The translations under genes and the position numbers were made by a program. This document shows positions 1 through 42,267 of a stretch of 42,267 bases of DNA, piece after piece. The notes under the pieces are model-generated. The model saw only the letters and a program-made list of their open reading frames with translations, searched no databases and had not been told where the DNA came from. Source of the DNA: a virus (taxonomy: Duplodnaviria > Caudoviricetes); the IMG/VR virus record IMGVR_UViG_3300017565_000010, positions 1 to 42,267 of that record. The stretch is one strand, 5' to 3'. Numbering within the stretch: position 1 is the first letter of the stretch; the number at the start of each line of letters is the position of its first letter.

Positions 1-123
1 AGTCGACCACTTGCGGGCGTATCTGCAGCACTCGACACAATCCCGCTATCCGGCAGAGACGCGTCGCGGGCGGCGCAAAGGTCACAGTTCAATCGTGCGG
101 TTGCGCGCACATTCGGCGAGAAC
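1..123 (+). repeat. 123-bp direct terminal repeat (assembly overlap), left copy
   Basis: AGTCGACCAC...GGCGAGAAC identical to 42145-42267. Confidence 0.97.
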
Positions 124-918
124 ACTGACAATCTCACTACTGCCGTGAAGAGCGCGCAGGCGTCTCTCGGTGCGAAGTACGACGCGGTGCTGAAGCGTTA
201 TCCAGTCAACGCCGATACGGAACTGGTGAATGGCCTCGAAGATGTCTTGCAGGCTGCACGTACCGAACTGACGGACGCTCAGTTCGGCGTGATCACTCGG
301 CAAGTCGACAACATCCTCGACAAGGTTGGCCAGGGCGGTCAGATCGACGCGCAGGCCGCCTACAACATCAAAAAGACACTCGACCGCGTGGCGAGAGGTC
401 AGGACTCATCCCTTGGTTATCACGCGTCTGAGCTGCGCGACACGCTGATGGACGCATTCAATCGATCATTGCCTGGAGACATCTCGAAGAACTTCGCGAA
501 GGTAAAACAGCAGTACGGCAATCTGATTTCCGTCAGGAAACTGTTGAAGAACGGCGCCGATGGCGGAATAACGCCTGCCGCTCTCGGAAACGTGAAGAAC
601 CTTCGCGGAGAACTCAAGGACGTGGCGGATGTTGGCGCGCAGTTTCTGAAGGAGCCATTCGGAAACTCCGGAACGGCAAACAGGATGATCGGAGCAGGGA
701 TTCTGGGTGGCGCTGGTGTTGCTGGAATGCTGGAGCCCGCAACTCTGGCGACTACTGCCGCAACTTTGGGTGCGGCACGCGGTGCCAATTCCGCCTTGCA
801 GTCGGCTCCAGTCGTCGAATACCTGCTAGCAGGTTCGCCAGCGCTTCAGCGAGCGTTGCCTTACATCAATCGCGCACTACCCGCGGCGACGACGGCTGGC
901 GCGATCTCGAGCCAATAG
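1..918 (+). CDS. 3' part of DNA ejection protein (P22 gp16 position); continues from 41416 across the junction, 548 aa total
   Basis: 41416-42144 is exactly 243 codons and frame 1 is open from 1 to 918; Ala/Gly-rich helical protein with NSGTA motif; last of three ejection genes. Confidence 0.8.
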   Translation, partial: SRPLAGVSAALDTIPLSGRDASRAAQRSQFNRAVARTFGENTDNLTTAVKSAQASLGAKYDAVLKRYPVNADTELVNGLEDVLQAARTELTDAQFGVITRQVDNILDKVGQGGQIDAQAAYNIKKTLDRVARGQDSSLGYHASELRDTLMDAFNRSLPGDISKNFAKVKQQYGNLISVRKLLKNGADGGITPAALGNVKNLRGELKDVADVGAQFLKEPFGNSGTANRMIGAGILGGAGVAGMLEPATLATTAATLGAARGANSALQSAPVVEYLLAGSPALQRALPYINRALPAATTAGAISSQ

Positions 919-1047
919 CCTCTTAAACCAGCCTTCTGGGCTGGCGACATACAGCGCTTCGACAATCAGGCGCGAGATCAATCGCAGCAGGAACGCGAAG
1001 AACGGCGCGAGCAGGAGCGCCAAAAACATCGCCGTCTGCGCTTTCAC
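877..1047 (-). CDS. 56-aa membrane protein (superinfection-exclusion-like moron), not in ORF track
   Basis: Hand translation MKAQTAMFLALLLAPFFAFLLRLISRLIVEALYVASPEGWFKRLLARDRASRRRRG; hydrophobic N-terminus, basic tail; alternative ATG start at 1029. Confidence 0.55.
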   Translation of the reverse strand: MKAQTAMFLALLLAPFFAFLLRLISRLIVEALYVASPEGWFKRLLARDRASRRRRG

Positions 1048-1048
1048 C

Positions 1049-1073
1049 GAGCCGCCTTTCTAGGCGGCTTTTG
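1049..1073 (+). terminator. Intrinsic terminator before tailspike
   Basis: AGCCGCCT-TTCT-AGGCGGCT followed by a T-rich run. Confidence 0.7.
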
Positions 1074-1091
1074 TATTTCTGAGGTCAACTG

Positions 1092-3494
1092 ATGGCCCTT
1101 GTTAACTTGCCTCGCCCGCTCATCGTCGACATCAATGGCGAGCCCCTCGTGGGCGCGCGGATGTTCGTCTATGACGCAGGGACGAACAACATCCGCATCG
1201 CGTACCGTGGACCAGATTACACCATCGAGCACGAGCAGCCCATCCAATCGACGGAAGGAGGCTTGTTTCCGGCAGTCTATGTTGACCCGTCGGAAGGTCA
1301 CTACAAGCTGGTCATCCAGAACGCCGACGGCGTCGGCATCTATACCGAGGACATGCTTGAGCCGGGCCCGGCCTTGTACGAGGTCACCGAGGCTGAATCG
1401 TCGAGCTCCGTCGTTCCGGCCGACCTGAGGGCGCCTCCGTATACGCCGAACCGTTACCGAATCAACGAAACGCCCGGTACTACCGACATGGCGGCCGCGA
1501 TTCAGACGGCAAATGATGTAGCGGCGCTCGCGGGGGCGGCCTTGCGGTTCATGCCGGAGGTCTACTCAGTAGACATTGCCGCGCGTGGCGGGAGCTCGCT
1601 ATCGCAAACGGCGGACTGGGTCGGCGAAGGGCGGACCATCATCCGTCGCAAGGACTTCACCACGACCGTTGCCTCGTTCACGGTGCAGCAGACGGGTCAG
1701 ACGGGACTGCGGCTCTCGGGAATCACGTTCGACGGCCAGGTGACCAAGGCCGGAAGCACAAGTCCGAATGTCGATCTGGGTGCGGCCGGCTCCTACGCCG
1801 ACACCACGAATGAGGAGCTTTGGACCAAGCCCTACGGCGTGCGCCTGTGGAATGCCACGCGCGCTATCGTAGAGAACTGCACGTTTATGAACTTCCTGCG
1901 CGCTGGCCTCTTCATCGAAGGAGACGGGCTCGCCACGGGGATCTCTCAGGATGTGAAGGTCAGCAACAGCACCGTTCGCCGCACTCGAAGCGGTTCTGGT
2001 GGTGATGCGTTCTACGTTGGCGGCGCAACAGACGTGAAGTTCGTCAACTGCCACGTATACGACTATCAGCGGATCGGCTTCTGCTGCGAGTTCGCACGGA
2101 CCGATTCGTCGACCAACTGCCGCGATCTCGAGTTCACGAACTGCACCGCGGACTTTGGTCATGACGTTGTCGCACCGGAGAGCAACTGCGGGTTCTGGGT
2201 TGAGTCGGGCGATAACGTCAAATACGTAAACTGCACCTCCAAGAACACTGGCGTCGGATTCGTCTGCAACGCAGGAAGCAACAGCGATACCGGTACGACC
2301 CGGCCGTTCGCTGCATCCATCGGCTACATGAATTGCGTGTCACTGCGCTCCAAGGTCGCCATGCGACTCGGATTCGGCGGTACGCGTAGCACTCATGTCG
2401 TCGTATCAGGCTTCCAGGGTGAGGCGGATCGGCTAAACCCTGCTGCTGCGGGAGAGAGTCTCGGCCTGCGAGCCGGCATCCTGATTCAGGCGCAGGAAGT
2501 CGCTACGGGCGTCAATTTCCGCTTCGATCTGCGCGACGTTTCGATCACGTGCCTCAATCAGTCGACAGGCTCGGCCTCCAACGGCTTCGGCGCGATTCGC
2601 GTAGCGCAGGGCACTGTGACAGCCCCTCAGCAGCTAGTGATCAACCTCGACGGCCTGCAGACGCTCTGGAAGCTCGCAAACGGCAACGATGACGTGTCAG
2701 CCAAGACGGATTATCAGAGCGCAACAAATGGCTACTTCGGCGACGTGGTGTTTTCCGGCGCCGCGGATACGACTCCGGACGGCCGCTACAAGGGCCACGC
2801 GACCCTGTCGAACCTCCACAATCACACGTTCGGCTACGCGATGGTGTCGACCGAGATTTTCTCGACGTCGGCGAACTTCACGGTCACGAAGAGCCGGCTG
2901 TGCATGCGCAAGGCGAGCGTGGCCAATAACGGCGCGCTGACGATCGCGGACTGCCCGCTGGTTGATTTCCGGGGTGATGTGGGCTGGACAAAGATCCAGA
3001 TCGACAACTCCACTGTGGCTGACGCCGACGCGGCGAGCACGGACCGGACAGCGATCAGCGCGGGGCTCACCATGCTGAACAACTGCCATGTGCTTCGGCA
3101 GGTCCACATCAATGCCAACGGTGGGGATACGAGTCACCGGAAATTGCGCCTTGTGGCATCTGGAAACGTCTTCGATATTCCGTTCGACACCGAGCCGGCG
3201 CTGAGATTGACGCTCGCGGATAGCACCTTCGCGCATGCCAACCTGAGCGGCAACGTGTTTAGAAACGTAGGCACCGGCAACACCGACACGACGGACTCCA
3301 TGATTCTCGTGTCGACGGCTACCGGAGTCATGCAGTTCAGCGGCGCCGGGAACGCGTTTGACAACGCCGCGGTGTCCGATGGTGCACATGTCGTGCAGTA
3401 CAACTCATCCCCAACGTACAACGACGCCCCCGGAACGATAGCGACTCCATTCCTCAGCGTGATCGGAGCGCTCGCGGCCTTTGATCCAATCTGA
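1092..3494 (+). CDS. Tailspike / polysaccharide depolymerase (N-terminal particle-binding domain plus right-handed beta-helix)
   Basis: N-terminus DINGEPLVGARMFVYDAGT typical of podovirus tailspike attachment domains; DMAAAIQTA...LRLSGITFDG and repeated N/C beta-helix rungs. Confidence 0.85.
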   Translation: MALVNLPRPLIVDINGEPLVGARMFVYDAGTNNIRIAYRGPDYTIEHEQPIQSTEGGLFPAVYVDPSEGHYKLVIQNADGVGIYTEDMLEPGPALYEVTEAESSSSVVPADLRAPPYTPNRYRINETPGTTDMAAAIQTANDVAALAGAALRFMPEVYSVDIAARGGSSLSQTADWVGEGRTIIRRKDFTTTVASFTVQQTGQTGLRLSGITFDGQVTKAGSTSPNVDLGAAGSYADTTNEELWTKPYGVRLWNATRAIVENCTFMNFLRAGLFIEGDGLATGISQDVKVSNSTVRRTRSGSGGDAFYVGGATDVKFVNCHVYDYQRIGFCCEFARTDSSTNCRDLEFTNCTADFGHDVVAPESNCGFWVESGDNVKYVNCTSKNTGVGFVCNAGSNSDTGTTRPFAASIGYMNCVSLRSKVAMRLGFGGTRSTHVVVSGFQGEADRLNPAAAGESLGLRAGILIQAQEVATGVNFRFDLRDVSITCLNQSTGSASNGFGAIRVAQGTVTAPQQLVINLDGLQTLWKLANGNDDVSAKTDYQSATNGYFGDVVFSGAADTTPDGRYKGHATLSNLHNHTFGYAMVSTEIFSTSANFTVTKSRLCMRKASVANNGALTIADCPLVDFRGDVGWTKIQIDNSTVADADAASTDRTAISAGLTMLNNCHVLRQVHINANGGDTSHRKLRLVASGNVFDIPFDTEPALRLTLADSTFAHANLSGNVFRNVGTGNTDTTDSMILVSTATGVMQFSGAGNAFDNAAVSDGAHVVQYNSSPTYNDAPGTIATPFLSVIGALAAFDPI

Positions 3495-3799
3495 TGAGCG
3501 AGCAAGACGACTACGCAGAAGAGTTACGCGGCGATGGATATGAGGAAGACGTGTCAGTCAACAAAAAGGATTCTTCGTGGTTTCCCGCGCTGGCTGTCGG
3601 CATTGTCATCTCGCTGTCGCAGCTATATGTCGCGAAGCAGTCTGACCGGGGCGATACGCTCATCGAGGTCAAAACCCAGCTCGCGCTGCTCGTCAAGCAG
3701 TTCGACGAGTTCAGCAAGCGCGAGTACGTCAGCCGAGCGGACCTCGAGCGCGAGATGGCACGGATCGACAAGCGCTTGGAAGCCATCGAGAAAAAGTGA
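3494..3799 (+). CDS. Single-TM coiled-coil protein (lysis region)
   Basis: Acidic N-terminus, TM WFPALAVGIVISLSQLYVA, heptad C-terminus; TGATG coupling. Confidence 0.7.
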   Translation: MSEQDDYAEELRGDGYEEDVSVNKKDSSWFPALAVGIVISLSQLYVAKQSDRGDTLIEVKTQLALLVKQFDEFSKREYVSRADLEREMARIDKRLEAIEKK

Positions 3800-3800
3800 C

Positions 3801-4094
3801 ATGCCTGCATACCAAGACTGCGAGGACGATTCGATAACGGCCGCGCCGAGAGCCATCGTCAACTCGAACAAGGTGAGCATTACTGAACGCGGAGCAACTC
3901 TTCTGGTTGTCGCAATTCTGTCTGTGATCACCGGAATCGCGCTAATCCGTAGCGACTCCGCGGCGGATAAAGCAGAGAAGGCGGAGCGTGAATCTAGAAT
4001 GCTCCAGTACTACGTGCTGGAAATGGACGCAAAGCTCATCGCAGCTGGCGTCAAAACACCAGAGGAAGCCGTGTCGAAACGGCTGGAGAAGTAA
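3801..4094 (+). CDS. Single-TM coiled-coil protein, 97 aa (lysis region)
   Basis: ATG 3801 directly after previous stop; TM LLVVAILSVITGIALI. Confidence 0.7.
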   Translation: MPAYQDCEDDSITAAPRAIVNSNKVSITERGATLLVVAILSVITGIALIRSDSAADKAEKAERESRMLQYYVLEMDAKLIAAGVKTPEEAVSKRLEK

Positions 4095-4097
4095 ACC

Positions 4098-4274
4098 ATG
4101 TCAGGCGGCGGCGGCGGCGTGATCATCATTCAGAGTGTCGTGGACTCCGGCAAGTGCACGTCGAAAGAGGTGGCAGCCTTGCGCGCCATTCAGGATCGAT
4201 CGCCTGCTGGCTGTTCGCTGCTCGACTCGTGGCGCGTAGCGCGCATCGTGCGACGAGTTGTGCGAAGGCCGTAA
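4098..4274 (+). CDS. 58-aa hypothetical protein, not in ORF track
   Basis: MSGGGGGVIIIQSVVDSGKC...RIVRRVVRRP; fills the gap exactly, GGAG upstream, stop abuts next ATG. Confidence 0.6.
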   Translation: MSGGGGGVIIIQSVVDSGKCTSKEVAALRAIQDRSPAGCSLLDSWRVARIVRRVVRRP

Positions 4275-4505
4275 ATGCCTGAGTGGCTCATCCCGCTCCT
4301 GTCACTGCTCGCGGCAGCAGCGGGAGGATATGCGGGCGTGCATGGGCGTGTCTCTAGGGCTGAGTCACGCCTTGATCGCATCGAGCAGGAGATTGGCACG
4401 CACGAGACCGGCATCCGCGGAACGGTTCACAAAACAGCGAATCGCCTCACCGAGATCGATATGCGCGTTGCAATGCTAGAGCGCAGGAAGGAATACGAGC
4501 GATGA
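4275..4505 (+). CDS. N-terminal-TM coiled-coil protein (holin/antiholin-like)
   Basis: TM WLIPLLSLLAAAAGGYAGV then coiled coil; ATGA overlap with endolysin. Confidence 0.7.
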   Translation: MPEWLIPLLSLLAAAAGGYAGVHGRVSRAESRLDRIEQEIGTHETGIRGTVHKTANRLTEIDMRVAMLERRKEYER

Positions 4506-4927
4506 GCTCGCGCAAGATCACCGACTGTCATCCGCTACTGCAGCCACTGGTCCAAGACTTTCTGCACAACTGCACGATGGCGGGGATCGACATTCTGATC
4601 ACGACAACGTGGCGATCTCCGCGGGAGCAGGACGAACTCTATGCGCAGGGGCGAACGAAGCCCGGCCCCAAGGTGACGAACGCACGGGCAGGGCAGAGCG
4701 CACACAACAACATGCTGAACGGCTTACCGGCATCGCTCGCGATCGATGTCGTGCCGATGCGGTCCGGAAAGCCAGTCTGGGGTACGAGGGGTGATGACCT
4801 TGTGCTGTGGCAGAAGGTGGTGAAGGCAGGCGAGGACGCGGGGCTTGAGAGCGCGAGCAAGTGGGCAACGTTCAAAGAGTGGCCGCATTTTCAGCATCGA
4901 AAGTACAAAGAGCTGGTTACTCCGTGA
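4502..4927 (+). CDS. Endolysin, M15 family L-Ala-D-Glu peptidase
   Basis: RSxxEQxxLYAQGRT, SxHN, AIDV and ExPH Zn-peptidase motifs. Confidence 0.92.
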   Translation: MSSRKITDCHPLLQPLVQDFLHNCTMAGIDILITTTWRSPREQDELYAQGRTKPGPKVTNARAGQSAHNNMLNGLPASLAIDVVPMRSGKPVWGTRGDDLVLWQKVVKAGEDAGLESASKWATFKEWPHFQHRKYKELVTP

Positions 4928-5118
4928 GCCTGCTGATATGGCTGTGGTGTCACCGTACCAAGGTGCTTGGTTTTACGCAGGTCACGCTTGGAGTGCTCGC
5001 CACGGCGGATGGGATCTTCAGCCCGCTAACACTCAAATGCATCATCTTGGCTAGCGGCATCGCAACTGCTTGGGTTGGCTTTTTCAACTCATCGAAAGCT
5101 CGGAAGCCTGAGCAGTGA
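4924..5118 (+). CDS. Putative holin, 64 aa, two hydrophobic segments
   Basis: GTGA overlap with endolysin; two TM-like segments, basic C-terminus; lies between endolysin and spanin. Confidence 0.6.
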   Translation: MSLLIWLWCHRTKVLGFTQVTLGVLATADGIFSPLTLKCIILASGIATAWVGFFNSSKARKPEQ

Positions 5119-5621
5119 CATTCCTTTTACGCGTCTGGCCGCACTTGCTGATCGGCGCAGCCATCCTCGCTGCTGGCGTGTACATCAACAGACTCGGATA
5201 CGAGTCCGGCTACAACGCTTCTGAGTCAAAATGGCGTCCAGCATTTGATGCCGCCAACAAAGCCTTGGGCGAGGCCAACGAACGGACCAGACAGAAGGAC
5301 ATAGCAAGCAGGGAGCTATCGCAGAAGGCAGAGGTCGAACATGCTCAGACACTTCAAGCCCTCCAGGTTCGTGCTGCTGACGCTGATCGCCGTGTCAGTC
5401 AGCTCATGCGCAACCACGCCAAGCGTGCCAGTAGTTGCGAACTGCCCGCAGTTCCCGGAACCACCCCCATCGCTGATGAAGCCAGCCAGTTCCTCGAACG
5501 CAGTGAGCGATTTGGAGCTGATCTTGTCGCACTGGCTCGTCGGTGCGAAGAAGATGCCGCCGCCCTGACGTCACTTCAGGATTGGGTCAGGGAGCAGCAA
5601 GCTCTCGAACATCCACCCTGA
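5115..5621 (+). CDS. i-spanin (Rz-like)
   Basis: N-terminal TM, long coiled coil, two Cys near the C-terminus; contains a nested lipoprotein ORF. Confidence 0.85.
   Translation: MTFLLRVWPHLLIGAAILAAGVYINRLGYESGYNASESKWRPAFDAANKALGEANERTRQKDIASRELSQKAEVEHAQTLQALQVRAADADRRVSQLMRNHAKRASSCELPAVPGTTPIADEASQFLERSERFGADLVALARRCEEDAAALTSLQDWVREQQALEHPP
5341..5568 (+). CDS. o-spanin (Rz1-like lipoprotein), nested in Rz
   Basis: Signal peptide with lipobox VSSC, Pro-rich CPQFPEPPPSLM; embedded in alternate frame. Confidence 0.85.
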   Translation: MLRHFKPSRFVLLTLIAVSVSSCATTPSVPVVANCPQFPEPPPSLMKPASSSNAVSDLELILSHWLVGAKKMPPP

Positions 5622-6507
5622 TGTCCCGGCCCTCGTCATCCGTCTTAATCGCCTTCGTGATCGAATCGAGCTGGTTGTACTTCGGGTGCTCCAGCAGGTG
5701 ACACCAGTACATCCGCTCCCACGTTCCTGAGCGGTGCGTGTCCGGCACGTAGTGGTGTAGCCCGTAGATCGGCGCAAGCTTGCGCTTCGGCTGCTCGTTG
5801 AACTCGGCAATGGCGAGTCTTACGCCCGCAAACTCGCTGTAGCTCTGCCCCATGATGTCGTCCATGTAGCAGGGCACGCGCGGCAGGATCTTCTCGTAGT
5901 CGGCCCGAAGGACCGTAAACGCGTCCTTGGTGGCGGAGTATAGGTCCAGATCGAACGAGACGAAGCCCACCGGCGCGTGACGCTCGGCGATCCAGGCGTG
6001 CACCGTTTCTTCAACCCATCCCACCCGCAGCTCCGCCGTCGTCAGCTTGTTACGCACCTCCTGAGGATCGTGCGTGAGCTGCCCGGCAAACCACATGTTC
6101 GGCTGGTCGCGGTAGTCCTGCGGCGGAGAAAGACCCGCACCGGAATCGAAGCCAACCACCTCGATACGAACCCCAGTCATCTTCTGCGTGAGCATGCTGA
6201 TGCGCTCGAGCGCCAGCAGCCCATTCCCACCCGCCACACCGAACTCCAGCGCACTCATCGCCGGGTAGCCCAATGCACGTGCGAGAGCAGCGCCCTGCAC
6301 GACACCCCACGCGTATTCGGCTTTGCGCCGGCACACCGGATCGTCCATCAGTTGGCTGAAGGCGTACCGGAGCCATGCGTAATTGTTGTCGAACGGCGCT
6401 GGCGGCACCGGTTGGAATTCGCTTTCCCGAATCCACGCCCCGAGTCGGCGTGCCAGCGGGTAGATGACGCGGTTTCGGACTGCTGCTTTGATCCCTGTCG
6501 AACTCAT
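5587..6507 (-). CDS. TylF/MycF-like SAM-dependent O-methyltransferase (moron)
   Basis: Motifs EFGVAGG, GFDSGAGL, SFDLDLYSAT, MDD; strong GGGGGAG RBS; opposite strand to the late operon. Confidence 0.75.
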   Translation of the reverse strand: MSSTGIKAAVRNRVIYPLARRLGAWIRESEFQPVPPAPFDNNYAWLRYAFSQLMDDPVCRRKAEYAWGVVQGAALARALGYPAMSALEFGVAGGNGLLALERISMLTQKMTGVRIEVVGFDSGAGLSPPQDYRDQPNMWFAGQLTHDPQEVRNKLTTAELRVGWVEETVHAWIAERHAPVGFVSFDLDLYSATKDAFTVLRADYEKILPRVPCYMDDIMGQSYSEFAGVRLAIAEFNEQPKRKLAPIYGLHHYVPDTHRSGTWERMYWCHLLEHPKYNQLDSITKAIKTDDEGRDIRVDVRELAAP

Positions 6508-6624
6508 TTCGACTCCCCCGTGTTTTTATTTGAGCTTCGAATATAGCGCAGGGCGGGCTTCCCGCGATGCGATACCACCATAAGCTGGTAAGCGCCGTGA
6601 TGGCAGAGCACGCGCGGCGTGACA

Positions 6625-6838
6625 GCACCTCTTACGCCGCCGCACATCAATGGCTTACGTGCGGTTGATGGCTGCAATAAGAGGATCGGCCCTAGACCGC
6701 AACTTATTGAATTGTCGGAAGAATTGGATAAAAACTTGTGCTGACGAAGAAGCAAAAACAACTCCTAAAAAGTTTCATGTGGAACAAAGCGATGCGCACG
6801 GCGAGCGTCTCTTATCTCAGCCGGCGCCTCTTATTTCA
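6625..6838. other. attP region with integrase arm-type repeats and IHF-like sites
   Basis: YCTCTTA at 6628(+), 6678(-), 6808(+), 6827(+); GCGYCTCTTATYTCA tandem at 6805/6824; ATCAA-N4-TTA at 6646 and CAA-N4-TTG at 6700; AT-rich centre; immediately downstream of int. Core not identified. Confidence 0.7.
6771..6786. promoter_or_regulatory. parS-like palindrome
   Basis: AGTTTCATGTGGAACA; reverse complement TGTTCCACATGAAACT is 14/16 to TGTTNCACGTGAAACA. Confidence 0.4.
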
Positions 6839-7827
6839 TCGTCGGGCCAATCGATCTCGACGACATCAGGGACGATGTAACGCTCGGTCGTCTTCACATC
6901 AGAGTGTGCTGCCAAGCGCTGCGCGAACACCTTGCCGTACTTCTCGCCGAGCTCCGTGAGACGAGTCCGGCGGATGTCGTGGAAGTTGATCCGTCGTAGC
7001 CCAGCGCGCTCGCGTATGTGATCGAAGTGATAGCCGAGCATCGTCGTCGACAGGGGTCTGCCCCCCGCCACGCTGAAAAGGCGCCGCGTGGGGTGGGGAA
7101 TGATTCCGCGCTTCAACTCAGCAACCACCAAGGCAAGGTCGCCTTTGATCGCGATCGATATGGGAGCCTGAGTCTTCTGGGTTGTGATGACGAGGCGGCC
7201 GTTCTGAATGTTCGCCCAAGACAAGCTGCAAACGTCTGAGCGGCGCAGAGCGGTAAACCGGGCCAGACGTAGCAGCAGCCGGTATTTCGGCTCAGCGGCC
7301 GCGAGGAGGGCCTTCCACTCGTCTCCAGAAATGATCTGGCGACGCGCAGTCTCTGCATGGCGTTCAATGCCAGCGATACGGTTCTCGGTCACCCATCCCC
7401 AGCGCTTCGCCTTCTTCAGCATGGTCACCAGCAGCGTCACCACCCGGTTAGCTGTGACCTTCTTGGGAAAGCTGTCCAAGAACAGCGCCACGTCCGGCTG
7501 GCGCAATTCCTCAAGAAGCATCTCGCCCCAGACTTTCCGAATCGTGGGAAGCCAAACCCGGTAAACGCGCTGCGTGTTGGCGCGCTTAGTCGGTATCACC
7601 TCAAGGTCGAAACGCGTCACGAGGTCGTTCACGGTCTTGCCGACAGGCGCGTCGACACCAAGCATTTCCCTGTATTTGCTGAAAGCGGTCGTGAGGTCAC
7701 GACCTAACGGCTCCCATACCTGCTTGCGCTTTCCGTCGATAACGGCGTAACGAGTGAAGTAGTAGGCTCCGCCAGACTCCCGCATGTTCTGCGGGAGGTT
7801 CTTGTTACGCTTTCTGCGTCGTCCCAT
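6817..7827 (-). CDS. int: Tyrosine integrase
   Basis: Catalytic R (TALRRSD), K (TQKT), HDIRR, AH, Y (TTERY); N-terminal arm-binding region. Confidence 0.95.
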   Translation of the reverse strand: MGRRRKRNKNLPQNMRESGGAYYFTRYAVIDGKRKQVWEPLGRDLTTAFSKYREMLGVDAPVGKTVNDLVTRFDLEVIPTKRANTQRVYRVWLPTIRKVWGEMLLEELRQPDVALFLDSFPKKVTANRVVTLLVTMLKKAKRWGWVTENRIAGIERHAETARRQIISGDEWKALLAAAEPKYRLLLRLARFTALRRSDVCSLSWANIQNGRLVITTQKTQAPISIAIKGDLALVVAELKRGIIPHPTRRLFSVAGGRPLSTTMLGYHFDHIRERAGLRRINFHDIRRTRLTELGEKYGKVFAQRLAAHSDVKTTERYIVPDVVEIDWPDDEIRGAG

Positions 7828-8032
7828 ACCAGGAGATGTCCGGGCCTTTGCGCGGTTGTTGTTTTCGTTGGCCGCCTATCATGTGGCGTGCGTACTCTTC
7901 TCTGTCAACCTTCGGCCGTCCTGCTGTGCTGATTTCAAACACCCACGACCGCGCGCGTAACCATTCGATCTGCGCGGAGTGTCTGGCGCAGTCGGTGAGG
8001 TCGCGGAGTTCGTCAGGTGTCAGAAGGCTCAT
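7805..8032 (-). CDS. xis: Excisionase (DUF4224-like)
   Basis: LLTPDELRDLT...AQIEWL...GRPKV pattern; overlaps int start. Confidence 0.8.
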   Translation of the reverse strand: MSLLTPDELRDLTDCARHSAQIEWLRARSWVFEISTAGRPKVDREEYARHMIGGQRKQQPRKGPDISWYGTTQKA

Positions 8033-8040
8033 AAGGTCAG

Positions 8041-8247
8041 CTATGAGCGGAGCTTTCGGTACGACACGACGCGCTCATAGCCGAGGTAATCGAGGATCTT
8101 TCCCGTTGGCTCGCGACGCCCAGCCAGCACGTCTGACAGAAAGCTCTCCGATACTCCGATGGAACTGGCCATGATTTTCTGTCGCCGCCCGCAGAGCACG
8201 GTGATCTTGGCGCGAATCATCGAACGGAGCTGCGTCGCAGTGAGCAT
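8041..8247 (-). CDS. XRE-type HTH protein, 68 aa
   Basis: QKIMASSIGVSESFLSDVLAGRREP helix-turn-helix. Confidence 0.75.
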   Translation of the reverse strand: MLTATQLRSMIRAKITVLCGRRQKIMASSIGVSESFLSDVLAGRREPTGKILDYLGYERVVSYRKLRS

Positions 8248-8323
8248 CACGGCGCCACCTTCGTCTCGCATGACTGCATGTTTCAAGGCTTCTCTCCTCA
8301 ACACTGGCGAGCGATTCGCATGA

Positions 8324-8512
8324 TCAGAATCCGCCGTCAACGTTGCTGGTGCCGTGGCGTAGGCCGCACTTCGGGCAGATACACTCCCCAGTTGGATTCC
8401 GGACGGCATCTAAGATGGCCGCATCGAGGCCCTTGCTTTTAAGGTCTTCCATCACAACGCGCTCGCCAGCTTCGATCTGCGCACGCCTAATCCGATCAAG
8501 CAAGTCGCTCAT
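8324..8512 (-). CDS. Hypothetical protein with CxCPxCG knuckle
   Basis: GGAGG RBS; part of leftward operon. Confidence 0.6.
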   Translation of the reverse strand: MSDLLDRIRRAQIEAGERVVMEDLKSKGLDAAILDAVRNPTGECICPKCGLRHGTSNVDGGF

Positions 8513-8533
8513 TTGGGCTCACCTCCTCGACGC

Positions 8534-8737
8534 TCAGCGCTTCAACTGCCGGTCTAGTTCTTCGGCCGCGTCCTTCGGATCGCGGTCTACTTGCAACTGG
8601 ACGCCGTCGTCCCACAGCCGGTACAAGCCGTGCTCGCACGCGACGATGATGTAATCGCCTTTGTACGAGGCAACCCCGACGATCTTGCCTGTCTTGTGGC
8701 TCGGCAACAGATGGCCGATGTCTTCGATGCAAATCAT
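8534..8737 (-). CDS. Hypothetical protein
   Basis: GGAG RBS, protein-like composition. Confidence 0.6.
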   Translation of the reverse strand: MICIEDIGHLLPSHKTGKIVGVASYKGDYIIVACEHGLYRLWDDGVQLQVDRDPKDAAEELDRQLKR

Positions 8738-8860
8738 GTTGGCTCCGTTGTGGTTCTCACAGTAGACCCGCTAGTGCCCGGCGCAGTGACTCGATGCGCC
8801 CCCAATACCGGCGGTGGTACCAATAGCGTTCGTTGAACTTCATACGCGCTCATCCCTGTT

Positions 8861-9121
8861 TCAGAGCCCCGGATAACAGACCGGGCATAAATAAAATGGA
8901 AAATCGGGTTTGCACTTCGGCTCGTGTTTCGCTGGTCGGTTCTGCTCGGCTCTCTCAGCGAATCGCTCGTACATCGTGACTTTGCGCTCGTCCGCGGGGA
9001 ACTCTCGGAGCAGCCGCGCCAACTCACTAAGAGCGGATGTGTTGTCGCCGAACCATTGCCGGATAGCCGGGTCTGGCACCCAAACACCATTGACGCGTAG
9101 CTCGATTAGGAAGATGGGCAT
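8861..9121 (-). CDS. Hypothetical protein, C-terminal CPVC
   Basis: Tiled within leftward operon. Confidence 0.55.
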   Translation of the reverse strand: MPIFLIELRVNGVWVPDPAIRQWFGDNTSALSELARLLREFPADERKVTMYERFAERAEQNRPAKHEPKCKPDFPFYLCPVCYPGL

Positions 9122-9125
9122 GCTT

Positions 9126-9497
9126 CTAAGTCCGGTTCAGAGATGCTCGGATCGAACAGGCGCAGTAGAGCTGCGGCCTGAAGCATTCAGGGCATAGTGG
9201 GATGCCAGACCATTCCTTCATAGCCTTCTCGATCTGCTCAGGCGTCCACCGATGGCTCTCTCTCAGTTCGGCCGGCGGCACTGTTGGTGGTCGCGGCGGC
9301 AAGCCCTTGCCGTGGCCCTGCGGGCACGCCGGGTCAATCGACACTACCTTGATCTCGGTCGAGCAGGTGCATTGCGCTGACGGTTCGTCCTGTAGCAGGT
9401 GCTTGATGTCGTCATAACGAACCCATTCGCCATCTGGCGCTTCATGGGGCTCGTAGTAGCTGGCCTCGTAGCGCTTCACCGGATTTGTCATCCGCAT
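9126..9497 (-). CDS. Hypothetical protein (DGEWVRYDD motif, Cys clusters)
   Basis: Coupled to neighbours. Confidence 0.6.
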   Translation of the reverse strand: MRMTNPVKRYEASYYEPHEAPDGEWVRYDDIKHLLQDEPSAQCTCSTEIKVVSIDPACPQGHGKGLPPRPPTVPPAELRESHRWTPEQIEKAMKEWSGIPLCPECFRPQLYCACSIRASLNRT

Positions 9498-9733
9498 AGC
9501 CTCGCAATCTTTCCACGTTGGGTTCGGCTCATCCGCAGTAGTAGCCGCGCCAGCTCGGCGCCCTCGGTATCACCGCGTTCTTCAGCCGCCTGAATGCAGA
9601 AGCGCACGTTGTCGTCCTGTGTATTGCCGTCATCGAGCACGATGTGCAGCGAGCCCCATGCGCCGTTCCCGGGCTTCTGGTAGTACGCCCGGAAGCGTTC
9701 GATGACATCAGGGATTTTCGGTTTGTCAGTCAC
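9488..9733 (-). CDS. Hypothetical phage protein (GSLHIVLDDGN motif)
   Basis: GTG start 9733; protein-like; coupled. Confidence 0.65.
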   Translation of the reverse strand: MTDKPKIPDVIERFRAYYQKPGNGAWGSLHIVLDDGNTQDDNVRFCIQAAEERGDTEGAELARLLLRMSRTQRGKIARLCG

Positions 9734-9741
9734 AGGTTGAG

Positions 9742-9930
9742 TTAAAAGAACGTCGTGAACAGTTGAGCGAGTGCGCCGGCCACCGCTTCTTCTGGCACCT
9801 CGGTTCCCTCGCCGCTTGGTGCCTCGATGAAGTAGGCGCCATTCGGCCATCTCTCAAGCCGCCAGCGCTGAGCATCGACGTTCTTGCTATGGACACGAAG
9901 ATTGAAAATCGTTTCGGGTGACGTGCTCAT
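9742..9930 (-). CDS. Hypothetical protein
   Basis: ATGA coupling. Confidence 0.55.
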   Translation of the reverse strand: MSTSPETIFNLRVHSKNVDAQRWRLERWPNGAYFIEAPSGEGTEVPEEAVAGALAQLFTTFF

Positions 9931-10118
9931 GGTTGATCGGTGCCTCGCGAAATCTGGAGCGCCTTGTCGCGGATGTCCAGATGCACATGGGGCAACACGT
10001 AATTGAAGGCTCGCTCAAGCTGCTCAAGCCGGTCCGCCGCCTCCCACTTCAGGAACGCATCGTCATCTGACCTGCCGTCGTCGCGGTCCTTGCGGAGTAG
10101 GGCAATCAGGTCGGTCAC
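9927..10118 (-). CDS. Hypothetical protein (DLIALLR...EAADRLE motif)
   Basis: GTGA coupling; motif common in phage early genes. Confidence 0.6.
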   Translation of the reverse strand: MTDLIALLRKDRDDGRSDDDAFLKWEAADRLEQLERAFNYVLPHVHLDIRDKALQISRGTDQP

Positions 10119-10303
10119 TTGGGCAATTCCTGTTCGACCGCGTTTAACTTGCGAGCCAGCCATTCGCAATACTGCTTGAGCTGATCAGGCCCTGCAAAGT
10201 CGCCCGTGACACGCAACACGACATCGTGTTCGAAGTCGCCGCTTTCCACACCGGATGCCACGTCAGCACGGTCGTAATTGATCTTCCAAGGGCCTCTATC
10301 CAT
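10115..10303 (-). CDS. Hypothetical protein
   Basis: GGAGG RBS before ATG 10303. Confidence 0.55.
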   Translation of the reverse strand: MDRGPWKINYDRADVASGVESGDFEHDVVLRVTGDFAGPDQLKQYCEWLARKLNAVEQELPK

Positions 10304-10571
10304 TTTCGCCTCCGGACTGTGGTGGAGCACGTCGGTTGAGCCAGCATGCGTCGCCGTCCTGAAGGAAGGTTCCGCCGCAGCCCGTAGGCAGATCGCTGTC
10401 GCAGTTCGGGCAGACAACGATCGATCGCTCGTCGATTGCTACTTGCCCGGCCGCTGCCAACAGTCGAGAGGCAGTCTTCGCCAGCTCAAGTTTGCTGAGC
10501 GCTGGCGTGTTCAACAGGGCGATGTCAGCCAATTCTGCCGCGACATGCGCGAGACGCTGCGACGTCCTCAC
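10296..10571 (-). CDS. Hypothetical protein with CPNC..C..C cluster
   Basis: Coupled ORF. Confidence 0.55.
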   Translation of the reverse strand: MRTSQRLAHVAAELADIALLNTPALSKLELAKTASRLLAAAGQVAIDERSIVVCPNCDSDLPTGCGGTFLQDGDACWLNRRAPPQSGGENG

Positions 10572-10816
10572 GAACCATGCTCCGCAGGCGTGGGGACAGC
10601 GCGTATCTGAATCTCGATATCGAAGCCACCTGAGTGCATCTCCAACTGCACCCCGCCGTTCGACATTGGTACAGGTTTCCAGTCACCTTGGAGCGAGTCG
10701 AGCATGATGATCGCGCGCTTTATCGCGCGCGGATCGATCTTTGCAGCTCCGTAGCTGTCCCAGTTCGGCTCAAGGAAGCACATCTGCCGTAGGGCGGCTA
10801 AGGTCTCGCGCCTCAT
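10568..10816 (-). CDS. Hypothetical phage protein (NWDSYGA motif)
   Basis: LEPNWDSYGAAKID...GGVQLE pattern; ATGA coupling. Confidence 0.65.
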   Translation of the reverse strand: MRRETLAALRQMCFLEPNWDSYGAAKIDPRAIKRAIIMLDSLQGDWKPVPMSNGGVQLEMHSGGFDIEIQIRAVPTPAEHGS

Positions 10817-11217
10817 GCATCACCTGTCACGGTTTGAGCACGTAACAGCTCGACGCCCATGGGGTGGCAGTTGAGCACTTGGCCGGCCCACCGCCCCGTA
10901 TCGAAAAGGACGTCAAAGTTCGCGCTGCTGTTGTGCCCCACGATCACGCCTTCGCCTTCGTCGCCAACCTTGACCCGCTGGCCACAGCGCACGTCAGGCA
11001 TGCCCCGATACTTCGCGTTGTCGATGAACCGCTCGCTGCTGTGAGGGCCGCCGACCTTGCGGACGTTCAGGTCCATCAGCTTCACCTCGGGCCAGCAGTC
11101 GCTGACGTCGAGGTAGTACTGATAGCGGGCCTTGCTCCGCGTGGCCGCGTTGATGATCGTGGCCTTCGATTCGTCGCTGCGCTTGTGCCAGCATGCGAAC
11201 GCGTAGACCTCAACCAC
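10813..11217 (-). CDS. Hypothetical protein, SH3/KOW-like C-terminus
   Basis: GGAGG RBS before GTG 11217; GQRVKV..GVIVGHN..FDVLFD. Confidence 0.65.
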   Translation of the reverse strand: MVEVYAFACWHKRSDESKATIINAATRSKARYQYYLDVSDCWPEVKLMDLNVRKVGGPHSSERFIDNAKYRGMPDVRCGQRVKVGDEGEGVIVGHNSSANFDVLFDTGRWAGQVLNCHPMGVELLRAQTVTGDA

Positions 11218-11686
11218 CGGAGTCACCTCCTGCGCTGACGGGTGATTTCTCGCATACCCAACGGATACTCGGCCAAGGAACATCACAAAGCGCCTGAATG
11301 AAGCAGCGCATGGCAGGCGTATTGCCGCTGAGGTTCGAACCCTGATACTCGAGCAGATGGCCATCGATCATGCTCTGCACGATCTTGCTGTCGAGTTCGG
11401 TCCAGTTCTCGGAGCCGCCCTTGTACGGGACAGGTGACGTCCAGTAGTGAATGGCAATCGTGATTTCTAGGGGTGTCATCGAGGCTCCGCAGGTCCATTG
11501 TTGGGGTGACTCCCAAAGGAAGTGCGCGAAGATCACGAGCATGCCCAGCCGCTCATGCCACAGGTCGCGCGCCTCCTGATCGTCTTTAGATACGCGCCCA
11601 TACTCGCTCTGCATGAAGGCCAGAGCTACGGCGTGAAGCTCTTCCAGGGACCAAGATCTTGTGACTGGCGGGCTCATATCACGCAC
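11210..11686 (-). CDS. Hypothetical protein
   Basis: Fills operon; may be two fused modules (internal MTPLE start). Confidence 0.5.
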   Translation of the reverse strand: MRDMSPPVTRSWSLEELHAVALAFMQSEYGRVSKDDQEARDLWHERLGMLVIFAHFLWESPQQWTCGASMTPLEITIAIHYWTSPVPYKGGSENWTELDSKIVQSMIDGHLLEYQGSNLSGNTPAMRCFIQALCDVPWPSIRWVCEKSPVSAGGDSGG

Positions 11687-11910
11687 TATCTGCGCGTCAG
11701 TCGTGGCTTGCGGCTAGTCGCAATCAGCGCAACGACAAAGATCGTCGCGATAATCACAAGCCACAACGCGAGGCCGCCCCAGAGAGGCGATAGCACCCAC
11801 CACCACGACCAGGTGATGACGCCGGTCAGCTTCAGCGCAATGAATAGGATGGCGAGCAGCCAGAAAAAGCCGATGCCGCTGCTCGATGAACTGGAAGACT
11901 TCTCGCTCAT
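11686..11910 (-). CDS. Small two-TM membrane protein (LKLTGVITWSWWWVLSPLW family)
   Basis: Characteristic Trp-rich motif of a common phage membrane protein. Confidence 0.75.
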   Translation of the reverse strand: MSEKSSSSSSSGIGFFWLLAILFIALKLTGVITWSWWWVLSPLWGGLALWLVIIATIFVVALIATSRKPRLTRR

Positions 11911-12110
11911 GTGTTCTCCGTTTCGGAACAAGTGGATGTAGGACGTGAGCTTTCGACGTGGATGGCGAGGATGACGCGAATCACGTCCTGCACGGACATC
12001 TCGGCCACGAGCGCCACCTTCTGCAGTCGCGCCATGGTGTCGTTGGGGATTCTCAGCTCAAGCTCGCCCGAATATTTCTCTGGAGCCGCCTTCTTCTTTC
12101 GCTTAGCCAT
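11907..12110 (-). CDS. Ribbon-helix-helix DNA-binding protein
   Basis: LELRIP..TMARLQKVA...SVQDVIR pattern (Arc-like). Confidence 0.6.
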   Translation of the reverse strand: MAKRKKKAAPEKYSGELELRIPNDTMARLQKVALVAEMSVQDVIRVILAIHVESSRPTSTCSETENT

Positions 12111-12122
12111 TGCCGTTCTCGC

Positions 12123-12314
12123 TCACAACAGGTCGAGTTCAATCGGCCGCGACGCGCGAGCCCAGACGATTGCGCCATCCGGGTCCGAATCGAACCAGCA
12201 GCCGCACTGCATACACTCCAGCCCTTCGACGTTATCGATGCACAGGTCTTCGCTGCTGCACTTTGGGCACTCAGAGGGCAGCTTGTCGGCGCCAATCGGT
12301 ACGGTGGATTTCAT
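12123..12314 (-). CDS. Zn-ribbon protein
   Basis: CPKC...CMQC. Confidence 0.6.
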   Translation of the reverse strand: MKSTVPIGADKLPSECPKCSSEDLCIDNVEGLECMQCGCWFDSDPDGAIVWARASRPIELDLL

Positions 12315-12673
12315 GGCTTCGTTGTCCTTGTGACCGGAAACGTCTCGCCGCAATCGCGGCAGTACTGGTCTGTGGGCTGGCGATCTGGATGACTGTGCGT
12401 GCACTGGCCTGGCGCATCGACGGCAGTGCCAGACTTGCCGTAGTGGAGCGCGGCCAGCATCGCGCAGCGGCCCTGTAACAGCTCCAACTGCGACCGCAGG
12501 CGCTCGATGGTGGCCGCGTTGGTGGTGTTGATCGCCTTGTCCTTCTGGAGCTGCTCAAGCTCCTGAGCGGCTGCCAGCAGGTGAGAGCGCATCGGCTCGG
12601 CCTGTCCGGCGACGTGGTTCGCCCAGTAGCGCAACTGGCCCGCATGATCGGTGCTGAGCGTTTCAGTCGCCAT
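12311..12673 (-). CDS. Coiled-coil protein with C-terminal Zn knuckle
   Basis: CTH...CRDCG; coupled. Confidence 0.55.
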   Translation of the reverse strand: MATETLSTDHAGQLRYWANHVAGQAEPMRSHLLAAAQELEQLQKDKAINTTNAATIERLRSQLELLQGRCAMLAALHYGKSGTAVDAPGQCTHSHPDRQPTDQYCRDCGETFPVTRTTKP

Positions 12674-12869
12674 CGCGAGTCCTCGATTCGCCCAACTGCG
12701 CGAGGGCATGCGCGGCAGTCTCGCTGCCGACCTTCTTACTCATGGCAGCGATGTCCTGCAGGAACCACACTGCACGCTGGTACTTGTTCTGCAGCCGCGC
12801 GAGCTCTGTCCTGAGCTGGCATTCGCCAGCCATTTCCTCATGCGGATGGCTGCGATTACATTCGGTCAT
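12663..12869 (-). CDS. Hypothetical protein
   Basis: Tiled ORF. Confidence 0.5.
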   Translation of the reverse strand: MTECNRSHPHEEMAGECQLRTELARLQNKYQRAVWFLQDIAAMSKKVGSETAAHALAQLGESRTRDGD

Positions 12870-12879
12870 GTGCGGTGAC

Positions 12880-13254
12880 CTAGTAGCCCTTGCCGCCGAA
12901 CATCTTCTGGATGACACCCGAGCGCGAATACTCGTTGTCCATGGACTTCATCCAGTCCTCGGCCTGCTTCTTAAGCCCGTAGTCCACGACTTCTTTGATG
13001 GTCGCGACGATTGAGGCAATCAGGTTTTCCCGCTCCGCATCGAGGTACTTTTTCACCTCGGGACCAACCTCCGCCTGGAAAAACTCGTCGAGCTGCTTCT
13101 GAGCAGCGCTCATTGCCGTCCACTTCAGCGATTCCGCCATCTTGTCCATGGCGCTGACCACGGCGGATTTCACGAGCGTCTGACGGTTCTCGATCAGATG
13201 CTCGCGAATTGCATCCTCGAAAGTCTGTTTGGTTTCAGCGTCGGTCACGTTCAT
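12880..13254 (-). CDS. Hypothetical helical protein
   Basis: GGAG RBS, ATGA coupling. Confidence 0.7.
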   Translation of the reverse strand: MNVTDAETKQTFEDAIREHLIENRQTLVKSAVVSAMDKMAESLKWTAMSAAQKQLDEFFQAEVGPEVKKYLDAERENLIASIVATIKEVVDYGLKKQAEDWMKSMDNEYSRSGVIQKMFGGKGY

Positions 13255-13595
13255 TCTCCGATTGTTGTAGTGAGTCGCTCTGCTTCGGACAGGGAGTCTG
13301 CAACCAGCAGAATCCCGCGCTCCAGAAGATAAATCTGCGTGCGCACCATCCCTTCCAGCAGCAGGGCTCGCCGCTCGCTGTAGGAAATTTCGAGCGTCGG
13401 CGTGCGGCCGTCCACGATGTCGTGGCAGTGGCTACAGGCAAATGCGGCGAACAGGTCGGGGATCTTCATCGACATGCCGGAGTAGCCAACCATCCGCACG
13501 TGAGCCAGCACCGTGGTTTCCGGCTCGTGGTTGCACCAGCCAGGGCAACGAACCATGCAAGGCTTGCCTTTCGCGTAAACGCGCAGGTCAATCAC
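13251..13595 (-). CDS. DUF1364/YbcO-like Zn-binding nuclease-family protein
   Basis: AKGKPCMVRCPGWCNHEPETTVLAH...AFACSHCHDIVDGR. Confidence 0.85.
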   Translation of the reverse strand: MIDLRVYAKGKPCMVRCPGWCNHEPETTVLAHVRMVGYSGMSMKIPDLFAAFACSHCHDIVDGRTPTLEISYSERRALLLEGMVRTQIYLLERGILLVADSLSEAERLTTTIGE

Positions 13596-13990
13596 GCTGT
13601 CATCCTCGATTCGCCGAGGTACTCTTCGCCATACCGCTCGCGAATTGCCGTCTCGAGCGATGGCCAGATGTCGGCCCACTCATCAGCCGTTAGCTGATCG
13701 AACGCGATGCGCTTGGCCCACACGCATTCTCGGCCATCGATGATTACGGTCTCGCGGTGTCCCGCGTAGATGCGCAGCTTGTGATCGATGACATCCTTGG
13801 ATTCTGGCGGGTCTTGGTTCTGACCGATCTGGTCGCAGATTCCAAAGTACATCCGGTTCCAGGCGACGCTGCGGGGCCGGATGATCTTCACCTGCGCGCA
13901 CTCACCATCCTTCATTCGGACGTGTATGCGGGCGCACTCCTCATCAGCCGGCAGAAAGCCGCGACCCTTCTTAGCGATCCAGCCACTCAT
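13592..13990 (-). CDS. DUF1367/NinB-like recombination-associated protein
   Basis: PRSVAWNRMYF...KRIAFDQL; between annealase and DUF1364. Confidence 0.65.
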   Translation of the reverse strand: MSGWIAKKGRGFLPADEECARIHVRMKDGECAQVKIIRPRSVAWNRMYFGICDQIGQNQDPPESKDVIDHKLRIYAGHRETVIIDGRECVWAKRIAFDQLTADEWADIWPSLETAIRERYGEEYLGESRMTA

Positions 13991-14175
13991 CGCCACGCCC
14001 TCCGCGCGAGCTGGGGATAGACGGGGGCAGGGAGGGTGGTCTCATACCCCAGCTCGCGCATCAGCGCCCGGCGCAGGCCATTGAGTCGTCGGTCCCACCG
14101 ACGCCCGCGCCAGATTGAACGCTTCTCATCCTTCCGGACTAAGCCGGTCGGGCTGTAGTCGCGGGACGGTCTCAT
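13987..14175 (-). CDS. Basic hypothetical protein
   Basis: ATGA coupling to recT. Confidence 0.4.
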   Translation of the reverse strand: MRPSRDYSPTGLVRKDEKRSIWRGRRWDRRLNGLRRALMRELGYETTLPAPVYPQLARRAWR

Positions 14176-15059
14176 TCGACAGGCGCCTCCGCCTTCATCC
14201 ACTTCTTCATCGTCGCCTTGTTGATGATCCCGTCCGCGGCGAGTTTGTCGTCGACGGTGATCCAAAGCTCCTGATCCGCCTGCAGATGCTTCTCGACGTA
14301 TTGGCGGTACTTCCAGGCGCACACCTTCTGGTCGCTACCGTACTCGGCGACGATGTCGGCGATCGCTGTGACGTGCTTATCGCGCTCCTCCCAATCGACA
14401 TTGCTCGTGTCACCGCGAGGATCGGCTCGCAACTGCTGCGTTATGACTGTGGGCTCCGTTTGCTGAAACTGACCTTCCATCTCCTCGGCGGTGTGCTCGC
14501 CGCCGAGTTCGTCCGGAAAAGCTTCGCGGAGAGCGGCAGCTTCGGTGCACTTCGTCAGCATCTGGAGGGGCGCCTTGGTCCAGCGCTCGTTCACGACGCG
14601 CTCGCCCCTCTTGTCGTCCCACTTGGTGGCGACCACCTCGGAGAAGCGCACAACAACCGGATACTCGGCGCGCTGGCCAGCCTTCGGGTTCCAGCGGTAC
14701 ACAGTTAACTCGCAGAACTCGGGCGCCTCTACGCCGAGATAGTCGATCGCTGGCCCATATACCGGCCGGGAGTGGCCCAGGTACTCCCCAGTTCGGTTCG
14801 CCGTCGTCCGGTACTCGTAGATCCCGGGCATGACGACGTCTCGCCACTGTCCTCCGACCTTCATCGGTACGATGTGGCAAGGCTTCTTCATCGGGTCCAG
14901 TCTTCGGGCGATGCAGTAGTCCCACACCATCAAGACGGACTCGGACTTGGCGCCTGGGAACAGGTTGTTCGCAAGCGTGCGCCACTGGGCCTCGCCGATG
15001 TTTCGGCGGGCGACTGGAGCCGGCAATTGCGGCTCGTTGGATTGGACTACAGCGTTCAA
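14172..15059 (-). CDS. bet: RecT/Bet single-strand annealing protein
   Basis: YCIARRLDPMKKPCHIVP, GIYEYRTTANRTG, W.KAP.QML.KC.EA.ALR.AFP motifs. Confidence 0.9.
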   Translation of the reverse strand: MNAVVQSNEPQLPAPVARRNIGEAQWRTLANNLFPGAKSESVLMVWDYCIARRLDPMKKPCHIVPMKVGGQWRDVVMPGIYEYRTTANRTGEYLGHSRPVYGPAIDYLGVEAPEFCELTVYRWNPKAGQRAEYPVVVRFSEVVATKWDDKRGERVVNERWTKAPLQMLTKCTEAAALREAFPDELGGEHTAEEMEGQFQQTEPTVITQQLRADPRGDTSNVDWEERDKHVTAIADIVAEYGSDQKVCAWKYRQYVEKHLQADQELWITVDDKLAADGIINKATMKKWMKAEAPVE

Positions 15060-15204
15060 GGGGCAGCCTCCGGGCCGTTACGCCGACACGCCGTGGCCGG
15101 CGGCGGCAGGTTGATGTGACGGTTCGACCGCTTCGGGCGGATGGACCACAGGAAGCAGGCGAGCGAGAAGACGATCCCCGTGAGGATCAGTGCGGGAGCC
15201 CAGC

Positions 15205-15786
15205 TCATGGGTTCAACTCCACGGGCAGGTCGCTGTGTGGGTCGTCGGGAGACGCAGATGTTTTCTCAGCGTCTAATTGGCGCATGTGGGGCACGCATCG
15301 GCGATATCCCCATGTGGCATCGTTCGGGCATCCGTCGACTGCGCACGGCCGCGTGTCGCTAGTAACGGGAGGTACTTCGGCTTTCACTTGTGGCGGTGCC
15401 GGCTTCGGCATCCAGTGCGTTACGGTGTCCCTCAGCAAAGAGGGCGAGGGGATGTAGCGGGGGTCGTGTGCGTTGTTTCCGCACGCGCACATCCAGCCCC
15501 GCTTGTCGCCATCAAAAATGAATGGCAGCCCCTCGGTAACGCGGCCGTCACTGGTGTGCACGAGAACCCATCGGGTCGCGGCGAATCCCTGCACGAAATC
15601 GAAGGTCTCTATCGGCTGCCAGTCACCAGACGTCTCGGAAGCGAGTCGATCCCGAAGTGCTTCAAAGAACTCGGCCTTCACCCATCGCTGCTCGTCGGTG
15701 TATGAGCCGTCATAGAACAGGCGGCCGGTGTAGACCCGAACGTGGTTCGCGAGGTCATTCTTTGAGGGAATGTTCTGGTCGCTCAC
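15205..15786 (-). CDS. DUF551-like multidomain protein
   Basis: WQPIET...VTHWMPKP motif. Confidence 0.7.
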   Translation of the reverse strand: MSDQNIPSKNDLANHVRVYTGRLFYDGSYTDEQRWVKAEFFEALRDRLASETSGDWQPIETFDFVQGFAATRWVLVHTSDGRVTEGLPFIFDGDKRGWMCACGNNAHDPRYIPSPSLLRDTVTHWMPKPAPPQVKAEVPPVTSDTRPCAVDGCPNDATWGYRRCVPHMRQLDAEKTSASPDDPHSDLPVELNP

Positions 15787-15974
15787 AGCTTTCCCTCCTT
15801 CGCCTTGCGCAGGAGCTTCGATCCGGCCGGCTTGTGCTTGCCGCGATATTTCTCTCGGCTGAAGGTGCTCGGCCGGTAGTCTCTCTGCGGATTCGGCATG
15901 ACCTCGGCGCCGAGCGCTGGCATAGAGGACGCCACGAGCGCCGCTATTGTCGCCACCCGTCGAAAATCGATCAT
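15783..15974 (-). CDS. Hypothetical protein
   Basis: GGAG RBS; coupled. Confidence 0.55.
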   Translation of the reverse strand: MIDFRRVATIAALVASSMPALGAEVMPNPQRDYRPSTFSREKYRGKHKPAGSKLLRKAKEGKL

Positions 15975-16002
15975 GGCGTATTCTCCAGTGCGGACTTGTT
16001 AC

Positions 16003-16185
16003 TCATGACCAAACCCTTCCGCATGACTTGCAGGTGTAGTACGTCGTCGGCAGGAACAAAGGCCCAGGACTACCTAGACCGTCAGCCCAGGTGACTTCGC
16101 CGCGATACTCCTGTCGGGTCTCCGATTCGATTTCCTTGGAACCACACTTCGGGCAGCACTCATCAGCTGGAACGTTGTCGCTCAT
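16003..16185 (-). CDS. Zn-ribbon protein
   Basis: CPKC...CKSC. Confidence 0.6.
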   Translation of the reverse strand: MSDNVPADECCPKCGSKEIESETRQEYRGEVTWADGLGSPGPLFLPTTYYTCKSCGRVWS

Positions 16186-16469
16186 CGCAAGTCCTTCGCG
16201 GCGAACTGGATATCCGTCTCAAACGGAATATCTCCGCCCATGTGACACATGTGGCCTAACTGCTCCATCAGGCTCCAGAGCTGGAATTCGCTATAGCCTT
16301 CTGCATCGACGCGGAACGTGAACGGGCCGATTCTGGGATACAGCTTGTTCAGTTCGTCATGCTGACGTTGCAACTCAGCGCGCCCAACTGGCGTCAACTT
16401 CACGCGCACGGTGTTGTTGATGTTGAAAGCGACGCGCCCTTCAGTGGAACGGTGAATAGGCTCGTTCAT
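16182..16469 (-). CDS. Hypothetical phage protein (FNINxxVRVKLTxxG...FQLWxLM)
   Basis: Recognisable recurring phage motif; ATGA coupling. Confidence 0.7.
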   Translation of the reverse strand: MNEPIHRSTEGRVAFNINNTVRVKLTPVGRAELQRQHDELNKLYPRIGPFTFRVDAEGYSEFQLWSLMEQLGHMCHMGGDIPFETDIQFAAKDLR

Positions 16470-16687
16470 TTCGACAGTTCCTGTAGCTTGTCGATAATCG
16501 GCTCCAGCAGATCGTTGCCGCGTTCTGGGTCGCAATGGTTGCCGAGCACGTGCGAGACGTTCCCGAGCGCGATGAATAACTCGTAGAAAATCTGTCGCAC
16601 GTCTTCGTGACGCACCCAGTCGCCTGCATCGTCATCTCGGTCCATGCCGTTGGCGCCTGGGTAGTAGCGAGCGATGGACTCAGTCAT
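16466..16687 (-). CDS. Hypothetical protein (GDWVRHED motif)
   Basis: Coupled ORF. Confidence 0.6.
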   Translation of the reverse strand: MTESIARYYPGANGMDRDDDAGDWVRHEDVRQIFYELFIALGNVSHVLGNHCDPERGNDLLEPIIDKLQELSK

Positions 16688-16916
16688 CGGAGCCGCCTCG
16701 GCACTTGTGGTAAGTGACCATTGCAGCCGCGAAGGCGAGCAGCCCAAGAACGATCACGCACAGTGTGGCCGTGATGATGATCTGCGCCATTTGAGGCAGA
16801 CGTGACAACAGCCATATCACGCCGACCATCGACAGGATAGTTATCAGCGGATAGCCGATTCCGCCCAGCACAGCCCCAAGGATGCAGAGAGCGTTGCTCC
16901 GCTTCTCGTCAGACAT
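16680..16916 (-). CDS. Two-TM membrane protein
   Basis: Two long hydrophobic segments; GGAGG RBS. Confidence 0.65.
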   Translation of the reverse strand: MSDEKRSNALCILGAVLGGIGYPLITILSMVGVIWLLSRLPQMAQIIITATLCVIVLGLLAFAAAMVTYHKCRGGSDD

Positions 16917-16921
16917 AGAAG

Positions 16922-17176
16922 TCAGCCTCCCGCCAGTTCCATCAAGGCCGAGTCGATCTCGGCAATACGGTCTTCCAGCTCGCGCCGCTGGCGCATCAGG
17001 TCGATCTTCAAATCCTCCCGACGGGCCGCCGCTCGATCGTCCTCGAGAAGCTGTGCCGCCTGAGCAGCGTTTGCGCGGGCAAACGGCGTGTTCAGGTAGA
17101 TGACGTTATCGGGTACGTGCTCGTACTCGATCAGCCAGTCGCGTATTGCGGTTCGGATGCTCACAAAGCCTCCCAA
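16922..17176 (-). CDS. Coiled-coil hypothetical protein
   Basis: Tiled ORF; start uncertain (GTG 17164 possible). Confidence 0.55.
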   Translation of the reverse strand: MGGFVSIRTAIRDWLIEYEHVPDNVIYLNTPFARANAAQAAQLLEDDRAAARREDLKIDLMRQRRELEDRIAEIDSALMELAGG

Positions 17177-17507
17177 TTCGTAGAGCCGTCAGAGACGACT
17201 TCACGCGTTTGGTCCTCATGCCTCATCTGCGCGCGAAGGTCGGCGTAACGCTCGTCCTTCGGCGCGCGCCAAAAACTCAGGCTCGCATCGATGATGTCGA
17301 GGTCGATTTGCCGCGAGCGGGCAATTGAGCACCAGTGCATCACCTCGGCGTGGCTGCGGCCGGTCCAGTAGGTCACCTGCCTCCAGGCGGCACTGATACG
17401 CTCGACGCATTCGCCACGATCCCGCACGAGCTGCGCGACTAGCTCCTCGTCGGTGGGTGGCCGCACAACCTTCGGAACGACGGTCGTCGGGATCACGACT
17501 GACTCAC
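17161..17507 (-). CDS. Hypothetical protein (start uncertain)
   Basis: 3' part of track ORF 17161-17682 is protein-like; 5' boundary approximate. Confidence 0.45.
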
Positions 17508-17533
17508 CTCGTAGGTCTTGAGCGTGTCCACGA

Positions 17534-17743
17534 TCAGACTCCGAGTAGCCGGCGGATTTCGGCATCGCCAGGATGCTGTCTGAACGCGCGCACATAGCCG
17601 GCGCCGCCGAGCAGACGGGACTCAGCCTTCGCGCGGTTGATCGTCTTGAAGTCGATGCGGCGGATCTTCGCGACAGGATCATCGCCAGTCGGTGGGTCAG
17701 CCGAAAAGTGCGAGTGATTGACGCGAACAGATTTGATGCTCAT
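17534..17743 (-). CDS. Hypothetical protein
   Basis: ATGA coupling, GGAG RBS. Confidence 0.55.
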   Translation of the reverse strand: MSIKSVRVNHSHFSADPPTGDDPVAKIRRIDFKTINRAKAESRLLGGAGYVRAFRQHPGDAEIRRLLGV

Positions 17744-17955
17744 CGCTTTTCTCCAGTAACCGTTTCATCCGAGAGCACGTCATCGATTTCCGCCACGACC
17801 GTGTCCCGGTCTTCGTAGAAGCCGGACCCTTCCATGTACTGGTACTGGCCGATTTTCTTGTCGGTCAGGAAGCGCCGGCAGTTCTCCAGAACTTGGCGCA
17901 AGCGGGCTTCGCTCGTGGTGTGTCCGGAGACGCTGGTTTCTTGTGAGGTGCTCAC
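17740..17955 (-). CDS. Hypothetical protein
   Basis: GTGA coupling. Confidence 0.55.
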   Translation of the reverse strand: MSTSQETSVSGHTTSEARLRQVLENCRRFLTDKKIGQYQYMEGSGFYEDRDTVVAEIDDVLSDETVTGEKR

Positions 17956-18167
17956 TCCCGGATCTCCCCGTTGTCCTGTTCGTAGTAGTCGAGCAGCTCG
18001 TTGATGGCTCCGCGCTGTGTATGGCCATTGAAGGTCCTCACGCCGAGGTCATACTCACGGAGTGACGCAGACCACCGGGCCTGCGGTGGCGCGCTCACGT
18101 TGATCCACGTGTGGATCTCCATGACGCCTAGCGGCGGAGAGCTTTTCTTGCTCTGTGAGTGACTCAC
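17952..18167 (-). CDS. Hypothetical protein
   Basis: GTGA coupling. Confidence 0.55.
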   Translation of the reverse strand: MSHSQSKKSSPPLGVMEIHTWINVSAPPQARWSASLREYDLGVRTFNGHTQRGAINELLDYYEQDNGEIRE

Positions 18168-18433
18168 GACCGCACCCCACGATGGAACGCGTCCGCGTCA
18201 GCCAGCGCTGCATCCCAAGTCCACCCGCCGCCAATGCAGACTTCCTCAAGCGACTCCCGACGGAAGATGCGGCAGCGACCGAATGCTCGCGTGCCCCAGC
18301 GAGGAGCGGCATCGTTGTAGTCCGTGCGCGTAGCGCCGAATCGGCTCCATGCGATGCGTGACGCCTCCGACCTACTGGTCTCTTCACGGGTGACTCCCGT
18401 GCCCTGAATCCCGCTGGTCTGGTTGCTCGCCAT
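18164..18433 (-). CDS. First gene of the pL operon, hypothetical, 89 aa
   Basis: GGGAGAG RBS before ATG 18433. Confidence 0.55.
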   Translation of the reverse strand: MASNQTSGIQGTGVTREETSRSEASRIAWSRFGATRTDYNDAAPRWGTRAFGRCRIFRRESLEEVCIGGGWTWDAALADADAFHRGVRS

Positions 18434-18535
18434 CTCGCTCTCCCGTTTGCCGGACCACCCCTTCATTCGAGGCCCTTTGCGCTGCTCGGCGGATGCCTGA
18501 CGCTTCGGGGGTGGCCCGGCTGGTTGCTCAGCCTG

Positions 18536-18599
18536 TAGCGGTATATTGCTACTCGCGCGGACCGGCGTCAAGTAGTTTATTGCTAGCGGTATACAGCCA
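18536..18599 (-). promoter_or_regulatory. pL promoter with OL operators
   Basis: -35 TTGACG (18571-18566), 17 nt, -10 CAATAT; operator TAGC-N8-GCTA at 18536-18551 and near-copy TAGCGGTATACAGCCA at 18584. Confidence 0.7.
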
Positions 18600-18642
18600 A
18601 ACCCAAAACCAGCCGGGCGAGGGCTAGTTCATGGGCGGGCGA

Positions 18643-18996
18643 TCAGGGGGTGGGGCGGAGCTTAGATTCGCGGTTGGCCATCGCGTCGATGAGCGCGCGG
18701 CCTTCTGGGCTTGCATTGACGTATGAGTCAAACAGCGCCTGGACAGCCTTCGACTTCAGCAGATCTTCGGTGAGGTTCGGCATGATCAGGTGCCAGCCCT
18801 CTAAGCCAAAAGCGTGCGCTAGCGCATCAGCAGTCTCCACAGAGCATCCGGAGTCTTCACTGAGGATCGCGCTGATCATTCGCTGGGACACGCCCGACTT
18901 CTTGCTGAGTTCCATCTGGTTCCACTCACGGATGTTCATGAGGGTCCGAAGGTTCCTTGAGAGCGAGGTGCGGGTGCTTGGACGTTTTGGTGCCAC
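18643..18996 (-). CDS. cI: CI-like XRE repressor without S24 peptidase domain
   Basis: NLRTLM..NQMELSKKSGVSQRMISAIL...SVETADALAHAFG; divergent from cro; GTG 18996 likely start. Confidence 0.8.
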   Translation of the reverse strand: MAPKRPSTRTSLSRNLRTLMNIREWNQMELSKKSGVSQRMISAILSEDSGCSVETADALAHAFGLEGWHLIMPNLTEDLLKSKAVQALFDSYVNASPEGRALIDAMANRESKLRPTP

Positions 18997-18997
18997 A

Positions 18998-19091
18998 TAG
19001 CAACGGTATAATCTCTGCGTAGCGGTTTGTCGCAGGAGTGGGAGTTGTGTTGCGGTTGCTACCATAGCGATATTTTGCTAAGAATACGCAC
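18998..19091. promoter_or_regulatory. OR/pR/pRM control region
   Basis: TAGCGATATTTTGCTA at 19065-19080 matches the OL palindrome; partial sites at 18998, 19020, 19046; TTGCTA-N17-TAAGAA. Confidence 0.65.
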
Positions 19092-19310
19092 ATGGAGCGA
19101 CCAGAGCAAATAGTCCGAGACCTTCGTCGGCGTGCCAACGCTTTGTTAAACCGGAAAAAAGTCAAACGCGAGCAGCTCGCGTATGAGTCCGGTCTCACTT
19201 ACTCGTGGCTTTGCAAGTTTCTCGCGGAGCACGAGGACGCGTCGAATCCGCGCGTGAATACCCTCGTGAAACTCGAAAAGCGTCTAAGCGAACTGGAGAG
19301 GCTGCAGTGA
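19092..19310 (+). CDS. cro: Cro-like HTH regulator
   Basis: REQLAYESGLTYSWLCKF...NPRVNTLVKL; divergent from repressor. Confidence 0.8.
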   Translation: MERPEQIVRDLRRRANALLNRKKVKREQLAYESGLTYSWLCKFLAEHEDASNPRVNTLVKLEKRLSELERLQ

Positions 19311-19674
19311 CAGCCTCTTTTTGGGCCTCGCGGGACCAGACCTCGTGTAACGCCTTGAGGAAGAAGTCCGCTGGGAATCGCTCGGGCATTTGCGATCACT
19401 CCGTGAATCAGACACGTGATAGCCGTGCCCGTCCATTGGCGTCGCGCACTTCCTTCCGGGAGACGTACTCCGGAGCCTCGGCGGTTGCGCTGTTCTTATC
19501 TGCAGTCGGCTATCAGAACGTAACACAGGTTAGACCGGAGTTGGCCTCAAAAAAGTGCAACTCCATTTCGCAGACGCGGCGCGCAAACCTTGATCCACTG
19601 CTGCATCACTGCGATTTATCTCACCCGCTGTTCACACGACCGTATGCCGGCCATAACTGGACGCCGGATAACGG

Positions 19675-19923
19675 ATGCATTTGTGCTTCAAGCACATGGA
19701 GCGTGGCGTGATCCGCTGGCCGTTCACAGTGCGGCTAGATCACTGCGCGGTGAGCATCACGGTATCGCGCCCCGGAACGTCGCGATCGTCCGCTGAAACG
19801 TCTCATGCGGTTGCGGATTCGCCGCAACCATTGTCTCGAATGCTTCTCTCAGTCGATCAGGCTGTGGGTGCGTGGCGAGCACAGCAGAAATTGCTGTCGC
19901 ATACGCCTGGAGCAGTGCTGTGA
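19675..19923 (+). CDS. Hypothetical protein (uncertain)
   Basis: Most plausible forward ORF in the cII slot; no recognisable motif. Confidence 0.3.
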   Translation: MHLCFKHMERGVIRWPFTVRLDHCAVSITVSRPGTSRSSAETSHAVADSPQPLSRMLLSVDQAVGAWRAQQKLLSHTPGAVL

Positions 19924-20085
19924 GCTGGTCGTCCATTGTTTTCTCCCGTCGCGCCCTGGCCGATGTTTGGCGACTGATGGCCGGGGCTGCGACGCCAATC
20001 CTAATTCGGCGGAACCCGCGGGCGCTATTGACGCGCTCCCTGCACTGACTTCGCTCGGGCAGGCCGCCGTTCCTTTGGAGGCTCT

Positions 20086-20283
20086 GTGACCCAAGCGGAC
20101 CAGATCCTGAATCACCTTCGATCCGGCAAGCACATCACGCCGCTGGAAGCGCTGAACCGCTTCGGGTGTTTCAGATTGTGCGCACGTATCTACGACCTGA
20201 AGAAGGCCGGACACGAGATCGAATCGCAGATGGTGACGCTGCCGAATGGCAAGCAAGTCGCGAGCTATCGGCTAGCTGAATGA
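20086..20283 (+). CDS. Small winged-helix protein
   Basis: TQADQILNHL..GKHITPLEAL..FGCFRL.ARIYDLK..GH; GGAGG RBS. Confidence 0.85.
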   Translation: MTQADQILNHLRSGKHITPLEALNRFGCFRLCARIYDLKKAGHEIESQMVTLPNGKQVASYRLAE

Positions 20284-20318
20284 AAAACGCCCCGGTGGTG
20301 GAAGTCCATCCGGGGCGT
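20284..20318 (-). terminator. Intrinsic terminator for an antisense (leftward) transcript
   Basis: ACGCCCCGG/CCGGGGCGT 9-bp stem with an A-run on its left, i.e. a U-tail on the minus strand. Confidence 0.55.
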
Positions 20319-20520
20319 CTTGGTTCATCGGGGCGAAGTTACAGCGCAACTATGAACTTAGTTTGATCGGGCTTCAAGGCCTCATGCGTCGAGGCCGGAA
20401 ACGGATAGGCGCAGCTCGCTGGGGGCTTGTATCCCGGGGCGAGTCGAAACAAGCCCGGGAGGTCGCCCCTCCATCCTCTGCGCCCATGCGTGGGGGGAGG
20501 GGGGGTCATGCCTCCCAGGA
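20284..20520 (+). ncRNA. Candidate structured RNA / replication origin with G6AG7 tract
   Basis: Consecutive stems GTTCAT/ATGAAC, GGCCTC/GAGGCC, GGCGCAG/CTGCGCC enclosing GGGCTTGT/ACAAGCCC, then GGGGGGAGGGGGGG at 20492-20505. Confidence 0.45.
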
Positions 20521-20663
20521 TCTTCGGAGTCGAGGTAGCCGAGCAGGCAGCAAGGTATCTCGCTCCATGCAAAGCGATCGGGGTTCGCGAGGATAAGTCG
20601 GAGAAGTTGTTCCATGTTCGTGACCACGCAAGCATTTTACGCGCCTGCGGAGGCTGAGCGGTA

Positions 20664-21071
20664 ATGGTTATTAGACACAGCTATCAACCGATGCACCCGC
20701 CTCAGAAGCAGGTCAGCCAGGAGCGCATGCATGAGATCCTGGCCAGACGCTCCGGCAAAGCGCAGTCGCCGCAGGCGAAAGCAGACGCTGATGTCTGGCC
20801 GAAAGCGCCTCATGAAACCCGCCTGCCTCCAACTCCTCCCCGCGCAACCGGCCCGCTTCAGTGGCAGAAGCCAGCGGCTGGATCGATGGGCGTCAGGACC
20901 GTGTGTGAGTGGTACTCGTGCTGTAAGGCGATGGTCGATGGCGAGTGGGAATACGAGGTTTGGACTCGCGAGCCGCTGACGGGCGGGATGAAGCAGTTAG
21001 CCGTGGGGCTGGCGAGTTTCGAAGACGGGAAACGAGTCGCACAGGAAGATGCGGACAGGGCTCTGCGATGA
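20664..21071 (+). CDS. Hypothetical protein
   Basis: GGAGG upstream; ATGA coupling to rusA. Confidence 0.65.
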   Translation: MVIRHSYQPMHPPQKQVSQERMHEILARRSGKAQSPQAKADADVWPKAPHETRLPPTPPRATGPLQWQKPAAGSMGVRTVCEWYSCCKAMVDGEWEYEVWTREPLTGGMKQLAVGLASFEDGKRVAQEDADRALR

Positions 21072-21421
21072 TCGAACTGACCATCCCCGAGGCCACACCT
21101 TCGCTAAACCGCATGCTCGGCCATCATTGGAAGAACAAGCACGACTTGCGAAAGCACTGGGGATGGCTGGTGAGAGCGGCTCGGCTCAACGCGAAGATCT
21201 ATCCGAAGGCGCCGCTCCCAAAAGCGAAGGTCACCATCACGCGTCACGGTCGGCGAATCTGTGACACCGACAATCTGATCGGTGGCCAAAAGATACTGAT
21301 CGACTCGCTGGTCAAAGAGGGCATCCTGGAAAACGATACGCCCGATCACGTCGAACTGATCGTGAAGCAGATCGTGACGAAGACACCGCACACCGTAGTG
21401 CAAATCGAGCAAATCACATGA
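21068..21421 (+). CDS. rusA: RusA-like Holliday junction resolvase
   Basis: PSLN...DTDNL..GQK.LIDSL...GILEND acidic catalytic pattern. Confidence 0.85.
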   Translation: MIELTIPEATPSLNRMLGHHWKNKHDLRKHWGWLVRAARLNAKIYPKAPLPKAKVTITRHGRRICDTDNLIGGQKILIDSLVKEGILENDTPDHVELIVKQIVTKTPHTVVQIEQIT

Positions 21422-21897
21422 ATGGGGAGACAGAAGTGAACGCCGCCATTGCCATCTCGTCGTACGAGATCATCCCGGTTCCCATCAAGGTCACAGCCGC
21501 CGTCACCGTTCGCGACAAGCGCACGATGAACCACATGGACCCGGAGACCAAGGAGGCGCATCTGCGGTTGGAGGAGTGGGGGAGAGAGACGCGCGACGCC
21601 AGCAACGGATATCCTTCTACCACGCTTCTGGGGCGGTTAATCGAGCAGGGGCCAATGGGCGCAGGGCAGAGCGGGAAGCCGCCTGTATCGTTGTCAGAGT
21701 CTGCCTCGCGGGCTGATGCGTGCGTGGCAAAGCTCTGCCAGATCGACCAACGAGTGCTGCGGTACTACTACCAGCACTGGGTCGGTGTCGAGGAAGTGGC
21801 GAAGTTCATGCGTATGCGCGTGCGACAGGCGCAGAATGTCTTGAGACGTGCGCGGTGGCGGTTCATGGCGCATCTGGCGGTGGCTGAAGGGGGTTGA
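21418..21897 (+). CDS. Q: Q-type late antiterminator
   Basis: RLEEWG..GYPS...DACVAKL...LRYYY plus C-terminal HTH; position before late operon. Confidence 0.75.
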   Translation: MNGETEVNAAIAISSYEIIPVPIKVTAAVTVRDKRTMNHMDPETKEAHLRLEEWGRETRDASNGYPSTTLLGRLIEQGPMGAGQSGKPPVSLSESASRADACVAKLCQIDQRVLRYYYQHWVGVEEVAKFMRMRVRQAQNVLRRARWRFMAHLAVAEGG

Positions 21898-21899
21898 GT

Positions 21900-22265
21900 A
21901 TGCGGAGAAACAATGGGAGCTATCCACAAAAAACAGTAAGCTGGGAACTCAGAGCGACGGCGTTTTATGCAGACGAGAAGGGAAATGAGACGCTCCCAAC
22001 TCTTGTTGGCATGACGGTATGCGAAGTTCCCGAGCTACGAAAGGCGACCGCGAACATGTTGGCAAGGAATGGGTTTACCACGGCCCAGGAAATTGCATCT
22101 GGTTATGATGACATGTCGCTCGCTCGCTGCTTCGGGAATGGGTTGGGCAGGAAGCGATTCTTGGAGATTCAGCGTTTTTTGAATGCTCATCCACTTGTCT
22201 GGCGACATCATGGAACGTTCAACATGAAACGCTCAACCAATCCGAAGGCGGCCCGTGGCAGCTAG
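21900..22265 (+). CDS. RNA polymerase alpha-CTD-like protein
   Basis: EL...TANML.RNG.TT..EI......L.....GLGRKRFLEI..FL mirrors alpha-CTD EL.VRSANCL......IGDL.......L...NLGKKSL.EI..VL. Confidence 0.6.
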   Translation: MRRNNGSYPQKTVSWELRATAFYADEKGNETLPTLVGMTVCEVPELRKATANMLARNGFTTAQEIASGYDDMSLARCFGNGLGRKRFLEIQRFLNAHPLVWRHHGTFNMKRSTNPKAARGS

Positions 22266-22449
22266 ACGTCTCCCGCGAACCATCGCTGGCTGCTGGGGTG
22301 TGCTGACTGCAGACGGCCCCTTCACGTACAACACAGGCGTTCCGGTGCTCTATTCAACCAAGGCGGAAGCGCAGGAGGACTGCAAGCTGTCCGACATGAA
22401 GCCTGTGCGAGTGACTGTGCGCTATCCACTTCTGCGGCCTCGCAGATAA
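22255..22449 (+). CDS. Hypothetical protein
   Basis: Overlapping coupled ORF. Confidence 0.5.
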   Translation: MAARRLPRTIAGCWGVLTADGPFTYNTGVPVLYSTKAEAQEDCKLSDMKPVRVTVRYPLLRPRR

Positions 22450-22573
22450 ATTAGGCGCGCCCCGACGGGAGGCGGACGACCGCGCTGGTCCTTGGTATCC
22501 CGTCAACGTTTGTACGCACTCAATCTTTCTGCTGAACTCACCGCAATTGATCGTGCCTCTGCACCGAATCCCT

Positions 22574-22626
22574 GCTTAGCGCACCCCCGCTGAGCCCTCC
22601 AACCCGCCCTAGTGGCGGGTTTTTTA
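22574..22626 (+). terminator. tR'-like terminator at the start of the late operon, preceded by a second hairpin
   Basis: GCTTAGCG/CGCTGAGC, then AACCCGCC-CTAGT-GGCGGGTT-TTTT. Confidence 0.8.
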
Positions 22627-22641
22627 TTTCTGGAGCCCTGA

Positions 22642-22728
22642 ATGAGCTGGATCGAATGGCTCATCGGGCGGCTATTCAAGAAGCCGCCGGGCCGCGTCAC
22701 CAACGTCCGCATCAAGGTATCTGCATGA
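22642..22728 (+). CDS. 28-aa peptide MSWIEWLIGRLFKKPPGRVTNVRIKVSA, not in ORF track
   Basis: GGAG RBS 6 nt upstream; ATGA overlap with next gene; C-terminus resembles that of the next protein. Confidence 0.7.
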   Translation: MSWIEWLIGRLFKKPPGRVTNVRIKVSA

Positions 22729-23045
22729 AGACCATCAATATCACGTGGGATGTCCCGGTAACCCGCGAGGATGGCAAGGCTCTGCCGAAAGCCGAGATCG
22801 CGGATACGGAGGTATCGCTGGCGCCGGTCGCCGCTGATGGCACCGTAGGCTCGTTTACGAGTCTCGCGAAGGTAAAGCCCGACGCGACGCAGACCGTGAA
22901 CAAGGACGTGCCGGACGGTGATTACAAGATCCGGTTCGTCGTCACCGACATCTACGGACAGAAGGGCAAGCCGCTCGACGCATCTGCGACAGTGAAGTCC
23001 GCGCCGCCGGGTCAGGTTCTGAACATAAAGGTCACGGTGGCGTGA
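22725..23045 (+). CDS. Stand-alone, circularly permuted FN3-like protein, 106 aa
   Basis: ITWDVP (strand B), YKIRFVVTD (strand F), C-terminal APPGQVLNIKV (strand A-like). Confidence 0.75.
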   Translation: MKTINITWDVPVTREDGKALPKAEIADTEVSLAPVAADGTVGSFTSLAKVKPDATQTVNKDVPDGDYKIRFVVTDIYGQKGKPLDASATVKSAPPGQVLNIKVTVA

Positions 23046-26000
23046 GTTCACTTCTCCGGATCGTCTTCGATCCGGACCTGACCCCGACTGGTGTCCCATC
23101 GATCACCAGCGTCACCGTCGTCTCTCAAAGCCGTCTCGATGTCGCGTGGACTTCGGTTACGGACAACGCAGGTGGCTCGGGGCTTGCGGGCTACAACCTG
23201 ATCATCGACGGTGGCGCGCCGCTCGAGCTGGGCATCCAGACGAGCTATTCGCTCACGGGTCTCGGGTCAAACACCACGCACACGTTCCGTGTCGCGGGCC
23301 GTGATCAGGCCGGCAACGTCTCGGCCTACAGCGCGCAGTCGCAGGCGACTACCCTGTCTGCACCAGCGCCGTTCAACCCGCTGTACCCGCGACTCGGGTC
23401 GTACGCGATCGGTGGCCAAAAGAACTATCAGGACGCTGCAGTAAAGGCCGCTCTCTCCAAGCGGCACGTCAATTTCCTGTCGCCATTTCTCGGCTGGGAG
23501 AACAGCCGCGGGACCACGTTCACTGCAGTCACGCAGGACATCAAGGCGCAGTCGACGATTGGCACGCAGATCTACGTCTATGTCATCACCAGCAGCCTTT
23601 ACAGGGCCGCCGCGGCGACAAATCAAGCGTATTGGGACCCGTACAACTGGCTCGTCACGAACAAGGGTTTCGGCTACAGCAACGGCCTGAGCGAGATCGG
23701 GGTGATGATCTCGGCGGCGGATGCCTCTCAGGATCAGGCGAACTACCGCCTCACGGGCAAAGTCGTCAACGGCAAGCGGTACTACGAGTACCTGATCGAT
23801 TTCAGTCTGGACGTACACCGGGATGGCGTGCCGAGGAGCAACGGCACGAGCCTGATCAGCACCGCAGCGAACCCATTCCTCGACGGATTCTTTGTCGACA
23901 ACGTGTTCTGCAAGGAGCGCACGGCGGCCGACTACGACCGCAACGGTTCCCCGGACGCGATCGATACGATCGCCGATGCCAACGCGACGATGAACTCGCA
24001 CGTCGCAATGATGAGCTATCTGCGTAGTCGGGCGCCTACCTGGAAGGTAATGGTCAACTCCGCCGACTGGCGCGAGTACGAGACGGCATATGGATTCGGC
24101 TCGTTCAGCAATGCCCCGCTGAACCAGAAGGCCGAAGGCGGCGCCATCGAATCCATCGAGAACTACGAGTCGCTGGCCTACAGCTCGGTGATCAGCGCCA
24201 TCAAGACTCAGATGGACGCGTATTTACCGCCGAAGTTGGGCGTCCTCGGTTGGAAGATCGCATCGTTCACCGACTACGCGGGCATGCGTTACGGGTTCGG
24301 CACAGCGCTGCTGACGGACACGTACTACTACCCGTTGGTGGGCACGTACCGCTCGGAAGACCTTCCGAGTCTGTGGTACGACGAATTCAACTTCGATCTG
24401 GGCGCGGCAATCGATCCGGTCCAGACGGTCGCCCGGTATCAGTCTGCAACGCTCGGCGAGGGCGTCTGGCGTCGTGACTTTGCGAACGGCATCGTTCTTG
24501 TAGGCGCACGTCGCGCCAGCGGGGCGACGACGGCCTATTCGCCGGTCAGCCTCGGCGGCACGTTCTACCGCCTCGTAGGCACCCAGGCACCGGCCGTCAA
24601 CAGCGGTGTGGCCGTCACTAGCGTGACGCTCTCACCGCGTGACGCGATTGTGCTGGCTCGCGTCCCGCAGGTTGGAGCCGGGATCTTCCCGCTCACCATC
24701 GACAGCGGCGGGCGCTTCATCAGGGACAACACGGGCGCGCCGTTCCTGATCCATGGCGATACTCCGTGGTCGCTTGCGGTCCAGCTCACCCGCACGCAAA
24801 TCGACACGTACCTGAACGATCGGCAGTCGAAGGGATTCAACACCGTTCTCTTCAACGCCATCGAGCACTTTTTCAGCGCCAACTCTCCCGCGTACCGAAA
24901 CCGGGAGGGCAACGACCCGTTCTCGCCGATGACGAATTTCGCCGCGCCAAACGAGGCGTACTGGCAACTGGTCGACTACATCGTGGTGGGCTGTCTGGCC
25001 CGCAACATGATCGCGCTGATCAACCCGGCCTATTTGGGGTTCGGCGGCGGCTCAGAAGGCTGGAACACAGAGGTACAGGCCGAGACCGCCGCAGACCTAC
25101 AGGCTTACGGCACGTTCCTCGCCAACCGCTACAGCGGCTACGGAAATGTCATCTGGTGCATGGGCGGCGACTACGCAGGTACCAGCGGCGAGCGTACCAA
25201 GCAGTGGAATATCGTTACCGGCATCCGCACGGTCGACACTGATGCGATCATCACCGCGCACGGAGCTCGCACTGAGAGCGCCTATAGCCAGTGGAGCAGT
25301 TTCCGCGGCTCAGGCTTCAATTTAAACAACATCTACACGAACGGTACTGAGTACACGTTCGCGGCGACCGAGTACGCACGTTCGCCGGCAATGCCGTTCA
25401 TCGAGTTCGAGGGCTACTACGACGACGCAAGAGGCGGCACTCCGCCGGCAACTCCTGCGGACTGCCGCCGTCAGGCCTACGCGTCGATCCTGTCGGGCGC
25501 CTGCGGCCATCTATTTGGCAACTTCCCTGTCTGGGACTTCGGATCGCCTGCAGCGGGCGGTTCGGGCGGTGGTGTCACCGCGGCGCTGACTAACCTCAGC
25601 ACGACCGCGACGAATCAGATGGCGTACGTGAAGGCTCTCTTCACGGCGTTCAACTGGCAGCTGCTGCAGCCTCGTACTGACACGAGCGTCGTCACTACGA
25701 GCCTGGGATCGGGAGCGACGCGAATCGTCGCAGCTCGAGCCAGCGATGGCTCATTCGTGATGATCTGGACGACGGGCAACGGATTTACCGTCAACCTGAA
25801 TTCCCTGTCGGTCTCCTCGATCCGTGCGCGGTGGTACAACACAACCGATGGCACCTACGCGACTGCCGGCACGTTCTCGAACGTGGGCACGCAAGCGTTC
25901 TCACCGCCGGGTGAGAGAGTGTTGGTGCTCGATCAGTCCGCGTCCGTGGGCGGCTTCACCTTTGACAGCGGATTTTCAGCGGGCTCCGGGAGCTCGTTCG

Positions 26001-26962
26001 CTGATGGCGGCACCGCCACGATCCTTTCGTCCGGCTCAGTGTTCGGTTCGAAACCGAACGGCTCGAAACCTGCTTGGTATTGGAACCCCGGCAAGTCTGC
26101 CTCGACGGCACTTGATTCGAACAGCCGAAACACTGCGTGGGCGGTAGACCCTGACAGCAGCGTCAACGGCCCACAGTATGGATCAATCACCGCCAATCAG
26201 TTGGTGACCGGCTCCGTAGCCGCTTACGAGATCAACTGGAACACGGCGGGTCGGCAGGCAACCATTCAAGGAATGGCGTTGCCGAACGCCACGGACTGGT
26301 ACCTCTTCAGCAAGTGGCGCACCAACTTCAACATGGCCGACGCGTTCCCGCTCGCGGGGAACCTGTTAGACGGCCAGGCGAACATGAAGGGGTGGCGCAT
26401 CTGGAATACGGGCTTCACGCACGACATGGTCACCGGGTTCGGCGACGATGACGCGCGCGACAAGCACGTAAAGTTATATGAGAACACAGACAACGGCACC
26501 GCATTTGAGGTGCATGGCGTTGGGCTGCCGAAGAATATCTGGCTCACTGATGAGATCCAGCAGCATCAGGGCGACGTCGGCGTAGCGAACGCGGTCACGC
26601 GGATCTTCGAGCAAGGCAAGCTTCAGGCGACCTACACGAACGTATCGCGCCGTTCGCCATCGTGGACCGCGCTCTATGCGCGTTTCTACGGCCACCAGAA
26701 AGAGCGCATGAACACGCTGTCGTCGTGGCGCATCTGGTACGACATTCTCTATCTCGACGACTCATGGTGCCGCGTCGTAGTCACGGATCAAGCGACGTGG
26801 AGCACGGCGTCCACTCGCGGCATGGAAGTCCAGATCCCGACCGCATGGGCTGCCGGTTCCATCACCTTTGTGTGCCGTCGCGGTGCTCTGACTCTCGCTG
26901 GCAAATACCTGTACGTGGTTCGCAGCGATGGCACCGCCGTCCGCGTCGGCCAGTTCACTTAG
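23042..26962 (+). CDS. 1306-aa multidomain carbohydrate-active virion protein: FN3, GHL15-like TIM barrel, DUF4038/GH140 apiosidase-like with collagen-binding-type domain, lectin/lyase-like C-terminus
   Basis: FN3 (AW..VTDN..GY...FRVAGRD); DGFFVDN and VWRRDF.NGIVLV; PFLIHGDTPW, RQSKGFN, NVIWCMGGD, E.YY, RARWYN. Confidence 0.75.
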   Translation: MSSLLRIVFDPDLTPTGVPSITSVTVVSQSRLDVAWTSVTDNAGGSGLAGYNLIIDGGAPLELGIQTSYSLTGLGSNTTHTFRVAGRDQAGNVSAYSAQSQATTLSAPAPFNPLYPRLGSYAIGGQKNYQDAAVKAALSKRHVNFLSPFLGWENSRGTTFTAVTQDIKAQSTIGTQIYVYVITSSLYRAAAATNQAYWDPYNWLVTNKGFGYSNGLSEIGVMISAADASQDQANYRLTGKVVNGKRYYEYLIDFSLDVHRDGVPRSNGTSLISTAANPFLDGFFVDNVFCKERTAADYDRNGSPDAIDTIADANATMNSHVAMMSYLRSRAPTWKVMVNSADWREYETAYGFGSFSNAPLNQKAEGGAIESIENYESLAYSSVISAIKTQMDAYLPPKLGVLGWKIASFTDYAGMRYGFGTALLTDTYYYPLVGTYRSEDLPSLWYDEFNFDLGAAIDPVQTVARYQSATLGEGVWRRDFANGIVLVGARRASGATTAYSPVSLGGTFYRLVGTQAPAVNSGVAVTSVTLSPRDAIVLARVPQVGAGIFPLTIDSGGRFIRDNTGAPFLIHGDTPWSLAVQLTRTQIDTYLNDRQSKGFNTVLFNAIEHFFSANSPAYRNREGNDPFSPMTNFAAPNEAYWQLVDYIVVGCLARNMIALINPAYLGFGGGSEGWNTEVQAETAADLQAYGTFLANRYSGYGNVIWCMGGDYAGTSGERTKQWNIVTGIRTVDTDAIITAHGARTESAYSQWSSFRGSGFNLNNIYTNGTEYTFAATEYARSPAMPFIEFEGYYDDARGGTPPATPADCRRQAYASILSGACGHLFGNFPVWDFGSPAAGGSGGGVTAALTNLSTTATNQMAYVKALFTAFNWQLLQPRTDTSVVTTSLGSGATRIVAARASDGSFVMIWTTGNGFTVNLNSLSVSSIRARWYNTTDGTYATAGTFSNVGTQAFSPPGERVLVLDQSASVGGFTFDSGFSAGSGSSFADGGTATILSSGSVFGSKPNGSKPAWYWNPGKSASTALDSNSRNTAWAVDPDSSVNGPQYGSITANQLVTGSVAAYEINWNTAGRQATIQGMALPNATDWYLFSKWRTNFNMADAFPLAGNLLDGQANMKGWRIWNTGFTHDMVTGFGDDDARDKHVKLYENTDNGTAFEVHGVGLPKNIWLTDEIQQHQGDVGVANAVTRIFEQGKLQATYTNVSRRSPSWTALYARFYGHQKERMNTLSSWRIWYDILYLDDSWCRVVVTDQATWSTASTRGMEVQIPTAWAAGSITFVCRRGALTLAGKYLYVVRSDGTAVRVGQFT

Positions 26963-26971
26963 GAATAACTC

Positions 26972-27673
26972 GTGGCAGCGCCTGTCGTCGTTCAATCGAA
27001 CAAGAACCAGGCAAGCAACCACGGCACAACATCGGTCACGGTCGCCCTCACGGGCGTCAGCACATCTAATCTGCTGATCGCGATGTTCGGAAGCTTCCGA
27101 GGCGACACGCCCGGAACGATCACGGGCATCACCGACAACCAGGGCAACACGTGGACGCAGCGTGCATCGACGATGCCTGGAAGCTTCGGGCTTGCCATCT
27201 GGACGTGCAAGCCGACGACCGGCGGCTCGGTCACGGTCAGCCTGAACTTCAGCGGCGGCGACGCCAACAAGTATTCGAGCCTCAGTGTCTACGAAGTGTC
27301 GGGCGTCCACACAGATGTCATCGACGGCACGCCTGCGACCAGCACCGGCACCAGCACGGCGCCGGTCGCAAACATCCCTGATACGGCCACCACCACCGAC
27401 CTCGTGTTCGGGGTGATGACCTGCACCAATACCAATACAGCCACAGCGGGCTCCGGTTGGACGCTCGGCAATGGCTACAACGACAACGACGTCCAGATGA
27501 CGTCGGTTCTCCTGCGCACGACATCCAGCGCAGGCGCTTTCGATCCCACGTGGGGACTGGGCTCCAGTGACACGTGGTACGCGGCCGGTATCGCCCTGAA
27601 GGGCATCACAGGTGGCGGCGGATCTTCCATCGCTGCCATCTCGAGCGGCTATCAACAGAGAGGAATGCGCTAA
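26972..27673 (+). CDS. Ser/Thr/Gly-rich beta-sandwich virion accessory protein
   Basis: ITDNQGNTW motif, two similar halves, GGGG-linked short C-terminal tail. Confidence 0.7.
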   Translation: MAAPVVVQSNKNQASNHGTTSVTVALTGVSTSNLLIAMFGSFRGDTPGTITGITDNQGNTWTQRASTMPGSFGLAIWTCKPTTGGSVTVSLNFSGGDANKYSSLSVYEVSGVHTDVIDGTPATSTGTSTAPVANIPDTATTTDLVFGVMTCTNTNTATAGSGWTLGNGYNDNDVQMTSVLLRTTSSAGAFDPTWGLGSSDTWYAAGIALKGITGGGGSSIAAISSGYQQRGMR

Positions 27674-28327
27674 ATGGCAATGGTCACGTGGCTGAAGCAG
27701 AGCACCGCAAGGACGGTGACGATCGGCCCGTTCGTGGACTCAACGGACGGTGTGACCGCAGAGACGGCGCTCACTCTCTCGCAGGCCGATATCCGGCTGT
27801 CGAAGAACGACGGGGCATTCGGGCAGAAGAATCAGTCCTCGACGGCCACCCACAAGGAAAACGGCTACTACTCCTGCTCGCTCGACACGACGGATACGGA
27901 CACCCTGGGTAATCTGACCCTAGGCGTGAACGAGTCTGGTGCTTTGCCGGTGAGGCACGACTTCCTGGTCGTTCCTTCGAATATCTGGGATTCGTTCGTC
28001 GGCAACACGAACATCCTGAACACCAACGTCTACTCAATCGCGGGGCTCACCACGCTTCGCGATCTGTTCGCAGCCTCCCTCGCCGGCATCGTTACGGGCA
28101 CCTCGGACAACACCGGGTTCACCGCAACGAACTCGATCATGGAAACGACGATCACGGAGGCGACCGCCGATCACTACAACGGCCGCGTCATCGTATTCAC
28201 GTCAGGATCGCTTCTCGGGCAGGCAACGCTCATCACTGACTACGCCCTGAACGGTGGCCGAGGCCGCTTCACCATGTCGACGCTGACGGAGGTCGTCCCG
28301 AATGGCACGACATTCGTCATTGTCTGA
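27674..28327 (+). CDS. Fibre adaptor-like protein (Ig-like N-terminus)
   Basis: LKQSTA..V.IGPFVDSTDG...NGYYS..L.TTDTDTLG; context. Confidence 0.65.
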   Translation: MAMVTWLKQSTARTVTIGPFVDSTDGVTAETALTLSQADIRLSKNDGAFGQKNQSSTATHKENGYYSCSLDTTDTDTLGNLTLGVNESGALPVRHDFLVVPSNIWDSFVGNTNILNTNVYSIAGLTTLRDLFAASLAGIVTGTSDNTGFTATNSIMETTITEATADHYNGRVIVFTSGSLLGQATLITDYALNGGRGRFTMSTLTEVVPNGTTFVIV

Positions 28328-28337
28328 CGAGTAGCCC

Positions 28338-29054
28338 ATGCCCAGTCTCGCCGGGGCGGTCTCGACCCTCGGCCTTTCTGGCGTCTCTCGCGCAGCGCCG
28401 GTCTTCAATTCTGAGTACGCGACCAATCCAAGGCCGTATACCCAGACATTCACGAAACTCGGTCTCACCGCAGTCCCTGCGCCATACGCCGTCGACTTCA
28501 GCGGCAAGAGCGAACTCTCGGATGTCAGTGTCGCAGGCACCGATACCTGGTCGATCTCCTGGACCGAGTCACCGGTCGACTCGCAGGAGATCTACAGCAC
28601 CGATACGTGGCGCCTCTCATGGAGCGAGACGGCGCAGGTCCTGCGATACATCGCAGCGGCTGACACATGGAGCCTTGCATGGTCCGAGACCGTCCAGCTC
28701 GGCATCTCGGGTGTTACGGACAAGGCCGGATCAGACACCTGGTCACTCAGCTACACGGAAGTCGCAACGCTCGATGTTGCGATCGAGGCGACAGACACCT
28801 GGAGCATCTCCTGGTCTGAAGCTGGCACGGTCGATGTCTCCATTGAGGTCATCTCGGCCACGGATACGTGGTCGATCAGCTACACCGAAGCGCCGTTCCT
28901 AGAGGTCTTCACCGGCATCCAGCCCATCGGCGGCACAGATGTGTGGTCGATGTCGTGGTCGCTATCTGCCGCGGTCATCGCAAGAACGCCCGTTGACCCG
29001 CTTCGAATTCGAATCATTCCGCGCACCGCGCGCATCAGGATCGTTCCGCTATGA
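28338..29054 (+). CDS. Repeat protein with seven xxD(T/V)WS(I/L)S(W/Y)xE units
   Basis: GTDTWSISWTE, STDTWRLSWSE, AADTWSLAWSE, GSDTWSLSYTE, ATDTWSISWSE, ATDTWSISYTE, GTDVWSMSWSL about 20-25 aa apart. Confidence 0.8.
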   Translation: MPSLAGAVSTLGLSGVSRAAPVFNSEYATNPRPYTQTFTKLGLTAVPAPYAVDFSGKSELSDVSVAGTDTWSISWTESPVDSQEIYSTDTWRLSWSETAQVLRYIAAADTWSLAWSETVQLGISGVTDKAGSDTWSLSYTEVATLDVAIEATDTWSISWSEAGTVDVSIEVISATDTWSISYTEAPFLEVFTGIQPIGGTDVWSMSWSLSAAVIARTPVDPLRIRIIPRTARIRIVPL

Positions 29055-29233
29055 GCATGAAACTTCAGGTGATGAAGCTCGAAGGCGATTGGGTATCACG
29101 CCCCAAGTGGTACCGCTTCGATCAGTGGCTCTCGAACTGGTGGCACAACCGAAACGTGCTGCCCAAGAACCCTGAAACCCTCACGAGCCATCCCGCCTAT
29201 CGCGGCACCGTGGAAAAGGTCGTGGAGGAATAA
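29051..29233 (+). CDS. 60-aa protein
   Basis: ATGA and TAATG couplings on both sides. Confidence 0.6.
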   Translation: MSMKLQVMKLEGDWVSRPKWYRFDQWLSNWWHNRNVLPKNPETLTSHPAYRGTVEKVVEE

Positions 29234-29613
29234 TGGCACTCACGAACTTGGGTCTGATCGAGCACCTGAAGGCGATCATCGGCGAAGTCGGTTTCACGGC
29301 GCTCAACAGCACCAATGCCTACCTCGGCGTGGGTGACTCCAGCACCGCTTTCAGCGCGGCTCACACCGACCTGCAGGGCTCCAACAAGACCCGCAAGGGC
29401 ATGGAGTCAGGCTACCCGCAGCGCTCGAGCAACCAGCTCGTGTTTCGCGGCCTGTTTGGCACGTCTGACGCCAACTATGCGTGGGCCGAGCACGGCGTGT
29501 TCAACGCCCCAACGGGCGGCACGATGATCTCTCGCAAGGTCGAGTCACTGGGCACCAAGGCCAACACGCAAAGCTGGCTGCTGACGGTTACGGTCACTGG
29601 AGCCGCCGCCTAA
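29233..29613 (+). CDS. Virion fibre/collar-type structural subunit
   Basis: LTN.G...YLGVGD.STA....TDL...ANYAW.E.GVFNA.TGGTM.SRKV pattern; GGAGG RBS. Confidence 0.7.
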   Translation: MALTNLGLIEHLKAIIGEVGFTALNSTNAYLGVGDSSTAFSAAHTDLQGSNKTRKGMESGYPQRSSNQLVFRGLFGTSDANYAWAEHGVFNAPTGGTMISRKVESLGTKANTQSWLLTVTVTGAAA

Positions 29614-29928
29614 GTGCTGACGATCCCGGAGAAGTCCAGACAGGGCTTCGCCTTCATCTGCGAGGACGAGGATCGCAGGGCATTCGTTCCAGGCACATGC
29701 CGTCTTCGTGTCCACGATCAGCAGACGGAGACCGAGCTTCAGGGATGGACCGAGATCCCACCGGCGATGCGCATGGAAGTGTTCATTGCTGCCACGGTCA
29801 ATCGCATCCTGAACGACAACAACGCGTATGAATATCGCGTCCTGACCGTCCAGAGCGACTACGACACCGACGACCAGCTCTCCAAGGAAGAGGTGTATCG
29901 CATCGAGAACCTGCGAGGCTTCCAGTGA
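29614..29928 (+). CDS. Small beta-sandwich adaptor-like protein
   Basis: Tiled; alternating beta-strand pattern. Confidence 0.6.
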   Translation: MLTIPEKSRQGFAFICEDEDRRAFVPGTCRLRVHDQQTETELQGWTEIPPAMRMEVFIAATVNRILNDNNAYEYRVLTVQSDYDTDDQLSKEEVYRIENLRGFQ

Positions 29929-30320
29929 GCTTCGCAACACTCCTTGGCGTACTCACCGCCGAACAGATGCTGGCACTCAAGCAACTGGCCGACACTGCTC
30001 AATGGCGAGAGATTCCGTTGCGTCAGTACGACACTGCAGACATCTCGGGCTTCTGGGAAGAGTGCACCCGCGCGTTCTTCATCCGTATCCCGCCCAAAGG
30101 CCATATCCATCGTCACAGAGACGAGGCCATCAAGGGCATCACGCACCATCTCGTCCTGCAGACCAACTCTCAGGCCCTGAACTGGTGGCAGGAAGACGGA
30201 CAGGACTGCTGCATCCATCTGCAGGCCGGCAAGCGATACCTCGTCCAACGCGACCCCCTGCACTGGGCCACGAATGACGGCGATACGGACCGAATTCACC
30301 TGCTTGTGGAGTACGGATGA
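29925..30320 (+). CDS. Cupin / aspartyl-asparaginyl beta-hydroxylase-like oxygenase
   Basis: IPPKGHIHRHRD (HxD), HLVLQTN, HWATNDGDTDRIHL. Confidence 0.75.
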   Translation: MSFATLLGVLTAEQMLALKQLADTAQWREIPLRQYDTADISGFWEECTRAFFIRIPPKGHIHRHRDEAIKGITHHLVLQTNSQALNWWQEDGQDCCIHLQAGKRYLVQRDPLHWATNDGDTDRIHLLVEYG

Positions 30321-30616
30321 TGGCTCGCCCAAAAGGAGTCTGGACCCCGGACATTGTGCGCAAGCGCATCCAGGCGACCAAACTTGCAAAAGCGCTTCAG
30401 GATCACGTGTTTGGGAAAAACGAGATGAGCGCAACTCAGATACGAGCCGCCGAGATTCTCTTGCGCAAGAAAGTGCCCGATCTGAACACGACGGAATTCA
30501 CGGGTGAGCTCATCCACCGCGACATCACAGACCAGCCCCAAACCGCCGAGCAGTGGGAGCAGCAGTACGCAGATAGTCTGGAGACCCCAGCAGGGGCCTC
30601 AGAAAGCTCTCATTGA
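30317..30616 (+). CDS. terS: Terminase small subunit
   Basis: RIQATKL..ALQDH...MSATQIRAAEILLRK.VPDL; upstream of terL. Confidence 0.8.
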   Translation: MMARPKGVWTPDIVRKRIQATKLAKALQDHVFGKNEMSATQIRAAEILLRKKVPDLNTTEFTGELIHRDITDQPQTAEQWEQQYADSLETPAGASESSH

Positions 30617-31988
30617 TTGCCCACTGCCCGAGGTCTTCTACGGTGGAGCTCGCGGTGGTGGAAAGACGGACGGGGTCCTCGGCAAGTACGCGCTGAAGGC
30701 CAAACGGTACGGCAAACACTTCAACGCGGTGTTCTTCCGCCGTGAACTGCCGATGCTCGACGACGCGATTGAGCGCTCGGCCGAGATCTACGGCCCTCTC
30801 GGTGCGAAGTGGTCGGATCAGAAGAAGACATGGCGCTTTCCATGGGGCGGCCGACTCAGATTCAGGCCGCTGGAGCGCGTAGAAGACGCGGAGAAGTATC
30901 AGGGCCAGAACCTCACGGACGCGTGTGTGGAGGAAGCCGGTCAGTATCCAGACTCGCGCCCCATCGATCGCGTGAACGGCGTTCTGCGTAGCGCTCACGG
31001 CGTGCCCACTCAGCTATTGCTGACGGGTAATCCTGGTGGCCCCGGGCAGAGCTGGATCAAGCAGCGCTACATTGATCCAGCACCACTTGGAATGCGTGTG
31101 CTGACTCGTACGCTGCCAAACGGCAAGGCGCACAAGTTCGTGTTCATCCCCAGCAGGGTGGAAAACAATCGCATCCTGCTGCGGTCGGACCCCGACTACA
31201 TCAATCGCCTTTACCTGGTCGGATCGGCTGAGCTCGTCAATGCATGGCTCAAGGGCGACTGGGACGCGATAGAAGGCGCGTTCTTTCCCGAGTTCTCGAC
31301 GGCGCTGCATGTAGTGGCACCGATCGCGCTACCGAGCCATTGGACGCGCTTTCGCGCCATGGACTGGGGATCGGCCAAGCCGTTCTCCGTCGGCTGGTAT
31401 GCCGTCTCGGACGGCGAGCTACCGCAGTTCCCGCGTGGAGCCCTGATCAAGTATCGCGAGTGGTACGGCATCAAGACCGACAACCGTGGTGAGTTCCTGC
31501 CGAATGTGGGCCTGAAGCTCACAGCGGAGGAGGTCGGTACGGGCATCAGGGCTCGTGAGCTACCGACCGAGAAACTCGAGGTTGGCGTGCTCGACCCATC
31601 AGCATTCTCCGAAGACGGCGGCCCCAGCATCGCAAGCCGGCTCGGCGTGATCTTCAGGCGCGCCGACAACAAGCGCGTTGCGCAGGCGGGCGCTCTGGGT
31701 GGATGGGATCAGTTGCGCGCCCGGCTCAAAGGCGAGGAGGGCAGGCCGATGCTGTACTTCTTCTCGACCTGTACGCACACGATCAGAACGCTTCCTGCAC
31801 TTCAGCACGACCCAGTGAAGGCAGAGGACGTTGACACAGACGGTGAGGATCACGCGCCTGACGAGACACGCTATGCGTGCATGTCACGCCCATGGATTGC
31901 GCCCTCGGCCAACAGCAAGCAACAGAAGGTCAAAGACTACGGTGGTCTCGATGAACGTGATGAAGAGGACTCGTGGAAGATAGCGTAG
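30504..31988 (+). CDS. terL: Terminase large subunit
   Basis: Walker A YGGARGGGKT, Walker B CVEEAG, LTGNPGG, nuclease MDWG and EDHAPDETRY; start uncertain. Confidence 0.95.
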   Translation: MSSSTATSQTSPKPPSSGSSSTQIVWRPQQGPQKALIDCPLPEVFYGGARGGGKTDGVLGKYALKAKRYGKHFNAVFFRRELPMLDDAIERSAEIYGPLGAKWSDQKKTWRFPWGGRLRFRPLERVEDAEKYQGQNLTDACVEEAGQYPDSRPIDRVNGVLRSAHGVPTQLLLTGNPGGPGQSWIKQRYIDPAPLGMRVLTRTLPNGKAHKFVFIPSRVENNRILLRSDPDYINRLYLVGSAELVNAWLKGDWDAIEGAFFPEFSTALHVVAPIALPSHWTRFRAMDWGSAKPFSVGWYAVSDGELPQFPRGALIKYREWYGIKTDNRGEFLPNVGLKLTAEEVGTGIRARELPTEKLEVGVLDPSAFSEDGGPSIASRLGVIFRRADNKRVAQAGALGGWDQLRARLKGEEGRPMLYFFSTCTHTIRTLPALQHDPVKAEDVDTDGEDHAPDETRYACMSRPWIAPSANSKQQKVKDYGGLDERDEEDSWKIA

Positions 31989-33871
31989 ACGGTCTGCAGG
32001 ACCGTATCTCAGAGTTCCGCGACTTCACCACTTCAACTGTCACCGCACGCGCGCTCGCCGAGAAGTGCCGCGACTACAAGAACGGCGAGCAGCTGTCAGA
32101 GGAGGAGATCAAGGCGCTCAAGAAGCGCAAACAGCCGCCGGTCGTCGACAACAAGATCCAGGACAAGTACGACACGCTGATCGGCATCGAGCAGCAGACG
32201 CGCACCGACCCGAAAGCCTATCCTCGCACGCCTCAGCATGAGGATGATGCAGACGCGGCCACCGACTCACTGCGCTACGTCAAGGACGACAACTCGTTCA
32301 CCGAGACTACGACAGCCGCCTTCGACAACCTCGTAGTAGAGGGCCTGTGCGCGGGTGAGGTGATCATAGAGCCGCGCGAGCGCAAGTTTCCCCGCGTGCT
32401 GATGAAGCGCATCCGCTGGGATCGGGTGTACTACGACCCGCATTCGCTGGAGCTCGACTACTCGGACGCGCGCTACAAGGGCTTCTTCACCTGGATGGAC
32501 CTGGAAGACGCCAAGGCCATGCCGCAGTGGAAAGGCAAAGGCGAGATCCTCGACCAGTGTTTCTCTGGCGATTCGATCAGCACGGACAGCACGCACGAGG
32601 ACAAGCCGCGCTTCGCGATGATCAGCGACAAGCGCAAGCGGATTCAGGTGTTCACGACCTACTACCGCAAGTCCGACTACTGGATGCGCGCGGTGTGGTG
32701 CCTGGGGGGCTATCTCGAGGGCCCTGAGAAGTCCAACTACAAGGATCAGGATGGAAACCCGGACTGCTGCATCGAGTTGCAGGCGGTCTACAAGGATAAG
32801 GACGGCAACCCCTTCGGGGCAGTGAAGCGCTGGCTCGACCTGCAGGACGCTCACAACAAGCGTCACTCGAAGATGCTTCACCTGCTCAACACGAAGCAGC
32901 TGCATACGGAGAAAGGCGCGTTCGCAGACATCAACAAGGCCCGCGCGGAGCTCCACAAGCCCGATGGCGTGATCGAGTACACGCAGGGCATGAAGTCCGA
33001 GATCATCACGAATCTCGACATGGCGCAGGGGCAGTTCCAGCTCCTGCAGTACACGGATGCTCAGTTGTCGGCAACAGGGCCCAACGCGGCACTGATGGGC
33101 CAGACAGGCGATATCTCAGGCCGCGCCAAGCAGCTCGACCAGCAGGGCGGGATGCTCATGACCGCGCCGCTTGCCAATGCATTGCGCTCCTGGAAAACGC
33201 GCATGTATCGCCACGCGTGGAACCGCATTCGCCAGTACTGGACGGCGCCCATGTGGATTCGGGTGACGGACAACGAAGACAACGTTCGATTTGCCGGGCT
33301 CAACCAGCCGACGACCGTGGGCGAGATGCAGGCCAAGCGCCTCGCCAAGCAGAAACTGCAGCCAGAGCAGAAGGCCGCAATGGTTCAGCAGATCGCTGCT
33401 GACCCGGAAGCGATGAGCCGGACGATCGAGAACAACGTCGCCGAGATGGACGTCGACATCATCATCGACGAAGCACCGGACACGGTCATCGTCCAGTCCG
33501 AGGAGTTCGAGAAGCTCGTGCGTCTTGCCGAGTCGGGAGCGGTGCAGATCCCGCCGAAGGCGCTGATCGCCGCTTCGCAGCTTCGGGCGCAGACCAAGAA
33601 ACAGATCATGGACGAGATGTCGGGCGCGAACGACCCGATGGCTCAGCAGATGGCGCAGATGCAGGCTCGCATGATGGAGCTCGAGGCCATGCTGAAAGAG
33701 GCCGAAGTGCGCAAGGTCAACGCGCAGGCCGCCAAGGACGAAGCCGCCACCGTCGAAAGTCAGGTGGACGCGAGCGTCAAGGTCGCAGAGTTCACCACCC
33801 CGCAGGCCGATCCTGCGACGGGCCAGGCTGGCGCAAAGCCAGCAGCTAAGACACAAGTTTCAGTCAATTAA
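31973..33871 (+). CDS. Portal protein (P22-like, long C-terminal helical barrel)
   Basis: Follows terL; 632 aa; SGRAKQLDQQGG; Gln/Met-rich C-terminal coil. Confidence 0.9.
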   Translation: MEDSVDGLQDRISEFRDFTTSTVTARALAEKCRDYKNGEQLSEEEIKALKKRKQPPVVDNKIQDKYDTLIGIEQQTRTDPKAYPRTPQHEDDADAATDSLRYVKDDNSFTETTTAAFDNLVVEGLCAGEVIIEPRERKFPRVLMKRIRWDRVYYDPHSLELDYSDARYKGFFTWMDLEDAKAMPQWKGKGEILDQCFSGDSISTDSTHEDKPRFAMISDKRKRIQVFTTYYRKSDYWMRAVWCLGGYLEGPEKSNYKDQDGNPDCCIELQAVYKDKDGNPFGAVKRWLDLQDAHNKRHSKMLHLLNTKQLHTEKGAFADINKARAELHKPDGVIEYTQGMKSEIITNLDMAQGQFQLLQYTDAQLSATGPNAALMGQTGDISGRAKQLDQQGGMLMTAPLANALRSWKTRMYRHAWNRIRQYWTAPMWIRVTDNEDNVRFAGLNQPTTVGEMQAKRLAKQKLQPEQKAAMVQQIAADPEAMSRTIENNVAEMDVDIIIDEAPDTVIVQSEEFEKLVRLAESGAVQIPPKALIAASQLRAQTKKQIMDEMSGANDPMAQQMAQMQARMMELEAMLKEAEVRKVNAQAAKDEAATVESQVDASVKVAEFTTPQADPATGQAGAKPAAKTQVSVN

Positions 33872-33873
33872 CC

Positions 33874-33924
33874 GCCGCCGGGTTTCGGGCGTTCTCACAT
33901 GGTGCCGCCGACCTCACGGGCGTT
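33874..33924 (+). promoter_or_regulatory. Tandem GCCGCCG-N5/6-CGGGCGTT element in the scaffold leader
   Basis: Copies at 33874-33893 and 33904-33924, abutting the GGAG RBS. Confidence 0.55.
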
Positions 33925-33934
33925 TGGAGCGTGT

Positions 33935-34744
33935 ATGAGCGAGACAGAGAGCATTCAGAGCATCTTGGGTGAGTCCCCATTCGTCACGGGCGAAACCGCT
34001 GCGCCGCCGGCAGTAGAGACGAAGACGGAAGCGCCCGCTGAGGTCAAACAGGAACCGACAGAGCAGAAGCCTGATCGGGCTCGTGATGAGAGCGGCAAGT
34101 TCACGAAGGCCGAGGACAAATCGGAGAAGCCTGCTGAGAAGCCGGCCGAAACGAAGCCCCGTGCCGACGTAGCGGCGATCATCGATGAGCGCAGGAAGCG
34201 TCAGGCACTGGAGTCGGAGCTTGCGAAGCTGCGTCAGGCGCAGGAGAAGCCCGTACAGAAGCCGTCAGTCTTCGAGAATGAAGACGCGGCGATCAACGCT
34301 CGGATCGAGGAGTACTCGGCTCCAGTTCGTGAGGCGATCTACAAACTGTCGGTCAAGTCCGCTCGTGCGAGCTACAAGGACTTCGACGACGCAGCGCAGG
34401 CGTTCGCCGATGCGTCCGAGCGAGATCCGCGGCTGATCGCGGGGCTGCAGGCCTCTGACGATCCTGGCGAGTTCATCTACTCGATGGGCATTCATGTCCG
34501 GGAGCTAGCCGATGTTGGCGGCGACCTCATGAAGTACCGCGACAAGGTGACCTCCGCATCTCAGTCAAAGATCGATGAGCAGGCCAAGCAGATTGCAGCG
34601 CTGACCGCGCAAGTCGAAGCTCTGACGAAGTCTCAGGCCGAACTGGCCGCCGTTCCACGCTCACTCAACGGATTGCCCTCGACCCCTGCCAAGGCGGGTG
34701 ACGAGGACGCAGACGACATTCACAGCATCGTTCGATTCAAATAG
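33935..34744 (+). CDS. Scaffolding protein
   Basis: RDESGKF motif, ERRKRQ coiled coil; between portal and capsid. Confidence 0.85.
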   Translation: MSETESIQSILGESPFVTGETAAPPAVETKTEAPAEVKQEPTEQKPDRARDESGKFTKAEDKSEKPAEKPAETKPRADVAAIIDERRKRQALESELAKLRQAQEKPVQKPSVFENEDAAINARIEEYSAPVREAIYKLSVKSARASYKDFDDAAQAFADASERDPRLIAGLQASDDPGEFIYSMGIHVRELADVGGDLMKYRDKVTSASQSKIDEQAKQIAALTAQVEALTKSQAELAAVPRSLNGLPSTPAKAGDEDADDIHSIVRFK

Positions 34745-34809
34745 CCGGATCGCCACATGGCTGACGAAGAACCCGCCTCGAGCGGGTTTTTTATTGCCTG
34801 CGATCCGGC
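34744..34809 (+). terminator. Terminator nested in a 10-bp inverted repeat, before the capsid gene
   Basis: AACCCGC-CTCGA-GCGGGTT-TTTT (34770-34792) flanked by GCCGGATCGC/GCGATCCGGC. Confidence 0.7.
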
Positions 34810-34833
34810 CAATCACCCATTTCAGGAGTTGAT

Positions 34834-35940
34834 ATGAGCCAGACCGCAGTCACGGCAAATGCCCGTGTAGTCAAGTACCAGAACTCGTTCTATCGCGAGT
34901 TCATCCGGGGCAACAAGTTCTCCAAGTACATCGGTACGAACGAGAACTCGCCCATTCAGCTGATCGAGGATCTCTCCAAGGCACGCGGCGAGAGCGTGTA
35001 CATCTACCTTGTCAACAAGCTCGGCGCGACGCGAGCCAACGGCAAGATCCGCACCGGCTATCAGACGCTGAAGGGCTATGAGACGCCGATGAACATCCGC
35101 TCGAACAAGCTGACCATTGGCTTGTCTCGATTCGCGGTAACGATCTGGGAGTCCGACAAGCAATTCTCGGCCATCGATCTGGTCGAAGCGCGCGATGCCG
35201 TGCTCAAGGACGACGCGAAGATCGACTTCCGGGATCGAATCATCACGGCGTTCGGCTCGATGAGCATCGACGGCAACACGCACTACGCCTACGCGGACGC
35301 CGATGAGACGACGATCAAGGACGTGTGGCTCGCCAACAACTCAGACCGCGTCATCTTCGGCGCGGGGGTCGGTAGCTACGCGGATCACTCGGCAGACATC
35401 ACGCAGCTCGATTCGCCCACGGACATCATCACGGAAGCGAATCTGAAGCTGATGAAGGACAAGGCGAAGTCGGCCAATCCCATCATCCGACCCATCAAGG
35501 TTCGCGAGGACGAGGAGTGGTACGTCGTGTTCATGGGTACGAAGCTGTTCCGTCAGGCGCAGACGGCGCTGGCGCAGCTTAACCGTGAGGCATGGGTGCG
35601 TGCACAGGGCGAGAACAACCCGCTGTTCACAGGCGGCGACCTGATCTGCGACGGCATGGTCATCAAGGAAGTGCCGGAAATCCAGCCGCTGGCTGGTACG
35701 CCTGGCGCTAGCGGTACGACCGCTGTCGCTCCTGCGTATCTCGTGGGCGCACAGGCTCTCGGCTACGCGGTAGCCCTGCGTTCCAAGATGATCCAGGACA
35801 CGGACGACTACGGAGAGGTGAACGGCGCGGGCATCAAGATGCTTGATGGACTCTCGAAGCTGTACTTCGGCGCGGGCGCTACCGACACGACTGCTCCCAA
35901 GCAGAACGGCATCGTGACCGGCTACTACGCGTTCACCTAA
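34834..35940 (+). CDS. Major capsid protein (HK97 fold, DUF4043-like)
   Basis: 368 aa after scaffold; NSPIQLIEDL..ARGE, NPLFTG, GAQAL.YA, DDYG. Confidence 0.9.
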   Translation: MSQTAVTANARVVKYQNSFYREFIRGNKFSKYIGTNENSPIQLIEDLSKARGESVYIYLVNKLGATRANGKIRTGYQTLKGYETPMNIRSNKLTIGLSRFAVTIWESDKQFSAIDLVEARDAVLKDDAKIDFRDRIITAFGSMSIDGNTHYAYADADETTIKDVWLANNSDRVIFGAGVGSYADHSADITQLDSPTDIITEANLKLMKDKAKSANPIIRPIKVREDEEWYVVFMGTKLFRQAQTALAQLNREAWVRAQGENNPLFTGGDLICDGMVIKEVPEIQPLAGTPGASGTTAVAPAYLVGAQALGYAVALRSKMIQDTDDYGEVNGAGIKMLDGLSKLYFGAGATDTTAPKQNGIVTGYYAFT

Positions 35941-35962
35941 TCAACGGTTCTAGGAGACTTCA

Positions 35963-36364
35963 ATGGCTGGTGAAACTACTTCTGCCCTGTCTGCCAATCC
36001 TCCGTATGAGGCAGCAGAGGGCATGTTCCTCGTTCCGTTCACGGTGGCATACGCGACCGGGCAGCTCGAGCTGAATGACGTGATGGAGCTGGGCTATCTG
36101 CCGGCGAACTGCACGTGTTACGGCGTCGTGTATTCCCCGACCGACATGGACACGAACGTGTCGCCGCTGCTCACGCAGAAAATCACGATCGGGTCGACCG
36201 ATGTGGCGACGGGCCTGACGGGCGGGCAGACGGGCGCAAAGTCCTTCGTGGGCATCGTGCCGATCACCGTCACGAGCAAGACGCTGGTGAAGGTGACAAC
36301 GACCGCCGTTCCGGGTACGGCCGCGGCGGGAACGCTCTACTGCGCGTTCCTCTGCCAGCGCTAA
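35963..36364 (+). CDS. Capsid cement/decoration protein
   Basis: Small beta-rich protein directly after MCP. Confidence 0.7.
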   Translation: MAGETTSALSANPPYEAAEGMFLVPFTVAYATGQLELNDVMELGYLPANCTCYGVVYSPTDMDTNVSPLLTQKITIGSTDVATGLTGGQTGAKSFVGIVPITVTSKTLVKVTTTAVPGTAAAGTLYCAFLCQR

Positions 36365-36371
36365 GGAGCTT

Positions 36372-36396
36372 GGGCGAGGACTGACACTCGCCTTTT
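36372..36396 (+). terminator. Intrinsic terminator after capsid genes
   Basis: GGCGAG-N8-CTCGCC-TTTT. Confidence 0.55.
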
Positions 36397-36399
36397 CCT

Positions 36400-36768
36400 A
36401 TGACTCTCAACGAGCTCTACCGCAAGACTCTCGAGCGCTTGCAGGTCGCCGCTGATGGTGAACCCGCGCAGCCGGAGGACATCGCAACGGTTCGCAAGAA
36501 CTACGAAGCGGTGTTCGAAGTGCTGTACGCGAAGGGTCTCGCGGACTGGGATGCGAGCGAGGACATCCCGCCGGATGCCGGTTTTGCGATGTCGCTCGTG
36601 ATGGCGGCGTATTGCGCGGAGGATTTCTTCATCCCGGAGCCGCGCAAGAGCACGTTGAAGGCAGAAGGCTATCTCGACCTGCCGCAGGCATCTCCTGCCG
36701 AGCGGATGCTGACGAAGCGAGTGTCGTCGAAGTACATCTCGCAGCCGGTGCAAGTCGAGTACTTCTGA
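36400..36768 (+). CDS. Head-tail adaptor (P22 gp4-like)
   Basis: Helical 122 aa, ALxxL..GE pattern, ends EYF; synteny. Confidence 0.75.
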   Translation: MTLNELYRKTLERLQVAADGEPAQPEDIATVRKNYEAVFEVLYAKGLADWDASEDIPPDAGFAMSLVMAAYCAEDFFIPEPRKSTLKAEGYLDLPQASPAERMLTKRVSSKYISQPVQVEYF

Positions 36769-38129
36769 TGCTCGTGAGATTCGGGACCGGCAGCTATCAG
36801 CACCGGTCCCTGCCGCTGTCTGCGCAGCGTATGGTGCATTGCTATCTCGAGATAGCCCCACCGGGAGCCAAAAGTCCGGTAGCCGTCGTATCGAGTTACG
36901 GCATCGACGATTGGACGACCGCTGGCGCTGGACCGATTCGCGGCGGGTTGGTCGTGAATGGCGCACCGTTCGTTGTTTCGGGCAACAGCCTCTATCGACT
37001 GAACTCGGATCGTTCGGCCACGCTGCTCGGTGCGATACCGGGAGAAGATCTGGTCTCGATGGCCGGGGACGGGGCGAACATCGCCGTTGCCGCGAATGGC
37101 AGCCTCTACATCTACAACGGCTCAAACGTCACGCAGGTCACAGACCCGGACTTCCCGGGCGCGGCGTGCGTGGGCTTTCTGGATGGATTCTTTCCGATCA
37201 TCGAGCCGGGGTCTGGCCGCATCTGGATCAACGAGACGCCATACGTCCCGACGAACTGGAATGCACTCGACTTCGTCACTGCGGAAGGCGCGCCGGACGA
37301 TCTGTTGTGGCAGGTCATCAGTCACCGGGAGATCTTCGCATTCGGTCGGGAGACGACCGAAGTGCTCTACAACTCTGGCGACGCAGACACGCCACTGAGG
37401 CGCACGGATTCCGGGTTCATCGAGATCGGGATCATGAGCGCGCATGCCGCGGCATCGACCGATAACGGCATCGGATTCGTCGGAAACGACGGGCTGATCT
37501 ATCTGCTGCGCGGCTACCAGCCAGAACGCATTTCCACATACGCGGTAGAGCAGGCCATCGAGTCGTATGAGGACAAGTCCTCGGTTGCCATGTCCTTCAC
37601 GGAAGGCGGCCACAAGATGCTGGCCTTTCACTTTGCGGAGGGCACGTGGGTTTACGACCTGTCCACGCAGTTGTGGCATGAGCGCCTGAGCACGGGCCAC
37701 ACGCGTTGGCGGCCGCAGATTGCGCTGCAGGCGTTCGGGCAGACGCTGGTCGGGGATTACAGCTCCAACCGGATCGGAATGCTTGACTATCGCCGACTCG
37801 CCGAGTGGGGCGAGGTGTTGCGTCAGTCGTGTACGGCGCCATCCATCGCGGATGAGAACCGACAGATTTTCCACGGCTCGTTGGAGCTGCAGTTCGAGCA
37901 GGGCGTCGGCACGCTCGAAACCCCAGACCCCCAGGTGATGATCGACTGGTCTGATGACGGGGGGCGAACGTGGTCCAACGAGCACTGGCGCTCGCTGGGA
38001 GCGATGGGCGCATTCAAATCTCGCGCGGTGTGTCGGCGGATGGGCCGCGCACGCGATCGGGTATATCGCTACGCCATCACCGACAAAGTCCGCCGCACAC
38101 TGATTCAGGCGATCTGGGAAGGAGACTGA
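36768..38129 (+). CDS. Tail nozzle / DNA stabilisation protein (P22 gp10-like)
   Basis: TDPDF, FLDG.F, AEGAPD, WVYD.STQLWHER, SDDGG.TWS; TGATG coupling. Confidence 0.9.
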   Translation: MLVRFGTGSYQHRSLPLSAQRMVHCYLEIAPPGAKSPVAVVSSYGIDDWTTAGAGPIRGGLVVNGAPFVVSGNSLYRLNSDRSATLLGAIPGEDLVSMAGDGANIAVAANGSLYIYNGSNVTQVTDPDFPGAACVGFLDGFFPIIEPGSGRIWINETPYVPTNWNALDFVTAEGAPDDLLWQVISHREIFAFGRETTEVLYNSGDADTPLRRTDSGFIEIGIMSAHAAASTDNGIGFVGNDGLIYLLRGYQPERISTYAVEQAIESYEDKSSVAMSFTEGGHKMLAFHFAEGTWVYDLSTQLWHERLSTGHTRWRPQIALQAFGQTLVGDYSSNRIGMLDYRRLAEWGEVLRQSCTAPSIADENRQIFHGSLELQFEQGVGTLETPDPQVMIDWSDDGGRTWSNEHWRSLGAMGAFKSRAVCRRMGRARDRVYRYAITDKVRRTLIQAIWEGD

Positions 38130-38806
38130 TGTCTCTGCGCAGTCCGCACATGCCGTTTTCCCAGATGGACCAGCGGCAGTCTGACCAGTACGCGCGCAAC
38201 GTCCCTGTGGTGCCGGACAAGAACAGCACGGACTCGGATCAAATCAAGGACAAGGCGGTCACCGAGCCCAAGTTCGCCGATGGCGCAGTCTCGACGCGCG
38301 CGCAAGCGGACAAGTCGATCACGGACGAGAAACTACGCGATAGCAACGCGCTATCTGTTATCGGACGCTCGTCGAATACCAACGGCACCCCGAACGACAT
38401 CTCTTTCAGCGGTGACGGTCAGTTCCTGGTGCGTCGTGGGCCGCAGGTTGTCACGGACACCATTCAGGACGCAGACGTTCCCTCGGGGATCGCGCGCGAC
38501 AGCGAGGTGGCCAGCGCGATCTCGTCCGCAATCGCAGCGCATGAGGCGGCCCCTGATCCTCATGGCCAGTACCTCAGTCAGGCAGAGGGCGATGCGCGCT
38601 ATCGCGAGTTGACGGATGCAGTCACCTACGCGGAACTGACCGGAAAGCCTGCAGCGCTCGCGTTGCTCTATACGGGCACAGGAAGCCCGGAGACTGTGAT
38701 CACAGCGCCTGTTGGCTCTTTGTATCTGCGTACGGACGGAGGCGCTGGAACGACACTGTACGTCAAGGAAAGCGGCACCGGTAACACAGGCTGGATCGGC
38801 AAATGA
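38129..38806 (+). CDS. Tail needle/plug with C-terminal knob
   Basis: gp26 position; short VT..K repeats; HEAAPDPH; GSPE.V.TAPVGSLYLRTDG...YVKESG.GNTGW tip motif. Confidence 0.7.
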   Translation: MSLRSPHMPFSQMDQRQSDQYARNVPVVPDKNSTDSDQIKDKAVTEPKFADGAVSTRAQADKSITDEKLRDSNALSVIGRSSNTNGTPNDISFSGDGQFLVRRGPQVVTDTIQDADVPSGIARDSEVASAISSAIAAHEAAPDPHGQYLSQAEGDARYRELTDAVTYAELTGKPAALALLYTGTGSPETVITAPVGSLYLRTDGGAGTTLYVKESGTGNTGWIGK

Positions 38807-39261
38807 ACGCCGTCCTTGCGGACTCGCATGACCTCGTCCCCTTCAAGGACAAGGTCAGCGAGGTAGGCCGCTGCCTTTCGAAGCTCCAGCAGACGCAGTG
38901 CCCAGTCACTCACCGATTCGCGCCTGGCGTCTATCTGCGCGAAATCTTCATGCCTGCTGACACTGTCGTCATCGGCAAGGTCCACAAGACCGAACACTTC
39001 AACGTCCTGATCAAGGGCGCCTGTTTGATCGTGCACGACGATGGCAGGCGGGAAGAACTGCGCGCCCCGATGACATTCGTGTCCGGTGCTGGCGTGCAGA
39101 AGGTTCTCTACATCACCGAAGACATGATTTGGCAAACGATCCACGTCACCCCTGAGACCGATATGGCGAAGCTCGAAGAGATGATCGTTGAGCCGTGTGA
39201 GTGGGCTGTACCGCAAGCCATCACGATCGAGTGTCAGAAGATCGCGGAGGAGCGTCGATGA
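38803..39261 (+). CDS. Cupin-fold protein
   Basis: HRFAPGVYLREIFMP...GKVHKTEH. Confidence 0.65.
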   Translation: MNAVLADSHDLVPFKDKVSEVGRCLSKLQQTQCPVTHRFAPGVYLREIFMPADTVVIGKVHKTEHFNVLIKGACLIVHDDGRREELRAPMTFVSGAGVQKVLYITEDMIWQTIHVTPETDMAKLEEMIVEPCEWAVPQAITIECQKIAEERR

Positions 39262-40316
39262 GCTGGGTTGCGGTAGCGGTAGGTGTAGGGAGTGTCGTCA
39301 CCGGCTATCTCGGCTCGCAGTCTGCGAACAAGGCAGGGAAAGCTGCTCAGCAGGGATCGCAGCAGGCAATTGACGAAGCGCGCCGGCAGTTCGATCTCGT
39401 GCGCGGAGATACTGCGGGTCAGCGAGCTCTCGGCAATAACGCGATCAGCGCCCTGTCTCGCCTGTACGGCTATGGGCCATCACCCACCCTGCAATCAGGG
39501 CCCGCTGGAGCTCCGACAGTGTCGGCATCGCCCGTCTCGTATGGCGGCAGTCAGGTCAGTGACGGACTGAAGCAAGCTCTCATCGGTGGCGGTGGCGTCG
39601 GGTCATGGCTCGGCGTCGGCAAGATGCTTGGAATTGGTGGCAGCAAGCATGGGGACGAGAAGCGCAATGCCGAGGCTTTCTTCCGTGACAATCAGGTCTA
39701 TGACCTTGGTAACGGAAAGTACGCGCTTGCTGACGGAACGACATTCGACCAGAGCCAGATTCGCGATCTGGCCGGCGACTGGTATGGCGCAACCTATGCA
39801 CCAGATGGCAATCAGGCTGATTGGCAGCAGCGGTATGCGACGCGTGTAGCCGGCCTCGAGAAGACCCCGATGGGCCAGCCGGCATCAGCGGCACCCGGGC
39901 AAACAGCACCAGCGGCTACTGGTACTGGCACGCCAGATATGTCGGTGTTCTTCGCAAGCCCCGACTATCAGTTCAGGCTCAACGAGGGCCAGAAGGCCAT
40001 CGACCGGTCGGCCGCGGCACGCGGAGGTCTTCTCTCTGGCGGAGCTCAACGCGAAGGCATCAGGTACTCATCGAATCTCGCCTCCGGCGAATACGGAGCG
40101 TTCGTCGACCGCTTGATGCAGCAGGCAGGCCTTGGGTCGACCGGGATCGGAGCGTCTGCCGCAGCTGGTGCGAACACCGCGAGCAACGTCGGCAACGCGG
40201 CGATCTACGGCGGCAATGCCAAGGGCAGCGCCTACATGCAGGGCGCCTCCGCGATCAACAACAGCGTGCAGGGCGGGATTTCGAATCTCCTGCTCGCGCG
40301 CTACCTGGGTGGATAG
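39258..40316 (+). CDS. Ejection protein (P22 gp7-like)
   Basis: MSWVAVAV N-terminus; SPDYQFRLNEG...SAAARGGLLSG; Gly/Ala-rich. Confidence 0.85.
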   Translation: MSWVAVAVGVGSVVTGYLGSQSANKAGKAAQQGSQQAIDEARRQFDLVRGDTAGQRALGNNAISALSRLYGYGPSPTLQSGPAGAPTVSASPVSYGGSQVSDGLKQALIGGGGVGSWLGVGKMLGIGGSKHGDEKRNAEAFFRDNQVYDLGNGKYALADGTTFDQSQIRDLAGDWYGATYAPDGNQADWQQRYATRVAGLEKTPMGQPASAAPGQTAPAATGTGTPDMSVFFASPDYQFRLNEGQKAIDRSAAARGGLLSGGAQREGIRYSSNLASGEYGAFVDRLMQQAGLGSTGIGASAAAGANTASNVGNAAIYGGNAKGSAYMQGASAINNSVQGGISNLLLARYLGG

Positions 40317-40318
40317 GA

Positions 40319-41416
40319 ATGCCTGAATTCGCACCGTTCGACCTCGGCCGTGTGATGCAGGTCTCCGAGTCCATCAAGGCCATGCGCCGTGATGGCGAGA
40401 ACGACAAGCTCCGACAGGCGTACATCGGCGAGCAGATTCAGAACGCTCAGCAGACTCGCTCCCAGCAGGCGCAGACGTTTGATACAGAGAATCAGCAGCG
40501 GCTAGCTCGTACACACTGGCTTTCTGCGCAGGCAGTTGTGAACTCGCAAGATCCGGTTGCCACCGCTCGCCAGCTCGCGCCGGAGATGGTTACAGCATTT
40601 GAGCAGCAGCATGGCGCAGGTACGTTTGAAAGGCTGCCGCCTGAAGTCGTGAAGCAGATCGCGCAGATGGGCATGCAGGAGTCGGCGGCCAAGGCAGGTA
40701 TCAACCTGCAGCCGGATGCGAACACAAAATACGCCGCGGATCAGCGGCGCGCGATGGATGAGCAGAACTTCGGCCAACAGAAAGAGCTGGCAGGGCTCCA
40801 GCATGGCTATCGCATGAGCGAGGCCGCAGCGCTCAATGCGCAGAAGCCCGGCAGGAGCTTTCGCGCGCTCACGCCTGATGAGGTCGCGCAGGCCGGTCTG
40901 CCTGCAGGCACATCCGCTCAGATCGACGAGACCACCGGAAAGATTGACGTCGTCAGCAAGCGTGACAACACCAACACGCTCAGCCAAAAGGACCAGACAA
41001 CTGCGCGCATGAAGCTCAACACGGTGAAGTTGGCGCGTCAGCAACTGAACGCGATCAAGGAGAGCTTCGATTCGGGCACGAAGGGATTGAACGCGTTTGG
41101 TCCTGTTCAAGGCATGCTTCCAACGGAGGCTGGGCACGCATTCGATCGTCGTGTCGATCAGATGCGGAGCACGCTGACGGCCCTTACGCGTGTGCCTGGC
41201 GTCGGCGCGATGTCCGACTACGAAACAAAACTGGATCAGGCGAAATTCCCAACTCGTGGAGAGTACGAGAAGGTCACGCAGCAGCAGATCGCCGACCTCG
41301 ACAACATGCTGAACGCAGTGGAGACGGGCTACAACGACCTGCTTTCAGGCGGAGGCACTGCGCCCGGGCCGGATGCGCCACAAACTGGCGGCTGGTCGAT
41401 CAAGAAGGTGAAGTGA
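40319..41416 (+). CDS. Ejection protein (P22 gp20 position)
   Basis: Gln-rich helical protein, GAMSDYE motif; synteny. Confidence 0.75.
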   Translation: MPEFAPFDLGRVMQVSESIKAMRRDGENDKLRQAYIGEQIQNAQQTRSQQAQTFDTENQQRLARTHWLSAQAVVNSQDPVATARQLAPEMVTAFEQQHGAGTFERLPPEVVKQIAQMGMQESAAKAGINLQPDANTKYAADQRRAMDEQNFGQQKELAGLQHGYRMSEAAALNAQKPGRSFRALTPDEVAQAGLPAGTSAQIDETTGKIDVVSKRDNTNTLSQKDQTTARMKLNTVKLARQQLNAIKESFDSGTKGLNAFGPVQGMLPTEAGHAFDRRVDQMRSTLTALTRVPGVGAMSDYETKLDQAKFPTRGEYEKVTQQQIADLDNMLNAVETGYNDLLSGGGTAPGPDAPQTGGWSIKKVK

Positions 41417-42267
41417 TGCCGACCTATCGCATCACCGCCCCCGATGGCAGTGAGTACGAGGTAACTGGCGAGGGAACGGAGCAGGAAGCCCTAGCGCATG
41501 TGCAGCAGGCTTATCGTCCACAACGAGACCTCAAGAAAGAGAACCCCGCGGAGTACGATCCGTCATCGCGGGAGTATCAGGAGCGATACGGTCCGATGTC
41601 CGGACGTTCGTTCGCGCAAAACTTCGGCGAAGGCGTCGGCAAGGCATTTGTCGATACTGGCCGGGGAGTTCGACAACTCGCGATCGAGGCCGGCGACAAA
41701 TTGAATCTCGTCAGCCCAACGATGACAGATCTCGTGCGCGGAGAGACGCCAACGCAGCGCGTCCGCCGCGAAGCAAGCGAGACCGCCGCTCAGGATGCTG
41801 CGTTGATGGATACGGCCGGTGGAATGACGGGTTACGTGGGCGGACAAGCTGCGATGCTGGCTGTTCCGGGTGGCGCGGCAGCCAAAGGGGTCAGTCTTGC
41901 TGGCCGGATGGGCGCAGCGGCAGCGCTGGGCGGTACGTTCGCGAATATGCAGCCCGTCACCAGTGACCAGACCCGCGCAGGGAATACAGCCATCGGGGCA
42001 ATTGCCGGTGCCGCTGGTGAGGGGCTCGCTGCCGGCGTAGGCAAGGTGGCGCAGGCGTCTTCAAAAGTCACTCCGGAGATTCGTGAACTCGCGCGCAAGG
42101 CGCAGTCGATGGGAATCAAGTTGCGCGCCGAGCAAGTAAGCGGGAGTCGACCACTTGCGGGCGTATCTGCAGCACTCGACACAATCCCGCTATCCGGCAG
42201 AGACGCGTCGCGGGCGGCGCAAAGGTCACAGTTCAATCGTGCGGTTGCGCGCACATTCGGCGAGAAC
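41416..42267 (+). CDS. 5' part of ejection protein (gp16 position), runs through the junction to 918
   Basis: MPTYRITAPDGSEYEV N-terminus; TGATG coupling; open to window end. Confidence 0.8.
   Translation, partial: MPTYRITAPDGSEYEVTGEGTEQEALAHVQQAYRPQRDLKKENPAEYDPSSREYQERYGPMSGRSFAQNFGEGVGKAFVDTGRGVRQLAIEAGDKLNLVSPTMTDLVRGETPTQRVRREASETAAQDAALMDTAGGMTGYVGGQAAMLAVPGGAAAKGVSLAGRMGAAAALGGTFANMQPVTSDQTRAGNTAIGAIAGAAGEGLAAGVGKVAQASSKVTPEIRELARKAQSMGIKLRAEQVSGSRPLAGVSAALDTIPLSGRDASRAAQRSQFNRAVARTFGEN
42145..42267 (+). repeat. 123-bp direct terminal repeat, right copy
   Basis: Identical to 1-123. Confidence 0.97.

Follow-up and report, generated by a model that had tools for sequence, protein, structure and literature searches.

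The stretch of DNA analysed here (the window; 42,267 nucleotides) is the circular genome of a temperate podophage from soil. The completeness claimed for it in a first-pass annotation is borne out by a 123-nt terminal repeat, by its IMG/VR class (DTR, 100% complete) and by a single Logan contig which, at 42,175 nt, is as long as the circle, spans the compared stretch in one piece and may come from the source sample. Matches to PHROGs profiles identify an integrase, an excisionase, a RecT-like annealing protein, NinB, CI-like and Cro-like regulators and RusA, together with terminase, portal, capsid, ejection and lysis genes; no N-type antiterminator is recognised with PHROGs and the tRNA search returned none. 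A base is likely missing in error from the window after position 19961, where all three covering assemblies carry one extra G; restoring it opens no long ORF, and a replication protein masked by a frameshift was rejected. Elsewhere in the genome, a 306-aa methyltransferase-like moron (5587-6507, minus strand) has the lysis genes on one side and the integrase on the other, and a 1306-aa protein without a PHROG match (23042-26962), the start of which we take from its resemblance to be a fibronectin-III-like stretch, is probably a tail adhesin or depolymerase.

No initiator, helicase or loader, primase or polymerase is recognisable in this complete temperate genome, in agreement with the first-pass annotation. 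Replication families are absent from the PHROGs profile search, which covered 108 of the window's 256 ORFs of at least 60 aa, and from the searches of 14 window ORFs in Pfam and 30 in NCBIfam, and tblastn of 14 control replication proteins against the window gave no match. Controls came up without exception in the profile searches, on which the call rests and which a small divergent initiator could escape. The same state, hereafter Rep-less, is found in three relatives (L001/G001, L162/G003 and L163/G004). No replication family is matched by the long ORFs scanned from their early and unassigned regions (21 of 98 in G001, 32 of 90 in G003 and 31 of 76 in G004), tblastn of the 14 control proteins against their whole genomes yields a single match, of 36 aa in G004 (E 0.005), and a whole-genome search with an HMM built on the initiator C-terminal domain yields none. 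All four Rep-less genomes measure 41-53 kb and have intact packaging modules; G003 is of class DTR but rated 45% complete, and G004 is linear and rated 100%. NinB/Orf is present in all four, and a RecT-like gene in the window, G001 and G003, none being found in G004. As separate observations, the profile search places two tyrosine integrase genes side by side in G001 (L030, 5429-6577 and 6738-7646), and a 547-aa gene near the integrase of G003 (L168, 9513-11153, minus strand) matches phrog_850 'RNA-binding protein'; its product may be a Ro60/TROVE protein.

The interval of interest lies between an HTH_39 winged-helix gene and a RusA-like resolvase gene (Table 1). Among 16 loci with HTH_39 relatives, a full initiator directly downstream is confirmed in five, which are the ones scanned (L002-L005 and L015), and downstream of the HTH_39 relative in an annotated Sulfitobacter phage lies a DUF1376 gene. 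The corresponding slot is filled by an O-primase-helicase in L020, which has the same Q-like gene as the window, by O and a P-position gene in L021, and by a helicase-primase with a Betaproteobacteria-1 RNA in L060. The HTH_39 loci with initiators and the gene content of L020 and L021 identify the window interval as the replication slot, confirming its placement at the O/P position. Extra small plus-strand ORFs, one zinc-ribbon-like and one of 95 aa, separate the folded element from the 20664 gene in the L163 slot and in L162 (3059-3346), and show that the slot is modular.

Table 1. Features of the replication slot of the window and of its borders.
Feature	Position	Strand	Remarks
HTH_39 winged-helix gene	20086..20283	+	PF14090, E 8e-17; marks slot start
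Terminator-like hairpin and A-run, oop/tO-like	20283..20321	-	pair probability 0.86-0.99
GTTCAT/ATGAAC hairpin	20322..20358	+	pair probability ~0.8
Sigma70-like promoter candidate, TTGAAG-17-CATAGT	20349..20377	-	putative, leftward; 8/12 consensus, below cut-off
Multi-helix domain with G5 run and GA/AA-capped hairpin at 20437-20456	20362..20456	+	MFE
Unannotated small-protein gene, 77 aa	20382..20615	-	core of ~30 aa, M..L..LL..P......PC; GTGG RBS 20627-20624
Alternative helix GGCGCAG/CTGCGCC, nascent RNA	20408..20484	+	excludes the G-tract hairpin
Long hairpin with G6AG7 tract (20492-20505) as 3' arm	20457..20516	+	folding; partner 20466-20479, including several G-U pairs
49-aa ORF, shadow of the antisense gene	20508..20657	+	not conserved; TAG stops in L001 and L163
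Accessory gene, 135 aa	20664..21071	+	N-terminal helix and small beta-sheet/helix domain; not an initiator
RusA-like resolvase	21068..21421	+	PHROGs, Pfam; right border of slot

Both genes that flank the interval on its own strand had been considered as potential divergent initiators, and neither is likely to be one. The HTH_39 gene adjoins full initiators in the five loci above and is absent from G003. The C-terminal domain of the 20664 product follows O/P in L021 and the Betaproteobacteria-1 RNA in L060; its N-terminal helix is found in all four Rep-less phages, which were chosen by that search, and is missing in L021 and L060. In the predicted model (pLDDT 86) the protein has no match in the PDB and resembles neither a winged helix nor an ATPase, and its viral structural matches are uncharacterised phage proteins of 60-90 aa. 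The family counts ~130 matches among 50%-cluster representatives, a part of which is low-complexity noise, and its profile matched none of 300 genomes from one class. A fusion of the 20664 domain to a replication protein was rejected, no longer form occurring among 7998 candidates, which is weak evidence.

All motifs named in the first-pass annotation are where it had placed them, and the slot holds a strongly folded plus-strand element, as it had proposed. Positions 20284-20520 fold on the plus strand with a z of -5.0, none of 200 shuffles being as stable (minus strand, z -3.8), and have the lowest z of 29 segments sampled (-4.7, the next being -3.0). The plus strands of the three other Rep-less slots reach z values of -2.1, -2.7 and -5.0, so that all four beat shuffles. 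The description of the interval as non-coding applies to its folded 5' part; the 3' third carries a conserved minus-strand ORF. Of the hairpins described, GTTCAT/ATGAAC forms in the full-length ensemble and GGCCTC/GAGGCC has a pair probability of ~0. The helix GGCGCAG/CTGCGCC, which was thought to close a multibranch domain, has a probability of ~1 in an RNA ending at 20491, before synthesis of the G-tract, 0.04 at 20497 and 0 beyond, and ~0 at full length. Since it exists only ahead of the G-tract and is lost after the first G run, what had been described is the nascent intermediate of a two-state fold.

Conservation of the folded element is limited to short words. Besides a similar first hairpin, the four slots have only words of 15-20 nt in common, and only the alignments of the window with L162 and with L163 score above shuffles, along 15-20 nt; a 15-nt word (20439-20453) is common to the window and L162 with one mismatch, a score reached by 2 of 300 shuffles. 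As almost no sequence is alignable across the four folded regions, no common structure is derivable for covariation testing. Scanning with a 19-mer pattern retrieved L001 alone among viral contigs and seven matches among genome contigs that show no likeness to the element beyond the motif, three of them viewed in context. A gapped pattern retrieved L001 and five unrelated loci, the WTREPL pattern scan gave no match, a metagenome scan of 15 of 64 parts gave one locus, and the leads of an ESM Atlas search were all under 0.9. The window element belongs to no Rfam family and has no similarity by blastn to any of 72,556 plasmids. The window contains neither O nor an iteron array, the components of a lambda-type origin, and no perfect DnaA box anywhere, let alone a cluster. 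Two perfect DnaA boxes occur in the L162 slot only, in tandem (3424-3444), overlapping the start and RBS of the antisense gene. The extremes of cumulative GC skew in the window do not coincide with the slot.

In the full-length ensemble the G6AG7 tract is paired, 12 of its 13 G having a probability of being unpaired of at most 0.01 and one of 0.05, and forcing it open costs ~24 kcal/mol. Owing to G-U pairs, the plus-strand form of the G-tract hairpins exceeds the minus-strand form in stability by 14-16 kcal/mol. On emergence from the polymerase the tract is predicted to be free because the nascent fold occupies some of the strand it pairs with. The window genome has no other such tract, and the sole tract of G003 likewise lies in its slot; of 200 shuffles of the window, 7 produce a G5+NG5+ tract. 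In L162 the hairpin carries G6TTTG6, L001 has one that lacks a G-run and L163 has none, which leaves a G-tract hairpin in two of the four phages and the expected conservation across slots of the same synteny unsupported. Read on the minus strand, the window tract also specifies the PPSP residues within the variable tail of the antisense protein; the L162 tract falls outside the antisense gene.

In mitochondrial CSB II a single A separates two runs of G on the transcribed strand, and the first-pass annotation had likened the G-tract to CSB II. Unlike CSB II as presented in the available part of PMC3488243, the window tract is paired in a hairpin and is not conserved. A strict version of the model, in which G6AG7 anchors a primer through an RNA-DNA hybrid G-quadruplex, would benefit from the singularity of the tract in the window and in G003, from its exposure on emergence and from the double occurrence of a G6 word in L162. 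It is nevertheless highly improbable: the tract is absent from L001 and L163, it is paired at equilibrium and free only in the nascent fold, the hairpin is favoured by the energy given above, and such a tract lies downstream of one in 96 Betaproteobacteria-1 loci. The G-run would be an optional aid and not a defining feature of an origin. The observations of the earlier reading are thus partly confirmed and its interpretation partly supported, the mitochondrial-type anchor being poorly supported.

The strand opposite the folded element carries a small-protein gene that had escaped annotation. The best-conserved block of the interval (20525-20615) aligns without gaps between the window, L001 and L163, with an E of 7.5e-18 to G004. 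In the minus-strand frame, differences at the three codon positions number 5/4/15 against L163 and 11/6/16 against L001; among the six frames it is the one with the most identical codons (13 of 27), and no stop interrupts it in any of the three sequences, in which the start codon and an upstream GTGG are also present. With a conserved start, an RBS, an open frame and third-position bias, 20615-20382 on the minus strand behaves as protein-coding, and the strongest conservation of the interval is explained by coding. Homologues extend to L162, and hence to all four Rep-less slots, and a fifth is found in L060 (HMM E 1.6e-11 among 21,595 frames). The antisense protein has no homologue among database entries; in our own reading, N-terminal extensions of database proteins P0009, P0019, P0026 and P0037 appear to run through similar DNA. 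A two-sequence comparison had suggested a conserved RNA or ssDNA structure at 20525-20640, which folds no better than shuffles; this reading was dropped in view of the minus-strand coding in L163 and L162. The 49-aa ORF on the plus strand, raised by the first-pass annotation as a rival conserved unit for which the G-tract would be the RBS, is interrupted by stops in two relatives.

The antisense-oriented, terminator-like hairpin noted at the start of the slot forms in the full-length ensemble, and a similar first hairpin opens the slot in all four phages; it is missing from the list of a consensus terminator scan. L163 has the same -35 and spacing as the leftward promoter candidate of the window, with GATAGT as -10, and no candidate is seen in L001 or L162. 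With a putative promoter in two of the four phages and the terminator-like hairpin in four, an antisense RNA of ~60 nt, running from promoter to hairpin, is a plausible candidate on the sequence, as had been supposed.

A motif elsewhere among phages offers a parallel. The Betaproteobacteria-1 RNA (RF02932) reportedly goes back to one published study; the main text of PMC5737381 does not name it. Its Rfam covariance model has no match up to E 5 in window 19300-20700, nor do an nhmmer profile or a purpose-built model match the window slot, and the L001 slot gives weak matches (E 0.13 and E 0.08). The window not being a member, evidence from this motif is analogy only. A core-pattern search retrieved 120 viral loci (L032-L151, IMG/VR) of ~270 estimated, in which the motif is longer than the Rfam model, has compensatory changes in 11 of 23 pairs and follows a Cro-like gene; two pseudoknots are apparent by eye. 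It occupies a replication slot without a full initiator. Among 37 loci with 2.5 kb on each side, 13 encode only the initiator C-terminal domain (114-145 aa), 15 an SF2 helicase/primase, two a T7-type primase-helicase and seven nothing of the kind; a full initiator is found in none of the 37 (79 cluster representatives were scanned, those below 120 aa in part). In the cultured phage AP1 (OM049504, 11907-12045) the RNA stands directly behind helicase and primase genes, and in L060 the antisense gene, the 20664 domain and a rusA-like gene accompany it. Within the RNA, a loop and the 3' tail make up a direct repeat that co-varies, with 9.0 of 11 matches within genomes against 6.9 +/- 0.1 across them, counted on the 79 distinct parsed sequences of the 120 loci with relatedness ignored. 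Such a repeat fits pairing with the template strand and parallels the G-loop pairing of ColE1. Both the window element and the Betaproteobacteria-1 RNA are folded, lie on the plus strand and follow Cro in the replication slot of initiator-less temperate phages; the window element has neither the invariant core nor the loop-tail repeat, and the Betaproteobacteria-1 RNA has no G-tract hairpin.

The window phage and its three relatives form a real initiator-free group, whose O/P slot holds an uncatalogued folded element together with a hidden antisense gene. We tentatively favour, at somewhat less than an even chance, a model in which the folded plus strand at 20322-20520 would act in cis as an RNA-primed origin run by host enzymes. 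On release of the repressor, the early rightward transcript would pass through the folded element; the nascent fold would let the G-run exit the polymerase unpaired, and the G-run may remain bound to the template as an R-loop. Host RNase H, Pol I and restart of the PriA type could then convert this R-loop into a fork, as in ColE1 (PMC5043065, available part). The process might be damped when the RNA adopts the long G-tract hairpin or pairs with the candidate ~60-nt oop-like antisense RNA. The model is favoured by the Rep-less state of the window and its relatives in searches that detect the controls, by the initiator modules of sister slots, by folding in all four slots, by the Betaproteobacteria-1 analogy, by the G-U-based stability of the plus strand and by the plasmid and mycobacteriophage precedents. 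It is weakened by the scarcity of alignable sequence, by a G-tract that is present in two of four slots, paired and part of an ORF tail, by the fact that the interval's strongest conservation is that of a coding sequence, and by the lack of plasmid similarity.

RNA-primed origins are documented for the plasmids ColE1 (PMC5043065) and MRB (PMC3035462) and for plasmid-like mycobacterial prophages (PMC7157519), as far as the available parts of these sources go. ColE1 RNA II/RNA I, as described in the accessible text of PMC5043065, shares with the window the absence of an initiator protein, a folded sense RNA and G-runs, and its short antisense RNA with a terminator has a candidate counterpart there; it differs in size (550 nt against ~200 nt) and in serving a plasmid rather than a lytic phage; neither Rfam RNAI nor blastn against the plasmid set points to homology. 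MRB plasmids of Vibrionaceae have a protein-free region of ~500 bp, a 68-nt antisense RNA with a consensus promoter and a longer sense RNA (PMC3035462, in part), an arrangement like that proposed for the window, with no sequence similarity. In cluster A mycobacteriophage prophages without RepA, an RNA-based origin in a non-coding transcribed region maintains a plasmid prophage beside parABS (PMC7157519, in part), whereas the window phage has an integrase and its element would serve lytic replication. Lambda has a short leftward antisense RNA from pO between an early regulator gene and the O position, OOP RNA, comparable to the candidate RNA of the window but a regulator acting on mRNA decay and not an origin; unlike the window, lambda keeps O, P and iterons (PMC3640518, in the sections available).

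The element might instead be a regulatory leader, that is, a cis-acting antiterminator, processing site or translation switch with oop-like antisense control, replication starting elsewhere, for example from recombination D-loops through the RecT-like, NinB/Orf and RusA proteins and host restart. The terminator and leftward promoter reproduce the lambda pO/oop geometry (PMC3640518, in part), no N-type antiterminator is recognised, two exclusive folds suit a switch, and the recombination genes recur (RecT-like in three of the four genomes, NinB/Orf in all). Such a leader is all the same unlikely, because it does not explain why these elements sit where O is absent, as with the 37 loci devoid of a full initiator, and a D-loop start sits poorly with G004, which shows no RecT-like gene. 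We consider quite unlikely a DNA-level origin read by a small phage protein (the antisense peptide, the N-terminus of the 20664 product or HTH_39) or by host DnaA, with subsequent loading of host DnaB: there is no iteron array, the window has no perfect DnaA box, the antisense gene also stands beside the helicase-primase module of L060, and HTH_39 is missing in G003. What speaks for it is the antisense gene in all four Rep-less slots, the DnaA boxes of L162 and the 20664 N-terminal helix, which is common to the four phages selected by it and missing from L021 and L060.

Lysogens often carry several prophages, so that an initiator and a loader could be borrowed from a co-resident one; GC-rich intergenic phage DNA often folds, and the little sequence conserved among the slots would also suit a structured scar of O/P loss with no role in replication. 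Either is improbable, given that the same state recurs in four genomes, each 41-53 kb long and intact in its packaging modules, with no remnant of O or P detectable by tblastn or HMM, and no iterons for the O protein of a helper to bind.

Whether the RNA-primed origin extends further is more doubtful. Integrating lambdoid phages may include a broad class in which interchangeable folded RNAs (the window element, Betaproteobacteria-1 and others) have taken the place of O/P and would prime lytic replication by pairing with their own template, the window phage being the extreme case with no replication protein and a co-transcriptional fold switch around a G-run. An open-access text search returned no paper on an RNA-primed origin serving the lytic growth of an integrating lambdoid phage. 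An origin of this kind, if real, would account for the multiplication of many uncultured phages 'without replication genes', suggest a function for the orphan family RF02932 and offer compact new replicons. Independently of the origin, the hidden antisense small-protein family mimics RNA conservation and can mislead the search for motifs. A second small antisense gene lies in the early region of the window (19757-19936, minus strand); its product matches no family, and it is conserved in G004 with 38% identity over 50 aa.
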